This document shows, in pieces, positions 1 through 64,000 of a stretch of DNA of 64,000 bases. The stretch's first letter is position 1; each line of letters begins with the position of its first letter. A model generated the notes under the pieces. It was not told where the DNA came from. It did not search any database and was given only the letters and a program-made list of their open reading frames with translations. The stretch covers positions 1-64,000 of the IMG/VR virus record IMGVR_UViG_3300015214_000028; one strand, given 5' to 3'. This DNA comes from a virus. Taxonomy: Duplodnaviria; Heunggongvirae; Uroviricota; Caudoviricetes. The position numbers and the translations under genes were made by a program.

Positions 1-1521
1 AGAGCCTGTAGGACCTTGGGGGCCTGTTGGACCTTGAATACCTTGAGAGCCTGTTGGTCCTATTGGACCTTGAATACCTTCAGAGCCTGTAGGACCTTGG
101 GGACCTGTTGGACCTTGAATACCCTGAATACCTTGAGAGCCTGTGGGGCCTTGGGGGCCTGTAGGGCCTTGAATATTCCCTACGTTTTCCCAAGCACTAC
201 CACTCCAAACATAAAGGTCTCCATTAATAAGGTAGGCATCTCCCTGTGTTCCACTAGGAGGCAGTTCCAGTTCGGATTCCAGAGAATCTAAAATCTGTAC
301 CCCTGTGCCCTGTGGACCTGTAGGACCTAGAGCTCCGGTAGGGCCTGTAGGGCCTTGAATACCTTGGATACCTTGAGTACCTGTTGGACCTATTGGACCT
401 TGAATACCTTCAGAGCCTGTTGGACCTGTAGGACCTATTGGACCTTGAATACCTTCAGAGCCTGTTGGACCTATTGGACCTTGAATACCTTCAGAGCCTG
501 TAGGACCTTGGGGACCTGTTGGACCTTGAATACCCTGAATACCTTGAGAACCTGTTGGGCCTTGAATACCCTGAGAACCTGTGGGACCTTGAGGACCTGT
601 TGGGCCTTGAATATTGCCTACATTTTCCCAAGCACTGCCATTCCAAACATATAGATCTCCCTCAATAAGGTAGGCTTCTCCCACTGTACCGCTGATAGGT
701 AGCTCTAGCTCCGACTCTAAAGAGCCTAGAATGCTTACACCGGTTCCTTGAGGACCTGTTGGGCCTAGAGCACCTGTAGGTCCGGGAATGCCTTGAACAC
801 CTGTAGGGCCAATGGGGCCTGTTGGTCCCTGAATACCTTGGAGGCCTGTAGGGCCTGTAGGACCTTGAATACCCTGAAGGCCTGTTAGGCCTTGAATACC
901 CTGAGAGCCTGTAGGACCTGTAGGACCTTGAATACCCTGGATGCCTTGGGAGCCCGTTGGGCCTGTAGGGCCTAAAGCACCTGTAGGGCCTAAAGCACCT
1001 GTGGGTCCTGTAGGGCCTTGGATACCTTGAGTACCCTGAAGACCTTGAGGACCTGTTGGACCTACGGAACCTGTTGGACCTACGGAACCTGTCGGGCCTA
1101 TAACGCCCTGTACTCCCTGAACACCTTGAGCACCAGTAGGGCCTGTTGGGCCTGCAACACCTTGCACACCCTGAATGCCTTGAGAACCTGTAGGACCCTG
1201 AATACCTTGAGCACCTGTAGGGCCTATTGATCCAGTAGGCCCTACAAATCTACCAATGTTGTTCCAAACAGCTCCTTCCCAGAGCCAAAGGTCCCCTCCA
1301 ATAATGTAGCCATCACCTAAATTGTTTCCAGAAAGGGGAAGCAAACTTTGATCGGCTAAAGTACCTATAACTAAAATACCGGGACCTTGTGCCCCAGTAG
1401 GCCCAGTAGGCCCGGTCGGCCCAATATGGCCCGGAGGGCCAATCGGGCCCGGCGTGCCAGCTGTAATAAGTACTATTTCTTTAGTAACTGGGTCAACTAC
1501 AATATCTACTTCTCTAGCCAC
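1..1521 (-). CDS. collagen-like (Gly-X-Y repeat) fibre/structural protein, partial; C-terminus lies beyond the window start
   Basis: Minus-strand GTG at 1521-1519 preceded by GGAGG. Translation [47 protein letters not shown]..., then three long G-X-Y blocks (GPTG, GIQG, GVQG) separated by short non-collagenous spacers. No stop before position 1. The plus-strand ORFs 16..291, 355..654 and 1018..1230 are its antisense. Confidence 0.8.
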
Positions 1522-1888
1522 GAGTAACCTCCGGACGTAGTTTAATCTTACCCTCTAGTAATCTTACAACATACTCAGGATTATTCGTGTGAAACAATTC
1601 TAAATCGTACACGCCACCTTCTTGTACTAGTACACTAGACGTAGAAGGTAAAACAGTAACCTTAATTTCTCCGGGTAGTCCGCCTAGCTCTATCCCCCCA
1701 CCCGGATCTGAATTCAAATTTAAAAAAGCTACAGGAGAATCGAACTCTTCCCTAGCCTGCATTCGGGCGGAGAACTCTGTTAAGTCTACTGGAGTAGTTA
1801 CACCAGTATTAGTATCTTTTGTTTCCCAAATAAAAGACTTAACATAAGTTGCCCCCTTATTTATCTCTAAATCTAGTCTTCCTGCCAT
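1514..1888 (-). CDS. hypothetical structural protein (124 aa); position suggests a head decoration or connector role
   Basis: Track ORF. Sits between the capsid gene and the fibre gene and overlaps the fibre start by 8 nt (GTGGCTAG). Confidence 0.5.
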
Positions 1889-1966
1889 TTTATGTCCTTT
1901 TCAAATAAACTGCGAAGGGGGAACGAAAAAGGGGAAGCCCTAAGGCTCCCCCTTTCATGGGCTTAA

Positions 1967-3778
1967 TTAAGCAACCCAACGAGCGCAAGCAACTGCTTCG
2001 CCGTCTGTATCTGAAATCTGCTCGAAGCCCATACGTAGTGTAGCAACTAGTAAGGTTGATTGCTTCTCAACTAGATAATCTGATTCGACTGTTAGACCTT
2101 TGTAATTACCAATCATAAAGTTATTTGGATTGATAGCAATAGCAGGGTAGTTAGTTGCGATCTTAGAACCTAGCTCTCCTGATACGATAACTGGTGATCC
2201 GCCAGCCATACCGATCTGTCCACTAATAATAGTGGCTCGATCTCCAACTTTGTCCATTGTCTGGAACTCTGAATCTTCTAGAAGCTCGTAATATCCGGCT
2301 GTTGAAACGATGAAACTAACTTCTGCGGGATTTAGACCCCAAACACCTAAACGCTTACGAAGACCACGAAGTGCAGCAACAGTAAGAGTTGCATTAGTAC
2401 CAAGACTAAGAGTAGTATTGGAACCTGCAGCCTCGTACCCAGTAATACCAGTAATAGGGTCATTAGTATTACCAGCACCTAAAAGAAGCGCTTTATCGAC
2501 TGACTTAGCAGTTCTACGAATCATGGCGTCACGAATCACAGGCATTAGTGCAAGAATAGCATCCTGATCTTCTTCGTTTCCGATGAATTCTTTGGTTGCT
2601 AGCTTGTGTGCTGTGATTGTTAGGTCTTTTAGAACATGGGTCGCTGCTGAGCCCGAGCTAGCATCAGTACCATACTGAGCAGCAGTAACCCAAGTGCCGT
2701 ATCCAGCTTCTGGGTTAATTGGGAATCGAGTAACGACTCCTGGCATATTGATTTTACGGAAGAGAGGTTCAACGACTAAGCGTCTACGAATCTCTGCAAG
2801 CATGTTTGTGCTAACAATGTTTTCCCAATTTGCATTAGGAACGTGAGCACCATATTTCTCAACAATTTGCTGATAAGCTTTGGTCTCAGTTAGCCCTTTC
2901 CGGGTAGCCCGGGCCATAAGAACTGCAAGTTCTTTTTCGGCGTAGCTAACTTCATCACCATTACTGCGATCTTGAAATAGTTCTTTCTGCTTACGGAGGG
3001 CTTCAATTTCAGCAGCCTTCTCAGCAAGTTCACCACGTAGGTCTTCAATTGCTTTTGATACTGTAGTATTTTCTTCGGCAAGCCGCTTCTCAACAGTCTC
3101 TAGAAGTTGTTCTGCACCAGATTTTTCAACCTGAATACGTGCAGCTTCTGCAGCCTGCGTGGCTAGAGCTTCGTCAGCCGCTTTCTGCGCAGCAGCTGTT
3201 GCTGCGGCCGCTGCTTTTTCTGCAGCTGCGGTTACTAGAGCTTCTAGTTGTTCTTTATCCATTAATAACTCCTCTTTAAGAAATGACTTCTTAAATTCAA
3301 TTAACTCTTTTTTAGAGTTAAAACTTTTTGCAAGGTCAAATAAACTGTCTTGATTAGCTGGGACTGAGACAACAGATACCTCCAGTAACTCTAGAGCTTT
3401 AATTACGAAAATGTCAGTTGCAGAATCGTAATCAGCGTCTTTGACGTAAAAACCAATAGAGAAAGCTTTTAAAACTCCCTCTTTAATAAGCTGGTACACT
3501 TTACCAGCGGCGCTAGAAATCTTAGCAGTTAACTTTAGTCCATTTTCATCCGGCGAAATATCAACTGCCGTACCGATTGGTTCTGAGTGATTATGGAAAG
3601 CCAGAATAATTGGATTTTTTCTAAAGTTTTCTAAAGCTGCCTCATTCCAAGCGTATGATGGAACAACGTCTCCATACCTGTCTTTAGAGATAGTATTAGC
3701 GTATCCAGTAATTAACAGCTCATCATCTTCTAGCGCTTTGGCCTCGAAGTGGCCGAACGCTTTAATCATTTGTGTCAT
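1967..3778 (-). CDS. fused prohead protease (HK97/S78-like) + Ala/Glu-rich scaffold linker + HK97-fold major capsid protein
   Basis: N-terminal ~160 aa carry protease motifs (FHNHSEPIGT, LKAFSIGF, EVSVVSVPANQDS). Residues ~170-300 are an AEKAAAAATAAAQKAADEALA coiled-coil. C-terminal ~300 aa show major-capsid-like blocks (GYGTWVTAAQYG ... SGELGSKIATNYPAIAINPNNFMIGNYKG). Confidence 0.75.
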   Translation of the reverse strand: MTQMIKAFGHFEAKALEDDELLITGYANTISKDRYGDVVPSYAWNEAALENFRKNPIILAFHNHSEPIGTAVDISPDENGLKLTAKISSAAGKVYQLIKEGVLKAFSIGFYVKDADYDSATDIFVIKALELLEVSVVSVPANQDSLFDLAKSFNSKKELIEFKKSFLKEELLMDKEQLEALVTAAAEKAAAAATAAAQKAADEALATQAAEAARIQVEKSGAEQLLETVEKRLAEENTTVSKAIEDLRGELAEKAAEIEALRKQKELFQDRSNGDEVSYAEKELAVLMARATRKGLTETKAYQQIVEKYGAHVPNANWENIVSTNMLAEIRRRLVVEPLFRKINMPGVVTRFPINPEAGYGTWVTAAQYGTDASSGSAATHVLKDLTITAHKLATKEFIGNEEDQDAILALMPVIRDAMIRRTAKSVDKALLLGAGNTNDPITGITGYEAAGSNTTLSLGTNATLTVAALRGLRKRLGVWGLNPAEVSFIVSTAGYYELLEDSEFQTMDKVGDRATIISGQIGMAGGSPVIVSGELGSKIATNYPAIAINPNNFMIGNYKGLTVESDYLVEKQSTLLVATLRMGFEQISDTDGEAVACARWVA

Positions 3779-4931
3779 CTTTTGATCCTGATGGTTTAGC
3801 TGCAGAGCCAGTAATATTGGCTGGAATTCTTAGTTTATCCGATTCTGGGGAAGGGTCTTTCGGATAACGCAACTCTAGACGCGCTTCATTGGGGGTGATT
3901 ACGCCAGTATTGACTAAGGTTCCTAAATAAGCAGCCTGAATATTAAGCTCTGGCCGTAGAGCTTCTGCACCCGAGGTATCCACTGAAATGTCATAGCCGA
4001 AGTACCTTTCAAAGGCACTAACAACTAATCTAGCCAGGGGTAGAATAGTTTCAACCCACATCAGCTTTTGATTTGGAGTAATATTGGCATTATTGCCTCC
4101 AAACAGTAGAATCGGCGGTACGCCAAGTGCAAGTAAAACAGATTCATCTATTGAACGAACTGAGCCTTCAAAATCTAACTCTTTGAATTTGCCTTCTCCA
4201 AGAGCTTTAACTTCTAGACCTCCGTCTAGAATAAGTGGTCGTTTTCCGCCACGTTTCGGGTTATACTCCCGAACCCAGTTCTCAATTAAACGATCCTTGA
4301 TCTTCTGTCCTAGAACGCTAGGAGACTGGATCACTAAGCCCGGGACCGCGTTATTCTTAAAGAAATTACGCTGGAACTCTAACATTTCTCCTCTAATATT
4401 AATTAGTTCAAGAAACGTCTTAGCTCTACTAGTCCCTCTAAAGATACTGTCCGAACCGTTGTCGCTTACGGGAATGATTTCCTCAGGATTAAATCGAATT
4501 GTGGAATTGTATTCGTAATAAGCAACAAGTGTTTTCGGATCAGTAACTACTTTAACATTCACCGCTGGTAGATGGTACATAAAAGCACCATCAAAGTGAA
4601 TATAGGCGTTACCTTCTAGTATTAAATCTAGATAGATAAGCCTTTTAAATCTTTCAATATCTTGATAAGGATTAGGACTAAATTGAATTAAAGTTTCTAA
4701 TTTAGCTTTCCTAATTGACACTACGCCCACACCATTCAGTTTACTAGTAACGTCGAATCCCAGGCTAGAAGCACCGTTAACAATTAAGTCAACACCGCGT
4801 CGAACAACTGGAATCTCGTTATAGGCTGAAACATGGCTAGCATAGCGGCGCGCGGTCGAGTACACTTCCCCGCTATCGCGGGAAATGACAGATTGCGCGG
4901 GGTTTAATTTAGTTCGCAACCATTGCAGCAT
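3762..4931 (-). CDS. portal protein (HK97-family size, 389 aa)
   Basis: Size and position between terminase/HNH and the protease-capsid gene; portal-like composition. Confidence 0.6.
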   Translation of the reverse strand: MLQWLRTKLNPAQSVISRDSGEVYSTARRYASHVSAYNEIPVVRRGVDLIVNGASSLGFDVTSKLNGVGVVSIRKAKLETLIQFSPNPYQDIERFKRLIYLDLILEGNAYIHFDGAFMYHLPAVNVKVVTDPKTLVAYYEYNSTIRFNPEEIIPVSDNGSDSIFRGTSRAKTFLELINIRGEMLEFQRNFFKNNAVPGLVIQSPSVLGQKIKDRLIENWVREYNPKRGGKRPLILDGGLEVKALGEGKFKELDFEGSVRSIDESVLLALGVPPILLFGGNNANITPNQKLMWVETILPLARLVVSAFERYFGYDISVDTSGAEALRPELNIQAAYLGTLVNTGVITPNEARLELRYPKDPSPESDKLRIPANITGSAAKPSGSKDDTND

Positions 4932-5274
4932 GCTTCTCTCTTTTTTTCTCTACCCATGCTGCTTGCTTCTTTGCAGTACCTAGGGCAGGTTTAAGCCCAT
5001 AAACTTTATGCAATAAAGCATGATCGCTTTTGCATAGAGTTACGACTTCTAAATATATTTCTGAATGATGTTCGGAGATAAATTCATCTCTAAAATCTAG
5101 AACATTTTCTTCAGAATAGCCCTTTTTCTTACACCATTTGTTAAACAAAGCAGTTAAGCTATTATAATGGTGCAACTCTAACAACTCACTAGTACCACAA
5201 ATCACACAGGAAGAATCCTTCTCATATGCGGACTTGCAGCGGTCGCGAATGTATTTTACGGGTAAACGTTTCAT
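4909..5274 (-). CDS. HNH endonuclease, packaging-associated
   Basis: CVICG ... ELHHYNS ... LCKSDHALLH = CxxC...HH...N...H. Lies between portal and TerL. Confidence 0.65.
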   Translation of the reverse strand: MKRLPVKYIRDRCKSAYEKDSSCVICGTSELLELHHYNSLTALFNKWCKKKGYSEENVLDFRDEFISEHHSEIYLEVVTLCKSDHALLHKVYGLKPALGTAKKQAAWVEKKREKHAAMVAN

Positions 5275-5320
5275 TTTCCTATATTCTACTAGACCCAGAA
5301 AATATTTTCAACCAAATTTT

Positions 5321-6622
5321 TCACACTGAAGAAATATCCCCTCTATACGTATAAAGTGCGTATCTAAGAGCATCGGCCATGTGTGAATAACGATCATGCA
5401 CAGGTTTTTGAACTATAAGTCCTTCACGAGGGTCCCAGCGATACTGATCTAAGCAAGCTAAAGTCTCTTTACAATGGGGCGCTACAAATAAACGACCTTG
5501 CTCTACTAAAGTCTGTACAAAAGCAATACCTTCTAGAACAGCTTTATTAGCATTTACAGTTGAGATATCGTACTCCATTGCTAGATCATACCTGAACTGC
5601 TGCGCTGAAGAATCTACAAATATATATTCAACACCATACTTCTCTTCTAAAGCTTTAATCGCATTAGCATGTACGGCAGTAGTAGCTTCTGACTTGTAAT
5701 ACTCATCAACTACATAAAACTTATCATCAACACAACTAATAACCGCTCCAGCAGTAGGATCCCTAAAGCCAAAGTCAACACCCATAATCACTTCGTCTAA
5801 AACGGGTGTTTCAGCAATATAGTCTGGAGAAAAGTTAAAGATCTGTCCTTCGAACACTGAGAAGGAAGCTTCGTACTCTTGCTCGAACTCACCTTTAGAC
5901 ATGCTAAGTCTAGCTTCTTCAATATCCGCTAAAGAAGCTCGGGGATTCTCTCTCCAATCACAGTGTAAAGAAACCCATTGTGGGTAAGTATCTAAAAATC
6001 CTCTATCAAAGAATCTAGAGAACCAATTCATTTTACCACGGGGTGTAGAGATGAAGATAGCTTTAGCACCTGGTTTATCTAGGGTAGGTCGCAGAGCTAC
6101 ATTAAAAGCTTCTTCTCCCGCAGTCGATAGTGCTGCTTCGTCAAATAGAATTAAATCGTATGAGCGACCTACTACAGAATCAACCTGCGAAACTGAGCCA
6201 GCACGAACGGTAGAACCGTTACTAAGCTCTAAAACTCTATCTTTGGCGTTATCCTTTTCAACTTCTAAAGCAAATGCTTTCAAGTAGCGACGCTGTAATT
6301 CAAAAGAAATACTAGAAAGAGAATAATTGGGCGACATAATTAATACATGACAGCCCGGGATTAAGCATATTAGTTGTGCAATCATATTACCAGCTGTAGT
6401 CTTCCCAACACGTCTAGAAAAAGCAGCAACTATAAAGCGATATTTGGGATTATTAACAGCATTAATTAAAGCAATTTGTGGTCTATTAGGATCACCACCT
6501 AAAACGCCTTTTTCTTTTGCTAAAGGGATATATTTCTTGATAGGAAGTTTTATAAACCTTTCTTCTAGTGGAAACTCTTGAAACTCATCTGCTGAAATAT
6601 CCGGTCTACTTATTTTCAACAT
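5321..6622 (-). CDS. terL: terminase large subunit
   Basis: Walker A SRRVGKTT; 433 aa; C-terminal nuclease-like region; gene position. Confidence 0.8.
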   Translation of the reverse strand: MLKISRPDISADEFQEFPLEERFIKLPIKKYIPLAKEKGVLGGDPNRPQIALINAVNNPKYRFIVAAFSRRVGKTTAGNMIAQLICLIPGCHVLIMSPNYSLSSISFELQRRYLKAFALEVEKDNAKDRVLELSNGSTVRAGSVSQVDSVVGRSYDLILFDEAALSTAGEEAFNVALRPTLDKPGAKAIFISTPRGKMNWFSRFFDRGFLDTYPQWVSLHCDWRENPRASLADIEEARLSMSKGEFEQEYEASFSVFEGQIFNFSPDYIAETPVLDEVIMGVDFGFRDPTAGAVISCVDDKFYVVDEYYKSEATTAVHANAIKALEEKYGVEYIFVDSSAQQFRYDLAMEYDISTVNANKAVLEGIAFVQTLVEQGRLFVAPHCKETLACLDQYRWDPREGLIVQKPVHDRYSHMADALRYALYTYRGDISSV

Positions 6623-7058
6623 CTAAAAGCTTTCCCATCAATTCCCCGTAATTAGTTCCTACAAAGGGATTATTAATTTGAATATTTGTCTGAGTTTTAG
6701 GGCCTGCTGCCAGTTTGGTAGCTATGTTCATTTCATCCATTTTCATTTTGTGCACTAAAGCTAAAATATCCATAATATCTTTAGTAGATCCAATATCTGC
6801 TTCCTGTAATTCCTCCAGCTTTTTCTCAACTATACTGTCTACAATTTCTGCAAACTTGAAACGATTTCTATAACCAGACTCAAAATAAATTCTATCAATA
6901 TAGCTCTTGACTTCTGGTAAGTCTAGATATTGATTCACCTGTTCCGGGTGAATGCCTAGTTCTCTAGCGGTCTGTTCCACGCTTCTAGTAAGGAGATACG
7001 TATTAGCGATTTCTAGCTCTTCTGGGGAAATAGGCACAATAGTATTTGGATTTGCCAT
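6606..7058 (-). CDS. terS: terminase small subunit (HTH DNA-binding)
   Basis: ARELGIHPEQV HTH-like motif immediately upstream of terL. Likely start is the ATG at 7058 (MANPNT); the track's TTG at 7094 lies inside the promoter -35. Confidence 0.55.
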   Translation of the reverse strand: MANPNTIVPISPEELEIANTYLLTRSVEQTARELGIHPEQVNQYLDLPEVKSYIDRIYFESGYRNRFKFAEIVDSIVEKKLEELQEADIGSTKDIMDILALVHKMKMDEMNIATKLAAGPKTQTNIQINNPFVGTNYGELMGKLLDVENK

Positions 7059-7065
7059 ATTTTGA

Positions 7066-7094
7066 AGTATAACACTGTCAATAAAAAATTTCAA
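7066..7094 (-). promoter_or_regulatory. sigma70-like promoter for terS/terL (-35 TTGAAA, 17-bp spacer, -10 TATACT) giving a leaderless or near-leaderless transcript
   Basis: Reverse complement reads TTGAAA ttttttattgacagtgt TATACT tcaaaat ATG. Confidence 0.5.
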
Positions 7095-7129
7095 CTACTT
7101 TTTTCGTACTGGGCCCGTTGTTGCTTCTT

Positions 7130-7222
7130 GAGTGCTCTGAGCCCCGGGTTACCTTCCAATATTTTCTTAAAGTTGTACGCGGGGCCACCAATTACTCAGC
7201 GTCGCTGAGCCCCGGGTTACTC
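7130..7222. repeat. two direct ~65-bp repeats, each containing CTGAGCCCCGGGTTAC and AATTTTCTTAAAGTTGTACGCGGGG
   Basis: Read directly at 7130-7160 and 7200-7260. The core is the same 17-mer that recurs at 12187-14181. Confidence 0.8.
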
Positions 7223-7286
7223 TGTAAATTTTCTTAAAGTTGTACGCGGGGGAGGGCGGTGCGGCGGTGCCGATAGAGCGAGTCTA

Positions 7287-7322
7287 TCAACCGCCCATGC
7301 CCGATAGGGTGAGCCTATCGGG
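7287..7322. repeat. perfect 15-bp-stem inverted repeat (CCCATGCCCGATAGG gtgagc CCTATCGGGCATGGG) just downstream of the minus-strand two-gene operon
   Basis: Read directly. Preceded by a second palindrome GATAGAGCGAGTCTATC. Confidence 0.8.
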
Positions 7323-7337
7323 CATGGGTCTTGCCTG

Positions 7338-7634
7338 CTACACCTGGCGCGCAGGCGCGAAGTTCGCGAGGTTCAGCACGTCCAATCGATCATGTTCGGG
7401 CCGGGCAAGTGCATCGACCAAACGAGCGAGGAATTCCGTCGCGCTGATGGTAACGTGCCCGCCAGACACAGGAAAATCTACTTGCACGCTAACGCGCTCG
7501 ATCGCGCCTGCGCGCTCTACTGCGCGATTCAATTGCCTGACAAACGAGCGCGCAGCGATGAAGGTCATACCCTGCCCGAACGGGCGCGGCTGGCCTACGG
7601 GCTTTCCGGCCGCGAAGATGGTAATCTGTGTCAT
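7338..7634 (-). CDS. hypothetical protein (98 aa) in a ~60% GC patch
   Basis: Track ORF; follows the upstream ORF with a 5-nt gap. Confidence 0.45.
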   Translation of the reverse strand: MTQITIFAAGKPVGQPRPFGQGMTFIAARSFVRQLNRAVERAGAIERVSVQVDFPVSGGHVTISATEFLARLVDALARPEHDRLDVLNLANFAPARQV

Positions 7635-7639
7635 GCTGG

Positions 7640-7918
7640 TTACTCCATCGAATAATCGGCACAGTAGCGCAGCGCGCTAATGACCCGTTCCACAATCTTG
7701 GCCTCCCTGACTGCCTTTACCGCACCCGCATACTCGCCTGCGCTAGCATCCGTGGACATGCTCAGCAGGGTTTCTTCATGAAAGCGCACGTCGGACTCAG
7801 CCTTTGCTTGGGTAGAGTACAGAAGGTCTTCTACGCGCTGGCGCGCGGCGTTCAGTTCCTCATAAGCGACTTCACCCAGACCGAACATATGAGCTACGAA
7901 TGTGACAGTTGCCTTTTG
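7640..7918 (-). CDS. hypothetical protein (~93 aa; start ATG at 7918 with RBS GGAGGTAGG)
   Basis: The reverse complement of 7921-7935 gives GGTGGAGGTAGGAAA before the ATG. The track's longer 170-aa version runs back into AT-rich non-coding DNA. Confidence 0.45.
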   Translation of the reverse strand, partial: QKATVTFVAHMFGLGEVAYEELNAARQRVEDLLYSTQAKAESDVRFHEETLLSMSTDASAGEYAGAVKAVREAKIVERVISALRYCADYSME

Positions 7919-8357
7919 CATTTTCCTACCTCCACCCAATGCAGTGAAACCGGTCGGTTTCCTCGTTTGCTGCATCAGAGACTTAACTATAGCAAAGCAT
8001 TTTAACCCTGCAAAGCGGAAAATTGTAACAAATTGTAACTGTTGTTTTTTCACCACACGCGCCCGATGGGCACTCTTTCCCACTAATAACATTATACACG
8101 CTAGAAAAACCGTGTCAAGCAAAATATTTTTGCTCGTTCCGAAAATGAACATGTCTGATTTTGCCTAGTCTGTTTTACTGCCCTGGTCAAGCATTATTTT
8201 CTGCCTAGCATGTAACGATGTTATCGTCAAGACATATCGCGCCGAAAACACAAAACCTGGTAGCTGTCAAGTATTCCGCACTAAAATGCAAGGGTATTGC
8301 ATAGCATCTAAAAAGTATGCTAGACTATGGGTTATTGCATTAAATAGGCTATTCACC

Positions 8358-8741
8358 ATGCTAAAGAATCTTGACCTTGAAACCTTCTACCGTGCTGTAT
8401 CGCACTATTGCGAAGTTTTGCAGATTGATGAAAGTATGGTAGAATTCGAGTTTAGCAATCTTCGGCGCAATGCTAAATTATGGGGCGCTTGCATCAATGA
8501 CATTGATTGTGTTACAATCGAGATTGATAAAAGTTTGTCGCGCAAAAACACGCTAAAAACTCTAGCGCATGAGCTAGTGCATGCAAAACAGTTTTTAGAA
8601 GGTGAGCTAGACTGTATCGGGGATTATTGGATTTGGCACGGTGAAATTGTGTTAGAATCCTATGAGAATGAACCGCACGAAATAGAAGCTAACAGTCTCG
8701 AAAACGTGCTATACTCTAGTTTTATGGAAGCGAACCGATGA
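8358..8741 (+). CDS. HExxH zinc-metallopeptidase-like protein (ImmA/SprT-like; paralogue of 26173..26571)
   Basis: LAHELVHAKQF motif; ATG at 8358 in the track-ORF frame. Confidence 0.5.
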   Translation: MLKNLDLETFYRAVSHYCEVLQIDESMVEFEFSNLRRNAKLWGACINDIDCVTIEIDKSLSRKNTLKTLAHELVHAKQFLEGELDCIGDYWIWHGEIVLESYENEPHEIEANSLENVLYSSFMEANR

Positions 8742-9217
8742 AAATTGCAATTTTCGATCTGGACGAAACCGTTATTAATTCGTCGCATCGCACGCCGAAT
8801 AATCCCGATGGCACCCTTAACCTTGATGCTTACATTGCAAGGCATACACCGGAAAACGTGAGGAAAGACAAGGTTTTGCCGCTTGCCGAAACTATGCGCA
8901 GACTGTATAATATGGGCTGGCAGATTTTTGTTCTGACTGCTAGGGATATGAAACCTTGCGACTATGAATACCTCGCAAGGCATAATCTACCTTATCATCG
9001 CATTTTCTCGCGCGATCAAGCAAAGCCTGAACATTATAGGCTTTCCGATGGCGAATATAAAAAGCGCTGGATTCAAAAGCTGCTAAATCTTCGCCAATAC
9101 CGGAGCGCTTATGTTATAATGTTTGACGATAGCAGCAAGGTTAAATCTGCGCTGCGTCGATTCTTTCCGGTACTTTGCGCGCATAAGGTAAATGCGAAAA
9201 TCGGAACGGTTAAATAG
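8738..9217 (+). CDS. HAD-superfamily phosphatase (5'-deoxynucleotidase or PNK-phosphatase-like; resembles T5 dmp)
   Basis: N-terminal FDLDETV (DxDxT motif); 159 aa. Confidence 0.6.
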   Translation: MKIAIFDLDETVINSSHRTPNNPDGTLNLDAYIARHTPENVRKDKVLPLAETMRRLYNMGWQIFVLTARDMKPCDYEYLARHNLPYHRIFSRDQAKPEHYRLSDGEYKKRWIQKLLNLRQYRSAYVIMFDDSSKVKSALRRFFPVLCAHKVNAKIGTVK

Positions 9218-9283
9218 CACTACCGTTAAAACGTGCTATAATGGCTCTTCCTGATTGACGATAAACGAACTGAGGGAAACAAA

Positions 9284-10849
9284 ATGATCGAAGCTAAAAT
9301 TGCACTGCGCATTCGCGGCGCTTTCCGGTTGCGCAAACCCGAAAGCATTGATTCTGCTATTGCCGACGTTGCCGAGGAAATTGGCGCGGATGTTAACGCG
9401 GTTCGGGAAGTTTACAATACCGAACGTGCACGGTTGGACGCGGCACGGATCGAGCGGATTCGGAAGGCGGAAAGCAAACCCGTTTCGGGCGGCGCGTTGC
9501 GCCCGGATTATTCTGCGGAAGATTACCCTGGTCCAATCATCGTCACCGCCGCGCAAAATAACACGGAAGTGGCAGAAGCTTTCTGGGATAACCTTGTCGG
9601 GTATGCGTCCAGCATTGGGGCTAAAATCATTGTCGCACCGATTCTGTATAATAAATCGGCATGGAATCAGCCCGATGACATGACTGGACAAGATATTTAC
9701 TTTGACCCCAAGGTCAAACCCTATATGCGCGATGATCGGTTTACCGTTCACGGTGTAGCGGTATTGGCTAACGCTCATGTTTTGCCGACGTCCAAGAATC
9801 CGTTGTCGGGTTTTGAATCGGCCACGGGTGCTGGACAGTCTATCGTCATCCCGGCCAGTAAAATCTCTCTTAAAACGATGCCACGCCTTAAGGGTGAACC
9901 GCTGAAAATTGTTCAATCTACGGGCACGGTTACGGTATGCAACTATGTCCAGCGCAAGGCCGGAACGGTATCCGAGTTGGAGCACAATTACGGGTTTACC
10001 GTGATTGAATCCGGCGGAAAAGTTCGATCGGTAGAATGTATGAATCCTGATGCCGGCGGGTTTTTTGATTTTGACGGGGAGCATGTAAACGAACAAGGCA
10101 TTGAGTACCCTGATAACCCGGCTGCGCTGGTTTTTGGAGATATTCACGCCGAAAAGCTGCCGCTGGAACGGCTTAATGCAATCTCGGCACTAGCGCGAAA
10201 GGTCAATCCGTGCAATGTCATTTTCCACGATATTCTAGACTTTTCGAGTCGGAACCATCACAATCGGGAGTCTAGTCTCTTCCGCTTTGTGGCGGATTCT
10301 ACGGGCCAGTCAGTGGAAAGCGATATTGAAAAGGTCGCTAACGTGCTAGACTGTTTCCCAAGCTATGCTCCTATTGTGGTTGACTCCAACCATGACAGAG
10401 CGCTTGAACGTTGGCTGGATGAGGCAGATTATCGCGAGGACTCACAAAACGCGATTTTCTTTTTGGAATTGCAGCTTGCACGATACCGTGCGGCAAACTG
10501 TGGACAAGAGCCTATTAACCTGCTAAAATACGCTTTGACCAAGCGTTTCGGCAGGGATTTTAATGCTACTTTCCTGAAGCCTGATGAAAGCTGCAAGGTA
10601 GAAGGTATTGAATGCGGCAATCATGGCGACCGTGGCCCTAACGGCGCTAGGGGAAGTTTGCAAGCATTCCGGGCAATTGGCGAATCTATGGTGATCGGAC
10701 ACTCCCATAGTCCGGGCATTGCCGGCAAAGTGTATCAGGTCGGGGTTTCGGGCAGCCTTGAAATGGGGTACAATGTTGGACCGTCGTCTTGGGCGCATGC
10801 TCACTGTATCATTTTCGCCAATGGACAACGGCAAATGATTTTCGAGTAA
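9284..10849 (+). CDS. large protein with a C-terminal calcineurin-like (Mre11-type) metallophosphoesterase domain; resembles T5 pre-early A1
   Basis: Motifs VFGDIHAE, HDILD, DSNHD, ECGNHGDRG, VIGHSHSP; 521 aa. Confidence 0.55.
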   Translation: MIEAKIALRIRGAFRLRKPESIDSAIADVAEEIGADVNAVREVYNTERARLDAARIERIRKAESKPVSGGALRPDYSAEDYPGPIIVTAAQNNTEVAEAFWDNLVGYASSIGAKIIVAPILYNKSAWNQPDDMTGQDIYFDPKVKPYMRDDRFTVHGVAVLANAHVLPTSKNPLSGFESATGAGQSIVIPASKISLKTMPRLKGEPLKIVQSTGTVTVCNYVQRKAGTVSELEHNYGFTVIESGGKVRSVECMNPDAGGFFDFDGEHVNEQGIEYPDNPAALVFGDIHAEKLPLERLNAISALARKVNPCNVIFHDILDFSSRNHHNRESSLFRFVADSTGQSVESDIEKVANVLDCFPSYAPIVVDSNHDRALERWLDEADYREDSQNAIFFLELQLARYRAANCGQEPINLLKYALTKRFGRDFNATFLKPDESCKVEGIECGNHGDRGPNGARGSLQAFRAIGESMVIGHSHSPGIAGKVYQVGVSGSLEMGYNVGPSSWAHAHCIIFANGQRQMIFE

Positions 10850-10963
10850 AAGTGGAACGGGGTGATTGACTCATCCCAGTCACTAGGTTATACTTCTTTC
10901 ATCGGTTCAGCGAATAGCGCGACGTTGAACCGATACCCTAAACCGCGCTAAAAGGGCTTTATC

Positions 10964-11308
10964 ATGAGCAAAGAAAAAGTGGCAGCGTATTCAATCGAGC
11001 AAACTTCGGAACTGGTCGAGGCTTACAAAGCCGACCCGACTCAAGAGACTGTTGCGATTTTTGCGGAACGGTTCGGAAAATCTGCCCGGTCGGTTATCGC
11101 GAAGCTTACTCGGGAAGGCGTGTATATCAAAAAGACTTACACCAGCAAAACGGGTGAACCTGTTATCAAAAAGGATGACATTGCCGACAAGATCGGTGCG
11201 CTTGTCGGGCTGGCGGATTCCGAAGCTGATTCGCTTGCGAAAGCTAATAAATCCGCGCTGAAGAAAATTTATGCACGGCTTACCGGATCGGGCGCGGATT
11301 CCGAATAA
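10964..11308 (+). CDS. small HTH-motif protein (A2-like); member of a paralogous family
   Basis: Motif ARSVIAKLTREGVYIKK is shared with 15894..16238, 37469..37828 and the three repeats in 40736..41472. Confidence 0.5.
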   Translation: MSKEKVAAYSIEQTSELVEAYKADPTQETVAIFAERFGKSARSVIAKLTREGVYIKKTYTSKTGEPVIKKDDIADKIGALVGLADSEADSLAKANKSALKKIYARLTGSGADSE

Positions 11309-11364
11309 CCTGTAGCATACCGGGGTGCATCCAGCACCCCGGTTAATCAAAAGGTAACGCTAAA

Positions 11365-11673
11365 ATGTCTCGAAAATACCAAAGCTTTAGATATCGAACA
11401 GCTATGTGCAGCATTGCTCAGGCTAATGGTGCGGTAGCTTGTCGCAAGGGTTTGACCGTAGCAATCGTTCCATGCCTTGAAGGCGCTTTCAATCCGAAGT
11501 TCTATAAGGTAGCAGTTGCTCACTGTAGTGACTCGGATGAATTTGACTATAGTCGCGGCGTGATTATTGCAGAAAATCGGCTTTGTTGCGACAACTTTAT
11601 CACGTTGCAAAACCCTTTTCCCGGTTCACCGCCACAACGCGCAGCGGAGTATTTTGCCTCGATGCTAGTCTAG
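11365..11673 (+). CDS. hypothetical protein (102 aa)
   Basis: Track ORF with RBS AAAGG; followed by a terminator. Confidence 0.4.
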   Translation: MSRKYQSFRYRTAMCSIAQANGAVACRKGLTVAIVPCLEGAFNPKFYKVAVAHCSDSDEFDYSRGVIIAENRLCCDNFITLQNPFPGSPPQRAAEYFASMLV

Positions 11674-11684
11674 GTTCCTAGCGT

Positions 11685-11716
11685 AAGCCCCAATTCTAAT
11701 TGGGGCTTTTCTTTTG
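11685..11716 (+). terminator. rho-independent terminator
   Basis: AAGCCCCAA ttctaa TTGGGGCTT followed by TTCTTTTG. Confidence 0.7.
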
Positions 11717-11751
11717 CCCGGTACTGTAAATGCTTCGCATTCGCCAGATGA

Positions 11752-11983
11752 AAATGATTCTCATTTGCTCGCGCCGATTTTACACCTGGTTGGCCAGCAC
11801 GTCAAGCCCGGGTACTCTAAACGAGAATGATTCTCATTCAGGCGCCGATTTTACACTACACTAGAACACTTGTCAAGCCGTGTTACAATTAACACGGGGT
11901 GTAGCATATGGGGCAAACTGGTACGCTTTTTGCTTTCGTTAAACGCGAACGATTCTCATTCTCAAACGCGAACGATTCTCATT
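11752..11983. repeat. four operator-like palindromes (A)AATGATTCTCATT(T/C), two followed by GCGCCGATTTTACAC
   Basis: Copies at about 11752-11766, 11825-11839, 11948-11960 and 11971-11983. Confidence 0.75.
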
Positions 11984-12020
11984 CTCATTTCTTTTTGCCA
12001 AAATACCCGAAGGGTATTTT

Positions 12021-12140
12021 GCGCCCGCGAGAGTGAGAAATCAACGCCAAATTTTCCGTGTCGCCGCGCCCGCGCGAGTGAGAAATCAATGACAAAATTC
12101 CGCGCCCGCGCGAGTGCGAGATCAACGTGAAATTTTACAT
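12021..12140. repeat. three tandem ~38-bp direct repeats (GCGCCCGCG(C)GAGTG(A/C)GA(A/G)ATCAA(C/T)G..AAATTTT), iteron-like
   Basis: Read directly. The track ORFs 11870..12130 and 12127..12318 are most likely non-coding repeat DNA. Confidence 0.75.
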
Positions 12141-12184
12141 GCTAGAGTGCAAAGTCAAGTCGAGTTTTCCCCCGCTAAAGCAAC

Positions 12185-12610
12185 ATAACCCGGGGTGCAG
12201 CGATCATAGCAATCATAGCAATCCTAGCAATCGCGGCAACCACAGCAACCACAGCAAGCCTCACACTAAAGCAGCCCTAGCAACTTCCCGTAGCCCTCAC
12301 AGTAGCCCAAGCCGCTAAAGACTTTACGCCCCGGGCTACTCTATGAGCCCTCTAAGCCCGCTAAAACCTCTGAGCCCCGGGTTAAAAAATAGCCCGGGGT
12401 GTAGCGATTGATTCAATGCCCCAAATCTAAACAGTAACCCGGGGCTCAGCGATTTTAGTAAGCTAAAAAATATCCCAGACTAAAGAAGTAGCCCGGGGCT
12501 CAACGATTTTAGCAAGCTAAATGCACTCAAAGAACTAAAAAGTAACCCGGGGTTCAGCAATTGAACCGGCTTCAGCAATTGAACCGATCTTTGAGCCCCG
12601 GGTTACTTTG
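12185..12610. repeat. cluster of at least eight copies, in both orientations, of a 17-25-bp element GTAACCCGGGG(C/T)(T/G)(C/T)AGC(G/A)ATT, plus tandem 9-mers (TAGCAATC / CAACCACAG) at 12196-12262
   Basis: Copies near 12187, 12337, 12369, 12390, 12434, 12488, 12542 and 12591. Confidence 0.85.
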
Positions 12611-12960
12611 TGAAGGTGACTAAAAATTATTTTTGGCCAAAAAATTGAATTTTAAATTGTATTACGCAGGCGTTTTTTGCCGACTTTATATGGTAATCAA
12701 TAAATTAATTGATTTAAAACTCAGTAATTGAAAAAGAACTCTTAGCTTAAAAAAGGGGGGGATAAATTGTCCAGTAACAACAACGGAGCAAAAAATTTCA
12801 GCGCTAAATTTCAAAAAATAACGAAAATTTTTTTAAAAATAGTCGAAAAAAGCTGAAAAAACTTTGAAATTTGAATTAATTAAACTAAAAAGGCAGTAGT
12901 CTAATTTGAAATAAGTTAATTTAAAAAAGAGACTAGTCTGAAAAATACCCCCTGTCTAAT
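12611..12960. other. extremely AT-rich non-coding tract (candidate DNA-unwinding element or spacer) with no ORF above 60 aa
   Basis: Long A/T runs, e.g. aaaaattatttttggccaaaaaattgaattttaaattg. Confidence 0.6.
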
Positions 12961-12961
12961 A

Positions 12962-13090
12962 AGTAACCCGGGGCTCAAAATCTGAAAAAATGCTAAAAAT
13001 TTATTAATTCTTTTGTAATCTAATTAACCCGGGGCTCAGAGGTTGAAAAGGTTTTAATAGCTAAAGAAGTAACCCGGGGCTCAGCAATTC
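12962..13090. repeat. three more copies of the GTAACCCGGGGCTCA element
   Basis: Near 12962, 13026 and 13069. Confidence 0.85.
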
Positions 13091-13272
13091 AATAAACTAA
13101 GAAATCCCCTAAAATTGGGAGACCGGGGTTACAGTGGTTAGCTTATTAGTTGTATACCGTTTAATACGTTTAGTAATGAAAAAACGCGTAGTATACGTCA
13201 AAAGAAAAAGTCAAGCAAATTTTTAGTTATTACATTTTAAATATGTATAGGTTCCCCCAAGGTTAGATTGCC

Positions 13273-13390
13273 AGGAAAATCGCCTTAATATCGCAAGAAG
13301 AATTTTTTGCGCGGGCTCTTTAATAGCACCGGCGGGGGGACCCCCCGGCTATTAGCCCTCGCAAAATTCTTTTGCTCTAGCGATTTTCCT
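13273..13390. repeat. ~115-bp imperfect palindrome (AGGAAAATCGC ... GCGATTTTCCT) centred on a G7/C6 hairpin CCGGCGGGGGGACCCCCCGGC
   Basis: Read directly. Lies between convergent gene blocks. Confidence 0.75.
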
Positions 13391-13460
13391 TAATTCTGTC
13401 GAATTTCGTCAATCTATCCTTTATTATACCACATTTTTTTTTTAATTTCAACTCGATTTT

Positions 13461-14042
13461 TCATTCTGGCTTAAAATCCCAGTCTGTAGGGCTTAAAATC
13501 ATTTTAGGATGCCTGATATCCGGATGATAGATCCACATCTCTAGTAACATGTATCTCAACATCTTAGGAAGTTTATCGAAGAGTGTTCCAGTCTTTTCTA
13601 GTGAACCGTACTTTTTAGGGTCTGGCATTTGTGATCTATATTGTTCTAGCTTGTCTTTAGGCGGGATTGGGTATGGCATTAGTAGCCAAGTTAGCGACTC
13701 TGTTAGGAAAGTTGCTAGCTGGTTATTTTTTACCCAATCGTTATATTTGAAGTCGTAGTAGCTCATAAATAGCGGAACACCAGAAGAAAGTTCTGGTTTG
13801 TAAGTCATAGCAGGCTTTAGTAATTTTGAGCGTGGAATTACTGCGACTTGTTCTACTAGACTGATTAGGTTTTCTGGTGCTTTAGAATACCACTCTTCTG
13901 CGTTTGGGGTGTCTAGTGGTACGGTTTTTACTACCGATTCTAGCCAAGGAAAGAATTTTGGATCTTCCTTTACTTTCTTTTGTAGATCTTTATCTAGCTC
14001 TAGGAGCTTTATGTTGCCTTGTACGAAATATTCAATTTTCAT
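13461..14042 (-). CDS. hypothetical protein (193 aa)
   Basis: Track ORF. Confidence 0.5.
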   Translation of the reverse strand: MKIEYFVQGNIKLLELDKDLQKKVKEDPKFFPWLESVVKTVPLDTPNAEEWYSKAPENLISLVEQVAVIPRSKLLKPAMTYKPELSSGVPLFMSYYDFKYNDWVKNNQLATFLTESLTWLLMPYPIPPKDKLEQYRSQMPDPKKYGSLEKTGTLFDKLPKMLRYMLLEMWIYHPDIRHPKMILSPTDWDFKPE

Positions 14043-14074
14043 TTTAGTTCCTTAGGGGTGTAGCTGGTGTAGCG

Positions 14075-14181
14075 AGTAACCCGGGGTGTAGCGGGTTTAG
14101 CGATTGCAGTGGTTGCTTGAGTGTAACCCGGGGCTCAGCAATAGTCTGGGGTGTAGCAAGTGCTACACCCCGGGTTACAGT
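14075..14181. repeat. three more CCCGGGG-element copies; the last sits in a perfect hairpin GGGGTGTAGC aagt GCTACACCCC
   Basis: Read directly; upstream of the minus-strand gene 13461..14042. Confidence 0.8.
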
Positions 14182-14828
14182 TAGCAATTAACAATTTCCC
14201 ACCCAAAGTTATCGTCAGTGTAGCCTCTAGGATTTGATACTACTCTAGTGTTATTTATAGTGTAATCACACTTAAAGTGGGTGTGTCCATGAATCCAAAG
14301 CTTTGGCTCATGGTCTAGATAGGGGCTATACGGATTAAAGATATCAGTATAGAAAGCTTTGCTTAGAGGAGCTGAACGATACTCTGGTGCTACAGAAAGA
14401 ATACTAGGAGCATGATGAGTGATAAACACGTCAGCATTAGAAGTGTTTAGAAACTCTAGATCCTTTTGGAATTCTTCATTCCATTTTAGCTTTTTAATGT
14501 ACCTAAAATCATTCATGCCTTCTTTAGCTACTAGATAGGCCATAGGGTTACTAAGGTCTGTCCAAAGAGTAGCACAAGCAAATCTTACTCCTTTAAACTC
14601 AAAGATTTCTCTATTCTTTATTAGTGGGTGGTACTCATCATACTTACGACCATAGTACTCATGATTACCAGCTACATAAAGAATTGGCCCATCAAACTCT
14701 AGCGGGAGCCAAGGATTGCTTAGTGAGCAAATATCCCCCGCGAGCACGCAAATATCCGCCGGAGGCGGAAGCTTGCGCATTGGGGTAAATTCGGTGTGCA
14801 GATCTGATGCGTATGTAATTGTTAGCAT
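14181..14828 (-). CDS. calcineurin-like metallophosphoesterase (Ser/Thr-phosphatase-like)
   Basis: Motifs DLHTEF, LAGDICS, VAGNHEYYG, FITHHAP, IHGHTHF. Confidence 0.65.
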   Translation of the reverse strand: MLTITYASDLHTEFTPMRKLPPPADICVLAGDICSLSNPWLPLEFDGPILYVAGNHEYYGRKYDEYHPLIKNREIFEFKGVRFACATLWTDLSNPMAYLVAKEGMNDFRYIKKLKWNEEFQKDLEFLNTSNADVFITHHAPSILSVAPEYRSAPLSKAFYTDIFNPYSPYLDHEPKLWIHGHTHFKCDYTINNTRVVSNPRGYTDDNFGWEIVNC

Positions 14829-15047
14829 TTTTCAGATCCAAAACTTATTACATTCATTTTAATTTCTCCAAGGTTATAATATATTATAGCCGTTTAAAAA
14901 GAAAAAGGCAAGCTGTAAATAGCTTGCCTTTAGTTGGGTTAAAGAGGTTTTCAGTTTAGGGTGTCGTCATCATCATCATCTTCATACTCACCCTCAAAAA
15001 TTTCTTCCTCTATATTTTGCAAACACCCGTATATCTCACATATAGGA

Positions 15048-15233
15048 TTAGAGCATAGACAGATCATAGTCGCACTTCCTAATAATAAAGGATTCGTCAT
15101 CTAGAATTTCAAGTTCTAGTATGTCCCTTTCTTTCCACCCTAGCTGCTCAATAATCTCATCTGGTATTGGAAGAATTAATTCTCCGCTAGAATCAACCTC
15201 TAGTTCTACGTAAATTTCATTCATAAGCATCAT
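15048..15233 (-). CDS. hypothetical small acidic protein (61 aa)
   Basis: Track ORF. Confidence 0.35.
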   Translation of the reverse strand: MMLMNEIYVELEVDSSGELILPIPDEIIEQLGWKERDILELEILDDESFIIRKCDYDLSML

Positions 15234-15714
15234 CCGTTCTAAACGCTAATTCTGGCATACCCACAGCGGTTGGCCCACTCGGACGGTACCCGTCAAAATA
15301 GGGCTTGATTTTCCACCCGAATCTAAAATAAAGCCTAAACTTAGAGGTTTCTAGAATAATAAAGAAAAAGTCAAATGCCTTACCGTTGCTATAAAGAATG
15401 AAAGGGCCCTTTTCTTTTCTAGAAATATTGTCTAAATCTTTAGTTGCTAGTTTGAACCTTGCACCATATGCTTTATTTCTCCATAACCACCAAACCCTGG
15501 CAGCATAGCTTCCGTATTTCTCTTGAATTTTTAGAAGCTGTTTTTCTCCTCCAAAATCAGTTAAACTAGTATCTGGAGTACCCATCCAAGTAAAGGGTGG
15601 AAGTAGCTTACCGTTTTTTACTCTTAGTGCTGCTACAGGTGCTAGGGCTAGCGATACTGCTTGAGCAGTTAAGCTAGCGGCATTAACTACTAGTGCTTTT
15701 AGAAATGGTTTCAA
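15217..15714 (-). CDS. hypothetical protein (165 aa)
   Basis: Track ORF. Confidence 0.4.
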   Translation of the reverse strand: MKPFLKALVVNAASLTAQAVSLALAPVAALRVKNGKLLPPFTWMGTPDTSLTDFGGEKQLLKIQEKYGSYAARVWWLWRNKAYGARFKLATKDLDNISRKEKGPFILYSNGKAFDFFFIILETSKFRLYFRFGWKIKPYFDGYRPSGPTAVGMPELAFRTDDAYE

Positions 15715-15901
15715 TTTTTACCTCCAACTCTTCTATCTTTTTTAGACATACCTCAATTGCTTGAGCAGCATTATTAGCATGCTCTGCTAGTGCTTGAATA
15801 GCTTTTCCATGGTCTAGAATACACTCACTTTGTTGACTAGTAAGTTTGGAAAAGGCGTCTAGTACACTGTGTACTTCTTCTTTTAGTTTTTTGTTAAACA
15901 T
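15683..15901 (-). CDS. hypothetical coiled-coil protein (72 aa)
   Basis: Track ORF. Confidence 0.35.
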   Translation of the reverse strand: MFNKKLKEEVHSVLDAFSKLTSQQSECILDHGKAIQALAEHANNAAQAIEVCLKKIEELEVKIETISKSTSS

Positions 15902-16238
15902 TAACTACCTTAAGGGACTCAATAACTTCAGGATCAATGGCTTTTAGCAAGTTCCTTAAAGTTTGTTTTGGTGCTTTCTCTAACCCTTCTAGATCTGCTG
16001 AAATCAGGGCTAGAGAGTTAGCGATCAGTTCTACGTATTCATCTTTACTGGTGGGGATTTCTCCAGTTTTAGTAGTATACTTTGGTTTTTTGTAAATTCC
16101 TTCCCTAGTAAGTTTTGCAGCTACTTGTCTAATGGTTCTGTCCCATTTTTTAGCAAGTAGTTCCACAGTTCTAGGGTAGGGATTCTCTGTGTAAAGCTTT
16201 ATATAGTCTAGTGTTTCTTCGTCTGAATATCGTTGCAT
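15894..16238 (-). CDS. HTH-motif family protein (paralogue of 10964..11308)
   Basis: VAAKLTREGIYKKPKYTTKTGE closely matches VIAKLTREGVYIKKTYTSKTGE. Confidence 0.5.
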   Translation of the reverse strand: MQRYSDEETLDYIKLYTENPYPRTVELLAKKWDRTIRQVAAKLTREGIYKKPKYTTKTGEIPTSKDEYVELIANSLALISADLEGLEKAPKQTLRNLLKAIDPEVIESLKVVNV

Positions 16239-16262
16239 AGTTTATACCTCCACCGAATATAC

Positions 16263-16291
16263 ATTATACTACAAACAGAAAATAAAAACAA
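16263..16291 (-). promoter_or_regulatory. sigma70-like promoter (minus strand; TTGTTT-N17-TATAAT) for the 15894..16238 operon
   Basis: Reverse complement reads TTGACCTTGTTTttattttctgtttgtagTATAATgt. Confidence 0.45.
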
Positions 16292-16359
16292 GGTCAAAAT
16301 TCGAAGTGCACTGCGCCAAAACCAAAATTATGCAGTATATTACACGCATAAATGTCGGC

Positions 16360-16388
16360 TTGCTTTGTTCATTGATAATTGCTATAAT
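16360..16388 (+). promoter_or_regulatory. sigma70 consensus-like promoter (TTGCTT-N17-TATAAT)
   Basis: Read directly; divergent from the minus-strand promoter. Confidence 0.6.
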
Positions 16389-16440
16389 ATTGAATGTTCG
16401 GTGGGGAAGGCCCGCTGAAAACTAAGATAAGGAATTACTA

Positions 16441-16962
16441 ATGAATAAACTTAAAAAGTTTCGTCAAGACTACGAGGCTGCCGTTAGCAAAATTTGGGAG
16501 GTGATTGGGGACGAAAAGCATCCTCTTTATAGCATTACTAAATGGCTTCTTCAAACGGATGCTAATGCAGAGCAGCTTTTTCCAGAACTAGAGTTTGATG
16601 CTTTTAGTTCCCCCGAAAACTTTGTAGCTATGCTAGACCTTCTAGAAAGGGGGCCTGCCGTGGTTTCTGTTAATGGAGAACTACGAATCATTTTCTGTGG
16701 TATCCAAGATATGGAGTATTTCGAAAGGAATAAAGAAATTATTGCACTAACGGAATCGGAAATTCTTTCTGGGGCTGAGTTTGCTATTAGTGTTGTTGAT
16801 ATTTCTCTAGACGAGTTTGGTGCTGAGTACGATCGTAGATTTTTAGCTCAAATTGATGATTGGTTTGATAACGACCTTCAATTTAGCCTCATGTCTAAGG
16901 AAGAATTAGTAGAGTATTATTCTAATCGGTTTAACCTTTTTGATAGGAGTAAATACGAATGA
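16441..16962 (+). CDS. hypothetical protein (173 aa)
   Basis: Track ORF downstream of the promoter. Confidence 0.5.
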   Translation: MNKLKKFRQDYEAAVSKIWEVIGDEKHPLYSITKWLLQTDANAEQLFPELEFDAFSSPENFVAMLDLLERGPAVVSVNGELRIIFCGIQDMEYFERNKEIIALTESEILSGAEFAISVVDISLDEFGAEYDRRFLAQIDDWFDNDLQFSLMSKEELVEYYSNRFNLFDRSKYE

Positions 16963-17252
16963 GTGGGGGTGCGTTTGATTATGTCCAGCAACGAATTCAT
17001 GACGTTGCTAGTGAGCTTGAGACTCTTACTGACGAGATTCGTCTGGGTAAACCGGGGTTTGAACATCTCTCCATCGAAACAATTAATAAATTTTATGAGG
17101 GGGTCAAGGCTCTTTGGGTTGCCGAAGCCTATATTCATAGGATCGACTGGTTGGTGTGTGCTGATGATGGGGAGCAAGACTTCCATAAATTTTTGAAAGA
17201 CGACCTGGCTAACGTGGAGTTCTGCTGGGAACGTCTAAAAGGAAAGAAATGA
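16959..17252 (+). CDS. hypothetical protein (97 aa)
   Basis: Track ORF; start overlaps the upstream stop by 4 nt. Confidence 0.45.
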   Translation: MSGGAFDYVQQRIHDVASELETLTDEIRLGKPGFEHLSIETINKFYEGVKALWVAEAYIHRIDWLVCADDGEQDFHKFLKDDLANVEFCWERLKGKK

Positions 17253-17560
17253 CTCTAGGCGAACTTATTGAGTATTTGGAAGGGTGTCCAGATCAGAACT
17301 ATGTATGCCCACTAGGGTTGGGGCAGCCACACAGTTGGGGAGGTGCATATACTGACTTGTCCTTCACCCCTACTGAAAACATTACTGTAGCAGAAATGTT
17401 GAATAATGCGCACTCTGCTTTAGATAAAGAGTTTGAAGGGGGCACGTATTTTATGGATGAATTTACAAAAGTTAATATGGATCGTTATGGCGAGTACAGA
17501 AACGGCCCTGTAACTAAAATTCTTTTAGACTATATGACGGGGAAGCATGACAAAAGATGA
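17249..17560 (+). CDS. hypothetical protein (103 aa)
   Basis: Track ORF; start overlaps the upstream stop by 4 nt. Confidence 0.45.
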   Translation: MTLGELIEYLEGCPDQNYVCPLGLGQPHSWGGAYTDLSFTPTENITVAEMLNNAHSALDKEFEGGTYFMDEFTKVNMDRYGEYRNGPVTKILLDYMTGKHDKR

Positions 17561-17640
17561 TTGGCTAGGTATTCTAGCCATTTGTTTTATTTTGATTCAT
17601 TTCGTGGTTCCTATTTTGTTTTATTTTGGGGTATTTTAAT

Positions 17641-18516
17641 ATGAAAAAACTAATTATTGCAGCAGGTGTTGTGGCTTTTCTAGCAGGGTGTGGTGAGCGG
17701 GTAGAAGTCCCTCCTGCCCACATTGGTAAGGTAATGACTAAGAATGGCTACAAAGAACAGGTCATTCCAACTTCCAAATTTCGTCTTGAAGCGTGCATCA
17801 TGTATTGTGACAAGCTAGTTCTACTAGACGCTTCGGATCAGCCAGTGACTGAGCAGATGGAACTGTTCATGCCTAAAGACAAGCTCAATATGGTGTTTGA
17901 GCTTCGGCTTACTCTGGTGGTGAATCCCCAACGTCTTGAAGAGATCTTCGCCCGTATTCCCCCAGAAGCGGCTAATGAAGTCATTGACCGAATCTCAATT
18001 CAGCGAGTTTATCGTACCTACGCCCAGCAAATTATTCGAGCAGAAGCGCGTGAGTTTCTTAGCCAGTTTAGTATTGCAGAAATTGCGTCAAGTCGTGAAG
18101 CCATCAATGCCCAACTTAGCGAGCGATTGGTGGAGAGTATCAATACTAAGACCCCCTTTCAAGTACGCTACGTTGGTCTTGCGGATCTTAAATACCCAAA
18201 GATCATCGTTGAGGCTCAAGAGAATGCAGCTCAACGTCGCGAGCAAATTCAACAGGAAGAAGCTCAGCTAGAAATTAGCAAAGTTCAACTTGAGCGTACT
18301 CTCCAAGAGCAGCGACTACAGCGCGCTATTGATGTAGAGAAGGCTGCTGCAGAAGCGGAAGTTAACCGAATTCTTGCTAAAAGCGTAACCCCAGAGTATA
18401 TCAAATATCGAGAGCTTGCTTTGTTGGAAGCAATGACTAAAAGCGAGAATAAGATCTTTGTTCCTTCTAGTATGCTTGATTCTATCGCCGGACAAGTTCA
18501 ACTAGGACGCCAATAA
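17641..18516 (+). CDS. lipoprotein with an SPFH/band-7-like domain and a C-terminal coiled coil (candidate superinfection-exclusion or membrane protein)
   Basis: MKKLIIAAGVVAFLAGC lipobox; QQEEAQLEISKVQLERTLQEQRLQRAIDVEKAAAEAE coiled coil. Confidence 0.5.
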   Translation: MKKLIIAAGVVAFLAGCGERVEVPPAHIGKVMTKNGYKEQVIPTSKFRLEACIMYCDKLVLLDASDQPVTEQMELFMPKDKLNMVFELRLTLVVNPQRLEEIFARIPPEAANEVIDRISIQRVYRTYAQQIIRAEAREFLSQFSIAEIASSREAINAQLSERLVESINTKTPFQVRYVGLADLKYPKIIVEAQENAAQRREQIQQEEAQLEISKVQLERTLQEQRLQRAIDVEKAAAEAEVNRILAKSVTPEYIKYRELALLEAMTKSENKIFVPSSMLDSIAGQVQLGRQ

Positions 18517-18872
18517 TGTACGATTATATTCTAGATGTGTTGCTTTCTTTTAGCAGCTACCTTGCCCTAGCTATCGTTATTTGGTTAGGGCTGCCTCCTA
18601 TTCTTACCAGAGTAATGGATAAAGGAGGGGGGCTTAATGAAAAAAGCACTTCTCGTAGGATTGCGTTTGTAGTAGCGGTTGTAGGTTTTGTTCTTTCTGT
18701 TATGTCGCCAACCAACACCCCTAAAAATACTCCACACGATCGAAATACTTTTCGTAGTGTTCCTGCGCAATCTACCGGAGCTAAAGTGCAAGATCTAACT
18801 AAACAGCCTAAGAAAACTGATGAAGAACGCAAGGCTGATTTTGATGCCTTAGTTGATTGGAAAAGCAAATAA
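18516..18872 (+). CDS. membrane protein (two predicted TM helices)
   Basis: Track ORF with hydrophobic segments. Confidence 0.45.
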   Translation: MYDYILDVLLSFSSYLALAIVIWLGLPPILTRVMDKGGGLNEKSTSRRIAFVVAVVGFVLSVMSPTNTPKNTPHDRNTFRSVPAQSTGAKVQDLTKQPKKTDEERKADFDALVDWKSK

Positions 18873-18880
18873 TCCTTAGC

Positions 18881-18909
18881 TTGATTAAGCAAGCCGCGCT
18901 TGCTATAAT
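18881..18909 (+). promoter_or_regulatory. sigma70 promoter TTGATT-N17-TATAAT; the spacer contains the palindrome GCAAGCCGCGCTTGC
   Basis: Read directly. Confidence 0.6.
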
Positions 18910-18933
18910 ATATCTTTACGGTGAGAGACACAA

Positions 18934-19347
18934 ATGGAAAAATACGATTTTGAAGGGGCCTTTTCTACAAAAAGCTCTATTATGACAAAAAATGAACTAC
19001 TAGAATTATCAGCAAAGCTGCTAGGCATTGATATCTTTCGTTCTAGCGAAACATATTTATTCTATGATAAATACGATAAATACGTTATCTGGAACCCTCT
19101 AAACAATAATAACCAAGCTATGCAGCTTATGGCTGACTATAGACCAAGTCTAATGGTAGGAATAAATAAGTACATAGACGTAGAAGTATTTTATAGGAAT
19201 AATGAGGGGTTTCTAGAGTTTAAGAACTACGAAGTTTGGTATCAGGACTACCCTTCTGTAGAGGCAGCTATTCGCTACGCAATTGTTCTAGGCGCAGCTG
19301 AGGCGTACAAGCTAAGAATGGAGTACAGTAATGCGAACACTCTATGA
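18934..19347 (+). CDS. hypothetical protein (137 aa)
   Basis: Track ORF. Confidence 0.45.
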   Translation: MEKYDFEGAFSTKSSIMTKNELLELSAKLLGIDIFRSSETYLFYDKYDKYVIWNPLNNNNQAMQLMADYRPSLMVGINKYIDVEVFYRNNEGFLEFKNYEVWYQDYPSVEAAIRYAIVLGAAEAYKLRMEYSNANTL

Positions 19348-19367
19348 TAGCAAGGAGAAAAAACGAA

Positions 19368-19664
19368 ATGACTAACATCACTATCAACGGCGTCGAGTAC
19401 GCCCCCGTCAATCGCGTCACCGGCACGCGCGCAGTCGTTGTTGTTGACCGAGGCTGGATCTTTGCCGGCGACGTGACCCGCGAGAATGGCCGTATCCGAC
19501 TCAGCCGTGCGGTACACGTGTTCCGCTGGGAGTCCATCGGGTTCGCAAAGATGATTGAGACTGAACAAGCCGATCTGCGGCCAATCGCCGACGTTGACAT
19601 GCCGGCCGATGCGGAGATTTTCTGCGTGCCTGTTCACGAGGGATGGGGTCTTAAAAATGACTAA
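19368..19664 (+). CDS. hypothetical protein; first gene of the high-GC island
   Basis: RBS AAGGAGA precedes the ATG at 19368 (MTNITINGVEY...). GC above 60%. Confidence 0.45.
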   Translation: MTNITINGVEYAPVNRVTGTRAVVVVDRGWIFAGDVTRENGRIRLSRAVHVFRWESIGFAKMIETEQADLRPIADVDMPADAEIFCVPVHEGWGLKND

Positions 19665-19956
19665 CCCAATCATGGGGCCGATTGGTTACGGCTACAGCAA
19701 CGGCTACGGCTACGGCTACAGCTACAGCTACAGCTACGGCTACGGCTACGGTGACGGTGACGGTGACGGCAACGGCTACGGATACGGATACGGCGACGGC
19801 AACGGCTACGGTGACGGCAACGGCTACGGCTACGGATACGGCGACGGCAACGGCTACGGCGACGGCTACGGCTACGGCAACGGCAACGGCAGCGGCTACG
19901 GCTACGGCGACGGCTACGGCACAATCAACTCCACGTCGCGGAGGCGGAGGACGTGA
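19657..19956 (+). CDS. Gly-Tyr/Gly-Asp/Gly-Asn dipeptide-repeat protein (~100 aa; (GY)n(GD)n(GN)n), encoded by a (GGCTAC)n hexanucleotide array
   Basis: ATG at 19657. Translation MTNPIMGPIGYGYSNGYGYGYSYSYSYGYGYGDGDGDGNGYGYGYGDGNG...GTINSTSRRRRT, stop at 19954-19956. Confidence 0.5.
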   Translation: MTNPIMGPIGYGYSNGYGYGYSYSYSYGYGYGDGDGDGNGYGYGYGDGNGYGDGNGYGYGYGDGNGYGDGYGYGNGNGSGYGYGDGYGTINSTSRRRRT

Positions 19957-20351
19957 TCCGCGACGAACTGCAGGCTCTTGCAGACGAGCTCGAATCGAAT
20001 CTGTATCACCGTGCCGCCGCTGTCCTGCGGCAAATTGCAGATGCGAAACCGGTTGCATGGCGCTGGATGTATAAGGGAAAGCCTGAGCCTTACGCTCTTG
20101 GAGGAAGCCTCTGTTTTGACGGTACCGGCCCCGATGCTGATATCGAGGCACGAGGAGCAGCAGCCGAACATCCTCGCACAGTACAGAGGCTCTACGCCCT
20201 ACCCCCTGCACTCCGCATGCCGGAGCCGATGACGAGAAGCGAAATCAGCGACTACGCACGAGTGATGGTGAAGGACAATAGGTCGGTAGATTGGCTGGTT
20301 ATGCAGATCGAGGCCGAAACCCTTCACCGAGTGAAGGAGATGAACGAATGA
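19953..20351 (+). CDS. hypothetical protein (132 aa; GTG start overlaps the upstream stop)
   Basis: Track ORF in the high-GC island. Confidence 0.4.
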   Translation: MIRDELQALADELESNLYHRAAAVLRQIADAKPVAWRWMYKGKPEPYALGGSLCFDGTGPDADIEARGAAAEHPRTVQRLYALPPALRMPEPMTRSEISDYARVMVKDNRSVDWLVMQIEAETLHRVKEMNE

Positions 20352-21202
20352 ACCGACCCCTTGTGATCTACCACGGCAACTGCGCGGACGGCTTTAGCGC
20401 AGCTTGGTGTTTCTGGCGCAAGTACGGCGCCGGCGCTGACTACGTTGCAGGCGTGTACCAGCAAGCTCCGCCTGACGTGGCCGGGCGCGACGTGTACCTG
20501 GTGGACTTCAGCTACAAGCGCTCCGTGGTGGAGCAGATGCTGGCGCAGGCGCGCAGCGTGTGCTTAATCGACCACCACAAGACCGCCATTGAAGACTTGC
20601 AGCCGCTGTTCATGCAGGATTCGTGGGCGGGGGAGCCGAAGCAACTGGCGCACTTCACCGACTTGAACCGGAGCGGTGCCACGCTGGCGTGGGACTACCT
20701 GTTCCCGGGCGAAGACCGGCCGCTCCTGCTGGGCCATGTGGAAGACCGCGACCTGTGGCGCTTCAAGCTGCAGGGCACGCGCGAGATTCAGGCGTTCATG
20801 TTCTCGCACGAGTACAGCTTCGAGCTGTGGGACAAGCTTATGAGCGCCGATCAGGTGGAACTGCTGAAGATGACCGCAGCCGGTGCCGCCATCGAGCGTA
20901 AACACCACAAGGACGTGGCCGAGCTGGTGGCTGTGTGCAAGCGACGTATGGTGATCGGCGCCCATGATGTGCCCGTCGCGAGTCTTCCGTACACGATGGT
21001 TAGCGATGCCGCGCACCTGATGGCGCAGGGCGAGCCATTCGCGGCGTGCTACTGGGACACCGCCGAAGGTCGCGTGTTCGGCCTGCGCTCCTCCGACGAA
21101 GGCGTGGACGTATCTGAAGTGGCAAAGCAGTACGGCGGTGGCGGCCACGCCAAAGCGGCCGGATTCATGGTGCCGCGTGGTCACGTTCTAGCGGTGGCGT
21201 AA
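20348..21202 (+). CDS. DHH/DHHA1-family phosphoesterase (NrnA-like nanoRNase / pAp- or cyclic-dinucleotide-phosphodiesterase-like)
   Basis: Motifs LVIYHGNCADGFSAA, LVDFS, CLIDHHKT (DHH), and C-terminal QYGGGGHAKAAGF (DHHA1 GGGH). ATG at 20348 shares its A with the upstream stop (ATGA). Confidence 0.65.
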   Translation: MNRPLVIYHGNCADGFSAAWCFWRKYGAGADYVAGVYQQAPPDVAGRDVYLVDFSYKRSVVEQMLAQARSVCLIDHHKTAIEDLQPLFMQDSWAGEPKQLAHFTDLNRSGATLAWDYLFPGEDRPLLLGHVEDRDLWRFKLQGTREIQAFMFSHEYSFELWDKLMSADQVELLKMTAAGAAIERKHHKDVAELVAVCKRRMVIGAHDVPVASLPYTMVSDAAHLMAQGEPFAACYWDTAEGRVFGLRSSDEGVDVSEVAKQYGGGGHAKAAGFMVPRGHVLAVA

Positions 21203-21230
21203 TGCTGCGCCGAGTCAAGGAGGTGAACAA

Positions 21231-21458
21231 ATGAAAGGAACTGAAATGAATGTGAGCGTCGAACAGTTGAGCGACGGAGATCGTGTCCGCTTGCACCCGA
21301 ACTCGGACAACCCGATTCACAAGCAGCCGGTGTATGCAACGTACTCGCAGGGATACTTCTTCTGCGATGGAAGTGGCCCTGCGGATGGTCCCGACTACTT
21401 CTTCCGCGACGTGCTGACATTCAATGACCGCATTGAGTTGATTGTCACCAACAGGTAA
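21231..21458 (+). CDS. hypothetical protein (75 aa)
   Basis: Track ORF; high GC. Confidence 0.4.
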   Translation: MKGTEMNVSVEQLSDGDRVRLHPNSDNPIHKQPVYATYSQGYFFCDGSGPADGPDYFFRDVLTFNDRIELIVTNR

Positions 21459-21494
21459 GTCAATTCCTAAGCGCTACGAGAAGGAGAGGAACAA

Positions 21495-21731
21495 GTGAGC
21501 AAGATAAAAAACGGCGGTCCGGCTTACCCAGCGGTTGATATTGTTCCCGGAGTAAATTACAATTCTTCAACCGAAATCTATTACAAGGGCATGACCCTGC
21601 GCGATTGGTTTGCAGGACAGGCACTAGTCGGGCTATCTATTCGACGTGAAGGCGAGTGCGATGCAGACGACGCCGAAAACGCTTACAGACTCGCAGACGC
21701 CATGCTCAAGGCAAGGGAGGTGAACAAGTGA
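21495..21731 (+). CDS. hypothetical protein (78 aa; GTG start with a GGAG RBS)
   Basis: Track ORF; last gene of the high-GC island. Confidence 0.4.
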   Translation: MSKIKNGGPAYPAVDIVPGVNYNSSTEIYYKGMTLRDWFAGQALVGLSIRREGECDADDAENAYRLADAMLKAREVNK

Positions 21732-21794
21732 GCATCGAACTAATCGAAGCAATCGGGGTATGGATAGTACTGCCGGTAACGTGTAGGAGTTAAA

Positions 21795-22121
21795 ATGATG
21801 CATAAAAATGCCTGGCTTCGTGTTATTGACGAAGCTCTAGTAACTTCTGGGCTAGAGTTTGCTAGCCCTAATGATTCATATGAAGAGGCTAAACAAAAAT
21901 TAAATGATCTGATTTGTTGGAATATTTCAGTGGCTGTTGATCCGGTACTTGCGGAGCAACTATCAGAAGAAGAAATACTAGAAGCTATTAGCCCTTTCTA
22001 CAGCACTAGATTATTAGCTATTATGGGACTGGAAGGGGGCCTGCCTGAGTTTAGAGAGATCGAAAGGGCGGTACTACACAAACTGTATAATACCTTTTCC
22101 AAAAAGAAATTTGGGGCTTGA
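21795..22121 (+). CDS. hypothetical protein (108 aa)
   Basis: Track ORF; composition returns to AT-rich. Confidence 0.45.
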   Translation: MMHKNAWLRVIDEALVTSGLEFASPNDSYEEAKQKLNDLICWNISVAVDPVLAEQLSEEEILEAISPFYSTRLLAIMGLEGGLPEFREIERAVLHKLYNTFSKKKFGA

Positions 22122-22146
22122 TTTTCTTTTTTGGCCCGTGTATAAT
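22118..22146 (+). promoter_or_regulatory. sigma70 promoter TTGATT-N17-TATAAT
   Basis: Read directly. Confidence 0.6.
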
Positions 22147-22184
22147 ATTATTTCTGAGTCGGAAATCAAATCAAAAAGGAAAAC

Positions 22185-22472
22185 ATGGAAATTAACGAAG
22201 TATTGAAAGAACGGGGCTCCAGGTATGGGCCATTTTCGGGACATGCAGCTATTGCGCAATCTCTAAAAGATGTTTTTGAAGGTGAAGGTGCACCAACTAG
22301 TTTTGAAACCAATTGGTACTTTCTAGAGGACTTTCATAAAGAAGCACTAGAAATGATTGCTCATAAGATTGGCCGCATTCTAAATGGGGATCCTAATTAT
22401 GATGATAGCTGGCGAGATATTGCTGGATACGCTCAGCTAGTTGTTGACATTCTAAACGGTAAAGACACATGA
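22185..22472 (+). CDS. hypothetical protein (95 aa)
   Basis: Track ORF. Confidence 0.45.
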   Translation: MEINEVLKERGSRYGPFSGHAAIAQSLKDVFEGEGAPTSFETNWYFLEDFHKEALEMIAHKIGRILNGDPNYDDSWRDIAGYAQLVVDILNGKDT

Positions 22473-22654
22473 TTTATAGCAAGCAGTTCCTTATTGATGC
22501 CTACCTTTGGCGCTTCAAAGGTCTTGATACTAAAATTCTAGAAGAGAATGCTAATACCTACTATGACAAAGTAGGCAAAGATAAGTTTCGAACTGCTGCT
22601 AGCCTTGATGCTACTTACCTAAAGGAATACAAAAATGCGTGTAAAGGTACTTAA
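22469..22654 (+). CDS. hypothetical protein (61 aa)
   Basis: Track ORF. Confidence 0.35.
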   Translation: MIYSKQFLIDAYLWRFKGLDTKILEENANTYYDKVGKDKFRTAASLDATYLKEYKNACKGT

Positions 22655-22967
22655 ATGTTGGTCGTCCGTTCATCCCCCAGGGGAAGGCCCTACAATGGTT
22701 TTTGTGGCTAAGGAGCTATCCCCCCGGCCTGCGAACACTCAACCTGAGCTAGCTTTCTCGTGGTTTAGCTCTGTGGAAGGACCCTACTTAGATATTGATA
22801 TGGTAGAGGCTGTGGCTGTAGCATCCTTCAAAAGAGGTAAAGTAACCCGGGCGCAGCTAATTGAGGGAGATTTTGTCCTTTCAATTGAAGAGTATATGGA
22901 TGAAGTCTATCCTGAATCTATGTTTTGGCAACTTGACTGCGAATTTCTAGCTGATAAGGATATTTAA
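22635..22967 (+). CDS. hypothetical protein (110 aa)
   Basis: Track ORF. Confidence 0.4.
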   Translation: MRVKVLKCWSSVHPPGEGPTMVFVAKELSPRPANTQPELAFSWFSSVEGPYLDIDMVEAVAVASFKRGKVTRAQLIEGDFVLSIEEYMDEVYPESMFWQLDCEFLADKDI

Positions 22968-22968
22968 T

Positions 22969-23154
22969 ATGTACGAAGTAAAAAGTTTTGGTGTTACTCT
23001 AGAATGGGGGCCAAACTTCAAAAAGGCTAAGAAAGCCTTTGATGAAGCCCGCGTAGATGCACAACTCCTCCAATTCAGCGGAGGTGTAAAGCGTGTGCTT
23101 TATTCTAAGCAGAATAAGTACAAGTTGGCGGATCGTATTAGTGAAGTTAATTAA
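22969..23154 (+). CDS. hypothetical protein (61 aa)
   Basis: Track ORF. Confidence 0.35.
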   Translation: MYEVKSFGVTLEWGPNFKKAKKAFDEARVDAQLLQFSGGVKRVLYSKQNKYKLADRISEVN

Positions 23155-23389
23155 GCTAAGCACTAGTACGTGCGTTCCTTGTAAAGTTTTAGATGCGGAA
23201 CTTACAGGGAATTCTATTCCGTTTGAAAATCTATACGTAGATCAAGTTGAGGCGCCCTACAAAATCCGCGGAGTTCCTACTCTTGTAGTCCTAGACTCAG
23301 ATGGGGTAGAAATGGACAGATATGTAGGACAAGTAGGCGCCTTAGCTTGGGTATTAAATAACAACTATGTTTTTTTTTTGGACAACTAA
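23093..23389 (+). CDS. thioredoxin-like protein
   Basis: STSTCVPCK (CxxC) and GVPTLVVLD (cis-Pro loop). GTG start with GGAGG 8 nt upstream. Confidence 0.6.
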   Translation: MCFILSRISTSWRIVLVKLIKLSTSTCVPCKVLDAELTGNSIPFENLYVDQVEAPYKIRGVPTLVVLDSDGVEMDRYVGQVGALAWVLNNNYVFFLDN

Positions 23390-23588
23390 AATGAAAAACT
23401 TTCTTATTAGCATTATTGATGATAACAATGGTGACACACTTTCCTATTACGAAGAAGCAGAAACTGTAATGGAAGCGTACGATCTGGCTATTACTCAGGC
23501 AGAGGAATTTTGCTCAGAAGAATATAGTATTACTGTGCAACAACTTGCACCTAAGGGTATCAATTCTTTTTGGTATGCAGCACAATAA
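23367..23588 (+). CDS. hypothetical acidic protein (73 aa)
   Basis: Track ORF. Confidence 0.35.
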   Translation: MFFFWTTKMKNFLISIIDDNNGDTLSYYEEAETVMEAYDLAITQAEEFCSEEYSITVQQLAPKGINSFWYAAQ

Positions 23589-23773
23589 TGTCTAGACGAA
23601 TTACTACACTTTGGAAGGATGAAGTCCCTTACCATCTAGTAGCCACTGAACGTGGATTTGTACTAGAGAAGGACGATTACAGCTTGGTTAATACTAATAT
23701 TTATAGTGAGTACTCAGATGCTTACGACGCACTAGAAGACTATATTCTAGAAATTGGAGGCCAGACTGTATAG
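23570..23773 (+). CDS. hypothetical protein (67 aa)
   Basis: Track ORF. Confidence 0.35.
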   Translation: MVCSTIMSRRITTLWKDEVPYHLVATERGFVLEKDDYSLVNTNIYSEYSDAYDALEDYILEIGGQTV

Positions 23774-24084
23774 TGTTAGAGTATGTATATATAGGAGTCG
23801 CTGTAACTAGCTATGTGTTTTTGTCCGCTCTAGGTATTACAATTGTATTTGCTGGAATCGCGTATCTAATTTCAGTAATTAATACTGTGATTAGTCAACA
23901 AGCTGAATACCGAGCGTCTAAATACCGTGCTGAGCTAGTTAGTACTTGGACAGATATTTCTCATACTCATCTATTAAATGATGATGAAAAACAAGTGTGG
24001 GAGTATTTGCAAAGAACATTTCATAACGGGGCATACCCATATGCCCATGAATATCAGAGACAGAAAAGGATAGAGACAGTATGA
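23773..24084 (+). CDS. membrane protein (two TM helices)
   Basis: Track ORF with hydrophobic N-terminus. Confidence 0.4.
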   Translation: MLEYVYIGVAVTSYVFLSALGITIVFAGIAYLISVINTVISQQAEYRASKYRAELVSTWTDISHTHLLNDDEKQVWEYLQRTFHNGAYPYAHEYQRQKRIETV

Positions 24085-24335
24085 ATGACATTACTGAAGA
24101 AGACCTCGAAGCTGAGGCTGAATACATTAAAGAAGCTGTAAAAGATCGAGTAATTGCATTAATTGAGGCTTCTCCAGCTATTAGTGCCGCTGTACTAATT
24201 CAACGAATCCGTGAACTTTAAACAACTTATTGCATTTTTAGCGGGGCGGGCAGGCTTGCCATACCCGCAGCTTGCCTCTAAAGAGGAAGTTGCTGCCTAT
24301 GTGCAAGGTTGCCTTTCCAAAGATGAAATCCAAAC

Positions 24336-24364
24336 TTGATTTTATCTTTTGGCTAACGTATAAT
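24336..24364 (+). promoter_or_regulatory. sigma70 promoter TTGATT-N17-TATAAT
   Basis: Read directly. Confidence 0.6.
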
Positions 24365-24389
24365 ATTATTTCTTTGGAAGTTTTCAAAA

Positions 24390-24671
24390 ATGAAAAAACT
24401 AATTGCAATTCTAGCGCTAACTTTTGCAGCCTCTACTAACGCAGAGATTGTTGAGCGCAAAATTAATGTTACTTGTGCTCCGACAAAACTAGTGTTTGGG
24501 TTTCTAAAGGATAAAAAGCAGATGCAACCTGTTTTTATTTCCAAAGAAACTAATAAATCGCTAGTAATGATGTGGATACGCGATAATAAAGCATATATCA
24601 CTGCCAGCCCAATGAATTCTAGCGAAACTTGTGTTCTGGCAGAACTACACGACTTAGAGCTTAGAAAATGA
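24390..24671 (+). CDS. secreted/periplasmic small protein (signal peptide MKKLIAILALTFAASTNA)
   Basis: Track ORF. Confidence 0.45.
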   Translation: MKKLIAILALTFAASTNAEIVERKINVTCAPTKLVFGFLKDKKQMQPVFISKETNKSLVMMWIRDNKAYITASPMNSSETCVLAELHDLELRK

Positions 24672-25183
24672 AAACATTCCTTGTAGCAGACACGCACTTT
24701 GGTCACCAAGGTGTTTGTAGGTTTCTTAGAGAGGACGGCTCCAAGCTTCGTCCATGGGATAACTATGCAGATATGGATCGGGAGCTTGTTGCTAGATGGA
24801 ACGCTAAAGTAGGGCCTAAAGATAAGGTATATCACCTGGGCGATGTTCTTATAAACCGTAGGGCTTTTGGTGTTTTGAATGAGCTTAATGGTGATAAGGT
24901 ACTAATACGTGGTAACCATGACATCTTTAAAGACGCCGAGTATACTCCATTCTTTAGGTCTATACGTGGGTCTCATGTGTTAAATAACATGTTGTTAACT
25001 CATATACCTGTTCACCCAGACAGTATGGGCAGGTTTACAGTTAATCTTCATGGGCACTTGCACTATCGTAGTGTTATGCTAGGAGACACGCCCGACCCTA
25101 GGTACCTATGTCTATCAGTGGAGCATACTGATTATGCTCCAATAGATTTTAACGAAGTACTTTCTAGAGTAGCTCAGCGGTAG
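24668..25183 (+). CDS. calcineurin-like metallophosphoesterase
   Basis: Motifs ADTHFGHQG, GDVLINR, IRGNHD, GHLHYR. The 3' end overlaps tRNA-Asn. Confidence 0.6.
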   Translation: MKTFLVADTHFGHQGVCRFLREDGSKLRPWDNYADMDRELVARWNAKVGPKDKVYHLGDVLINRRAFGVLNELNGDKVLIRGNHDIFKDAEYTPFFRSIRGSHVLNNMLLTHIPVHPDSMGRFTVNLHGHLHYRSVMLGDTPDPRYLCLSVEHTDYAPIDFNEVLSRVAQR

Positions 25184-25237
25184 AGCAGTTGGCTGTTACC
25201 CAATTGGTCCTAGGTTCGATACCTAGCTCTAGAGCCA
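25163..25237 (+). tRNA. tRNA-Asn(GTT)
   Basis: Acceptor TCTAGAG/CTCTAGA; D arm AGCTCAGCGGTAGAGCA; anticodon loop CTGTTAC; T loop TTCGATA; encoded CCA. Confidence 0.75.
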
Positions 25238-25312
25238 GGGGGATTAGTGATAATGGGAGCACAGGGGTTTTGCATACCTTTAGTGGGAGTTCAATTCTCC
25301 CATCCTCCACCA
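25238..25312 (+). tRNA. tRNA-Ala(TGC)
   Basis: G3:U70 alanine identity pair; anticodon loop TTTGCAT; T arm GGGAG-TTCAATT-CTCCC; encoded CCA. Confidence 0.65.
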
Positions 25313-25320
25313 AGTTTTAA

Positions 25321-25395
25321 GCACGATTCGTCTATCGGTTAGGACTCAAGGTTTTCATCCTTGCAAGAGGGGTTCGACTCCCCTATCGTGTGCCA
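25321..25395 (+). tRNA. tRNA-Glu(TTC)
   Basis: Anticodon stem CAAGG/CCTTG with loop TTTTCAT; T arm AGGGG-TTCGACT-CCCCT; encoded CCA. Confidence 0.7.
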
Positions 25396-25459
25396 ATTTT
25401 AGTTTTAGGATAGATACAGCAAATTTTACTTATATGGAAGTAACCAAAACTATCCTGTC

Positions 25460-25488
25460 TTGATTTTGTTTGATTAGTGCTGTATAAT
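25460..25488 (+). promoter_or_regulatory. sigma70 promoter TTGATT-N17-TATAAT ahead of the tRNA-Gly/Ile pair
   Basis: Read directly. Confidence 0.6.
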
Positions 25489-25500
25489 GTTTATATCGGA

Positions 25501-25569
25501 TGGGGAATCGCCAAGATGGTTAAGGCATTGGGTTTTGATCCCGACAGTCGAATCCTTCTTCCCTTGCCA
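25501..25569 (+). ncRNA. tRNA-like leader or degenerate tRNA (acceptor, D arm and a TTG anticodon arm recognisable, no T arm)
   Basis: GCC-aagatggttaa-GGC D arm and TTGGG-ttttgat-CCCGA anticodon-like arm ending in TTGCCA, but the 3' part has no foldable T stem. Confidence 0.3.
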
Positions 25570-25578
25570 AAATATTTT

Positions 25579-25654
25579 GCGGATATAGCTCAATTGGTAG
25601 AGCTTCTGCCTTCCAAGCAGACTGTTGTCGGTTCGAGTCCGACTATCCGCTCCA
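25579..25654 (+). tRNA. tRNA-Gly(TCC)
   Basis: GCGGATA/TATCCGC acceptor; loop CTTCCAA; T arm GTCGG-TTCGAGT-CCGAC; encoded CCA. Confidence 0.8.
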
Positions 25655-25661
25655 ACTTTAC

Positions 25662-25736
25662 TCCCGATTAGCTCAGAGGTAGAGCAGTGTTTTGATAAAG
25701 CACTGGTCGATGGTTCGAGTCCATCATCGGGTACCA
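25662..25736 (+). tRNA. tRNA-Ile(GAT)
   Basis: D arm GCTCAGAGGTAGAGC; loop TTGATAA; T arm GATGG-TTCGAGT-CCATC; encoded CCA. The 1:72 pair is T:T. Confidence 0.7.
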
Positions 25737-26075
25737 AATTTAGAGTATACTACCCCAACGGATGGAAAGGAACTACACCTCCCCTTCTTAGTAGGGAAAA
25801 CTCTAAATCTTCTGGGGTCTTGGCCAGACTTTAGAATAATCGACTGTGCGATGAGAGGCTTTAATCTCTCGGGGTACGGCAGTACAGGAACCGTAACCTG
25901 CTATAATAATGATTCCTTTCACTTTTAGGAGCTTATTACTAAGTCTCCTTTTTCAAGATAACTAGACGGACTGTGCTGCCCATAGCGGCACGTGTTAACA
26001 AGTTCGGTGGCGTCTGGCAACCTGCAAAAACTGTATATGCCAGTATACAGGAATGTATCTAGTTGTCTTGAAAAA

Positions 26076-26167
26076 GGAGAGATCCCATAATCGGTATTGG
26101 AGCGGATTGCTAATCCGTCGGCCTGCTAAAAACAGACTTGTGGGTTCGAGTCCCACTCTCTCCACCA
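26076..26167 (+). tRNA. tRNA-Ser(GCT), type II with a long variable arm
   Basis: GGAGAGA/TCTCTCC acceptor; loop TTGCTAA; T arm GTGGG-TTCGAGT-CCCAC; encoded CCA. Confidence 0.7.
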
Positions 26168-26172
26168 TAATT

Positions 26173-33747: not shown

Positions 33748-33833
33748 AGATATTAAAAAGTGCGCAGAGTATCAGCACGTAGTCAAAACTACTCTAAATT
33801 TCATTTTGCAACTTGGAAAACCGGAGTACCTGA

Positions 33834-34034
33834 ATGATATTAAACATCAAACGAGTAAAATACGATGCAGCTAATGAAGAGCATCGAAATGCTTATTTTA
33901 ATTTTCTAAATACTGGAAGATGGTGTAAACATTTCGAAGTGGAGTACCCTTATGTGGAACTTCCAGCTCAGCTAGCGCAGCAAACACTGCGTTTTTATCG
34001 TGATCGGGAGACTCGTCTAGTATCCACTGCTTAG
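33834..34034 (+). CDS. hypothetical protein (66 aa)
   Basis: Track ORF. Confidence 0.4.
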   Translation: MILNIKRVKYDAANEEHRNAYFNFLNTGRWCKHFEVEYPYVELPAQLAQQTLRFYRDRETRLVSTA

Positions 34035-34407
34035 CCCTGCTGCCCTGCTTTGTTTAGCTCAAGCTATTTACTACGAAGCCCGGGGTGAGCCAGAAAGGGG
34101 ACAACACGCGGTTGCGCATGTTGTATTAAATAGAGCCGCAGATCCTAGGTATCCCGATCATATCTGCAAAGTTGTACACCAGCCCTATCAGTTCTCTTGG
34201 ACTTTAGAAAAATCGCGAAAAGCCCCCAAAGGGCCTGCGTGGAAAAAAGCACAAGACATTGCGATTCTTTCATATGTAGGGCTAATAAAAGACCCTACTA
34301 ATGGGGCCTTATTTTTTCATAATAAACAAATAAAGCCTTACTGGGCTAAGAAAGTTACTTACAATATTAAAATTGGAAATCATGTATTCTACTCAACAAT
34401 CAAATAA
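34021..34407 (+). CDS. SleB/CwlJ-family cell-wall hydrolase domain ORF with no canonical start codon (possible frameshift fusion with 33834..34034, non-canonical start, or pseudogene)
   Basis: Frame +1 open from 34021 to TAA at 34405-34407. Translation ...CLAQAIYYEARGEPERGQHAVAHVVLNRAADPRYPDHICKVVHQPYQFSWT...ALFFHNKQIKPYWAKKVTYNIKIGNHVFY. Missing from the ORF track because there is no in-frame ATG/GTG/TTG. Confidence 0.5.
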   Translation, partial: YPLLSPAALLCLAQAIYYEARGEPERGQHAVAHVVLNRAADPRYPDHICKVVHQPYQFSWTLEKSRKAPKGPAWKKAQDIAILSYVGLIKDPTNGALFFHNKQIKPYWAKKVTYNIKIGNHVFYSTIK

Positions 34408-34741
34408 CTCTTGGGACGCCCTATCAAAATCTTTACCTTTAATGACCCCTCCGCCTGGTTTCGATATTCTAGAAACAAAAGATGGCTTTGCATACCTAAA
34501 GCACCTACGCCTAAGTTTTGAGATTTCTAAGTCCGATATTAAAGTAGTGACTAAAGGCAATAAAGTCTATGTAAATGTACATCGAGGGGGAGCCCCGAAC
34601 CGCAGTGTATTCTATTCTGTCTCTCTTTTCAGTAATGAGAAGTTTAAGAAAGCTGCATTTATCGAAGACATTGGCCTACTTCTACTATACGTAACCTATT
34701 CAGACGCGTCTGAAACAGTAACAGAACATCCCATTCTGTGA
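34382..34741 (+). CDS. small heat-shock protein (Hsp20/alpha-crystallin-like)
   Basis: FDILETKDGFAYLKHLRLSFEISKSDIKVVTKGNKVYVNVHRGG; ATG at 34382 (the track's TTG is at 34373). Confidence 0.5.
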   Translation: MYSTQQSNNSWDALSKSLPLMTPPPGFDILETKDGFAYLKHLRLSFEISKSDIKVVTKGNKVYVNVHRGGAPNRSVFYSVSLFSNEKFKKAAFIEDIGLLLLYVTYSDASETVTEHPIL

Positions 34742-34748
34742 CCCTACA

Positions 34749-34772
34749 AGGCCCCTTAATGGGGCCTTTTTC
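34749..34772 (+). terminator. rho-independent terminator
   Basis: AGGCCCC-ttaat-GGGGCCT followed by TTTTT. Confidence 0.7.
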
Positions 34773-34922
34773 CTATGTACGAACTAAATAAACAGTATCA
34801 CTATCGCCCTTTCGGTCTCGTTACCTATCAAGGAATTGATGGTAATTTTCATGTGTTTCGAACAAATGATTTTGCTCTAAGATTGAGTACTTTTAGTAAG
34901 CAGAAACTCCGGCTACATATCA

Positions 34923-35177
34923 ATGTTTGAGCTTTTCCTAGCGTTTCTAGCATGTGCCGTGGCCACAGCTTTTATAGCTATTTTTTGGCTATATATTCCA
35001 ATTATTGAAAAAGTAAGAGTTCTAAATAGAAAAGATTCGATTTTTATAGGCACCCCCTTACTAGCTTGCGTTGTATTCTTTGTTCTAACTTTAGTTATGG
35101 CACCAATGATGTTTGGTGTAATGCTTAACGAACCTCATAGAAAGATTTTCATTCAAGAATTGAGTACTAAACATTGA
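34923..35177 (+). CDS. membrane protein (84 aa, two TM helices)
   Basis: Track ORF. Confidence 0.45.
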   Translation: MFELFLAFLACAVATAFIAIFWLYIPIIEKVRVLNRKDSIFIGTPLLACVVFFVLTLVMAPMMFGVMLNEPHRKIFIQELSTKH

Positions 35178-36064
35178 AAAACCAAGAACAAATTCAAGTA
35201 AAAGTTTTAGCGGACTCTAAAACTAAAGACGGTATTCGTCTTACCACACTTAGGCTTATCTATCCAAGATTTATTCATGCTGAGCTAAAAACTCATCGCA
35301 TGTTTAGCACTAACTCCTCTAGTTCTAGAGCAATTCCTGTTAAGTCTATGATTGAATATACTCTAGAAAACCCTGCCAAGCTTTGCCACTTCGGGCGCAA
35401 TCAGCCCGGTATGCAAGCTGAGACAGAACTTGATAACGAAACTATTCAAGCTGTAGAAGCCCATTGGCACCGTGGAAGTAAACTGGCTGCTGAAGTAGCA
35501 GAAGTTCTAAACAGACTGGGACTACACAAGCAAGGTACTAATAGAGTACTAGAGCCATTTCAACATATGCATACTATTGTGTCCGCTACAGAGTTTGAAA
35601 ACTTCTTTAATCTTCGCAGACACAAAGACGCTCAGCCGGAAATCAAAATTCTGGCCGACAAAATGTGGGAAGCTATAGAAAATAGCGTACCACAAATCTT
35701 ATATCCTGGACAATGGCACTTACCAGGTATTGTACAAAAGGCTAATTCGACGTATATTTCCCCAGATGGCGCCGAACTGACCTTAGAACAGGCTCGTATG
35801 GTTTCCGCGAGCCTATGTGCCCAAGTCTCCTACAGAAAGGAAGACTATTCGCTAGAAAAAGCTGAAAAGATTTTTAATCAGTTAATTTATAGCGAGCCTA
35901 TGCATGCAAGCCCTGTAGAGCATCAGGCTACTCCCATTCCAACCGGCTACCCCTTTACTAAGGGAGTTACCCATATGGATTTTAAAGGTAACTACTGGAG
36001 TGGTAATTTCAGAGGGTGGATTCAATTCCGCCAGTTACTTCAGCAGAAATGGGACGAAAATTAA
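35174..36064 (+). CDS. thyX: flavin-dependent thymidylate synthase
   Basis: ThyX signature LKTHRMFSTNSSSSRAIP (RHR...S...SxR). Confidence 0.75.
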   Translation: MKNQEQIQVKVLADSKTKDGIRLTTLRLIYPRFIHAELKTHRMFSTNSSSSRAIPVKSMIEYTLENPAKLCHFGRNQPGMQAETELDNETIQAVEAHWHRGSKLAAEVAEVLNRLGLHKQGTNRVLEPFQHMHTIVSATEFENFFNLRRHKDAQPEIKILADKMWEAIENSVPQILYPGQWHLPGIVQKANSTYISPDGAELTLEQARMVSASLCAQVSYRKEDYSLEKAEKIFNQLIYSEPMHASPVEHQATPIPTGYPFTKGVTHMDFKGNYWSGNFRGWIQFRQLLQQKWDEN

Positions 36065-36750
36065 AAACGGAAAACCCGTCAGTCAACAAACACGTTACTT
36101 TAGAGCCTAAAACTCCAGCTCAAGCGAGATTTATCTCTGCTATAGAGGGACACCCTATCTCAATGGGTATTGGCCCTGCGGGAACTGGAAAGACCTATGT
36201 GTCTTCCAGTCTTGCAGCCCGGGGTTTAGTAAATAAACAATATGACAAAATTGTTTTGTCTAGAGCTAATGTCCCCACTGGTAGGTCTTTAGGACATTTC
36301 CCAGGTACTGTGGAGGATAAGCTTACTCCTTGGCTAACTCCTGCGTTAGATATTTTAAGATATCAGATGGGAGAGAGCATGTTTAAATACTGCATGGCTA
36401 AAAAGGTTATCCAACTACAGCCTTTAGAGACTATTAGAGGTAGGTCATTTGAATCTACCTTTATGATTGTTGACGAATCTCAAAATTTAAATAGGGACGA
36501 AATCACTTCTATTACCACAAGACTAGGAGAGTATTCTAAGTTAGTTCTTTTAGGAGACCCCTTTCAAACCGATATTAAGGGAGAGAACGGTCTGGAGTGG
36601 TTTGAGACTTTAGTAACTAAATATAAACTAAATATTCCAGTTACTAGGTTTGGGTTAGAAGACGTAGTTAGAAGTAAAATTGTTAAACAAATTCTAGTAG
36701 CTCTTTACGCAGAGCACACTAGAAAATCTAAGCTTGAGGCTGCCGGCTGA
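36016..36750 (+). CDS. phoH: PhoH-like ATPase
   Basis: Walker A GPAGTGKTYV; DESQN motif; overlaps thyX (the alternative ATG at 36049 gives a shorter overlap). Confidence 0.7.
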   Translation: MDSIPPVTSAEMGRKLKTENPSVNKHVTLEPKTPAQARFISAIEGHPISMGIGPAGTGKTYVSSSLAARGLVNKQYDKIVLSRANVPTGRSLGHFPGTVEDKLTPWLTPALDILRYQMGESMFKYCMAKKVIQLQPLETIRGRSFESTFMIVDESQNLNRDEITSITTRLGEYSKLVLLGDPFQTDIKGENGLEWFETLVTKYKLNIPVTRFGLEDVVRSKIVKQILVALYAEHTRKSKLEAAG

Positions 36751-36762
36751 TCCCTGTATAAT
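36734..36762 (+). promoter_or_regulatory. sigma70 promoter TTGAGG-N17-TATAAT
   Basis: Read directly. The track ORF 36734 starts on the -35 TTG; the real start is the ATG at 36788. Confidence 0.55.
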
Positions 36763-36787
36763 ATCTATATTGGCTAGGGAGAAAACA

Positions 36788-37045
36788 ATGAAATTCAAAT
36801 ACACAAAAGCAAATGGGGAAGTTTCGGAGCGTTCTACGATCCTGCTTCGCCAACCGGAACCTAATTATATGATGCTAGATATTAGCGAGTATAGTGAGGA
36901 AGAGCAATTGGAGCTTCGTACTAAATACAACGATCTTCAGGAACAAATTCAGGCTATGACAGCTGAGTTCTATCCAGAGATTGTAAAACTTTATGAGACT
37001 CGTCTCCGGTGTTTTAAGCGGGAGCGAATGAGTGAAGTTAAGTGA
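36788..37045 (+). CDS. hypothetical protein (85 aa)
   Basis: RBS GGGAGA precedes the ATG at 36788. Confidence 0.45.
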   Translation: MKFKYTKANGEVSERSTILLRQPEPNYMMLDISEYSEEEQLELRTKYNDLQEQIQAMTAEFYPEIVKLYETRLRCFKRERMSEVK

Positions 37046-37229
37046 GCTGGATCAAAAAGTTCTAGAATCCGTAGTAGATATAGCAATGAAATATATCCAG
37101 TCAGAAAAAACTGGAGAACTAAAATTGTCTACTGCTCTCACAATTTGCTCTGGGTACTTATCTTTCTATAACCTAAATATGGAGTATGAGGGGCGGCTGA
37201 ATAAAAAGCTTAGCTCCTCATATCACTAA
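37032..37229 (+). CDS. hypothetical protein (65 aa)
   Basis: Track ORF. Confidence 0.35.
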   Translation: MKLSELDQKVLESVVDIAMKYIQSEKTGELKLSTALTICSGYLSFYNLNMEYEGRLNKKLSSSYH

Positions 37230-37230
37230 T

Positions 37231-37416
37231 ATGGATGAAAAGGCACGACTAGCAGAAGTATGCAGGCAAGCACTTGAATCTATGAAACACCAGGACCCAG
37301 ATACAAATGTAAAAATCAATGAAAATCTTCTAATGTATATTAGTGGGGAACTAGTTACTTATTACGTGCGTATGGTGGAAGCTGGGCTAATTAAAACAAA
37401 AAACACAAAACATTAA
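37231..37416 (+). CDS. hypothetical protein (61 aa)
   Basis: Track ORF. Confidence 0.35.
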   Translation: MDEKARLAEVCRQALESMKHQDPDTNVKINENLLMYISGELVTYYVRMVEAGLIKTKNTKH

Positions 37417-37417
37417 C

Positions 37418-37446
37418 TTGAATTTTTCTAGTTAGTCTAGTATAAT
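37418..37446 (+). promoter_or_regulatory. sigma70 promoter TTGAAT-N17-TATAAT
   Basis: Read directly. Confidence 0.6.
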
Positions 37447-37468
37447 ATAATCTTTAAGGAAATTAAAT

Positions 37469-37828
37469 ATGGCATGGGACGACGATAAAAAAGCTAAAGC
37501 AGTTGAACTCTACGAACAAGCAGGGCCTACCCCTGAGAATTCGATGGAAATTGTTAAAGAAGTAGCCGAGGAGCTTGGCGAAACTGTTAACGGTGTTCGT
37601 ATGATTCTTTCTAAGGCGGGGGTCTACGTTAAAGTAGAAGGTGGTGCTAAAAAGAGCAGCACTAAACCTGCTTCAGATAAAGCACCTCGGGTATCTAAGG
37701 CTGATTCACTTCAGGCTCTTACTGATGTTATCGAATCTTCAGGCGTGGAACCTGATCTAGAAATTATCGGTAAACTTACTGGTAAACAGGCTGTTTACTT
37801 TACTGAGCTTCTTAAAAAGTTTGTCTAA
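37469..37828 (+). CDS. HTH-motif family protein
   Basis: ETVNGVRMILSKAGVYVK matches the xRSVIAKLTREGVYIK family motif. Confidence 0.45.
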   Translation: MAWDDDKKAKAVELYEQAGPTPENSMEIVKEVAEELGETVNGVRMILSKAGVYVKVEGGAKKSSTKPASDKAPRVSKADSLQALTDVIESSGVEPDLEIIGKLTGKQAVYFTELLKKFV

Positions 37829-37838
37829 TTAATAGGGT

Positions 37839-38438
37839 GTGAATATGCCTCGCAAAGGTGCTAGTGAAAAACTAACGGACACTAATCTTCAAAAAGTCAC
37901 TGAACTATTGGGGGCAAAATCACCTATTACTAAAAAGCAAGCCTGTGAAATTCTAGGTATCGCCTATAATACTAGCCGGCTTGCTACACTTCTTGAATCA
38001 TATAAAGAACGTAAAGAACGCACTGCTCGTAAAAAGGCAGAGAAACGCTACACTCCTCCAACTGAAGATGAAATTCGAACTATTGTTCGAGATTATTTGA
38101 TTGACGGAGATAGCGTTAGCGTAATTGCTGAAAGAATTTATCGTTCTAGCGATTTTGTTAATCGAATTCTGGAACGCGTAGGAGTTCCCAAACGTACCCC
38201 AGGATTTAACTATTTTAATCCTGAACTGATTCCTGACGCAGCAGTTCGTGAAACTTTTTCCGCTAATGAGCGTGCTTGGTCTGCTAGGTATAACACTACC
38301 GTTAAGGTAATCAATGAGCGTGAAAATCAAAAAGGTGTGTATCTAGTATGGGTTGAAGGCGAAGCCGGACAATTTTACGCTTTTCAGCCCTTTGAAGAGC
38401 TTGGTTCCCTAGAACATCTAAAACAATACGGAATTTAA
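37839..38438 (+). CDS. putative DNA-binding protein (HTH; 199 aa)
   Basis: ITKKQACEILGIAYNTSRLATLLESY. Confidence 0.4.
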   Translation: MNMPRKGASEKLTDTNLQKVTELLGAKSPITKKQACEILGIAYNTSRLATLLESYKERKERTARKKAEKRYTPPTEDEIRTIVRDYLIDGDSVSVIAERIYRSSDFVNRILERVGVPKRTPGFNYFNPELIPDAAVRETFSANERAWSARYNTTVKVINERENQKGVYLVWVEGEAGQFYAFQPFEELGSLEHLKQYGI

Positions 38439-38441
38439 ATA

Positions 38442-38732
38442 ATGGAATTCAATTCCTTTAAAGCAAAAATGAACGAAGCAGGTGATGCTCTAGTCAACTA
38501 TATTTCGCCTGTTTCCGGTAAACAAAAATATCATGTTTGTACTCTAGACCTTAAGAATTGCAAGTATATTAAGGATAAACTAGATCAGCGTAAGTTTTCT
38601 GAACCTCAGCAAGGTTGGGTACGTGCTTTCTGTTGGGATCTAGATGACTTCAAAAATATTGATGTTGCTAGTGTAACATCCGTGGTGCCACTTAATAAGA
38701 TGGTATCTAATGCTGTAGACTCTTATGTATGA
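38442..38732 (+). CDS. hypothetical protein (96 aa)
   Basis: Track ORF. Confidence 0.4.
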   Translation: MEFNSFKAKMNEAGDALVNYISPVSGKQKYHVCTLDLKNCKYIKDKLDQRKFSEPQQGWVRAFCWDLDDFKNIDVASVTSVVPLNKMVSNAVDSYV

Positions 38733-39021
38733 GTGGTTCATTAGCGAAAATGAACGCGGAGAGCGGCTTTACCTAACTATTGACTCTTTTCGAGACGTAG
38801 AGTACGTACATTTTCGCAAATACTTTCAAGATTTTGAGGGTGAGTACAAACCCACGAAAGAGGGGATTTCATTCCCTCTTTCTATAGTAGCAACTCTACG
38901 TCTCTTTCTAGCACTGTCAGAAATTGTATCTGAAGCTGAAAAAGAGTTGCTATCCGACTCTCTAAAAGAAATTTTAAATGACGCTAAAACATATCGAAGG
39001 TCTACTGAAGTCAGCGAGTGA
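38725..39021 (+). CDS. hypothetical protein (98 aa)
   Basis: Track ORF. Confidence 0.4.
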   Translation: MYEWFISENERGERLYLTIDSFRDVEYVHFRKYFQDFEGEYKPTKEGISFPLSIVATLRLFLALSEIVSEAEKELLSDSLKEILNDAKTYRRSTEVSE

Positions 39022-39943
39022 GGCTTATTACGCTGGAGATCCGTTTCTAACGGATGAACAATTCGACGCTCTAGCAGCTTCAGTAAACTTTAGTGATGTT
39101 GGTAGTTCCGTTAAAGGTCTTAAGGCTAAACATACATATCGTATGTACAGTCTTAAAAAATACTATCCCGGGGAAGGTAAGCCTCCCCTTACTGAGTACA
39201 CTAAAGCTAAGATTACAACTCCTAAGCTTGATGGTGCCGCAATTTCCCTTCTATATAAAGAAGGAAAATTTGTACAAGCTCTCACGAGGGGCGACGGCTT
39301 TGAGGGGCAAGTTATTACTGCCAAACTTGCCTGCTCAACTCTCATTCCTCTGGAAATCTCTTATAAAAAAGAAATTCAGATTACGGGAGAAATTGTAGCC
39401 CCTAAAGATATTGCTAATGCTAGAAATTACGCTGCAGGTGCACTAGGGCTCAACAGTATTGAAGAATTTCTATGCCGAGACCTATATTTTGTAGCCTATG
39501 GTGCTAACATGGTGGATAAGCCAAATTTCTACAGAGATACATTGGCTTGGCTAGAAAGTCTTGGGTTTAAAACAGTTGCTGATTCTGATTTGTGCGACAA
39601 ATTTCCACAAGACGGAGTTGTTACTCGGATTGATTCCGAAAAGGATTTCAATGAATATGGGTTTACTAGTAAGCACCCTAGTGGAGCTTTTGCTACAAAG
39701 TCTAGAAATGCTGAGGTTCGTAGCATTTTACGAGAAGTTAAATGGCAAACAGGACGTAGTGGTAAAGTAACTCCAGTAGCCTTGTTTGATCCAGTTATTA
39801 TTGATGGTGCAACTATTTCACGAGCTACACTTAATAACCCGGGGTTTATCGAGGCTTTAAATCTAGATCTAGGGGATTTTGTGTATATCGAGCGAGCAGG
39901 CGATATTATTCCCGCTGTTGTTCGTAGTGAAAAACCAACTTGA
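38978..39943 (+). CDS. NAD-dependent DNA ligase, N-terminal subunit (Ia + adenylation + OB domains)
   Basis: YYAGDPFLTDEQFDAL (domain Ia), TPKLDGAAISL (KxDG adenylation lysine), OB-fold region. Ends with a stop; a promoter follows. Confidence 0.7.
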   Translation: MTLKHIEGLLKSASEAYYAGDPFLTDEQFDALAASVNFSDVGSSVKGLKAKHTYRMYSLKKYYPGEGKPPLTEYTKAKITTPKLDGAAISLLYKEGKFVQALTRGDGFEGQVITAKLACSTLIPLEISYKKEIQITGEIVAPKDIANARNYAAGALGLNSIEEFLCRDLYFVAYGANMVDKPNFYRDTLAWLESLGFKTVADSDLCDKFPQDGVVTRIDSEKDFNEYGFTSKHPSGAFATKSRNAEVRSILREVKWQTGRSGKVTPVALFDPVIIDGATISRATLNNPGFIEALNLDLGDFVYIERAGDIIPAVVRSEKPT

Positions 39944-39968
39944 TTTTCTTTACTGACCAAGGTATAAT
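39940..39968 (+). promoter_or_regulatory. sigma70 promoter TTGATT-N17-TATAAT between the two ligase halves
   Basis: Read directly. Confidence 0.6.
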
Positions 39969-39977
39969 ATATTTTCT

Positions 39978-40721
39978 ATGATCGAAATTCCATCAAATTG
40001 TCCGAGCTGCGACGGCCCACTAACAAAAGTAAACATGCAGTTATTTTGCAAAAACAAAGGGTGCCCAGCTCAAACACTGAAAAAAATTCAGCATTTCGCC
40101 AAAGTGATGGGAATTAAAGGTCTAGGAGAAAAAACTCTAGAAAAGCTCGATTTTGAGACTTATCACGATCTTTACTACTTTAGCCCTCAATATTTTACAG
40201 ATACTCTAGGGACAAAAGTAGGTACAAAGATTCTTGCAGAAATTGAAGCGTCTAAGTCTGTTCCTCTAAATCAGGGTATCGCAGCTTTCGGTATTCCTCT
40301 TATTGGTGAAACTGCTGGAAGGAAACTAGCCGAAGTATGTGCTTCTATTGAAGATATTGACTTTGAGACGTGCAAAAAAGCAGGATTAGGAGAAAAAGCT
40401 TCAAATAATCTGTTATGGTGGCTTGAGGAACAAGAATACAACGGCCTACCAATTAACTTTCTTTTTGAGAAACCTACAAAGCCCAGCTCTAATGGCTATG
40501 TAGTTTGTATCACTGGAAAACTAAATGATTATAAAAACAGAAGTGAAGCTAAAGCTTTTCTAGAAACTTTAGGCTGTACAGTAGTAGATAGTATTACCTC
40601 TAACACTAATGTTCTAATCGTAGAAGATGGGAAAACAAGCTCATCTAAATATAAACAAGCGTTAAGTCGCAATATTAAAATCTGCTCTATTAAAGAGCTT
40701 GAATCTGAAATTATTTCATAA
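39978..40721 (+). CDS. NAD-dependent DNA ligase, C-terminal subunit (Cys4 zinc finger + HhH + BRCT)
   Basis: CPSCDGPL...CKNKGC zinc finger, GIKGLGEKT HhH motifs, BRCT-like C-terminus. Confidence 0.7.
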   Translation: MIEIPSNCPSCDGPLTKVNMQLFCKNKGCPAQTLKKIQHFAKVMGIKGLGEKTLEKLDFETYHDLYYFSPQYFTDTLGTKVGTKILAEIEASKSVPLNQGIAAFGIPLIGETAGRKLAEVCASIEDIDFETCKKAGLGEKASNNLLWWLEEQEYNGLPINFLFEKPTKPSSNGYVVCITGKLNDYKNRSEAKAFLETLGCTVVDSITSNTNVLIVEDGKTSSSKYKQALSRNIKICSIKELESEIIS

Positions 40722-40735
40722 GGATAAGAAACACA

Positions 40736-41472
40736 TGACAACCCAAAAATGGACCGAAGATCGCACAGCACAACTTACTAGTCTAGTTGGCGGAGAATCT
40801 CCTGTTACTCCCGGCACTGTTGAGGCCGCTGCAGAGCAACTAGGAACAACTATCCGTTCGATTGCTTCAAAATTACGAAAACTAGGTTACGATGTTGCTA
40901 GCATGGCTAAAGATCGTGCTCCAGCTTTCTCTCAAGAAGAAGGAGAGGCTCTAGCAGAATTTGTTCAGGCTAACAGCGGTCGATTTACCTATACTGAAGT
41001 TGCCGAAAATTTTGCTGGTGGCAAATTCACTGCAAAACAAGTACAGGGTAAGGTTCTTAGTATGGAACTAACCTCGCATATTCGTCCAGCGGATAAAGTA
41101 GAGGTTCCACTCAAGTACACCGAACAAGAAGAAAACCTATTTGTTGATATGGCAAACCAGGGTCAGTATATTGAGGCAATTGCTAAGGCTCTAGGCAAAT
41201 CAATTAACTCAGCCCGGGGTAAGGCGCTTTCGCTACTTCGTGCTGGAAAGATTGACAAGATTCCGGCACAAGAAGTTTCTAACGCTAAGGTAAAGTCTGA
41301 TGCTGTAGCTGAGCTAGGAGATCTTAGCGGTATGACAGTTGCTGAGATCGCAGAGAAAACTGGCAAGACGGAACGTGGTGTTCGTACCCTGCTAACTCGT
41401 CGGGGTATTAAAGTAGCAGACTATGATGGTGCTGCTAAGCGTGAAAAAGCCGACGCAAAACAAGAAGGCTAA
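40736..41472 (+). CDS. protein with three tandem HTH-family repeats
   Basis: TIRSIASKLRKLGYDV, SINSARGKALSLLRAGKI and TERGVRTLLTRRGIKVADY. ATG at 40736 with RBS AAGGATAAG. Confidence 0.5.
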
Positions 41473-41479
41473 TTAAAAT

Positions 41480-41510
41480 ACGGCGGGTATGATTACCCGC
41501 CGTTTTTGTT
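41480..41510 (+). terminator. rho-independent terminator
   Basis: ACGGCGGGTA-tgat-TACCCGCCGT followed by TTTTGTTTG. Confidence 0.7.
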
Positions 41511-41824
41511 TGTGGAGTCGAACATTGAAAGTTAAAATTACCTATTACGATACCGACTCTCTAACAGTTGAGGAAGTACTGGCTACTGCTAAGCAAAACT
41601 ACGGAGAATTCGTAGAGGTAGAAGTATTTCCAGAGAGTAATGACCCTAGAGATATTATTTATTTCGGGTTACAACAGCTGATAACTTTTGAGCAGCTGTC
41701 CCTACTATTCGACAATACCCCTCTTTACGATAACAAACTTAAAGATACTAAGGATAAGATTCTTAGTCAGCTTGCGGAAACATTAGACCAGGTCGTTAAA
41801 GATAACGAAGTAAGAGTGAGGTAA
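41489..41824 (+). CDS. hypothetical protein (111 aa)
   Basis: Track ORF. Confidence 0.4.
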   Translation: MITRRFCLWSRTLKVKITYYDTDSLTVEEVLATAKQNYGEFVEVEVFPESNDPRDIIYFGLQQLITFEQLSLLFDNTPLYDNKLKDTKDKILSQLAETLDQVVKDNEVRVR

Positions 41825-41825
41825 C

Positions 41826-43193
41826 ATGGGGGATATAGGGGCCGTAGTATTATTAAAGCTACTAAGGGAGCCCGACTTAGATGCTTGGGCCAGACTACGA
41901 TTAGCATACTTTGATGCGGCGTACAGTAGTATTTATGCAGCAATTAATTCATTCTACACAAAATACAGCGCCCTACCCACTTTTGAAAATTTATTAACAA
42001 GTACGCAGAGGGATGGGGCCCTAACAAGGGCTTTAACCGCTCTTCAAGAATTAGAAGTACCCGATGTAGATATTAACATTGCGGTAGACGCTTTAATCGA
42101 TCAGTTTACACAAAATGAATCTTTAAAGCTCATTGACAAATTTGTAGATAAAGTAGTAACTCTTGATTCTCAAGAAATTAAAGACGCTCTAGCTGATATT
42201 GTACTAAAACTAGACGAACAGACTCATACTAGCGAGTCTGTAGTAGTAATGAACAATGTATCCATCTTCCAAGAACTAGAGGCTAACGAGCATACTAGGT
42301 TCCCTCTAGGATTTAGTAATACCTTCGATGTAGAATTGGGCGGGGCATATCGTCAAGAACTAATTCTAGTGGGTGGAAAACGCGGAGCAGGTAAATCCAT
42401 TGTATGCTCTAACCTAGTGGCAAATCAATTAGATAGTGGAAACTCAACTGTATATTTCACTATTGAAATGACTGCCAAAGAGACGCTAGAGCGTATCATG
42501 GCAATTCAATCTGGAGTAGAGTATCAACATATCCGTAAAGGTACTCTAAGTTTTGAAGAACAATTAGCCCTAATTAAAATTAGAGCTTCACAATTTCAAA
42601 ACTCAGAGGAGTTAGTAGAAGCATTTAGAGAACATAGAAATCCAATTAAATTTGAACAAGAACTTATTCGTTCTAAACAACTAGTAGAAAATCAACTAGT
42701 TATTATTGATGACCGAGAATTAAGTCTTACTTCTGTAGATTTGCATTTACAAAAGCTAAAGGCTAAATACGGGGATAAGTTCAAATTGGCCGTAGTGGAC
42801 TACCTGAACCAGATTCAAGTTAATGGAAAAGCAGATTCTATGTACGATTGGACAACCCAAATCTTTATTAGTAAAAAACTAAAAGAATTTGCTAGAAAGT
42901 ACGATATTTGTATTTTCTCTCCTTATCAGATTGATGACTCTGGGGCTACACGGTTCGCTAAGGGTATTCTAGATTCTACCGATATTGCTCTACTTTTAGA
43001 CGCACACACTAAAGACCAAGCTAAGCTTACTTTTACAACTACTAAAATTCGTGGAGGGGCAGACTTAAAATTTAGTGTAGGAATGGACTGGAAGTGTCTT
43101 AAAATCAATCCAGCAGAAATTATTAGCCTTCCTGAAGAAGAGCCCAAGAAATTTAAGAAAGCAAAAGAGGAAGCAGGAGACTTACCATGGTAG
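41826..43193 (+). CDS. DnaB-like replicative helicase (RecA-fold)
   Basis: Walker A GGKRGAGKS; 455 aa; followed by primase. Confidence 0.65.
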   Translation: MGDIGAVVLLKLLREPDLDAWARLRLAYFDAAYSSIYAAINSFYTKYSALPTFENLLTSTQRDGALTRALTALQELEVPDVDINIAVDALIDQFTQNESLKLIDKFVDKVVTLDSQEIKDALADIVLKLDEQTHTSESVVVMNNVSIFQELEANEHTRFPLGFSNTFDVELGGAYRQELILVGGKRGAGKSIVCSNLVANQLDSGNSTVYFTIEMTAKETLERIMAIQSGVEYQHIRKGTLSFEEQLALIKIRASQFQNSEELVEAFREHRNPIKFEQELIRSKQLVENQLVIIDDRELSLTSVDLHLQKLKAKYGDKFKLAVVDYLNQIQVNGKADSMYDWTTQIFISKKLKEFARKYDICIFSPYQIDDSGATRFAKGILDSTDIALLLDAHTKDQAKLTFTTTKIRGGADLKFSVGMDWKCLKINPAEIISLPEEEPKKFKKAKEEAGDLPW

Positions 43194-44050
43194 AGGAACT
43201 TCTAGATAAAAAAGGAATTCCGTATTCCTACCAAGGCAAGGATATTGTAGTTAGGTGTCTAAATCCAGAGCACCCGGACCGAAATCCTTCACTAAGAATC
43301 GATAAAGTAACGGGTCTAGGCCATTGTTTTTCTTGCGGGTTTAAATTAAATCTCTTCAGGTATTTTGCAGAGCCAGCTAATTCTGTAAAAGCTAAAGTTG
43401 CTTTAGTAAAAGAGAAGATTACTACAATTTACAGCGATGTATACGGGCTAGAGGTTCCCAAAGGTGCTCAGCCCTATCCACGAGAGTTCAGAGATATTCC
43501 AGTAGAGGTTCTTAGAAAGTTTGGGGCGTTTAAGCACAAAGATTACCAAGATCGTATTGTATTCCCCCTTCGAGATATTCAGGGCAAAATTCGCGCATTC
43601 GTGGCTCGAACCGAGCCACATTCGCGCGACTTGCCTAGGTATAAAATCTCTCCACCCGGGGCTAGCCTACCCTTATTTCCTGAAAAGCTAAACGAGAAAA
43701 ACTCTACTTTGTTCTTAGTAGAGGGGCCTTTTGATATGCTTAATTTATATGCTAAAGGCATTCATAATGTAGCAGCTATGCTAGGAACGCAAGGGTTAGG
43801 CTCCCTTAAACAGGGGTTAAGAAAAGATAAAGTTCATTTATTAAAACTTCAAGGTGTTAGTCGTCTAGTATTACTTATGGACGGCGACGAGGCGGGTCGT
43901 AAAGCTGCCGAAATATTGGAACCAATGTTGAAAGCTGCCGACTTTGAAGTAATAAGCGTTGACTTAGCTGAGGGAGACGACCCCGGAAGTCTAGATCAAG
44001 ACACAGTTAACCAATTAATTAAATTCTATGACGAAAATTGCAGTAATTGA
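43187..44050 (+). CDS. DnaG-like primase (zinc-binding domain + TOPRIM)
   Basis: CLNPEHPDRNPSLRID...CFSCG zinc ribbon; LVEGPFDMLNLY ... LMDGDEAGRKAA (TOPRIM). Confidence 0.7.
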   Translation: MVEELLDKKGIPYSYQGKDIVVRCLNPEHPDRNPSLRIDKVTGLGHCFSCGFKLNLFRYFAEPANSVKAKVALVKEKITTIYSDVYGLEVPKGAQPYPREFRDIPVEVLRKFGAFKHKDYQDRIVFPLRDIQGKIRAFVARTEPHSRDLPRYKISPPGASLPLFPEKLNEKNSTLFLVEGPFDMLNLYAKGIHNVAAMLGTQGLGSLKQGLRKDKVHLLKLQGVSRLVLLMDGDEAGRKAAEILEPMLKAADFEVISVDLAEGDDPGSLDQDTVNQLIKFYDENCSN

Positions 44051-45560
44051 TAAGTGCCCAAATAACGTAGACTATTCAAAGTACTTTAACTTTGAATTTG
44101 AATATTATCCACTTTCTAGTAAAAAACTAACAAAGGTATTGAAGAAAGATGTTGATATTAATATTGATATTGCTGCCTATGATTATGTTATCCTAGTTGG
44201 CTCCGAAGCAGTAAAGTATTACACTACTCACACCAATGTAACAGACCATCAAGGCACTCTAGTTGATGATAAGTTTATCCCTATGATTACACCTGGGATG
44301 CTGCACTTTAAACCTGAGGCTCGTCCAGCATTCGAACGCTCTCTAGAGTTACTGCATAAAATTGTAGCGGGAGAGCGCATGGAGGTTGTAGGGGACTTTA
44401 AATGGACGGAAGATTATGATACAGCTAGGTCCCTTCTTCTACAGCTTTTGGAAGATGTTAAGGAAACAGGACTGCTAGCGATCGACACTGAAACTACAGC
44501 GCTGTATCCTCGCGATGGGTATGTTCTAGGCGTTTCTCTAGCGGCCAAAGTAGAGAAGGGTATCTATGTACATGCTGATACTCTTGATGATGAAAACTTA
44601 GCTATTATTCAGCAAGCTATTGATATTAGCACAGAAATTTATCATAATGCTAAGTTCGATAGAAAGATGATTAAATACCATCTTGGGCTTAATCTAAAGG
44701 ATAAGTATGAAGATACCATTCTTTTGCATTATCTTCTAGACGAGACTCAAGGAACACATGGCCTTAAGCAACTAGCACTAAAATACACTAAACTAGGTGA
44801 CTATGATAGGGGACTAGACGAATTCAAAAAGTCATACTGTCGCCAGCACAAAATTAAGGAAGAGGATTTCAATTATGGAATGATTCCATTTGAAATCCTG
44901 GGGGAGTATGCTGCTAAAGATGCTGCCGCCACTCTGGAGATTTACCACCTGTTTAGGCCTAAAGTTTCCCAGAATGCAAGGCTAGAAAAGGTATATCAAG
45001 AACTAATTCTACCTGCGTCCTCTGCCCTAGAAAAAGTAGAAGACTTTGGTATTCCCGTATCTAAGGACAGATTAGAGTTTGCTAATAAAACTCTAACTGA
45101 GGCTATTCAGGAGGCTTCCGATGTATTTTACAACTCGGAGGAAGTTAAGCGCTTTGAGGAAATTCAGGAGAAACCTTTCAATCCTAATTCTGTACAACAA
45201 CTTAGGGAATTTCTTTTTACTTATCTAGGATTAAATCCTTTAAATAAAAAGACTAGTACTGGTGCTCAATCAACCGATGCAGAAGTTCTAGAAGATCTAG
45301 AAGACCAACACGAACTAGTTCGTCAAATTATTAAAATTCGTAAACTAGGTAAACTAAAAAATACCTATGTAGATAAGTTACTTTACGAGATTGATAGGGA
45401 CGGCAGAATTCGTACGGGCTTTAATCTTATTAGTACTACTTCAGGTAGGCTATCTAGCTCTGGTAAGTTCAATGCTCAACAAATTCCTAGGGATGACCCA
45501 CGCATTAAAGGTTCAATCGTTGCACCCCCGGGTTACAAAATTGTATCTCAGGATTGGTAA
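44028..45560 (+). CDS. DNA polymerase I (family A), N-terminal fragment: 3'-5' exonuclease domain through the first Asp of motif A
   Basis: Exo motifs (LAIDTETTALY); RKLGKLKNTYVDKL; TSGRLSSSGKFNAQQIPRDDPRIKGSIVAPPGYKIVSQDW aligns to E. coli Pol I ...IRQAFIAPEDYVIVSADY then stops. Confidence 0.8.
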   Translation: MTKIAVIDKCPNNVDYSKYFNFEFEYYPLSSKKLTKVLKKDVDINIDIAAYDYVILVGSEAVKYYTTHTNVTDHQGTLVDDKFIPMITPGMLHFKPEARPAFERSLELLHKIVAGERMEVVGDFKWTEDYDTARSLLLQLLEDVKETGLLAIDTETTALYPRDGYVLGVSLAAKVEKGIYVHADTLDDENLAIIQQAIDISTEIYHNAKFDRKMIKYHLGLNLKDKYEDTILLHYLLDETQGTHGLKQLALKYTKLGDYDRGLDEFKKSYCRQHKIKEEDFNYGMIPFEILGEYAAKDAAATLEIYHLFRPKVSQNARLEKVYQELILPASSALEKVEDFGIPVSKDRLEFANKTLTEAIQEASDVFYNSEEVKRFEEIQEKPFNPNSVQQLREFLFTYLGLNPLNKKTSTGAQSTDAEVLEDLEDQHELVRQIIKIRKLGKLKNTYVDKLLYEIDRDGRIRTGFNLISTTSGRLSSSGKFNAQQIPRDDPRIKGSIVAPPGYKIVSQDW

Positions 45561-46740
45561 CAAGTCCCCTTCAGCAGTAATGTTGAAGTAAACACCCCTC
45601 TAACTGCTGGAATATCATTAGAGCCTTCAAGCTACAACGCAACTGGAAACGGTAATCGTGATAGCCTAAAAATTGAAGGATTTGACAATCAGCAGCCAAG
45701 CCCCGCATTACAAGGGGAAGGTTCAGAGACTATCCGAAAGGAGTAGAGTATGCAAAATAGCAAGCTCGAAATGGGGGGCAGCCTCTTTACGCTAGCCGAA
45801 ATGGCGCGTAAATGGTTTGTAGAGAATAACGTAGAAGTTCCAAAAACTTCAAAAGAATGGGCATCTAGGTCTGTAAACAGGGGGGAAATCCCCCCGGGCA
45901 CAGCTGTGATGACTTTAAGAAACTCGTATGGTATTACTCCTAGAGTATTTTTAAACATACTAAACGGTAAAGACCCTGAAGTCAATAAGTATAAACAAAA
46001 CCAAATTACTCCCGATAATTCTCAAGAACTAATAGGTTTAGAAATTATTGATACTGAGTACAGAAATGACAATGTGCATAAAATTAGTAGAACTAAATGC
46101 TGTCAATGCGGTTTTGAAGAAACTTTAGACAACGGGACTTTTGGTAGAATGCTAGCCAGTAAAAATAAATATTGCAGGATATGCAGAGGTGCTAGTGGAA
46201 AAGAAAAGCCCCTGTTTATTTTTGATAGGTTTGAAGATTTTATTCCTATCAAACAAACTGCAAATAAAAAAATATTATACAGGTGCATTACTTGTGATAA
46301 TAATATTTTACGTGGCACTGGGTATAGTTTACAAGCAGAATACTTAGTTTGTGAGCATTGTAATCCCAAAATTATTAGTGGGGCTAAACTTGAAACACCT
46401 GAGGGTGTTTTTGATTCTAAAATTGAATACTTAGCCTATCTAAAATTAGTAGAAATTTTACCAGACACTTTTAGTATAGAGCGACAAAAATCCTACGATA
46501 GCCTATTCGGCACTAAAACTAAACATACTGCAGATTTTTATTTACCCGAGTTAGATCTAGTTTTAGAAGTCACTACAAACAGTAATAACCTAGGGGCCAA
46601 GTATTCCAAAACAATGTTATGGAAACTAGGCATATCTAGTAAAGTTAAACTAGCCCTGTCAGTTAAAGAGGTTGAAGATATAGTCCGGCCCTTATTGAAA
46701 AATAGGGGGATAACCGTTAACCACAGCAGAAGTTTATGTA
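45558..46740 (+). mobile_element. ~1.18-kb insertion splitting polA inside motif A (intron or free-standing endonuclease insertion; mechanism unresolved)
   Basis: Pol I homology stops at 45557 and resumes at 46741 in a different frame. The insert carries a Cys-rich endonuclease-like ORF. Confidence 0.6.
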
Positions 46741-46784
46741 GCCTCTGTTCTATCAGGAGACAAGAAACTTCAAGAAGTTTTTAA
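45750..46784 (+). CDS. Cys-rich putative homing endonuclease (344 aa; two CxxC...CxxC zinc ribbons) inside the polA insertion
   Basis: CCQCG...CRICRG and CITCDNN...CEHCNP; C-terminal DFYLPELDLVLEVT (possible nuclease core). Same frame as the polA N-fragment; its 3' end overlaps the start of the C-fragment. Confidence 0.45.
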   Translation: MQNSKLEMGGSLFTLAEMARKWFVENNVEVPKTSKEWASRSVNRGEIPPGTAVMTLRNSYGITPRVFLNILNGKDPEVNKYKQNQITPDNSQELIGLEIIDTEYRNDNVHKISRTKCCQCGFEETLDNGTFGRMLASKNKYCRICRGASGKEKPLFIFDRFEDFIPIKQTANKKILYRCITCDNNILRGTGYSLQAEYLVCEHCNPKIISGAKLETPEGVFDSKIEYLAYLKLVEILPDTFSIERQKSYDSLFGTKTKHTADFYLPELDLVLEVTTNSNNLGAKYSKTMLWKLGISSKVKLALSVKEVEDIVRPLLKNRGITVNHSRSLCSLCSIRRQETSRSF

Positions 46785-47496
46785 GAGCGGAGGCGACCTT
46801 CACTCTACAATTGCAAAGATGGTTTTCAACCTTCCTTGCGAGGCAGATCAAGTAAAAAAGCTGTTTCCAATCCAGAGGCAAGCAGCGAAAGCGATTACAT
46901 TCGGAATCCTATACGGTTCAGGGCCGTCTAAAGTAGCAGAGAGTGTAAACAAAGAAGGGGGTAGCATGACTGTCTCCGAAGCGGAAGAAGTTATTCAGCA
47001 ATACTTTGATACATTCAAGCAACTAAAGAAATGGATTACTAGTACAAAAGCTGTTATTGAGCGCGATGGATTTATTTACACAAGCCTAGGAAGAAAAAGA
47101 CGGTTGGAAAATGTATTTTCCTCAGACCGCGGCATTGCCAGCCACGAAGTCCGTTCCGGACTAAATGCTGCGGTCCAGGCTACCGCTAGTGATATCAATT
47201 TGTTAGCGCTTATTAATGCTCAAAAAGAACTAGAAAAACGCAAGCTAGACGCTAATATCTTTATGCTGGTGCATGACTCCATTGTAGCACTAGTAAAAGA
47301 TGAGTGCGTTGAGGAGTACAAGCAAATTCTAAAAACTTGTACTCAACAGGACTACGGATTTAGTATTAGCGGATACCCTATTGGGGTAGATCAGGATGTA
47401 GGGCAGGACTACTCTTTCGGTTCTTTTGACGAGAAATTTGGAGAAGAATATGCTAGATTTATCGAAACTAAAGTGGCCGATTTATCCGCTGCCTGA
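46741..47496 (+). CDS. DNA polymerase I (family A), C-terminal fragment (motifs B and C)
   Basis: [32 protein letters not shown] aligns to [45 protein letters not shown] (motif B) and LVHDS (motif C). The first ATG is at 46819, but homology starts right after the TAG at 46738. Confidence 0.75.
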   Translation, partial: [251 protein letters not shown]

Positions 47497-47956
47497 CTAC
47501 TATCAACTGCAGCAGGACTTAGTAGGGTCATACGTAATTAATTTTAAAAATAATAAATTATATGTAGACCCTACTTCTATAGAGCAGCCCAGCCTTGCTA
47601 GACGAAGGCTGGCGCTCTCTTCTAACCCAGAACAAAAACTATTACGACTAAAAAATCCTTTGAATAGTTATGTTGATATGATTAATTCGCCGCATAAGCG
47701 ATTTATTGATTCTAGTGGTAGAATTATCAGATATCAAAAATCTAGAACAGCTAGACTAGCTTATTATAAAATTTCTTCCTTTGAAGAAACAACAATGGGT
47801 TACGTAATTAATGTCCAAGGACTACATTGTAAGTTTTTTATAAATCGCGCGCCGAAACTTCACGAGAAATATGCCGGAATTCTACACGTGGGTAGAGGCT
47901 TTGTGTTATACAGCTTAGAAGCAGAAAAGCACAAAGATACTTTTAGAAAAATATGA
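47450..47956 (+). CDS. hypothetical protein (168 aa)
   Basis: ATG at 47450 with RBS GGAGAAGA. The track's start at 47426 overlaps the end of polA. Confidence 0.4.
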   Translation: MLDLSKLKWPIYPLPDYYQLQQDLVGSYVINFKNNKLYVDPTSIEQPSLARRRLALSSNPEQKLLRLKNPLNSYVDMINSPHKRFIDSSGRIIRYQKSRTARLAYYKISSFEETTMGYVINVQGLHCKFFINRAPKLHEKYAGILHVGRGFVLYSLEAEKHKDTFRKI

Positions 47957-49668
47957 AAAAAGCAGTAATTAGAAATAGAATTATACTACACACGGATGAT
48001 GAACTAGCTAAGAAAATTATAGATGAACTGACCCATAGGATTCCTCCTAGAAATCATATGGAAACAGTTAAAATTCTAAAATTGTGGAATAGAATCACAC
48101 CTAGTACATATTCAATTCCTTCTGGTCGTATGGACTTAATCCCAGAAGACTATGAAATAATTGATAAACGTGCAGATGTGCCTATCGAGCTTCCAGAGTT
48201 TAAATTTACTTTACGTCCTTCCCAAATGGACGTTTATAACGAAGTTGATTCTAGCTGCATTATTAATGCGGCCCCTTCCTACGGAAAGACTTTTACAGCT
48301 CTAGCTCTGCTCAGCAAACTAAAACAAAAAACTTTAGTAATAACGCATACAACAGCGTTAAGAGATCAGTGGGCGAGGGAGGTTGAGAAAGTTTATGGGT
48401 TTAGTCCTGGAATTATTGGTAGTGGTAGATTTGATATTGTTCCTGACATTGTTATTGCGAACACACAAACTCTAGTTAAAAAGCTTCCTGAGGTTAAGGA
48501 TAAGTTTGGCGCATTAGTGGTGGATGAGTGTTTAGACTACGAAGTAAGCATTGACACCTCTGAAGGACCTATGAAACTGGGGGTTATCGTAAACAATAAA
48601 TTAGCTGTTAAAGTGCGTAGTTTTGATTTAGAAACAGGTAAAGAAGTTTTTAAACCAGTAGTAAACTGGTATAGGAACCCAGAAACAAACTGTTTAAAAA
48701 TAAAAACAAGTATTAGCACCTTAAAGGCCACCAGTAATCATTCTATATATGTAGAAAAAAATGGTGAAATAGTTAAGTTACGGGCAGACGAATTAAAGGT
48801 AGGGGATAATTTGGTTTTGTCGCTTTCTACGCATAACAATATTGAGGTTACCCCAATCAAATCTATTGAACCTAGCACTTTAACTGGCAATCACAGATAT
48901 AATATTGAAGTAGCTGATACGCATACATACTATGCTAATAGTATTCTTGTAGCTAACTGCCATCATTCCCCTTCTTCTACCTTCTCAGAGATAGTTGATA
49001 AGATGGAATCCAAATATAAAATTGGATTGTCTGGCACTATAGTAAGAAAAGACGGACAACATGTTGTTCTTCCAGGCTACTTTAGTAGTAAATTAATTCA
49101 ACCTCCGGCGGAGAACGCAGCTACTCCCGTAATATTTACAGTAGCTTCTAAGATTCCGTTTCCTTCTGGAAGTACTTGGGGAGAGCAGGTTACTAACTTA
49201 GAATGCTATACTCCTGAATACCAGCAGCTAGTAGTAACTCTAGCCGACATGGCGGCAGATGCCGGACATAAAGTGTTAGTTGTAGCCTCTAGGGTTGAAT
49301 TTTTGGAGAAAGCCCCCGGCATGTGTAAGAATAGTGCTATTTCAATTACGGGCTCTGTAAAGGACTTAGAAGAGCGCAACGATCTTCTAGCTTCCTTATC
49401 TAGTAGTAATTCAATTCTTTTTGGAACCATGTCTATTTTTAGCGAAGGCATTTCACAAAACGATCTAAGCTGTTTAATTTTAGCCACCCCTATTAATAAC
49501 GATTCTTTGCTAGAACAATTAATTGGGCGGGTAGTTCGTATTAAAGAAGGAAAGAAGCAGCCAGTAGTTTTTGATATTCATTTGGATGGTGCCATGACTA
49601 AAAGACAAGCAAGCAGTAGAATGGGCTTCTATATGCGAAAAGGCTTTGAAATAAAAAAATTGACTTGA
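47953..49668 (+). CDS. DExH-box (superfamily 2) helicase containing a mini-intein
   Basis: Motif I AAPSYGKTF. Motif II is DE-[intein]-CHH, which becomes DECHH after splicing. Helicase C-terminal motifs (ILFGTMS, QLIGRVVR). Confidence 0.7.
   Translation: MKKAVIRNRIILHTDDELAKKIIDELTHRIPPRNHMETVKILKLWNRITPSTYSIPSGRMDLIPEDYEIIDKRADVPIELPEFKFTLRPSQMDVYNEVDSSCIINAAPSYGKTFTALALLSKLKQKTLVITHTTALRDQWAREVEKVYGFSPGIIGSGRFDIVPDIVIANTQTLVKKLPEVKDKFGALVVDECLDYEVSIDTSEGPMKLGVIVNNKLAVKVRSFDLETGKEVFKPVVNWYRNPETNCLKIKTSISTLKATSNHSIYVEKNGEIVKLRADELKVGDNLVLSLSTHNNIEVTPIKSIEPSTLTGNHRYNIEVADTHTYYANSILVANCHHSPSSTFSEIVDKMESKYKIGLSGTIVRKDGQHVVLPGYFSSKLIQPPAENAATPVIFTVASKIPFPSGSTWGEQVTNLECYTPEYQQLVVTLADMAADAGHKVLVVASRVEFLEKAPGMCKNSAISITGSVKDLEERNDLLASLSSSNSILFGTMSIFSEGISQNDLSCLILATPINNDSLLEQLIGRVVRIKEGKKQPVVFDIHLDGAMTKRQASSRMGFYMRKGFEIKKLT
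48529..48957 (+). mobile_element. mini-intein (143 aa, Hint domain) inserted in helicase motif II
   Basis: Begins CLDYEVSIDT (block A) right after VVDE. TxxH block B (LKATSNHSIY). Ends NIEVADTHTYYANSILVAN followed by CHH (blocks F/G, terminal Asn, +1 Cys). Excision restores DECH. Confidence 0.7.
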
Positions 49669-49693
49669 CTTTTTGAGTTGATGGGCGTATAAT
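49665..49693 (+). promoter_or_regulatory. sigma70 promoter TTGACT-N17-TATAAT
   Basis: Read directly. Confidence 0.6.
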
Positions 49694-49699
49694 ATTAAT

Positions 49700-50077
49700 A
49701 TGCTGCATGATGGCGTTATGTTCTTTGATTGGAAGTTACTGTACCAATCAGCTAAGGGCGATAAGAAAAAATTAGTACAAACAGTAAAGAATAAGCTATT
49801 GAAGCCACACTACTATAAAGTGCCTGACGGATATAGTTTTTTAGCTAATCCCGTAATTTTGATGGAGTCTTCCAAAAGAAATACGGTAAACGAGGTATAC
49901 GACTACATTAGGTTGGCAAGTATTCGAAACTTTTTCGATGCAGAATTTAATAGGGATTTAACTCTATCTCTGCTATATGTTCCAAACGATGTAGACGTGA
50001 GAAACAACAGACTATTAATAGTTAAAGAAAACAAAGTATTTTTTAGATACGAAAAAGGACTAAGTACATGGGACTAA
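49700..50077 (+). CDS. hypothetical protein (125 aa)
   Basis: Track ORF. Confidence 0.4.
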   Translation: MLHDGVMFFDWKLLYQSAKGDKKKLVQTVKNKLLKPHYYKVPDGYSFLANPVILMESSKRNTVNEVYDYIRLASIRNFFDAEFNRDLTLSLLYVPNDVDVRNNRLLIVKENKVFFRYEKGLSTWD

Positions 50078-50709
50078 AATTTAATCAAACGCAAGGTAAA
50101 GCTCAAAAAGGCGCAGCATCATATAAATTCAAAGACGGAGAAAATGCTATCCGTATCTTTGGAGACGTACTACCGCGGTATGTATACTGGCTAAAAACTA
50201 AAGACGGTAAAGACATTCCTATGGAGTGTCTAGGATTCGATCGCGAGAAAGAGAAATTCACTAATCTAGAAAAAGATTGGGTACGGGAACACTTTCCTGA
50301 GCTAAAGTGTGGTTGGGCATACGTTATTCAGGGTTACGACATTGCAGAAAAGAAGGTCGTAGTTATCAATCTTAAGAAAAGGCTTTTTGAACAGGTTATT
50401 AACGCAGCAGAAGATCTTGGCGATCCTACAGACCCAGATACTGGTTGGGATTTAGTCTTTAAAAAGGTAAAGACTGGCCCCCTACCTTTTAACGTCGAGT
50501 ATAATCTACAGGTACTACGTTGTAAAAAGCGTGCTCTTAGCGATGAGGAGCGTGAACTAATCGCAGCAGCTCCCACCATTGACGAATTAGTCCCTCGGCT
50601 AACTCCTGACGAACAGAAAAAAATTCTAGAAGAACAAGTTCTAGGCAATGAGAAAGATGAGGAATTACCTCCAGAAATGGCAGGTAAAGAAACTCCTAAA
50701 GATCTATAA
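50068..50709 (+). CDS. putative single-stranded-DNA-binding protein (acidic C-terminal tail)
   Basis: 213 aa. C-terminus EKDEELPPEMAGKETPKDL resembles an SSB acidic tail; position within the replication module. Confidence 0.35.
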   Translation: MGLKFNQTQGKAQKGAASYKFKDGENAIRIFGDVLPRYVYWLKTKDGKDIPMECLGFDREKEKFTNLEKDWVREHFPELKCGWAYVIQGYDIAEKKVVVINLKKRLFEQVINAAEDLGDPTDPDTGWDLVFKKVKTGPLPFNVEYNLQVLRCKKRALSDEERELIAAAPTIDELVPRLTPDEQKKILEEQVLGNEKDEELPPEMAGKETPKDL

Positions 50710-50719
50710 TTATAAGACT

Positions 50720-50746
50720 GCCGGGGCTAACCCCCCGGCTTTTTTA
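50720..50746 (+). terminator. rho-independent terminator
   Basis: GCCGGGG-ctaacc-CCCCGGC followed by TTTTTTAT. Confidence 0.7.
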
Positions 50747-50759
50747 TCTGGGAGCACTA

Positions 50760-51707
50760 ATGAAACTATTATTTACAGCCGATTGGCATATTAAACTGGG
50801 CCAGAAAAATGTACCTAGAGATTGGCAGTTAAATCGCTTTCGCAGTATGTTTTCCCAATTACTAACAGAAGAATTTGATCTTTTAGTTATTGGTGGGGAT
50901 ATTTTTGATGCCATGCCGAAACTAGAAGAGCTAGAGCTTTATTTTGAATTTATTAAGCAAGTAGCTCCTAGGCGTACAGTTATTTATCCTGGCAACCACG
51001 AAGCATTAAAGAAAACTACTACATTTCTAACGTATCTAAAAACTATTACGGAAGTGGCCAGTAATGGCTCGGCCACTATTCTTGATGAAATAACTAAAAT
51101 CGACAATATTGATTTTATTCCATATAACAGACTAAAAACATTCAAGCCTGAAGATTTTAGTGGAAATATTCTGTGTACCCATGTCAGAGGAGAAATTCCC
51201 CCGCATGTACATCCAGAAGTTGATTTAGACTTGTTTTACCGATGGGATTTAGTTTTAGCAGGAGATTTGCACTCCCACTCTAATTCACAACGCAATATTG
51301 TCTATCCCGGCTCTCCAGTTACAACTTCGTTCCATAGAAGCGAAACTAAGACAGGCTATTTGCTAGTTGATACTGGATCTCTTAAATGGGAATTTAAAGA
51401 ACTACAGGTTCCCCAATTAATTCGTAAAACAGTTACCAGCCCAGATGAAATGGTAAAGACCGAGTATCACCATACCATCTATGAGTTGGAGGGGGATCTA
51501 GCTAGTCTGAAAGCTAAAGTCAATACGGAACTTCTAGATAAGAAAATTGTTAGAAAAGAGAGCAAGTCAACACTGAGCTTGCATAATTTAACACTTTCTC
51601 AAGAGTTAGAGCTTTATCTAAAAGAAATTATGAAACTAGACTCCACTAGAGTTAAGGAAGTTATGACACTGTTCAATGATAACATTAAAGAAACTACGAT
51701 GGAATAA
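50760..51707 (+). CDS. SbcD/Mre11-like nuclease
   Basis: TADWH, VIGGDIFD, PGNHE, GDLHSH phosphoesterase motifs. Confidence 0.7.
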   Translation: MKLLFTADWHIKLGQKNVPRDWQLNRFRSMFSQLLTEEFDLLVIGGDIFDAMPKLEELELYFEFIKQVAPRRTVIYPGNHEALKKTTTFLTYLKTITEVASNGSATILDEITKIDNIDFIPYNRLKTFKPEDFSGNILCTHVRGEIPPHVHPEVDLDLFYRWDLVLAGDLHSHSNSQRNIVYPGSPVTTSFHRSETKTGYLLVDTGSLKWEFKELQVPQLIRKTVTSPDEMVKTEYHHTIYELEGDLASLKAKVNTELLDKKIVRKESKSTLSLHNLTLSQELELYLKEIMKLDSTRVKEVMTLFNDNIKETTME

Positions 51708-53487
51708 TCTATTTTCCTACGCGGAAAATAACGAAATTAATTTATCAGAAGAGCCGATTACTCAGCTAGTAGGGCTAAACGGACATGGTAAATCCTCAAT
51801 TCCTTTGATTTTAGAAGAGTGTTTATTTAATAAAAACTCCAAAGGCGTTAAAAAGGCAGACATTGTAAATAGAAACTTGGATACTAACAAGTATTCAATG
51901 GCCTTAGACTTTTCAGTTTTTAATGATGAGTATTCTTTAGCCATTAATAGGAGTGGAGCTACTCAAAAAGTTACCCTTCTAAAAAACAAAGAAGATATTT
52001 CTAGTCACACAGCCACTGAGACTTTTAAACAAATAGAGTCTTTGATCGGATTAGACTTTAAAACTTTTTCTCAAATTGTTTATCAAAATTCCTCTTCTAG
52101 CCTACAATTTTTGACTGCTACTGATTCAGCTAGGAAGGCTTTTTTAATTGAGCTTTTATCTTTAGATAAGTATGTAAAGCTATTTGAAGAAATTAAAGCT
52201 TTACATAAGTCATCCTCTGATAACTATACTAAACAAAAATCGAAAGTAGACACTATTAATTCTTTTATCGAGCGGAATTTAAAGACAGATCTAGAAGTAA
52301 AACCATTAAAAGAGCTGCCTGAAAAACCTTCAGAAGAATTATCCGAGAAACTGAATACCATTAACGCTAAAAAACTAGCACTAGAAGAAGTTAATGCTAG
52401 AATTGAGAAAAACAATGCGTATAAGAAAATTCTGGACAATCTTGACAAAGACTTGTTATCCGATAAAACTGAGCCTATTGATACTTCCAGGATTACTGCT
52501 CCTATTACTATTGCTAGGCATGAAATGGCTAGTATTAGTAATACAGAAACTAAGTACTCCAAAATAACTGGATTAGAGACTTGCCCCACTTGTTATCAAG
52601 AAATTAATACTGATACTATCCAAAATATTCTTCAAACTGCTAAATCAAAGAAAGATACGCTACAGCAATTAGTTTCTGATTTAACTGTTCAGCTAGAAAC
52701 TGCTAACTCTATCAATAAAAGAGTTTCTGATAGAGAAAAACTTATTGCGGACTTTGAAAAATATTCTAATTTAATAGACTCTGGTTTGCCAGAACAATTA
52801 TTAGATAAGGAAGAATTAGAGAAAGAGGCAAAGGAAACCGTAGAAGTACTTAAAAAATACAAAGAGCAGCTAAAGAATGTAGAGGACCACAATTCTAAAG
52901 CGGAAGTTCATAACGCTAAAGTTGCAGCTATTAAAGAACAAACTGAAGTTTTTGAAAAAGAACTTGGTGTAGTACTAAATCAACTGCAAATTTTAGAACA
53001 AGAATTAGGCCTTTTAGAGATCCTAAAGAAAGCGTTAAGTACCTCTGGGCTAATTGCTTATAAAATTGAAAATTCAATTAAAGAGCTAGAAGAACTTACC
53101 AATGAGTATCTCGCGGAATTGTCGGACGGTAGGTTTCAGCTAGAGTTTGTACTAAACAATGATAAATTAAAAGTTAGTATTATTGATAGTACTAAGTCAA
53201 TTGATATTTCTGCATTATCAGCTGGAGAATTGGCAAGGGTAACTACTTCTACACTTTTAGCTATCCGTAAATTAATGAGTAGCTTATCTAAATGTAGAAT
53301 TAATATCCTGTTTCTTGATGAAACAATTGATTCTTTAGACACTTTTGGGAGAGAGAAGCTTGTTGAGGTCCTTTTAAAGGAGGAGGGGCTTAATACTTTT
53401 CTTATTTCTCACTCCTATACGCATCCTCTAATTGCTAAAGTCAATGTAATAAAAGAAGAGGACATTAGTAGGTTAGAATTTGGTTGA
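51676..53487 (+). CDS. SbcC/Rad50-like ATPase
   Basis: Walker A GLNGHGKSS, long coiled coil with a CPTC zinc hook, and C-terminal LFLDETIDSLD. Confidence 0.7.
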   Translation: MITLKKLRWNNLFSYAENNEINLSEEPITQLVGLNGHGKSSIPLILEECLFNKNSKGVKKADIVNRNLDTNKYSMALDFSVFNDEYSLAINRSGATQKVTLLKNKEDISSHTATETFKQIESLIGLDFKTFSQIVYQNSSSSLQFLTATDSARKAFLIELLSLDKYVKLFEEIKALHKSSSDNYTKQKSKVDTINSFIERNLKTDLEVKPLKELPEKPSEELSEKLNTINAKKLALEEVNARIEKNNAYKKILDNLDKDLLSDKTEPIDTSRITAPITIARHEMASISNTETKYSKITGLETCPTCYQEINTDTIQNILQTAKSKKDTLQQLVSDLTVQLETANSINKRVSDREKLIADFEKYSNLIDSGLPEQLLDKEELEKEAKETVEVLKKYKEQLKNVEDHNSKAEVHNAKVAAIKEQTEVFEKELGVVLNQLQILEQELGLLEILKKALSTSGLIAYKIENSIKELEELTNEYLAELSDGRFQLEFVLNNDKLKVSIIDSTKSIDISALSAGELARVTTSTLLAIRKLMSSLSKCRINILFLDETIDSLDTFGREKLVEVLLKEEGLNTFLISHSYTHPLIAKVNVIKEEDISRLEFG

Positions 53488-53926
53488 TAGTAAAGCAAAA
53501 GGCGCTAGAGGGGAAGACGCCGCTAAGAAAAAATTGAAAGAATTAACAGGTCTTAACTGGGAACGAGTGCCCTTAAGTGGAGCAATGCATCAGAGATTAA
53601 TGATGAAAGGGGACTTGTTTATACCTGGAGTAGATAACGTTTACTGTGTAGAGGTAAAGAACTATCAAGATGACCATCTTACTTCTAAGTATTTAACAGA
53701 TAAAACTCCCCAGCTATCTACTTGGTGGGCTCAAACTATAAGAGAAGCCGGGCAAGTAAACAAACTACCCCTTTTAATTTTTAAATTTAATAGATCTAAA
53801 TTTTTTGTAGCTTTTCAATCTGAGAATAGGCCCAAGTCTGAATTTGTATACCTATCTAAAGATAATGTATATGTCATGCTACTAGAGACTTGGATTAGTG
53901 AATATACTCCAAAATTCATACAATGA
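53480..53926 (+). CDS. putative PD-(D/E)xK nuclease (recombination or Holliday-junction-resolvase-like)
   Basis: GDLFIPGVDNVYCVEVKN (D...EVK). Confidence 0.4.
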   Translation: MVDSKAKGARGEDAAKKKLKELTGLNWERVPLSGAMHQRLMMKGDLFIPGVDNVYCVEVKNYQDDHLTSKYLTDKTPQLSTWWAQTIREAGQVNKLPLLIFKFNRSKFFVAFQSENRPKSEFVYLSKDNVYVMLLETWISEYTPKFIQ

Positions 53927-54756
53927 AATTTATTGAAACAATGAAGCCTAGAAGCAATTCTAGGCTTCTTATCGTGGACGCGTTAAATTTTAGCTTCAGA
54001 TGGAAACACAGGAAGCAATTTGATTTTGCAGAAGACTACTTCAGAACAGTGCAGTCTTTAGCAAAATCTTATTCTACTGGTGAAATTCTGATTACAGCGG
54101 ATAAAGGTTCTTCATCTTATAGGCGAGAAATATATCCAGAGTATAAAGCTAATAGAGCTGAGAAATACGCCAATCAAACTGAACAGGAGAAAGCAGACGC
54201 AGAGGCTTTCTTTAATGGCTATGAAGAAACTCTGCTTCTTTTAGCCAAAGAATTTCCTATACTTAGATTCAACAGAGTAGAGGCAGACGATATTGCTGCC
54301 TGCTTAGTTAAGAACAATCAAAAGTTCGAACATATTTGGTTAGTGTCCTCAGACAAAGATTGGAATTTACTAGTAAATGAGAATGTAAGTCAATTTTCTT
54401 GTATTACTAGGAAAGAAACTACTAATGATAACTGGTTTGAACATCATCAAGTGAGCCCAGAGTTTTATCTAGGACTAAAATGCCTACAAGGAGATACTGG
54501 AGATAATATTAAAGGTATTTCTGGTATTGGCCCTAAAAGAGGCTATGAACTCTTAGAAAAATATGATGGAATCAATGGGTTAATGGATAGCCTTCCTCTA
54601 AAAGGTACGGCTAAGTACATTCAAGCTTTAAATACGGAAGGTCCTACCACTATTCCAAGAAATATCCAATTAATGGACTTATTTAGTTTTTGCGAAGAAG
54701 CTATAGGCCACGATAATGTAAAGGAAGTGAACAAACATGTCAGTAGTTCCAATTAA
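53923..54756 (+). CDS. 5'-3' exonuclease / flap endonuclease (T5 D15 / T4 RNase H-like)
   Basis: N-terminal PIN-like LIVDALNF; H3TH motif GISGIGPKRGYELL. Confidence 0.7.
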   Translation: MKFIETMKPRSNSRLLIVDALNFSFRWKHRKQFDFAEDYFRTVQSLAKSYSTGEILITADKGSSSYRREIYPEYKANRAEKYANQTEQEKADAEAFFNGYEETLLLLAKEFPILRFNRVEADDIAACLVKNNQKFEHIWLVSSDKDWNLLVNENVSQFSCITRKETTNDNWFEHHQVSPEFYLGLKCLQGDTGDNIKGISGIGPKRGYELLEKYDGINGLMDSLPLKGTAKYIQALNTEGPTTIPRNIQLMDLFSFCEEAIGHDNVKEVNKHVSSSN

Positions 54757-55177
54757 GGTTGTAAATAGGGGTCCTAACCCCCTCCCTACCTATGCCCTCA
54801 GAGGAGACGCAGGAGTAGACGTTAGGGCTGCTAAAACCGTTACTATTACCCCCGGAGAAACTACCCTAGTTCCTACAGGGCTGTATGTAGCAATTCCTCC
54901 AGGCTATGAGCTACAGGCACGGCCACGGAGTGGCCTATCTCTGCGCTCGGATTTGAGAATTCCCAACTCTCCAGGTACTATTGATTCTAATTACCGAGGG
55001 GAAATTCAAATTATTATGCAGCATACTGGGTTTAATGAAGAAATTGTAATTAAAGAAGGCGAGCGTATTGCTCAGCTAGTATTAAATAGAGTACCCACTA
55101 TTTTATGGGACGAACTAGATACCCTACCTGACTCGGATCGAGGAGACGCAGGGTTCGGAAGCACAGGAGTAAAATGA
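54737..55177 (+). CDS. dut: dUTPase
   Basis: AGVDVRA, RSGLSLRSD, GTIDSNYRGEIQIIM, GDAGFGSTG dUTPase motifs. Confidence 0.75.
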   Translation: MSVVPIKVVNRGPNPLPTYALRGDAGVDVRAAKTVTITPGETTLVPTGLYVAIPPGYELQARPRSGLSLRSDLRIPNSPGTIDSNYRGEIQIIMQHTGFNEEIVIKEGERIAQLVLNRVPTILWDELDTLPDSDRGDAGFGSTGVK

Positions 55178-57075
55178 GTCAATTTGTAATGACTCCTTAT
55201 GAGGAGTTTATTCATAAATCACGTTACGCTAGATATTTAGACGAAAAACAACGTAGAGAAAATTGGGATGAAACCGTAGAGCGATATCTAGGTTTCATGA
55301 AAAAACACTTAGCGGACAAACATTCGTATGTAATTTCTGATAGTATGTATACTCGGCTATACAAAGCTATTCACGAAATGTCAGTTATGCCCTCTATGAG
55401 GGCAATGATGACCGCTGGTGACGCCCTTGCTAGAGATAACACTGCAGGGTTTAACTGCTCCTATCTTCCAGTAGATGACTATCGTAGCTTCGATGAGGCT
55501 ATGTTCATTCTGCTGTGTGGTACTGGAGTGGGCTTTAGTGTTGAAAGGCAATACGTTAATAAACTGCCTGAAGTACCTAAACTTCTTAATACTGCAACAA
55601 CAATTATTGTTGAGGACAGCAAGGAGGGTTGGGCACTGTCACTAAGACAATTAATCGCTCTCCTATATAGCGGACAAATTCCAAAATGGGACACCTCACT
55701 AGTCCGTCCTGCTGGTGCTAGACTGAAGACTTTTGGCGGGCGTGCTAGCGGTCCTGGCCCTCTAATTGAGCTTTTCCAATTTGTTATTAATATCTTCAAG
55801 CAGGCGCAAGGGCGCCGGCTTACGAGTATCGAAGCCCATGATATTATGTGTAAAATTGGGGAAGTGGTGGTCGTGGGGGGAGTGAGACGTAGTGCTATGA
55901 TTTCCTTGTCCAACCTCTCTGATGATCGTATGCGACATGCTAAAAGCGGTGCTTGGTGGGATGTAGCAGGCCATAGAGCTTTAGCAAATAACTCAGTAGC
56001 ATACACAGAGAGGCCTGACGTTGGAAGCTTCATGAGAGAATGGATTGCCCTTTATGAATCTAAATCAGGTGAACGAGGGATCTTCAATAGGGAGGCTGCC
56101 AAAGCAATCGTAGAAATGAGTGGCCGAAGGGATGCATCCTTTGATTTTGGGACAAACCCGTGTTCTGAAATTATCTTGAGACCATACGAGTTCTGTAATC
56201 TCTCAGAGATTGTTGTAAGAGAAGGAGACACTGATAGTTCTCTACAGGACAAAGCAGAAATTGCTACAATCCTTGGAACTTTTCAGTCTACTCTAACAAA
56301 TTTCCCTTACCTAAGAGACATTTGGAAAGAGAATACGGAAGAAGAGAGACTTCTGGGTGTTAGTATGACTGGCATTATGGACAGCCCTCTTACTAACGGA
56401 AAAGACTCGAAACTTAAAGAACGGTTAGAAGGCTTGAAATCTTTAGCAGTTAGTGTTAATGCAAAGATGGCAAATGAACTGGGAATTCAGGCTTCAGCGG
56501 CTATTACGTGTGTGAAGCCTAGTGGTACGGTTTCTCAATTAACTGATTCTGCTAGCGGGATTCACGCTAGACACTCCAAATACTACTTTAGGCGGATTAG
56601 AGGGGACATTAAAGACCCACTAACACAGTTTATGATTTCTCAGGGCATTCCTAATGAACCCTGTGTAATGAAGCCAAATCAAACAGTAGTGTTTACCTTT
56701 CCTAAACGCGCTCCAGAATATGGAGTATTTAGGGAAGACATGACCGCTTTAGAACATTTAGAGCTATGGCTTACGTACCAGAAGCACTGGTGTGAACATA
56801 AGCCCTCTGTAACCATTAATGTTATGGATCATGAGTGGCCTGAAGTAGGTACTTTTGTTTGGAACAACTTTGATTGGATGAGTGGAGTGTCTTTCTTGCC
56901 ATATGATGGAGGAAGTTACAGACAAGCCCCCTATGAAGAATGTACTAAGGAAGATTATGAAGCAATGCTTGATAAAATTCCTACACACCTAAACTGGGAT
57001 TCAATTATTGAAGCAGATGATGAAACAGAAGGAGCACAAACACTAGCTTGCGTAGCCGGTATTTGTGAAGTGTAA
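55174..57075 (+). CDS. class II (adenosylcobalamin-type, NrdJ-like) ribonucleotide reductase
   Basis: FGTNPCSEIILRPYEFCNLSEI (NPC(G/S)E active-site loop); 633 aa. Confidence 0.6.
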   Translation: MSQFVMTPYEEFIHKSRYARYLDEKQRRENWDETVERYLGFMKKHLADKHSYVISDSMYTRLYKAIHEMSVMPSMRAMMTAGDALARDNTAGFNCSYLPVDDYRSFDEAMFILLCGTGVGFSVERQYVNKLPEVPKLLNTATTIIVEDSKEGWALSLRQLIALLYSGQIPKWDTSLVRPAGARLKTFGGRASGPGPLIELFQFVINIFKQAQGRRLTSIEAHDIMCKIGEVVVVGGVRRSAMISLSNLSDDRMRHAKSGAWWDVAGHRALANNSVAYTERPDVGSFMREWIALYESKSGERGIFNREAAKAIVEMSGRRDASFDFGTNPCSEIILRPYEFCNLSEIVVREGDTDSSLQDKAEIATILGTFQSTLTNFPYLRDIWKENTEEERLLGVSMTGIMDSPLTNGKDSKLKERLEGLKSLAVSVNAKMANELGIQASAAITCVKPSGTVSQLTDSASGIHARHSKYYFRRIRGDIKDPLTQFMISQGIPNEPCVMKPNQTVVFTFPKRAPEYGVFREDMTALEHLELWLTYQKHWCEHKPSVTINVMDHEWPEVGTFVWNNFDWMSGVSFLPYDGGSYRQAPYEECTKEDYEAMLDKIPTHLNWDSIIEADDETEGAQTLACVAGICEV

Positions 57076-57077
57076 CA

Positions 57078-57112
57078 AAAAAGCCCCGTAGAGCAATCTA
57101 CGGGGCTTTTTT
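57078..57112. terminator. bidirectional rho-independent terminator between convergent blocks
   Basis: AAAAA-AGCCCCGTAG-agcaat-CTACGGGGCT-TTTTT. Confidence 0.75.
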
Positions 57113-57387
57113 CATTCCTTAGGACATACATTTCTACCTTTTAATATAGCTATTAGTATAAATAGAATACCTAGGTCTTTAAACATCCATATTGGTAAAT
57201 TAAAAACAGGGTATACTCCAAATACTATTTGTTTAGCTGCATCAAATAGTAGGCCTAGTGCTAAAACTAATAGTCCTATTTTTACAGTTTTGCGAAAGTT
57301 TATTAAGTTAAAAAGTAGTGTAACAGTAATTAGAATAATACTTACTATATTAGCTGCTAGAACTGCATACTGTTCAAGGAGTACCAC
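57112..57387 (-). CDS. small membrane protein (holin/antiholin-like, three TM helices)
   Basis: Track ORF; hydrophobic; in the lysis cassette. Confidence 0.45.
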   Translation of the reverse strand: MVLLEQYAVLAANIVSIILITVTLLFNLINFRKTVKIGLLVLALGLLFDAAKQIVFGVYPVFNLPIWMFKDLGILFILIAILKGRNVCPKE

Positions 57388-57389
57388 AA

Positions 57390-57752
57390 TTATTTATCCC
57401 TCCTTAGTAGTTCTTTAACAATCTGGGCTATATCTTCCTCGTGCCGTTTAGAGAAAAAATTGGCTAAAAAATTAAGGACTCCCATCGAGAGTGCCCCAAT
57501 TACCCAGCCTATTCCTAAAGCAACATCCAAAGATGCAGTATCCATGCCAGCTATAGTAGCTATAAGGCCACCTAGACTAAAGGCACTCCCAACTGAAACA
57601 CCTCCGATAATAGCTCCTGCGGCTAAACTACCATATCTTTTAAGCCTTTCAGGCAGCCAGAATACCGCTATACAAAGAGCCCCTAATAGGCCTGAAATAC
57701 CACTAATTAATTTAGTGATTAAAAACTCCTGCGTTGGCGGATCCAGTTGCAT
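57390..57752 (-). CDS. holin-like membrane protein (3-4 TM helices)
   Basis: Track ORF adjacent to the endolysin. Confidence 0.45.
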   Translation of the reverse strand: MQLDPPTQEFLITKLISGISGLLGALCIAVFWLPERLKRYGSLAAGAIIGGVSVGSAFSLGGLIATIAGMDTASLDVALGIGWVIGALSMGVLNFLANFFSKRHEEDIAQIVKELLRRDK

Positions 57753-57787
57753 TTACTCCTCTTATAAAAAAAAATGGGTGCTCCCTT

Positions 57788-58363
57788 CTATTTAACACCC
57801 AAAAATCTTTCAGGGTATAAAAGATACTCAGCTTCTAAGTTTCTTCTACGTACTAAACCCGGGAGAATTTTTCCTCCCCCAAATTTCCATCTTAAGCATT
57901 CTTTAGCAGAAGCTTCCCAATTTTTTTCTAGCAGTCTTTTTCTAAATGTAGAGCCTGCAAAAGCAGTAGCCCCTAAATTAAAAACAAAATCAGTTACCGC
58001 TGCTAGTCTAATAGGATCTTCCTTTAGTACTGGGCAAAGTCGTATAGTGTCACTCAAATAATCTGGAAGTATAGCTACTAAACGTCTATCTGCTTCTTCT
58101 CTAGTAATTGGAGGCACAGACATTGAGGAGACTCGAATACCCCACCCTTGAGTGGGGTATCCTGCTGGACATATATAAGGATATATAAGACCGTCTTTAC
58201 CTACTTTATGCAGCCCCTCAAATTCTTGTACTAAAGGAATTAATGCATAAGGCACTCCATTCGGGTAGCTAAGCTCTTGAGATTGAGGTTGAGGTTGAGG
58301 TTGAGGTTGAGGTTGAGATTGGGAGGACTTTTCTAAAATAGACACTAACCACTTCCACATCAC
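57788..58363 (-). CDS. endolysin, GH24 (T4-lysozyme-like) with an N-terminal (QP)n linker
   Basis: EFEGLHKVGKDGLIYPYICPAGYPTQGWG catalytic motif; SQSQPQPQPQPQPQSQ encoded by (GGTTGA)n at 58270-58316. Confidence 0.65.
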   Translation of the reverse strand: MMWKWLVSILEKSSQSQPQPQPQPQPQSQELSYPNGVPYALIPLVQEFEGLHKVGKDGLIYPYICPAGYPTQGWGIRVSSMSVPPITREEADRRLVAILPDYLSDTIRLCPVLKEDPIRLAAVTDFVFNLGATAFAGSTFRKRLLEKNWEASAKECLRWKFGGGKILPGLVRRRNLEAEYLLYPERFLGVK

Positions 58364-58830
58364 AGCCCTTTTTTACGAAGTGCTCTATCTAAGAACCAAA
58401 AGCCAACGATACTACCGATAACTGCTTTGTCAAATTCAGTAACTAATAAATTAGCTACAGTTATTAGATCAGCTTCTTGATTTACCGCTACGGCTACAGT
58501 TATTAACTTGTAGGCAGAGTATAAAATAATGCACCACCAATAAGTTAGCAGGGGGCGTACAGACGCGTTGATAGCATCTATAAATCTTATGCCTGAAGTT
58601 TTAACTTCTAAAGCATAGGGTAGCGCATTCGCCCAGGCCCCTTCTACCATAGCTTCCGTTGTTGCAGTGATTTCTCTTTCTTTATGCTGCCATTTTAATT
58701 TTTCAAGCTCCATGCTCTTATCAAGCAATGCTATTTCATGTTTTAAGTCTCTACCCTGTCTAAAAAATTCTAAAACAGAGGGGAACAGCCTAAAAAGGCC
58801 GCCCCCTATTAAGGAAAGTAATTCAAACAT
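58360..58830 (-). CDS. hypothetical membrane-associated protein (156 aa)
   Basis: Track ORF with one TM segment. Confidence 0.4.
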   Translation of the reverse strand: MFELLSLIGGGLFRLFPSVLEFFRQGRDLKHEIALLDKSMELEKLKWQHKEREITATTEAMVEGAWANALPYALEVKTSGIRFIDAINASVRPLLTYWWCIILYSAYKLITVAVAVNQEADLITVANLLVTEFDKAVIGSIVGFWFLDRALRKKGL

Positions 58831-61800
58831 TTAATTTCTTCTTTAGTTCCTCTACTTGAGCAGATAGCTCTTGTACAGCTTTTACTAATATTGGAATAAG
58901 TTGTAGTTCCCTGATGGCCAAGTGCGCTTCTTCATTAGTAGATTCTACTAATTCAGGAACAATAGACTTGACTTGCTGCGCTGAAAAACCCCACCATTTT
59001 CTATGGGTATCATCATTCTTCCAACTGTAAGTAATAGGTTGAAATTTTAATAAAGCACCTAACCCCGGGTTAGTATCTGCATCTTCAATATTTTTTAAAC
59101 GAATATCTGAAGCGCCACCTGCTATTAGATGTCCAAGATGAAATACTACTGAAAAACCATTAAAAGTAGAGTTAGAGAATGAGCCAGAGAAAAATAAGCC
59201 TGTTGTGCCTATATTAGGGTTCGTACCTGTGGCCCTAATTGCAAAGTTACTGCTATAATCATTAATTGCAACGGTACCAGCATCATTGCTAGCATAGGCA
59301 TCATAAATATCTACGCCATCCGTAAGGGCTGTATCCGTAGATAAGCGCCTAAACAAAGCAGTGTACCCACTATTGGGGGAGGAAACCGCCTTAATCGCAG
59401 CGTTATAAGTAGCTAATTGTACATCAGTATTGATGTTGCCCTTAGAAGAATACCCAGTCCCTTTAAACCTAGAAAACCAACCACCTTTAGCATACATATT
59501 GCTACCGGTTAGATCTGCTCCGTTAAAGGCTTGACCTCTTACTGCTGCGTAGGTATTTCCGGAGGCAAGTGAGCCAATGTACTTCCATGAAGATATCGAG
59601 GTTGAATTAGAAGCGCTAAACACTCCCACAACAGCATTTCCACCACTACTAATATAGTTTAAGGAAGCCGAAGAAATTCCTTTGTGAATCCAAACAGGAG
59701 CAGCATCATCAACTGTGTTTGTAGCTGAAAGAAGGACTCTATTGGAGTCCCCAACTGCCTTTGTTAAGTGGAAATTAGAGGTATGGTTTCCTACTACTGT
59801 TCCCTCGGTAGAGATGGATAGTGTAGAATTGGCAGAGGATCCTAAAGATAGGGTGCCTCCTAAGGATACTCTACTGGTAGTAGCTACAATATATGCATTA
59901 GAATTCCCAATTGCAAATTGTCCCGAACTGTTAACTCTAAAGCCCGCTCCTGAACTAATATAGTCATAATACGTGCTGGAACTAACTACTGGAGGAGACG
60001 ACCCCGCTGTAATACTGGTAGAAACATTTAAAGAGCCAGTATTAGCAGTAATGGCACTTAAAGTACCTACTTTAAGACTAGATAGGTAGGGAGTGTACCA
60101 GGTAGTCTCATTAGTTACTGGGTTATAGATACCGTCTGTCTGATACAGGCTATTGCTAGAACTAGGTAAAGGATCGTTACCATACCAGGTAATGTTCATC
60201 GACCATGCACTATTTGATTGAGAACTGTTAGGAAAGTCAGTATTTCCGATAGTTGTAACGGTACCAGAGACTGGATTTACGTTACCAAACCTAGCATAGG
60301 CTGTTCTATATGACGCCCCTTGTGGTCCCGCAGTACCTACACCTGTAGCCCCTTGCTTAGCTTTGGCTACAGTAAGAATATGGGTGTACCATACTGAGTT
60401 ATACTGAGCAGCTAATTCAAAAGTCACAGCATCCGTATTCCAAGATGCTCCAGATAAGGTAATAGCGCCAGAAGAATTAATAGCGCAGGTTAATCCGTTT
60501 TTGTTTTGTGAAGTAGCATAAGTGGTAGGCCCAGTTTTAACTCTATAATTAATTCCAGAAGTTAATTGTTCTCCTCCAGAGTATAGTCTTAATGCGTTTC
60601 CTGAAGGTAGAGTGTAACCCCCACCACTAGTATTAGTGGGAACTATTAAGTTTTCTGATATTAAATCTGCAAATACTGCGGAATCACCTTTTTTCGATTT
60701 AGCAATTACATATGCAGTCGAATAAGGAACACTATCATAAGTAGCTGTAAAGATAAACTCTACTTTATCTGTATTCCATGAACCGGAAAATGTAACATTT
60801 CCAGAAGAGTCAATATTAGCCACTACCCCCACAACACTAGAAGTATATGAATAAGTTATGCCGCTAGTAATTAAAGTATTACCCAGATATAATCTAATTT
60901 GATTTGTTGGGTAACTAAATCCACTACCGTCCGCTAAAGCGGGAACTACATCTGCCTCTGAAAGGAGATCGATAGTAATAGGGTTTCCACCATTGGCACC
61001 ATTATAGGCTTCTGGTCGTACTGCCGCAGTAACCCAGTTAATGGGCGTAGTAGCAGCATTAGCACTATCTACTAGACGTAAAGACGCAGAGTATAAAGTA
61101 GTTCCTGGTGCGGGCGCCGGGATAGTTTTAGTCCATCCGCTAGGATCACTAAAGTTTCCGGTAGACCAGGTGTACGTACTAGTACCAGTTGGGCCCGCGG
61201 GTATTGTTAAGTCTAATTTATAGACTTTAATTTCAGCGGACTGAATAAAGTCTCCTTCCTCACCGTTTTCAGAGCGATAAACAGATACAGAAGGATTTGC
61301 CCAATTAACTAAGCTCGTAGTGTTTTGCTCTTCAGTAGTAATACTTTGAGCAGCTACCCATAGGTAAACACTAGATCCTCCAGGATTTGGACCAAAAGTA
61401 TTAGACCAACCGTTTATTCCAGTATAAGGACTTAATGAGTTTGTACTCCAAGTGTAGGTCTGAACACCCGTTGGATTTCCCGGCTTAACACTGCTCCACT
61501 GAAAAAGGAATACTCTAGAAGTTTTTAGTGCTTTTTCTAGCGAAACTGCAGAAACAGGGCCTACTTCTGGTAACAAATTACCATTCCTGTCTAAGATTCT
61601 AGCCCAGAAATACCAAGTTTCGCCGGCCTCTAGCTCTGCTTTAAAGCCTTCTCCCGTAGTCGTTCCAAGGGTGGTAGCTGTAGAGAAGTCATTTACTAGA
61701 CTGTATAGAATCTCAATATGTTTTATGGCTACTAATAGACTATTTGGGTTTGTCCAAGTTAATACTACTCCTCCGGAGGCACTAGTAGCCGCTAGCCCGG

Positions 61801-64000
61801 TAATGTTACTAGCCCCAGAGCTAATATCTAAAGTAGTGCTGGCAGGATTAGTAGAGTAATTTCCAGAGGTATCTACTGCTTTTACGTAGTATGTGTATAC
61901 TCCTGGCTCTAAAACTTCTGAGTCAATAAATGTAGTTGCTGTAATATTTTCGCCAACTACTGTAGCAGTTGCCCAAGAGCCACCACTATCTTTAAATCTT
62001 CTTAACTCGTAATGTTTTAAGTCTAAGTCTTGAATTTTACCCCAAGATAGATTGACGCCACCTACTCCTAGTTCAGCTGTAATACTTGTTACGTCAGCAG
62101 GAGGCGCCGCCTTACCAAAAATTGTCATTTCGGCTTCACAAGGCTGCGTCATTGTTCCAGCGTTATTTACACCTACTATTTTAATGTCATAAACAGCAGG
62201 CGCAATAGGCTTAATATCAATACTATTAGTTTCAGACTCTACAGTTCTCCAGACATCATTAACCCATTGAATACCTACACCGGGAACAGCAATCGGAATA
62301 GCTTTTCGTCTGTAAGATACTATATACTTTGGAGAGTTGCCTGTCCAAGATACAGTTACCCCCGTACTAAGCACACTAGGTCCTGAGTAGTATAAATACT
62401 CAATATACCAGTTACCCTGCACGGTGGGGGTATCTAGGCCAGGACCTAAGTTTCCCGTCCCTGGCGACCCCGAGTTCCCGTATCTAGGTTGTAGCCTCAA
62501 GCCATTTTCTACGTAGTCGTATTTAGTAGGCCAGTACTCTAAAGCTGTAATGTTTACAATACCGGGGGAATCCTCGGTAATGCTTAAAATTCTCCACTGC
62601 TCTTTTTCATAGCCATTGCCAGAAACAGTCCAAACCATATTTGGCTCAGCGCCGGTTATGGGACTGGGAGCAGTAAAAATATTATCTACGACTGTGCCAG
62701 TAATTTCGGTTAATTTAGGGGCTAAATGTCTGTTAGCTTGGTCAGTGTCCTCTGCTAGAACGTATAAAGTATACGACCCATTAGGTACTGTAGAGTCCAG
62801 TGTAATTTGGCTGCCACTAATAGATTTAATTCTACCGCCATACCTACCAAAATGTCTGTTGGAGTCCGCAATTTCAATAACATCCCCGGGGGCTAGAATA
62901 GCCGACTCTAAGGATGTTTGAAATGAAACTGTTTCTGTCTCGTACTGATCCGTATATAGGGCCCATTTACCTAGTCTATGGGCTTGGCCTCTAGAAGTAC
63001 ATCCAACTGCGGTAATTTCTAGAGTAACAATTCCCCAACGAGCTACGGCTTGTTGATCTTCTACATATTCTACTTTTTGTCTATAAAAGTCTTGAGGATC
63101 ATTCCAAACTACTTGAGCTACAGTATGTCTAGATTTTAAAGAAGTGCCGGAGTAGGTAAATTGACCAGAGATTACATTAGCTTGAGTAAAATGGGCTACA
63201 GGGTCTCTAGGCATATCTGCTTGAGCTACAAGTTTACCTGCTGCCCAAAACTGCATACCTCTAAAGATTGATGCAAAGTTATTTAACGCGCTATAAACAT
63301 CTTCCGCACTTGTTAGCCAAGTATTGCAGCTGAATCTACGCTCTACGCCACCAAACCCGTCGGGCACTAGATCATCACAGTATTTTCCAATCTCATAAAG
63401 AGCCCATTTATTAATTTGATCTGAATTAATAAACTCACCAATACCGTATCTAGTATTAGTTAAAAGGTCATAGTAGATCCAAGCAGGGTTATCTGTCCAT
63501 TCTGTTTTAAATTGCCCATCCCATGTTCCTACAAATCTATTTCCAATAGCATTAGCATTATAGTTAGTAGGTACTTTAACTTGAATACCCTTAATTAAGT
63601 ATGCTCTGGAAGGGATTGAGGAAAACTGATCAGACTTAACTCTTAATCTAGTAACCGCTGAATTAGGATAACTAAGCTGTTGACTACGAATAACAGTATA
63701 GGCATCAAAAAATACTGAGTCGGCAAATACAAAATCTGGATCTACTTCAGTTGAGCCACCTCTATCGGGAGTAATACGACGAACCTGTACTGTGTATTGA
63801 GTTTGAGATCCGTCAATTTGAATAGTATATGGCTGCTGAAATCTACTGGTAGTTTTTCCGGTTAGATTAATATCTTGTACTTTAACGAAAGAGCCGTTAG
63901 GACCGGACTTTAACCATAGTTCTAAAGCAACTGTAACTGCGGTAGTATCCCCTGTTTTTTTGTTTTGTTGGTAAAACTGGGGAATCCCTAGTATAACTTC
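58823..64000 (-). CDS. giant host-specificity / tail-fibre protein (lambda-J-like region, FN3-like repeats, fibre region, C-terminal S74 intramolecular-chaperone domain), 5' partial; N-terminus beyond the window end
   Basis: The frame stays open upstream of the track start (GTG at 63367) all the way to 64000, with no stop or start codon. The C-terminus SDIRLKNIEDADTNPGLGALLKFQPITYSWKNDDTHRKWWGFSAQQV is a chaperone/autoproteolysis motif. Confidence 0.7.
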   Translation of the reverse strand, partial: EVILGIPQFYQQNKKTGDTTAVTVALELWLKSGPNGSFVKVQDINLTGKTTSRFQQPYTIQIDGSQTQYTVQVRRITPDRGGSTEVDPDFVFADSVFFDAYTVIRSQQLSYPNSAVTRLRVKSDQFSSIPSRAYLIKGIQVKVPTNYNANAIGNRFVGTWDGQFKTEWTDNPAWIYYDLLTNTRYGIGEFINSDQINKWALYEIGKYCDDLVPDGFGGVERRFSCNTWLTSAEDVYSALNNFASIFRGMQFWAAGKLVAQADMPRDPVAHFTQANVISGQFTYSGTSLKSRHTVAQVVWNDPQDFYRQKVEYVEDQQAVARWGIVTLEITAVGCTSRGQAHRLGKWALYTDQYETETVSFQTSLESAILAPGDVIEIADSNRHFGRYGGRIKSISGSQITLDSTVPNGSYTLYVLAEDTDQANRHLAPKLTEITGTVVDNIFTAPSPITGAEPNMVWTVSGNGYEKEQWRILSITEDSPGIVNITALEYWPTKYDYVENGLRLQPRYGNSGSPGTGNLGPGLDTPTVQGNWYIEYLYYSGPSVLSTGVTVSWTGNSPKYIVSYRRKAIPIAVPGVGIQWVNDVWRTVESETNSIDIKPIAPAVYDIKIVGVNNAGTMTQPCEAEMTIFGKAAPPADVTSITAELGVGGVNLSWGKIQDLDLKHYELRRFKDSGGSWATATVVGENITATTFIDSEVLEPGVYTYYVKAVDTSGNYSTNPASTTLDISSGASNITGLAATSASGGVVLTWTNPNSLLVAIKHIEILYSLVNDFSTATTLGTTTGEGFKAELEAGETWYFWARILDRNGNLLPEVGPVSAVSLEKALKTSRVFLFQWSSVKPGNPTGVQTYTWSTNSLSPYTGINGWSNTFGPNPGGSSVYLWVAAQSITTEEQNTTSLVNWANPSVSVYRSENGEEGDFIQSAEIKVYKLDLTIPAGPTGTSTYTWSTGNFSDPSGWTKTIPAPAPGTTLYSASLRLVDSANAATTPINWVTAAVRPEAYNGANGGNPITIDLLSEADVVPALADGSGFSYPTNQIRLYLGNTLITSGITYSYTSSVVGVVANIDSSGNVTFSGSWNTDKVEFIFTATYDSVPYSTAYVIAKSKKGDSAVFADLISENLIVPTNTSGGGYTLPSGNALRLYSGGEQLTSGINYRVKTGPTTYATSQNKNGLTCAINSSGAITLSGASWNTDAVTFELAAQYNSVWYTHILTVAKAKQGATGVGTAGPQGASYRTAYARFGNVNPVSGTVTTIGNTDFPNSSQSNSAWSMNITWYGNDPLPSSSNSLYQTDGIYNPVTNETTWYTPYLSSLKVGTLSAITANTGSLNVSTSITAGSSPPVVSSSTYYDYISSGAGFRVNSSGQFAIGNSNAYIVATTSRVSLGGTLSLGSSANSTLSISTEGTVVGNHTSNFHLTKAVGDSNRVLLSATNTVDDAAPVWIHKGISSASLNYISSGGNAVVGVFSASNSTSISSWKYIGSLASGNTYAAVRGQAFNGADLTGSNMYAKGGWFSRFKGTGYSSKGNINTDVQLATYNAAIKAVSSPNSGYTALFRRLSTDTALTDGVDIYDAYASNDAGTVAINDYSSNFAIRATGTNPNIGTTGLFFSGSFSNSTFNGFSVVFHLGHLIAGGASDIRLKNIEDADTNPGLGALLKFQPITYSWKNDDTHRKWWGFSAQQVKSIVPELVESTNEEAHLAIRELQLIPILVKAVQELSAQVEELKKKLNV

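Follow-up and report, generated by a model that had tools for sequence, protein, structure and literature searches.

Is an NAD-dependent DNA ligase that stops midway and restarts behind a promoter-like motif a true two-gene enzyme, and what would the motif between its halves drive? The question is raised by two adjacent ORFs in a 64,000-nt stretch of viral DNA, the whole of which was analysed here (hereafter, the window). The window belongs to a distantly related T5-like (Demerecviridae-like) phage. In a nucleotide BLAST against phages, matches span only 8% of the region, and even the closest relatives in IMG/VR or the JGI metagenomes do not exceed ~56% LigA identity. The T5 synteny is kept, with D3, D2, T5.115, ligA, ligB, D5, D6, primase and polymerase following one another (the features at and around the ligase locus are collected in Table 1). 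The D5 homologue, in which HTH domains were found, is 45% identical to T5 D5 (E 4e-60) and begins 13 nt past ligB, with an AAGGA Shine-Dalgarno sequence upstream. In the same window, the polymerase gene carries a likely group I intron and a helicase an intein-like insert.

Table 1 Coordinates of the ligase locus and its neighbouring features in the window, with the basis of each assignment.
Feature	Position	Strand	Basis
Predicted upstream promoter of the same class, TTGAAT-N17-TATAAT, before the D3 homologue	37418..37446	+	Pattern scan, phage consensus
ligA (ORF 1), N-terminal ligase subunit; 321 aa, ATG start, TGA stop at 39941-39943	38978..39943	+	PF01653, PF03120, 9hu3_A, E. coli LigA and T5 LigA alignments
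Predicted sigma-70-type early promoter; -35 TTGATT 39940-39945, 17-nt spacer, -10 TATAAT 39963-39968	39940..39968	+	Motif, class enrichment, phage consensus, position conserved upstream of ligB, T5 P-K28a/P-K28b
ligA-ligB gap, 34 nt	39944..39977		
Discriminator ATATT, then TTCT	39969..39977	+	Sequence; ATATT is a T5 early promoter feature (PMC7472727)
ligB (ORF 2), C-terminal ligase subunit; 247 aa, ATG start, frame different from ligA (+1 relative to ORF 1)	39978..40721	+	BRCT, 9hu3_B, E. coli 2owo, T5 LigB alignments
T5 D5 homologue, DNA-binding early protein	40735..41472	+	T5 D5 match, HTH domains, Shine-Dalgarno
Strong intrinsic-terminator-like hairpin	41480..41503	+	10-bp stem with 7 GC pairs, then T run

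A sequence-only reading had described the locus as an NAD-dependent ligase encoded by two separate genes, and the gene layout, the Pfam domains and the alignment to E. coli LigA all agree with this description. ORF 1 matches DNA_ligase_aden (PF01653, 4.7e-26) and DNA_ligase_OB (PF03120, 1.1e-24), while ORF 2 matches BRCT (1.9e-11), with DNA_ligase_ZBD (0.0047) and HHH_2 (0.0025) lying below the cut-off. Across both ORFs, the domain order is Ia, nucleotidyltransferase and OB fold in the first, and Cys4 zinc finger, HhH (shortened in LigB) and BRCT in the second. The division that had been read from the letters, with domain Ia, the KxDG adenylation domain and the OB fold in ORF 1 and the remaining domains in ORF 2, is thus recovered by Pfam together with alignment, the zinc-binding and HHH_2 matches being sub-threshold. 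In domain Ia, residues Y17, Y18, D26, F29 and D30 align with Y22, H23, D32, Y35 and D36 of E. coli LigA, in which the NMN-binding residues of this domain are essential; it is this domain that commits such ligases to NAD+ instead of ATP. The adenylation lysine aligns as K83 (K83-L-D-G), and the motifs K83-LDG, TRGDG, QITGEI, DGVV and AFATK correspond to K115, R136, E173, D285 and K314 of the E. coli enzyme; the position of K290 is occupied by Arg in all T5-type LigA proteins, including that of the window. ORF 2 aligns with residues 404-660 of E. coli LigA (2owo), and all four zinc cysteines (C8, C11, C24 and C29) are kept. By domains and motifs, we assign the two ORFs together to the NAD+-dependent DNA ligases of the LigA family.

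A stop codon in a gene that is usually single could stem from a mistake in sequencing or assembly, or from a mutation that has recently made the gene a pseudogene, and the stop itself is all that speaks for such an origin. An error at 39943 had been named as one way in which the two-gene reading could fail. The assemblies of two independent read sets (SRR6484323 and SRR8449813) are 100% identical across the junction, the same split is present in all T5-type relatives, and both halves, 40-55% identical to those of relatives, retain the residues needed for catalysis and zinc binding. Identical assemblies and a universal split refute an error or a pseudogene, and we give this explanation practically no weight.

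Alternatively, the two ORFs could be joined into one product by recoding (readthrough, frameshift or bypass) or by RNA or protein splicing. Phages do use bypassing, for example in T4 gene 60, and the likely intron and the intein-like insert mentioned above lie in the same window. However, readthrough of the ligA TGA meets a TAA eight codons on, and in the +1 frame a TGA (39954-39956) follows the ORF 1 stop, so that no single shift joins the ORFs; with stop codons in both frames, readthrough, frameshift and bypass are ruled out. A junction intron is likewise ruled out, the gap of 34 nt being too small and Rfam returning nothing there, and intein motifs are absent around the junction. The relatives point the same way: ligB has its own ATG at a conserved position in every one of them, the gap between the genes ranges from 31 to ~1250 nt, in some cases with whole genes inserted, and the homologous proteins of phage PR1 are deposited as two chains. 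Joining of the ORFs is, in our judgement, vanishingly improbable, and we treat ligA and ligB as two genes with two products.

To place this split among relatives, we surveyed ~150 loci in all, counting for the split only those in which both halves are present. In alignments, the cut falls in the linker that leads from the OB fold to the zinc finger, at about residues 394-401 of E. coli LigA. The same linker is the split point in every locus counted from IMG/VR and the JGI relatives (78 of 78 loci, and 76 of 76 of the T5-type loci), while a distant unsplit ligase (L163) was recovered with the same method as a contrast. In relatives, the halves invariably co-occur, as neighbours and with their order unchanged. 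Each half finds matches in more than 1000 phage records, and the GenBank phages inspected (five of five) are all split. The suggestion, in the sequence-only reading, that T5 annotates ligase subunits A and B and that the division may run in the lineage is therefore borne out, both by the match to T5 ligA and ligB and by the split in all T5-type relatives. On these gene arrangements, we regard the two-polypeptide ligase as a lineage trait of T5-like phages. The split ligase is real but ordinary for such phages, and it is already known: the paper on the T5 genome put it on record (Wang et al. 2005, cited in PMC1684257).

Between the two genes, a full consensus promoter had been proposed. The motif, TTGATT-N17-TATAAT, is present, but "full consensus" overstates it, as the -35 hexamer matches TTGACA at four of six positions and the two hexamers together match at 10 of 12. 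A loose promoter scan of the region from 34 to 46 kb gave no enrichment (22 sites found versus 26.8 expected) and was unable to decide the promoter question; a strict pattern and positional conservation did. The strict pattern TTG-N20-TATAAT is strongly enriched: the window has 16 sites where 1.21 are expected, none of 100 shuffles gave more than five, and the sites track gene orientation. The copy between ligA and ligB fits the phage's own consensus, TTGAYTTT..G-TATAAT-AT. Upstream of ligB, TTGNNN-N17-TATAAT is found in 73 of 77 relatives and at all 55 distinct junctions, where the spacer is invariant at 17 nt and TATAAT is perfect. An ATATT discriminator is reported for T5 early promoters (PMC7472727), and the window site, TTGATT-N17-TATAAT-ATATT, matches the features of this class. 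In T5 itself, two promoters, P-K28b and P-K28a, are annotated between ligA and ligB, in the order ligA, P-K28b, P-K28a, ligB, D5; the T5 transcription paper makes no mention of P28. Judged by its sequence and position, the intergenic motif is a genuine phage early promoter, positionally homologous to T5 P-K28a. The split and the promoter before ligB are kept together across a very wide T5-like range, from enterobacterial isolates to metagenome-derived relatives.

It had further been suggested that this promoter allows the two halves to be expressed separately. A promoter between the halves is upheld by its conservation, but its role is better sought in opening the next early unit, ligB-D5, than in regulating the ligase halves separately. 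D5 is probably co-transcribed with ligB from the 39940 promoter, and the hairpin downstream of D5 likely marks the end of the unit. On the other side of the junction, no strong GC-rich terminator was found between the 37418 promoter and ligA, the only candidates being weak plus-strand matches with 3 GC at 38074-38091 and 38862-38877, and a terminator is also absent from the 34 nt examined between ligA and ligB. Because the gap holds no terminator, read-through into ligB from upstream promoters is probable; the 37418 promoter probably supplies the ligA transcript and continues into ligB.

The geometry of the junction is compressed. The ligA stop codon TGA sits within the -35 hexamer TTGATT, and only 9 nt, lacking a Shine-Dalgarno sequence, separate the end of the -10 hexamer from the ligB ATG. 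Translation of ligB from read-through transcripts would also have to do without a Shine-Dalgarno sequence, which several other genes of the window lack as well. With the -10 hexamer so close to the ATG, a transcript begun at this promoter would have next to no leader or none, with a predicted start at ~39975-39978; the bases 7-9 nt after the -10 hexamer, which are the usual start positions, are pyrimidines. A textbook leaderless promoter has 6-7 nt from the -10 hexamer to the ATG, and lambda cI transcribed from PRM is an example of a leaderless mRNA. In such mRNAs, the position of the -10 hexamer lets transcription begin on the A of the start codon or beside it, and there is no Shine-Dalgarno sequence. 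The window differs from lambda cI and its like in its spacing of 9 rather than 6-7 nt, and a leader of 1-3 nt is just as likely as none at all.

The same compression can be read against the promoter. The motif could be inactive, or irrelevant for ligB, which would then be expressed only via read-through (e.g., from 37418), leaving the motif as a decaying P28-type remnant or as a promoter for D5 only. The short distance to the ATG without leader or Shine-Dalgarno sequence, the weak -35 hexamer (4/6) and the gap without terminator would all fit, as would the leaders of 22-54 nt with a Shine-Dalgarno sequence that follow most of the window's other promoters of the class. However, neither TATAAT nor the 17-nt spacing deviates at all, and the phage consensus is matched, including ATATT. 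Moreover, about ten divergent relatives (L032, L075, L145-L150, L162) keep a tight geometry of 6-8 nt between the -10 hexamer and the ATG, which argues for selection; in one of them (L150), the gap is 31 nt and the ligA stop lies inside TTGACA. Within the window, the gene at 49700 shows the arrangement TTGACT-N17-TATAAT-N6-ATG. We consider an inactive motif unlikely and retain the genuine promoter. As a tentative extension, about which we are somewhat more doubtful than confident, this phage and its subclade may have drawn the promoter tight on both genes and may express ligB-D5 from a leaderless or near-leaderless mRNA, so that promoter use and leaderless initiation would determine the subunit ratio, in place of translation driven by a Shine-Dalgarno sequence.

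GIY-YIG homing endonucleases have repeatedly settled at the junction, which bears on the origin of phage "genes in pieces". The gene for such an enzyme lies exactly between ligA and ligB in 10 IMG/VR relatives; the 34-nt gap of the window contains no ORF and hence no such gene. Since the split is universal in the clade and the endonuclease sporadic, the endonuclease may have entered a gene whose split was older, a doubt that has been raised in the same form for gene 43 (PMC2988022). A related reading, offered with the same reserve as the leaderless arrangement, is that the universal pairing of split and promoter, along with the sporadic GIY-YIG genes at this spot, marks the split as a scar, since fixed, left by a promoter-carrying mobile element that inserted long ago.

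Taken together, we consider it highly probable that the locus encodes a T5-type two-subunit NAD+-dependent ligase in which a genuine early promoter heads ligB-D5. As a plausible mechanism, LigA (domain Ia, nucleotidyltransferase and OB fold) would take AMP from NAD+ onto K83, and LigB (zinc finger, HhH and BRCT) would serve as the DNA-clamping half; the two would associate non-covalently and seal nicks like the single-chain LigA. On the transcriptional side, ligA would be transcribed from upstream promoters that probably read through into ligB, while the intergenic early promoter would head the short ligB-D5 unit as far as the hairpin; with the intergenic region compressed to 34 nt in this lineage, its own transcript would carry little or no leader.

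A different division of labour is conceivable, in which the halves have diverged in function and LigB acts alone, as a DNA-binding/BRCT scaffold with D5, or as a partner of the host LigA. The placement of the halves in different transcription units, with a strong promoter before ligB-D5 family-wide, makes unequal amounts possible and would suit such a role. However, the halves are always found together, adjacent and ordered, both chains of the PR1 ligase occur in the same PDB entries, and no pointer to a second role was found in the present analysis. Furthermore, the Ia-nucleotidyltransferase-OB fragment of LigN self-adenylates but cannot ligate without the zinc finger, HhH and BRCT domains (PMC1684257). 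We regard divergence of function as quite improbable and favour a ligase made of both subunits.

A true split gene and a true promoter were recognisable from sequence alone, a clean confirmation that carries little weight for discovery, as publication of the T5 genome had already revealed the split and the PDB now offers a two-chain structure. Only the putatively leaderless ligB transcript is mildly new, and it supplies a testable detail, namely a ligB-D5 transcript of this kind in one subclade.

Like the "genes in pieces" that other phages have in association with free-standing homing endonucleases (PMC2988022; PMC3045599), such as Aeh1 nrdA split by mobE, the T4 topoisomerase genes 39/60 with mobA, and 43A/43B of Aeromonas phage 25 with seg, the locus presents an essential replication enzyme as two adjacent genes whose products would reassemble; unlike in those cases, the endonuclease is missing from the window's gap and the ligase halves have no extra interaction domains. 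E. coli LigA (PDB 2OWO) has the same domain order and the same motifs (KxDG, TRGDG, DGVV, the motif V lysine, the Cys4 finger and BRCT), but it is a single chain of 671 aa, whereas T5-type proteins are divided at the OB-zinc finger linker, carry Arg at the K290 position and are shorter, with shorter nucleotidyltransferase loops and a reduced HhH. The structure of the ligase of Providencia phage vB_PreS_PR1/PSTCR5 has been solved and deposited as PDB 9HU3 and 9I5I, with a chain A of 339 aa and a chain B of 248 aa ("DNA ligase subunit B"); our literature search found no paper on these entries or on split-ligase biochemistry. From the presence of both chains in the same entries we infer a LigA-LigB complex in PR1. 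The window proteins match these chains over nearly their full length (LigA to 9hu3_A, E 1.3e-61; LigB to 9hu3_B, E 3.9e-39), although PR1 belongs to another genus (Priunavirus) and its gap, of 192 nt, is annotated with a terminator and a promoter.

T5 itself offers a parallel in organisation. Its LigA and LigB (T5.116/T5.117) share with the window the split point, the gene order and the neighbours (T5.115, ligA, ligB, D5, D6), and the alignment to the T5 ligase genes that had been proposed as a check gives 42% identity for LigA (E 1e-68) and 39% for LigB (E 3e-49). In both phages, LigA ends a few residues past the OB fold and LigB starts with M-K-I-E-I-P..C-P-x-C, directly preceded by a sigma-70 promoter. 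The difference lies in the space between the genes: in T5, the 202-nt gap contains a tandem pair of promoters together with a ~23-nt leader and a Shine-Dalgarno sequence, AAGGAAG, whereas the window accommodates a single promoter in 34 nt and dispenses with the Shine-Dalgarno sequence.

The NAD-dependent DNA ligase of the window is encoded by two genes, ligA (ORF1) and ligB (ORF2), separated by 34 nt. This arrangement, claimed in the sequence-only reading, is confirmed, and its interpretation supported, by the ORF layout, domain matches and alignment to E. coli LigA. LigA matches the NAD-ligase adenylation domain (4.7e-26) and the ligase OB fold (1.1e-24), and LigB a BRCT domain (1.9e-11; all Pfam); matches of LigB to the HhH and ligase zinc-finger models fall under the cut-offs. 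In the alignment, the domain Ia motif of LigA (Y17, Y18, D26, F29, D30) corresponds to E. coli Y22, H23, D32, Y35 and D36, and K83 of K83-LDG to K115; TRGDG, the motif III glutamate, DGVV and the motif V lysine all lie in LigA, and LigB carries the four zinc cysteines (C8, C11, C24, C29), followed by a shortened HhH region and BRCT. The ORF1 product stops near E. coli residue 394 and that of ORF2 begins near residue 401, which places the cut within the linker between OB fold and zinc finger. An unsplit ligase locus recovered by chance (L163) has a linker of ~15 residues at this point, and the aligned junction ends of LigA and LigB hold no extra residues able to serve as an added docking module. 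In the alignment (39224-39850 of the window), all T5-type LigA proteins compared (window, T5, My1 and Providencia phage PR1) have an arginine at the E. coli K290 position, in a DGVV(I/T)K/R motif, and several surface loops of the NTase domain are missing from them. ligA starts 44 nt within the PC4-like ORF that precedes it and lacks a Shine-Dalgarno sequence; an obvious one is missing from several other window genes as well.

Coordinates of the split ligase locus and of other features of the window
Feature	Coordinates	Strand	Remarks
tRNA cluster	25163..33256		15 genes (ARAGORN)
D3, D2 homologues	37469..38438		order D3, D2
T5.115 homologue	38725..39021		PC4-like protein
ORF1 / ligA	38978..39943	+	321 aa; stop TGA 39941-39943
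Predicted promoter	39940..39968	+	-35 TTGATT 39940-39945, N17, -10 TATAAT 39963-39968; motif match
ORF2 / ligB	39978..40721	+	247 aa; ATG start
Hairpin and T run	41480..41503		10-bp stem, 7 GC pairs
Family A DNA polymerase gene	44028..47496		interrupted
Polymerase insert	45555..46716		1162 nt
ORF in polymerase insert	45750..46784		344 aa
D10 helicase homologue	47953..49668		571 aa
T5.125 homologue, promoter site	49665..49702		gene start 49700

A sequencing error at 39943 would offer a trivial explanation of the split. The exact LigA protein is, however, encoded by five contigs in assemblies of public read sets, and two of these contigs, from separate runs (SRR6484323, 3966 nt; SRR8449813, 2184 nt), match the window at 100% identity through the junction, which rules out an artefact. 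Recoding is likewise ruled out: readthrough of the ORF1 TGA meets a TAA after eight codons, and the +1 frame, that of ORF2, contains a TGA at 39954-39956, beyond the ORF1 stop, so that no single frameshift joins the two ORFs. An intron is ruled out by the size of the gap, 34 nt being too small, and the only Rfam matches in the window at the gathering threshold are tRNAs. Rfam also gives a tRNA-like match at 30517-30614 that is absent from the ARAGORN output, which places the tRNA cluster upstream of the ligase.

The family A DNA polymerase gene is interrupted: 44034-45554 corresponds to T5 polymerase residues 2-527 and 46717-47481 to residues 528-813, and the two parts join seamlessly (VSQD/LTTAEVY) within a conserved part of the polymerase domain. 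Two group I intron matches in the insert stay below threshold (39.2 and 35.2 bits, gathering score 50; E 4e-8 and 6e-7), and the ORF of the insert, which has no Pfam match, overlaps the start of exon 2; a group I intron carrying a homing-endonuclease-like ORF is the probable identity of the insert. The D10 helicase homologue is longer than its T5 counterpart (450 aa), and internal matches to PT-HINT (3.7e-11, aa 212-329) and Intein_splicing (1.4e-7) suggest a mini-intein.

The window belongs to a distant T5-like phage. Homologues of T5 D3, D2, T5.115, LigA, LigB, D5, D6 helicase, primase, polymerase, T5.125 and D11 follow one another along it, D2 preceding D3 in T5. Both ligase halves align to those of T5 (LigA 42%, LigB 39%; D5 45%, E 4e-60), and each is matched by more than 1000 phage records in tblastn, with best identities of 46% for LigA (Pectobacterium phage My1) and 48% for LigB (Vibrio phage VspSw_1). 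At the nucleotide level, the Demerecviridae BLAST match of the region is limited to a short OB-fold stretch. The suggestion that the split is a lineage trait holds, and the trait is already known: T5 (NC_005859) is annotated with ligA (65364-66335), 'promoter P-K 28b', 'promoter P-K 28a', ligB (66538-67317) and D5 in this order, and its split ligase has been on record since 2005, as cited in PMC1684257. The ligase is likewise split in My1, VspSw_1, Vibrio phage D310 and PR1, and the same-residue split recurs in 78/78 GenBank and IMG/VR loci holding both halves and in 76/76 T5-type loci of JGI metagenomes, two sets that overlap in part.

In the most likely mechanism, LigA would adenylate itself from NAD+ at K83, LigB would contribute the modules that the steps on DNA require (zinc finger, HhH and BRCT), and the two would associate non-covalently. 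The requirement for the C-terminal half is supported by an experiment on LigN, whose Ia-NTase-OB fold fragment is adenylated like the full-length enzyme and inactive in ligation (PMC1684257). PDB entries 9HU3 and 9I5I pair a 339-aa 'DNA ligase (NAD(+))' with a 248-aa 'DNA ligase subunit B', matched by the window LigA and LigB at 1.3e-61 and 3.9e-39; the chain B sequence (129 aa, taken from the alignment) matches Providencia phages PR1 and PSTCR5 at 100% identity, and a literature search found no publication on the entries. By analogy with these PR1 entries, we infer a LigA-LigB complex in the window phage.

The promoter between the halves had been described as full consensus; the TTGATT-N17-TATAAT motif is present, but the description is overstated, the -35 matching only 4/6 consensus positions. 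The window has 16 TTG-N20-TATAAT sites where 1.21 are expected (maximum 5 in 100 shuffles). They range from 8883 to 49693, follow the orientation of the genes around them and share an extended consensus (TTGAYTTT, T-rich spacer, G-TATAAT-AT.TAT) to which the ligB site conforms. This family is probably the early promoter set of the phage, although the site at 8883, inside an ORF, may be a chance match. Directly 3' of the ligB-site -10 lies ATATT, reported as the discriminator of all known T5 early promoters (PMC7472727). In relatives, TTGNNN-N17-TATAAT stands just 5' of ligB in all 55 distinct junction sequences (GenBank, IMG/VR), each with a 17-nt spacer and a perfect TATAAT, and in 73/77 metagenome loci (two of the four exceptions read TATACT); relatives also have an A-tract 5' of the -35. 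From class enrichment, discriminator and conserved position, we regard the predicted ligB promoter as real.

The D5 homologue begins 13 nt after ligB and is directly followed by a strong, bidirectional terminator-like hairpin with a T run, a spacing and a boundary that make the predicted promoter the head of a ligB-D5 unit. The following ORF has its ATG (41489) inside the hairpin loop. A terminator scan of the 34-nt gap found none, and between the 37418 promoter and ligA there is no strong GC-rich terminator hairpin, only weak 3-GC matches on the + strand (38074-38091, 38862-38877). Probably, ligA is transcribed from upstream promoters and ligB from these and its own. The proposal of separate expression thus stands insofar as the halves belong to different transcription units, but with D5 and the hairpin downstream the promoter stands at the head of an operon and is no ligase-specific device.

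One detail of the locus is unusual: the entire gap is promoter, with the ligA stop TGA inside TTGATT, the -10 ending 9 nt before the ligB ATG, and no Shine-Dalgarno sequence within the 34 nt. A transcript starting 7-10 nt past the -10 would have a leader of 0-3 nt; we infer both this start and the mode of translation. The -10 to ligB distance is 23-30 nt in T5 and most relatives, with a Shine-Dalgarno sequence in the leader of the enterobacterial and Vibrio phages. Compression to 6-8 nt occurs in a subclade of relatives (L032, L075, L145-L150, L162), the 31-nt gap of L150 likewise having the ligA stop within the -35. The T5.125 homologue (TTGACT-N17-TATAAT-ATTAAT-ATG, with 6 nt between -10 and ATG) has exact leaderless geometry; in T5, promoters P31A and P31B lie upstream of T5.125. 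The repeated occurrence of such compression suggests tolerance of, or selection for, leaderless or near-leaderless expression, and the leaderless-type ligB-D5 promoter is the sole point possibly worth an experiment.

One promoter fills the gap in the window, whereas T5 and My1 have two in tandem before ligB. In relatives the gap is an insertion hot spot: ten from IMG/VR (L028, L030, L031, L049, L053, L062, L063, L069, L070, L074) hold ORFs of 227-303 aa with a GIY-YIG catalytic domain (E 8e-7 to 2e-3 in the five tested against Pfam, some also matching a NUMOD-like domain), each 5' of the conserved ligB promoter, and others (e.g., L002, L003, L029) hold small unrelated ORFs, crAss001_48-like and DUF7736 proteins included. 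Since the split occurs throughout and the endonuclease only sporadically, the endonuclease may have invaded an already split ligase gene, a caution also raised for gene 43 (PMC2988022). With a homing-endonuclease-like ORF between the halves, these junctions resemble the phage 'genes in pieces' with free-standing homing endonucleases, Aeh1 nrdA/mobE, T4 39/60 mobA and phage 25 gene 43/seg (PMC2988022).

Follow-up and report, generated by a model that had tools for sequence, protein, structure and literature searches.

A helicase gene of an uncultured phage very probably carries a class 1 mini-intein that descends from a LAGLIDADG intein and splices itself out of motif II (Walker B) of a D10-type helicase. 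The gene lies in a stretch of 64,000 nucleotides, positions 1 to 64,000 of the IMG/VR record IMGVR_UViG_3300015214_000028, which is referred to below as the window. The insert has the anatomy and the fold of an intein, its exact boundaries are given by an empty allele, it belongs to an allelic series in related phages, and it evolves under selective constraint.

In the mechanism that we propose, the host gene would be translated as a precursor of 571 aa, in which the Hint domain would fold. Cys1 would undergo an N-to-S acyl shift at the Glu192-Cys193 bond, yielding a thioester, and Cys+1 would attack this thioester and take over the acyl group to form a branched intermediate. Cyclisation of Asn143 would free the 143-aa intein, and an S-to-N shift would leave a normal peptide bond in a helicase of 428 aa, whose DECHH box would be intact and which, as a D10-type enzyme, would act in branch migration or replication. 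The ancestor would have been an intein of roughly 360 aa with a LAGLIDADG homing endonuclease, still present at the same site in many related phages, and the clean deletion of the nuclease domain from the window's intein would represent a late stage of the homing cycle. With this domain deleted, the intein could no longer home by itself, and it would persist because imprecise loss would destroy an important gene. The Asp-Glu pair of motif II is Mg2+- and water-activating. Because the insert separates this pair from the His of the motif, the unspliced precursor should be catalytically dead, as would be expected from general knowledge of SF2 helicases.

Host gene, insert and predicted splice junctions

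The exteins matched the Pfam families ResIII (64.8 bits) and Helicase_C (30.1 bits), and also DEAD. The host protein, which combines a Walker A motif, a DExH box, motif III, an arginine finger, a Helicase_C domain and an orthologous gene position, is predicted from its sequence to be a SF2 helicase of the T5 D10/UvsW/XPB type. A tblastn search of 50,697 phage records with the helicase matched 964 of them, including T5 D10, and the matched records that were inspected were annotated helicases of T5-like phages. The product spliced in silico aligned with T5 D10 over its full length (38% identity, E 4e-101), without a gap at the junction (FGALVVDECHHSPSSTF vs FGTVIVDEVHHCVATTF), where DECHH corresponds to DEVHH. 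According to Wong et al. (2016, PMC5180179), T5 D10 is a branch-migration helicase of SF2 and a relative of UvsW and XPB.

The gene order in the window is DnaB-like helicase, primase, family-A polymerase, a small ORF and the intein-bearing helicase, followed by two small ORFs and then by Mre11-like and Rad50-like genes. This synteny agrees with the replication module of T5 (D5, D6, D7-8-9, orf, D10, ..., D12, D13), and the host gene appears to be the positional orthologue of D10. No match to the gene was obtained by megablast among the 50,697 phage records; the phage is probably an uncultured relative of the T5-like phages, without a close cultured relative.

The family-A DNA polymerase gene just upstream of the helicase gene is itself interrupted, by a group I intron. 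The Rfam family RF00028 matched the two ends of this intron, at 45549-45779 (39 bits, E 4e-8) and 46553-46707 (35 bits, E 6e-7), both below the gathering score of 50. When the exons 44028..45554 and 46717..47496 are joined, an uninterrupted ORF of 768 aa results, which aligns ungapped with the T5 polymerase through motif A (KIVSQD/LTTAEVYV vs RVIAWDLTTAEVYY), and the last nucleotides, U of the 5' exon and G of the intron, fit the expectation for group I. The intron contains an ORF (45750..46784) for a Cys-rich product of 344 aa, for which a domain search gave no family match.

The features of the helicase gene are listed in Table 1. A preliminary description of the window had placed a 143-aa insert between DE and CH at 48529-48957, starting with a Cys directly after VVDE and ending in ILVAN before CHH, and had given the sizes of precursor and spliced product, correctly, as 571 and 428 aa. 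The translation agrees at every point: the insert reads CLDYEVSIDT...THTYYANSILVAN, with ...FGALVVDE before it and CHHSPSS after it. The Hint blocks A, B, F and G named in that description were all located. Block F extends from R123 to N137, F:4 being Asn and F:13 His; the penultimate residue of block G is Ala, not the canonical His. A 64-aa antisense ORF at 48537..48731 was set aside as a mechanical and unsupported reading frame.

Table 1. Features of the intein-bearing helicase gene (coordinates of the window)
Feature	Coordinates	Strand	Basis
Precursor gene, predicted 571-aa SF2 (DExH) helicase with intein	47953..49668	+	ORF list
N-extein, 192 aa	47953..48528	+	Gapless vs intein-free allele P0003
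Walker A APSYGKT, within N-extein	48271..48291	+	
VVDE of motif II, end of N-extein	48517..48528	+	
Probable class 1 mini-intein, 143 aa, Cys1 to Asn143	48529..48957	+	Hint/intein models, AlphaFold2, Foldseek, empty-allele gap
Block A, C1-L-D-Y-E-V-S-I-D-T; Cys1 the predicted first nucleophile	48529..48558	+	C1, L2, Y4 invariant in 40 aligned alleles
Cys1 codon	48529..48531	+	
Block B, T68-S-N-H71 (TxxH)	48730..48741	+	T68, N70, H71 invariant
Putative deletion scar STHNNIEV, site of the LAGLIDADG domain in full-length relatives	48826..48849	+	Alignment of mini and full-length inteins
Block F, R-Y-N125-I-E-V-A-D-T-H132-T-Y-Y-A-N	48895..48939	+	N125, I126, E127, V128, H132, Y134 invariant
Block G, S-I-L-V-A142-N143; terminal Asn, non-canonical penultimate Ala	48940..48957	+	N143 invariant
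Cys+1-His-His, predicted C-extein nucleophile and remainder of motif II (DE/CHH)	48958..48966	+	
C-extein, 236 aa and stop codon, including the Helicase_C domain	48958..49668	+	
Motif III SGT, C-extein	49030..49038	+	
Motif VI arginine finger QLIGRVVR, C-extein	49516..49539	+	

Precise excision had been expected to recreate the DECH box, and this is borne out by a natural allele. The insert was removed in silico, and the resulting 428 aa, reading ...VVDECHHSPSS, align with the nearest protein without an intein (P0003, 428 aa) from residue 1 to residue 428 with zero gaps and 88.8% identity. At the DNA level, the alignment of the P0003 gene (L001) with the window gene contains a single gap of 429 nt, which is exactly window 48529..48957, and the empty site reads ...ATTATTGACGAG directly followed by TGCCATCATACTCC.... 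We regard this gap as the strongest possible computational confirmation of the predicted splice junctions.

A Pfam search for a Hint domain had been proposed in the preliminary description. The insert alone matched PF07591 PT-HINT with 47.9 bits, above the cut-off of 27.7, as well as TIGR01445 intein_Nterm (28.2 bits, cut-off 24.5) and TIGR01443 intein_Cterm (27.1 bits, cut-off 15.6), and its score with PF14890 Intein_splicing (31.5 bits) was just below the cut-off of 35.8. All 28 matches found by phmmer among all PDB sequences were inteins or an intein-like domain, the best being the Mja KlbA intein (E 3e-8). An AlphaFold2 model of the intein, built with 39 homologues, was all-beta, with a mean pLDDT of 96.1 and a pTM of 0.89; its least confident part was the scar region (mean pLDDT 84 for the 10-residue block 101-110). 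Foldseek gave 68 matches to the PDB at E <= 1e-3 (best E 6e-11), the top 50 of which all have the Hint fold (inteins, bacterial intein-like domains and Hedgehog). PhoCDC21-1, Mvu TFIIB and Mtu RecA superposed on the model with TM scores of 0.84-0.88 and rmsd of 1.8-2.5 A, the values for Mtu RecA being 0.87 and 1.8 A. The resemblance to the intein and Hint models is not due to chance.

Several features point to class 1, namely Cys1, the TxxH of block B, the C-terminal Asn with Cys+1, and the exact in-frame insertion. Domain search and alignment revealed no LAGLIDADG, HNH or other nuclease domain within the 143-aa insert, so that the earlier reading as a mini-intein without endonuclease stands, and an endonuclease insert of ~210-225 aa has apparently been replaced by a short scar. 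Class 3 inteins have no nucleophile at position 1 and carry a Trp-Cys-Thr triplet at B:12, F:4 and G:5. This class was ruled out, since the insert has Cys1, with Asn at F:4 and Val at G:5. A split intein was also ruled out, the precursor being encoded by a single uninterrupted ORF of 571 codons.

Allelic series and loss of the nuclease domain

Homologues were drawn from a search of 5.8 billion proteins, and the best 120 were classified. Intein-free proteins of about 423-438 aa, without a Hint domain, account for 72 of these 120; eight have mini-inteins (proteins of 571-615 aa, inteins of 143-186 aa) and 40 are longer. Of the longer proteins, 38 measure 779-810 aa, and incomplete N-exteins reduce the other two to 661 and 737 aa. 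The precomputed Pfam list of the longer homologues includes PF03161 LAGLIDADG, and JGI gives one of the homologues, P0029, the label 'superfamily II DNA or RNA helicase/intein/homing endonuclease'. Intein length was 352-367 aa in 39 of the 40, P0021 (784 aa) not being among those measured; the same protein was left out of the intein alignment, which takes in 47 of the 48 inteins. All 48 intein-bearing alleles have the same insertion point, DE/CL(D/E)Y...(S/A/G)N/CH(H/R). The inteins of 352-367 aa contain two LAGLIDADG motifs, ...LGxxLGDGxL... and ...YQDDGS..., which lie after the N-terminal and before the C-terminal half of the splicing domain.

The end-points of the deletion differ among the eight mini-inteins, and the mini-intein of P0023 (186 aa) retains fragments of the nuclease. 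The closest relatives of several mini-inteins are full-length: P0012 is 86.8% identical to the intein of P0014, P0023 78.6% to that of P0017, P0020 77.1% to that of P0027, and P0071 71.7% to that of P0038. In the case of the window's intein, the nearest partner is P0002 (91.6%), followed by the full-length intein of P0037 (67.1%). The differing end-points and the full-length nearest relatives therefore suggest about seven independent losses of the nuclease, an approximate figure, as it is read from a neighbour-joining tree of 143 columns. Such repeated loss is what the late phase of a homing cycle would be expected to bring.

At E <= 1e-3, an exhaustive phmmer scan of 1.84 billion representatives detected 943 Hint domains related to the intein, of which only three reached E <= 1e-30; these three are all allelic inteins of D10-like helicases. 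No second intein of the same family was found in the window with a family-specific HMM run with filters off on stop-to-stop ORFs of at least 50 aa. When the intein was compared by tblastn with the 50,697 phage records, only 4 matches were obtained, all weak (26-32% identity). Two of them sit in genes annotated as RNA ligase and DNA polymerase, and two are in unannotated records; no record of this collection has the window's intein in a D10-like gene.

Proposed splicing and alternative readings

The catalytic residues C1, T68, H71, N125, H132 and N143 are unchanged across the 40 aligned alleles, and Cys1 and the N143/Cys+1 pair are present in all 48 intein-bearing ones. In a single pairwise comparison of the window with its closest relative (L002) by the NG86 method, dN/dS was 0.13 for the intein and 0.06 and 0.11 for the exteins. 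The intein thus appears to be under purifying selection, and the constraint on the exteins in intein-bearing genomes suggests that the helicase is in use. The x of the DExH box was Cys in 48/48 occupied alleles vs 15/72 empty ones (Fisher p about 1e-20, uncorrected for phylogeny). The 72 intein-free homologues have Met (45), Cys (15), Ala (11) or Phe (1) at this position, and T5 has Val. Such a pattern would be expected if Cys+1 serves splicing and not the helicase. From the dN/dS ratio, the invariant catalytic residues and the obligatory +1 Cys, we infer that the intein splices.

Two residues depart from the canonical set. The penultimate residue (G:6), usually His, is Ala142 here, so that block G reads VAN vs the canonical VHN, and across the 48 alleles it is Ser, Ala or Gly, never His. 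Position F:4 is not Asp but Asn125, which is invariant in the family. The usual residues at F:4 are Asp, then Cys, then Trp, and in model inteins the Asp helps to activate both nucleophiles (PMC4031507). According to Mills et al., His at G:6 and Asp at F:4 assist splicing and are not obligatory (PMC4031507). Splicing is known from class 1 inteins that lack a His at this position, a lack that is common among phage inteins (PMC5050341, PMC4031507), and Ala142 therefore does not exclude the insert from the inteins. Kelley et al. (2016) found the penultimate His to be poorly conserved in mycobacteriophage inteins, one of which, with a native Gly, out-spliced its His revertant (PMC5050341). Because they are family-wide and similar inteins splice, Ala142 and Asn125 are best taken as traits of the family and not as decay. 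They may nevertheless affect the rate, and splicing could be slow, conditional or temperature-dependent.

It is conceivable, although rather unlikely, that the unusual catalytic set gates or tunes splicing according to redox state or temperature and thereby times the release of D10, and that the mini-intein still spreads. The set that could act in this manner comprises the two junction Cys residues, Asn at F:4 and a small penultimate residue where His is usual. Spread may proceed by recombination, or through the nuclease of full-length relatives in co-infecting phages. A hint of it comes from the comparison of the window with L002, in which synonymous sites have diverged less in the intein (pS 0.28) than in the exteins (pS 0.41-0.65; Fisher p 7e-5).

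A narrower version, which we consider unlikely, is that the intein splices and has been co-opted as a conditional switch timing helicase activation during infection, by a redox-sensitive disulfide between Cys1 and Cys+1 or by an Asn cyclisation that Ala142 and Asn125 would slow down. Both nucleophiles are indeed Cys, and the non-canonical residues at G:6 and F:4 are strictly maintained. Moreover, the accumulation of precursor varies with the penultimate residue in a mycobacteriophage intein (PMC5050341), and a functional role has been argued for the clustering of inteins in ATPase motifs (PMC4760082). However, 72 of the 120 closest homologues, including an 89%-identical allele, are intein-free, so that the intein is dispensable for the helicase, and the patchy distribution and repeated nuclease loss fit a selfish homing cycle.

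The mini-intein might instead be a decayed remnant that no longer splices, the helicase gene being a pseudogene or its product working with a permanent Hint insert. We hold this to be very unlikely. The nuclease domain is already gone, the penultimate His is missing and F:4 is Asn and not Asp, but the same non-canonical residues occur throughout the 48 alleles, including those with an apparently intact LAGLIDADG domain. The dN/dS in the intein-bearing pair is 0.13 for the intein and 0.06-0.11 for the exteins, no catalytic nucleophile has been lost, and it is only in occupied alleles that Cys+1 is obligatory. A permanent insert of 143 aa between the DE and the H of Walker B would also be hard to reconcile with ATP hydrolysis, to judge from SF2 structure.

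Domains of the bacterial intein-like (BIL) and pretoxin types cleave rather than ligate, and BILs usually sit in variable, non-conserved proteins. That the insert is a BIL or another non-splicing Hint domain such as a pretoxin-HINT is extremely improbable: its best Pfam match is PT-HINT, with PF14890 below the cut-off, and BIL and Hedgehog structures are among the fold matches, but it lies in frame in a conserved catalytic motif of an important enzyme, empty alleles exist, the C-terminal Asn is paired with Cys+1, both TIGRFAM intein models were passed, full-length alleles carry a homing endonuclease, and the context is free of toxins or secreted proteins. We reject this reading on account of the insert's position in a conserved motif, its C-terminal Asn with Cys+1, and the existence of alleles that are empty or that carry the nuclease. 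BILs are listed as a separate group (PMC4031507).

Comparison with known inteins and helicases

For inteins, the ATPase motifs of replication and repair proteins are a classic location (PMC4760082), and the self-splicing mini-intein proposed here would be a genuine and ordinary example of a well-known selfish element, perhaps at a new insertion site. No published intein in T5 D10, UvsW or T5-like helicases was found in a literature search that was incomplete and leaves absence unproven. Because no paper on inteins of D10-like helicases and no record of the phage collection came up, the insert appears to be a new intein member, and perhaps marks a new site. It opens no new question. Its interest is that, among environmental phages, a single host site displays the whole homing cycle, from empty alleles through nuclease-bearing inteins to some seven apparent nuclease losses. 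In annotations, the gene ought to appear as a single helicase with an intein, rather than as a fused or oversized protein. In practical terms the intein is of modest value: it would be a very small (143-aa) natural cis-splicing intein, as far as splicing can be inferred, with native Cys/Cys junctions, and its conserved non-canonical catalytic residues mean that it could serve as a scaffold for intein engineering or as a mechanistic comparison.

The structurally solved class 1 mini-inteins (Mtu RecA, Ssp/Npu DnaB, Spl DnaX, Mvu/Mja TFIIB and Pho/Pab CDC21-1) share the Hint fold with the window's intein (TM 0.82-0.88, rmsd 1.8-2.7 A), as well as Cys1, the TxxH of block B, the His of block F, the terminal Asn and a +1 nucleophile. 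Like it, they are about 137-170 aa long and interrupt a replication or repair protein at an ATP-binding or catalytic motif. The window's intein is only 16-26% identical to them and differs in host and site, the DE/xH of motif II in a predicted D10/UvsW/XPB-type SF2 helicase, and in two residues, the penultimate one being Ala, not His, and that at F:4 being Asn, not Asp. The mycobacteriophage inteins without a penultimate His, such as that of the RDF gp51 of Bethlehem, are likewise phage-borne, of class 1 and hosted by proteins of DNA metabolism; their penultimate residue is Gly or Ser, and their splicing has been demonstrated (PMC5050341). They belong to other host proteins and lineages, show no close sequence kinship with the window's intein, and in the case of the RDF intein carry an endonuclease.

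T5 D10 belongs to the same family as the window's helicase, shares its SF2 motifs and likewise follows the DNA polymerase gene in the genome, but it is intein-free and reads DEVHH in motif II. Close counterparts of the window's intein are the allelic LAGLIDADG inteins in D10-like helicases of uncultured phages (for example P0037, P0007 and P0005), which occupy the same DE/C...N/CHH site. They share the CLDY start, the S/A/G-N end, the invariant Asn at F:4 and a splicing domain that is 54-67% identical, and they keep the two-motif endonuclease of ~210-225 aa that the window's intein has lost entirely.

An interrupted DNA polymerase gene

As judged from its sequence, the family-A DNA polymerase gene is interrupted in motif A by a group I intron (see the table below). 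Matches to the Rfam family RF00028 were obtained at both intron ends, with scores of 39.2 and 35.2 bits, each lower than the gathering score. Joining of the exons yields an ORF of 768 aa, which aligns with the T5 polymerase with no gap across the exon junction; in the ORF listing the split polymerase appears as a 510-aa ORF and a separate one of 225 aa.

The Cys-rich 344-aa ORF of the intron, which had no significant match in Pfam or PHROG and is also found in the relatives L002 and L003, is presumably a homing endonuclease. In L002, which is 85% identical, the polymerase gap bears an additional ORF of 261 aa (L002:6140-6925) with a faint match to LAGLIDADG_3. The window has no counterpart of this ORF, which could be due to a second mobile element that inserted at this same hotspot.

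Features located in the window
Feature	Coordinates	Strand	Remarks
14-tRNA gene cluster	25163..33168	+	
Family-A DNA polymerase exons	44028..45554 and 46717..47496		
Group I intron, 1162 nt	45555..46716		inside motif A of the polymerase gene; Rfam RF00028 and exon joining
Cys-rich ORF, 344 aa	45750..46784	+	within the intron
Helicase precursor	47953..49668	+	
Helicase motif II (DExH)	48523..48966		
Mini-intein	48529..48957	+	

Divergence of the intein and the helicase family

In the one pair compared, the window and L002, the synonymous divergence (pS) was 0.28 for the intein (L002:8577-9005), 0.65 for the N-extein and 0.41 for the C-extein, the intein being less diverged than the exteins (Fisher p 7e-5). 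This low value could reflect an exchange of the mini-intein more recent than the divergence of the helicase genes. It could instead result from mosaic recombination, in line with the presence of further segments of the helicase gene that are likewise about 95% identical. The G+C content of the intein (0.34) is lower than those of the exteins (0.37 and 0.40) and of the entire window (0.41).

The x residue of the DExH motif is Met, Cys, Ala or Phe in the intein-free homologues, most commonly Met, and Val in T5 D10; the position is unusually free in this helicase family. Two PHROG families, phrog_16259 and phrog_9690, each labelled 'DNA helicase', match the precursor halves separately: the matches cover residues 83-288, the N half, in which the N-terminal part of the intein is included, and residues 295-568, the C half. 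In some reference phages an intein-bearing helicase may have been annotated as two genes, or may truly be split into two.

tRNA genes

Three of the 14 tRNA genes are unusually long, with 89-98 nt (26076-26164, 30415-30508 and 30517-30614). Such a tRNA gene cluster is typical of T5-like phages.
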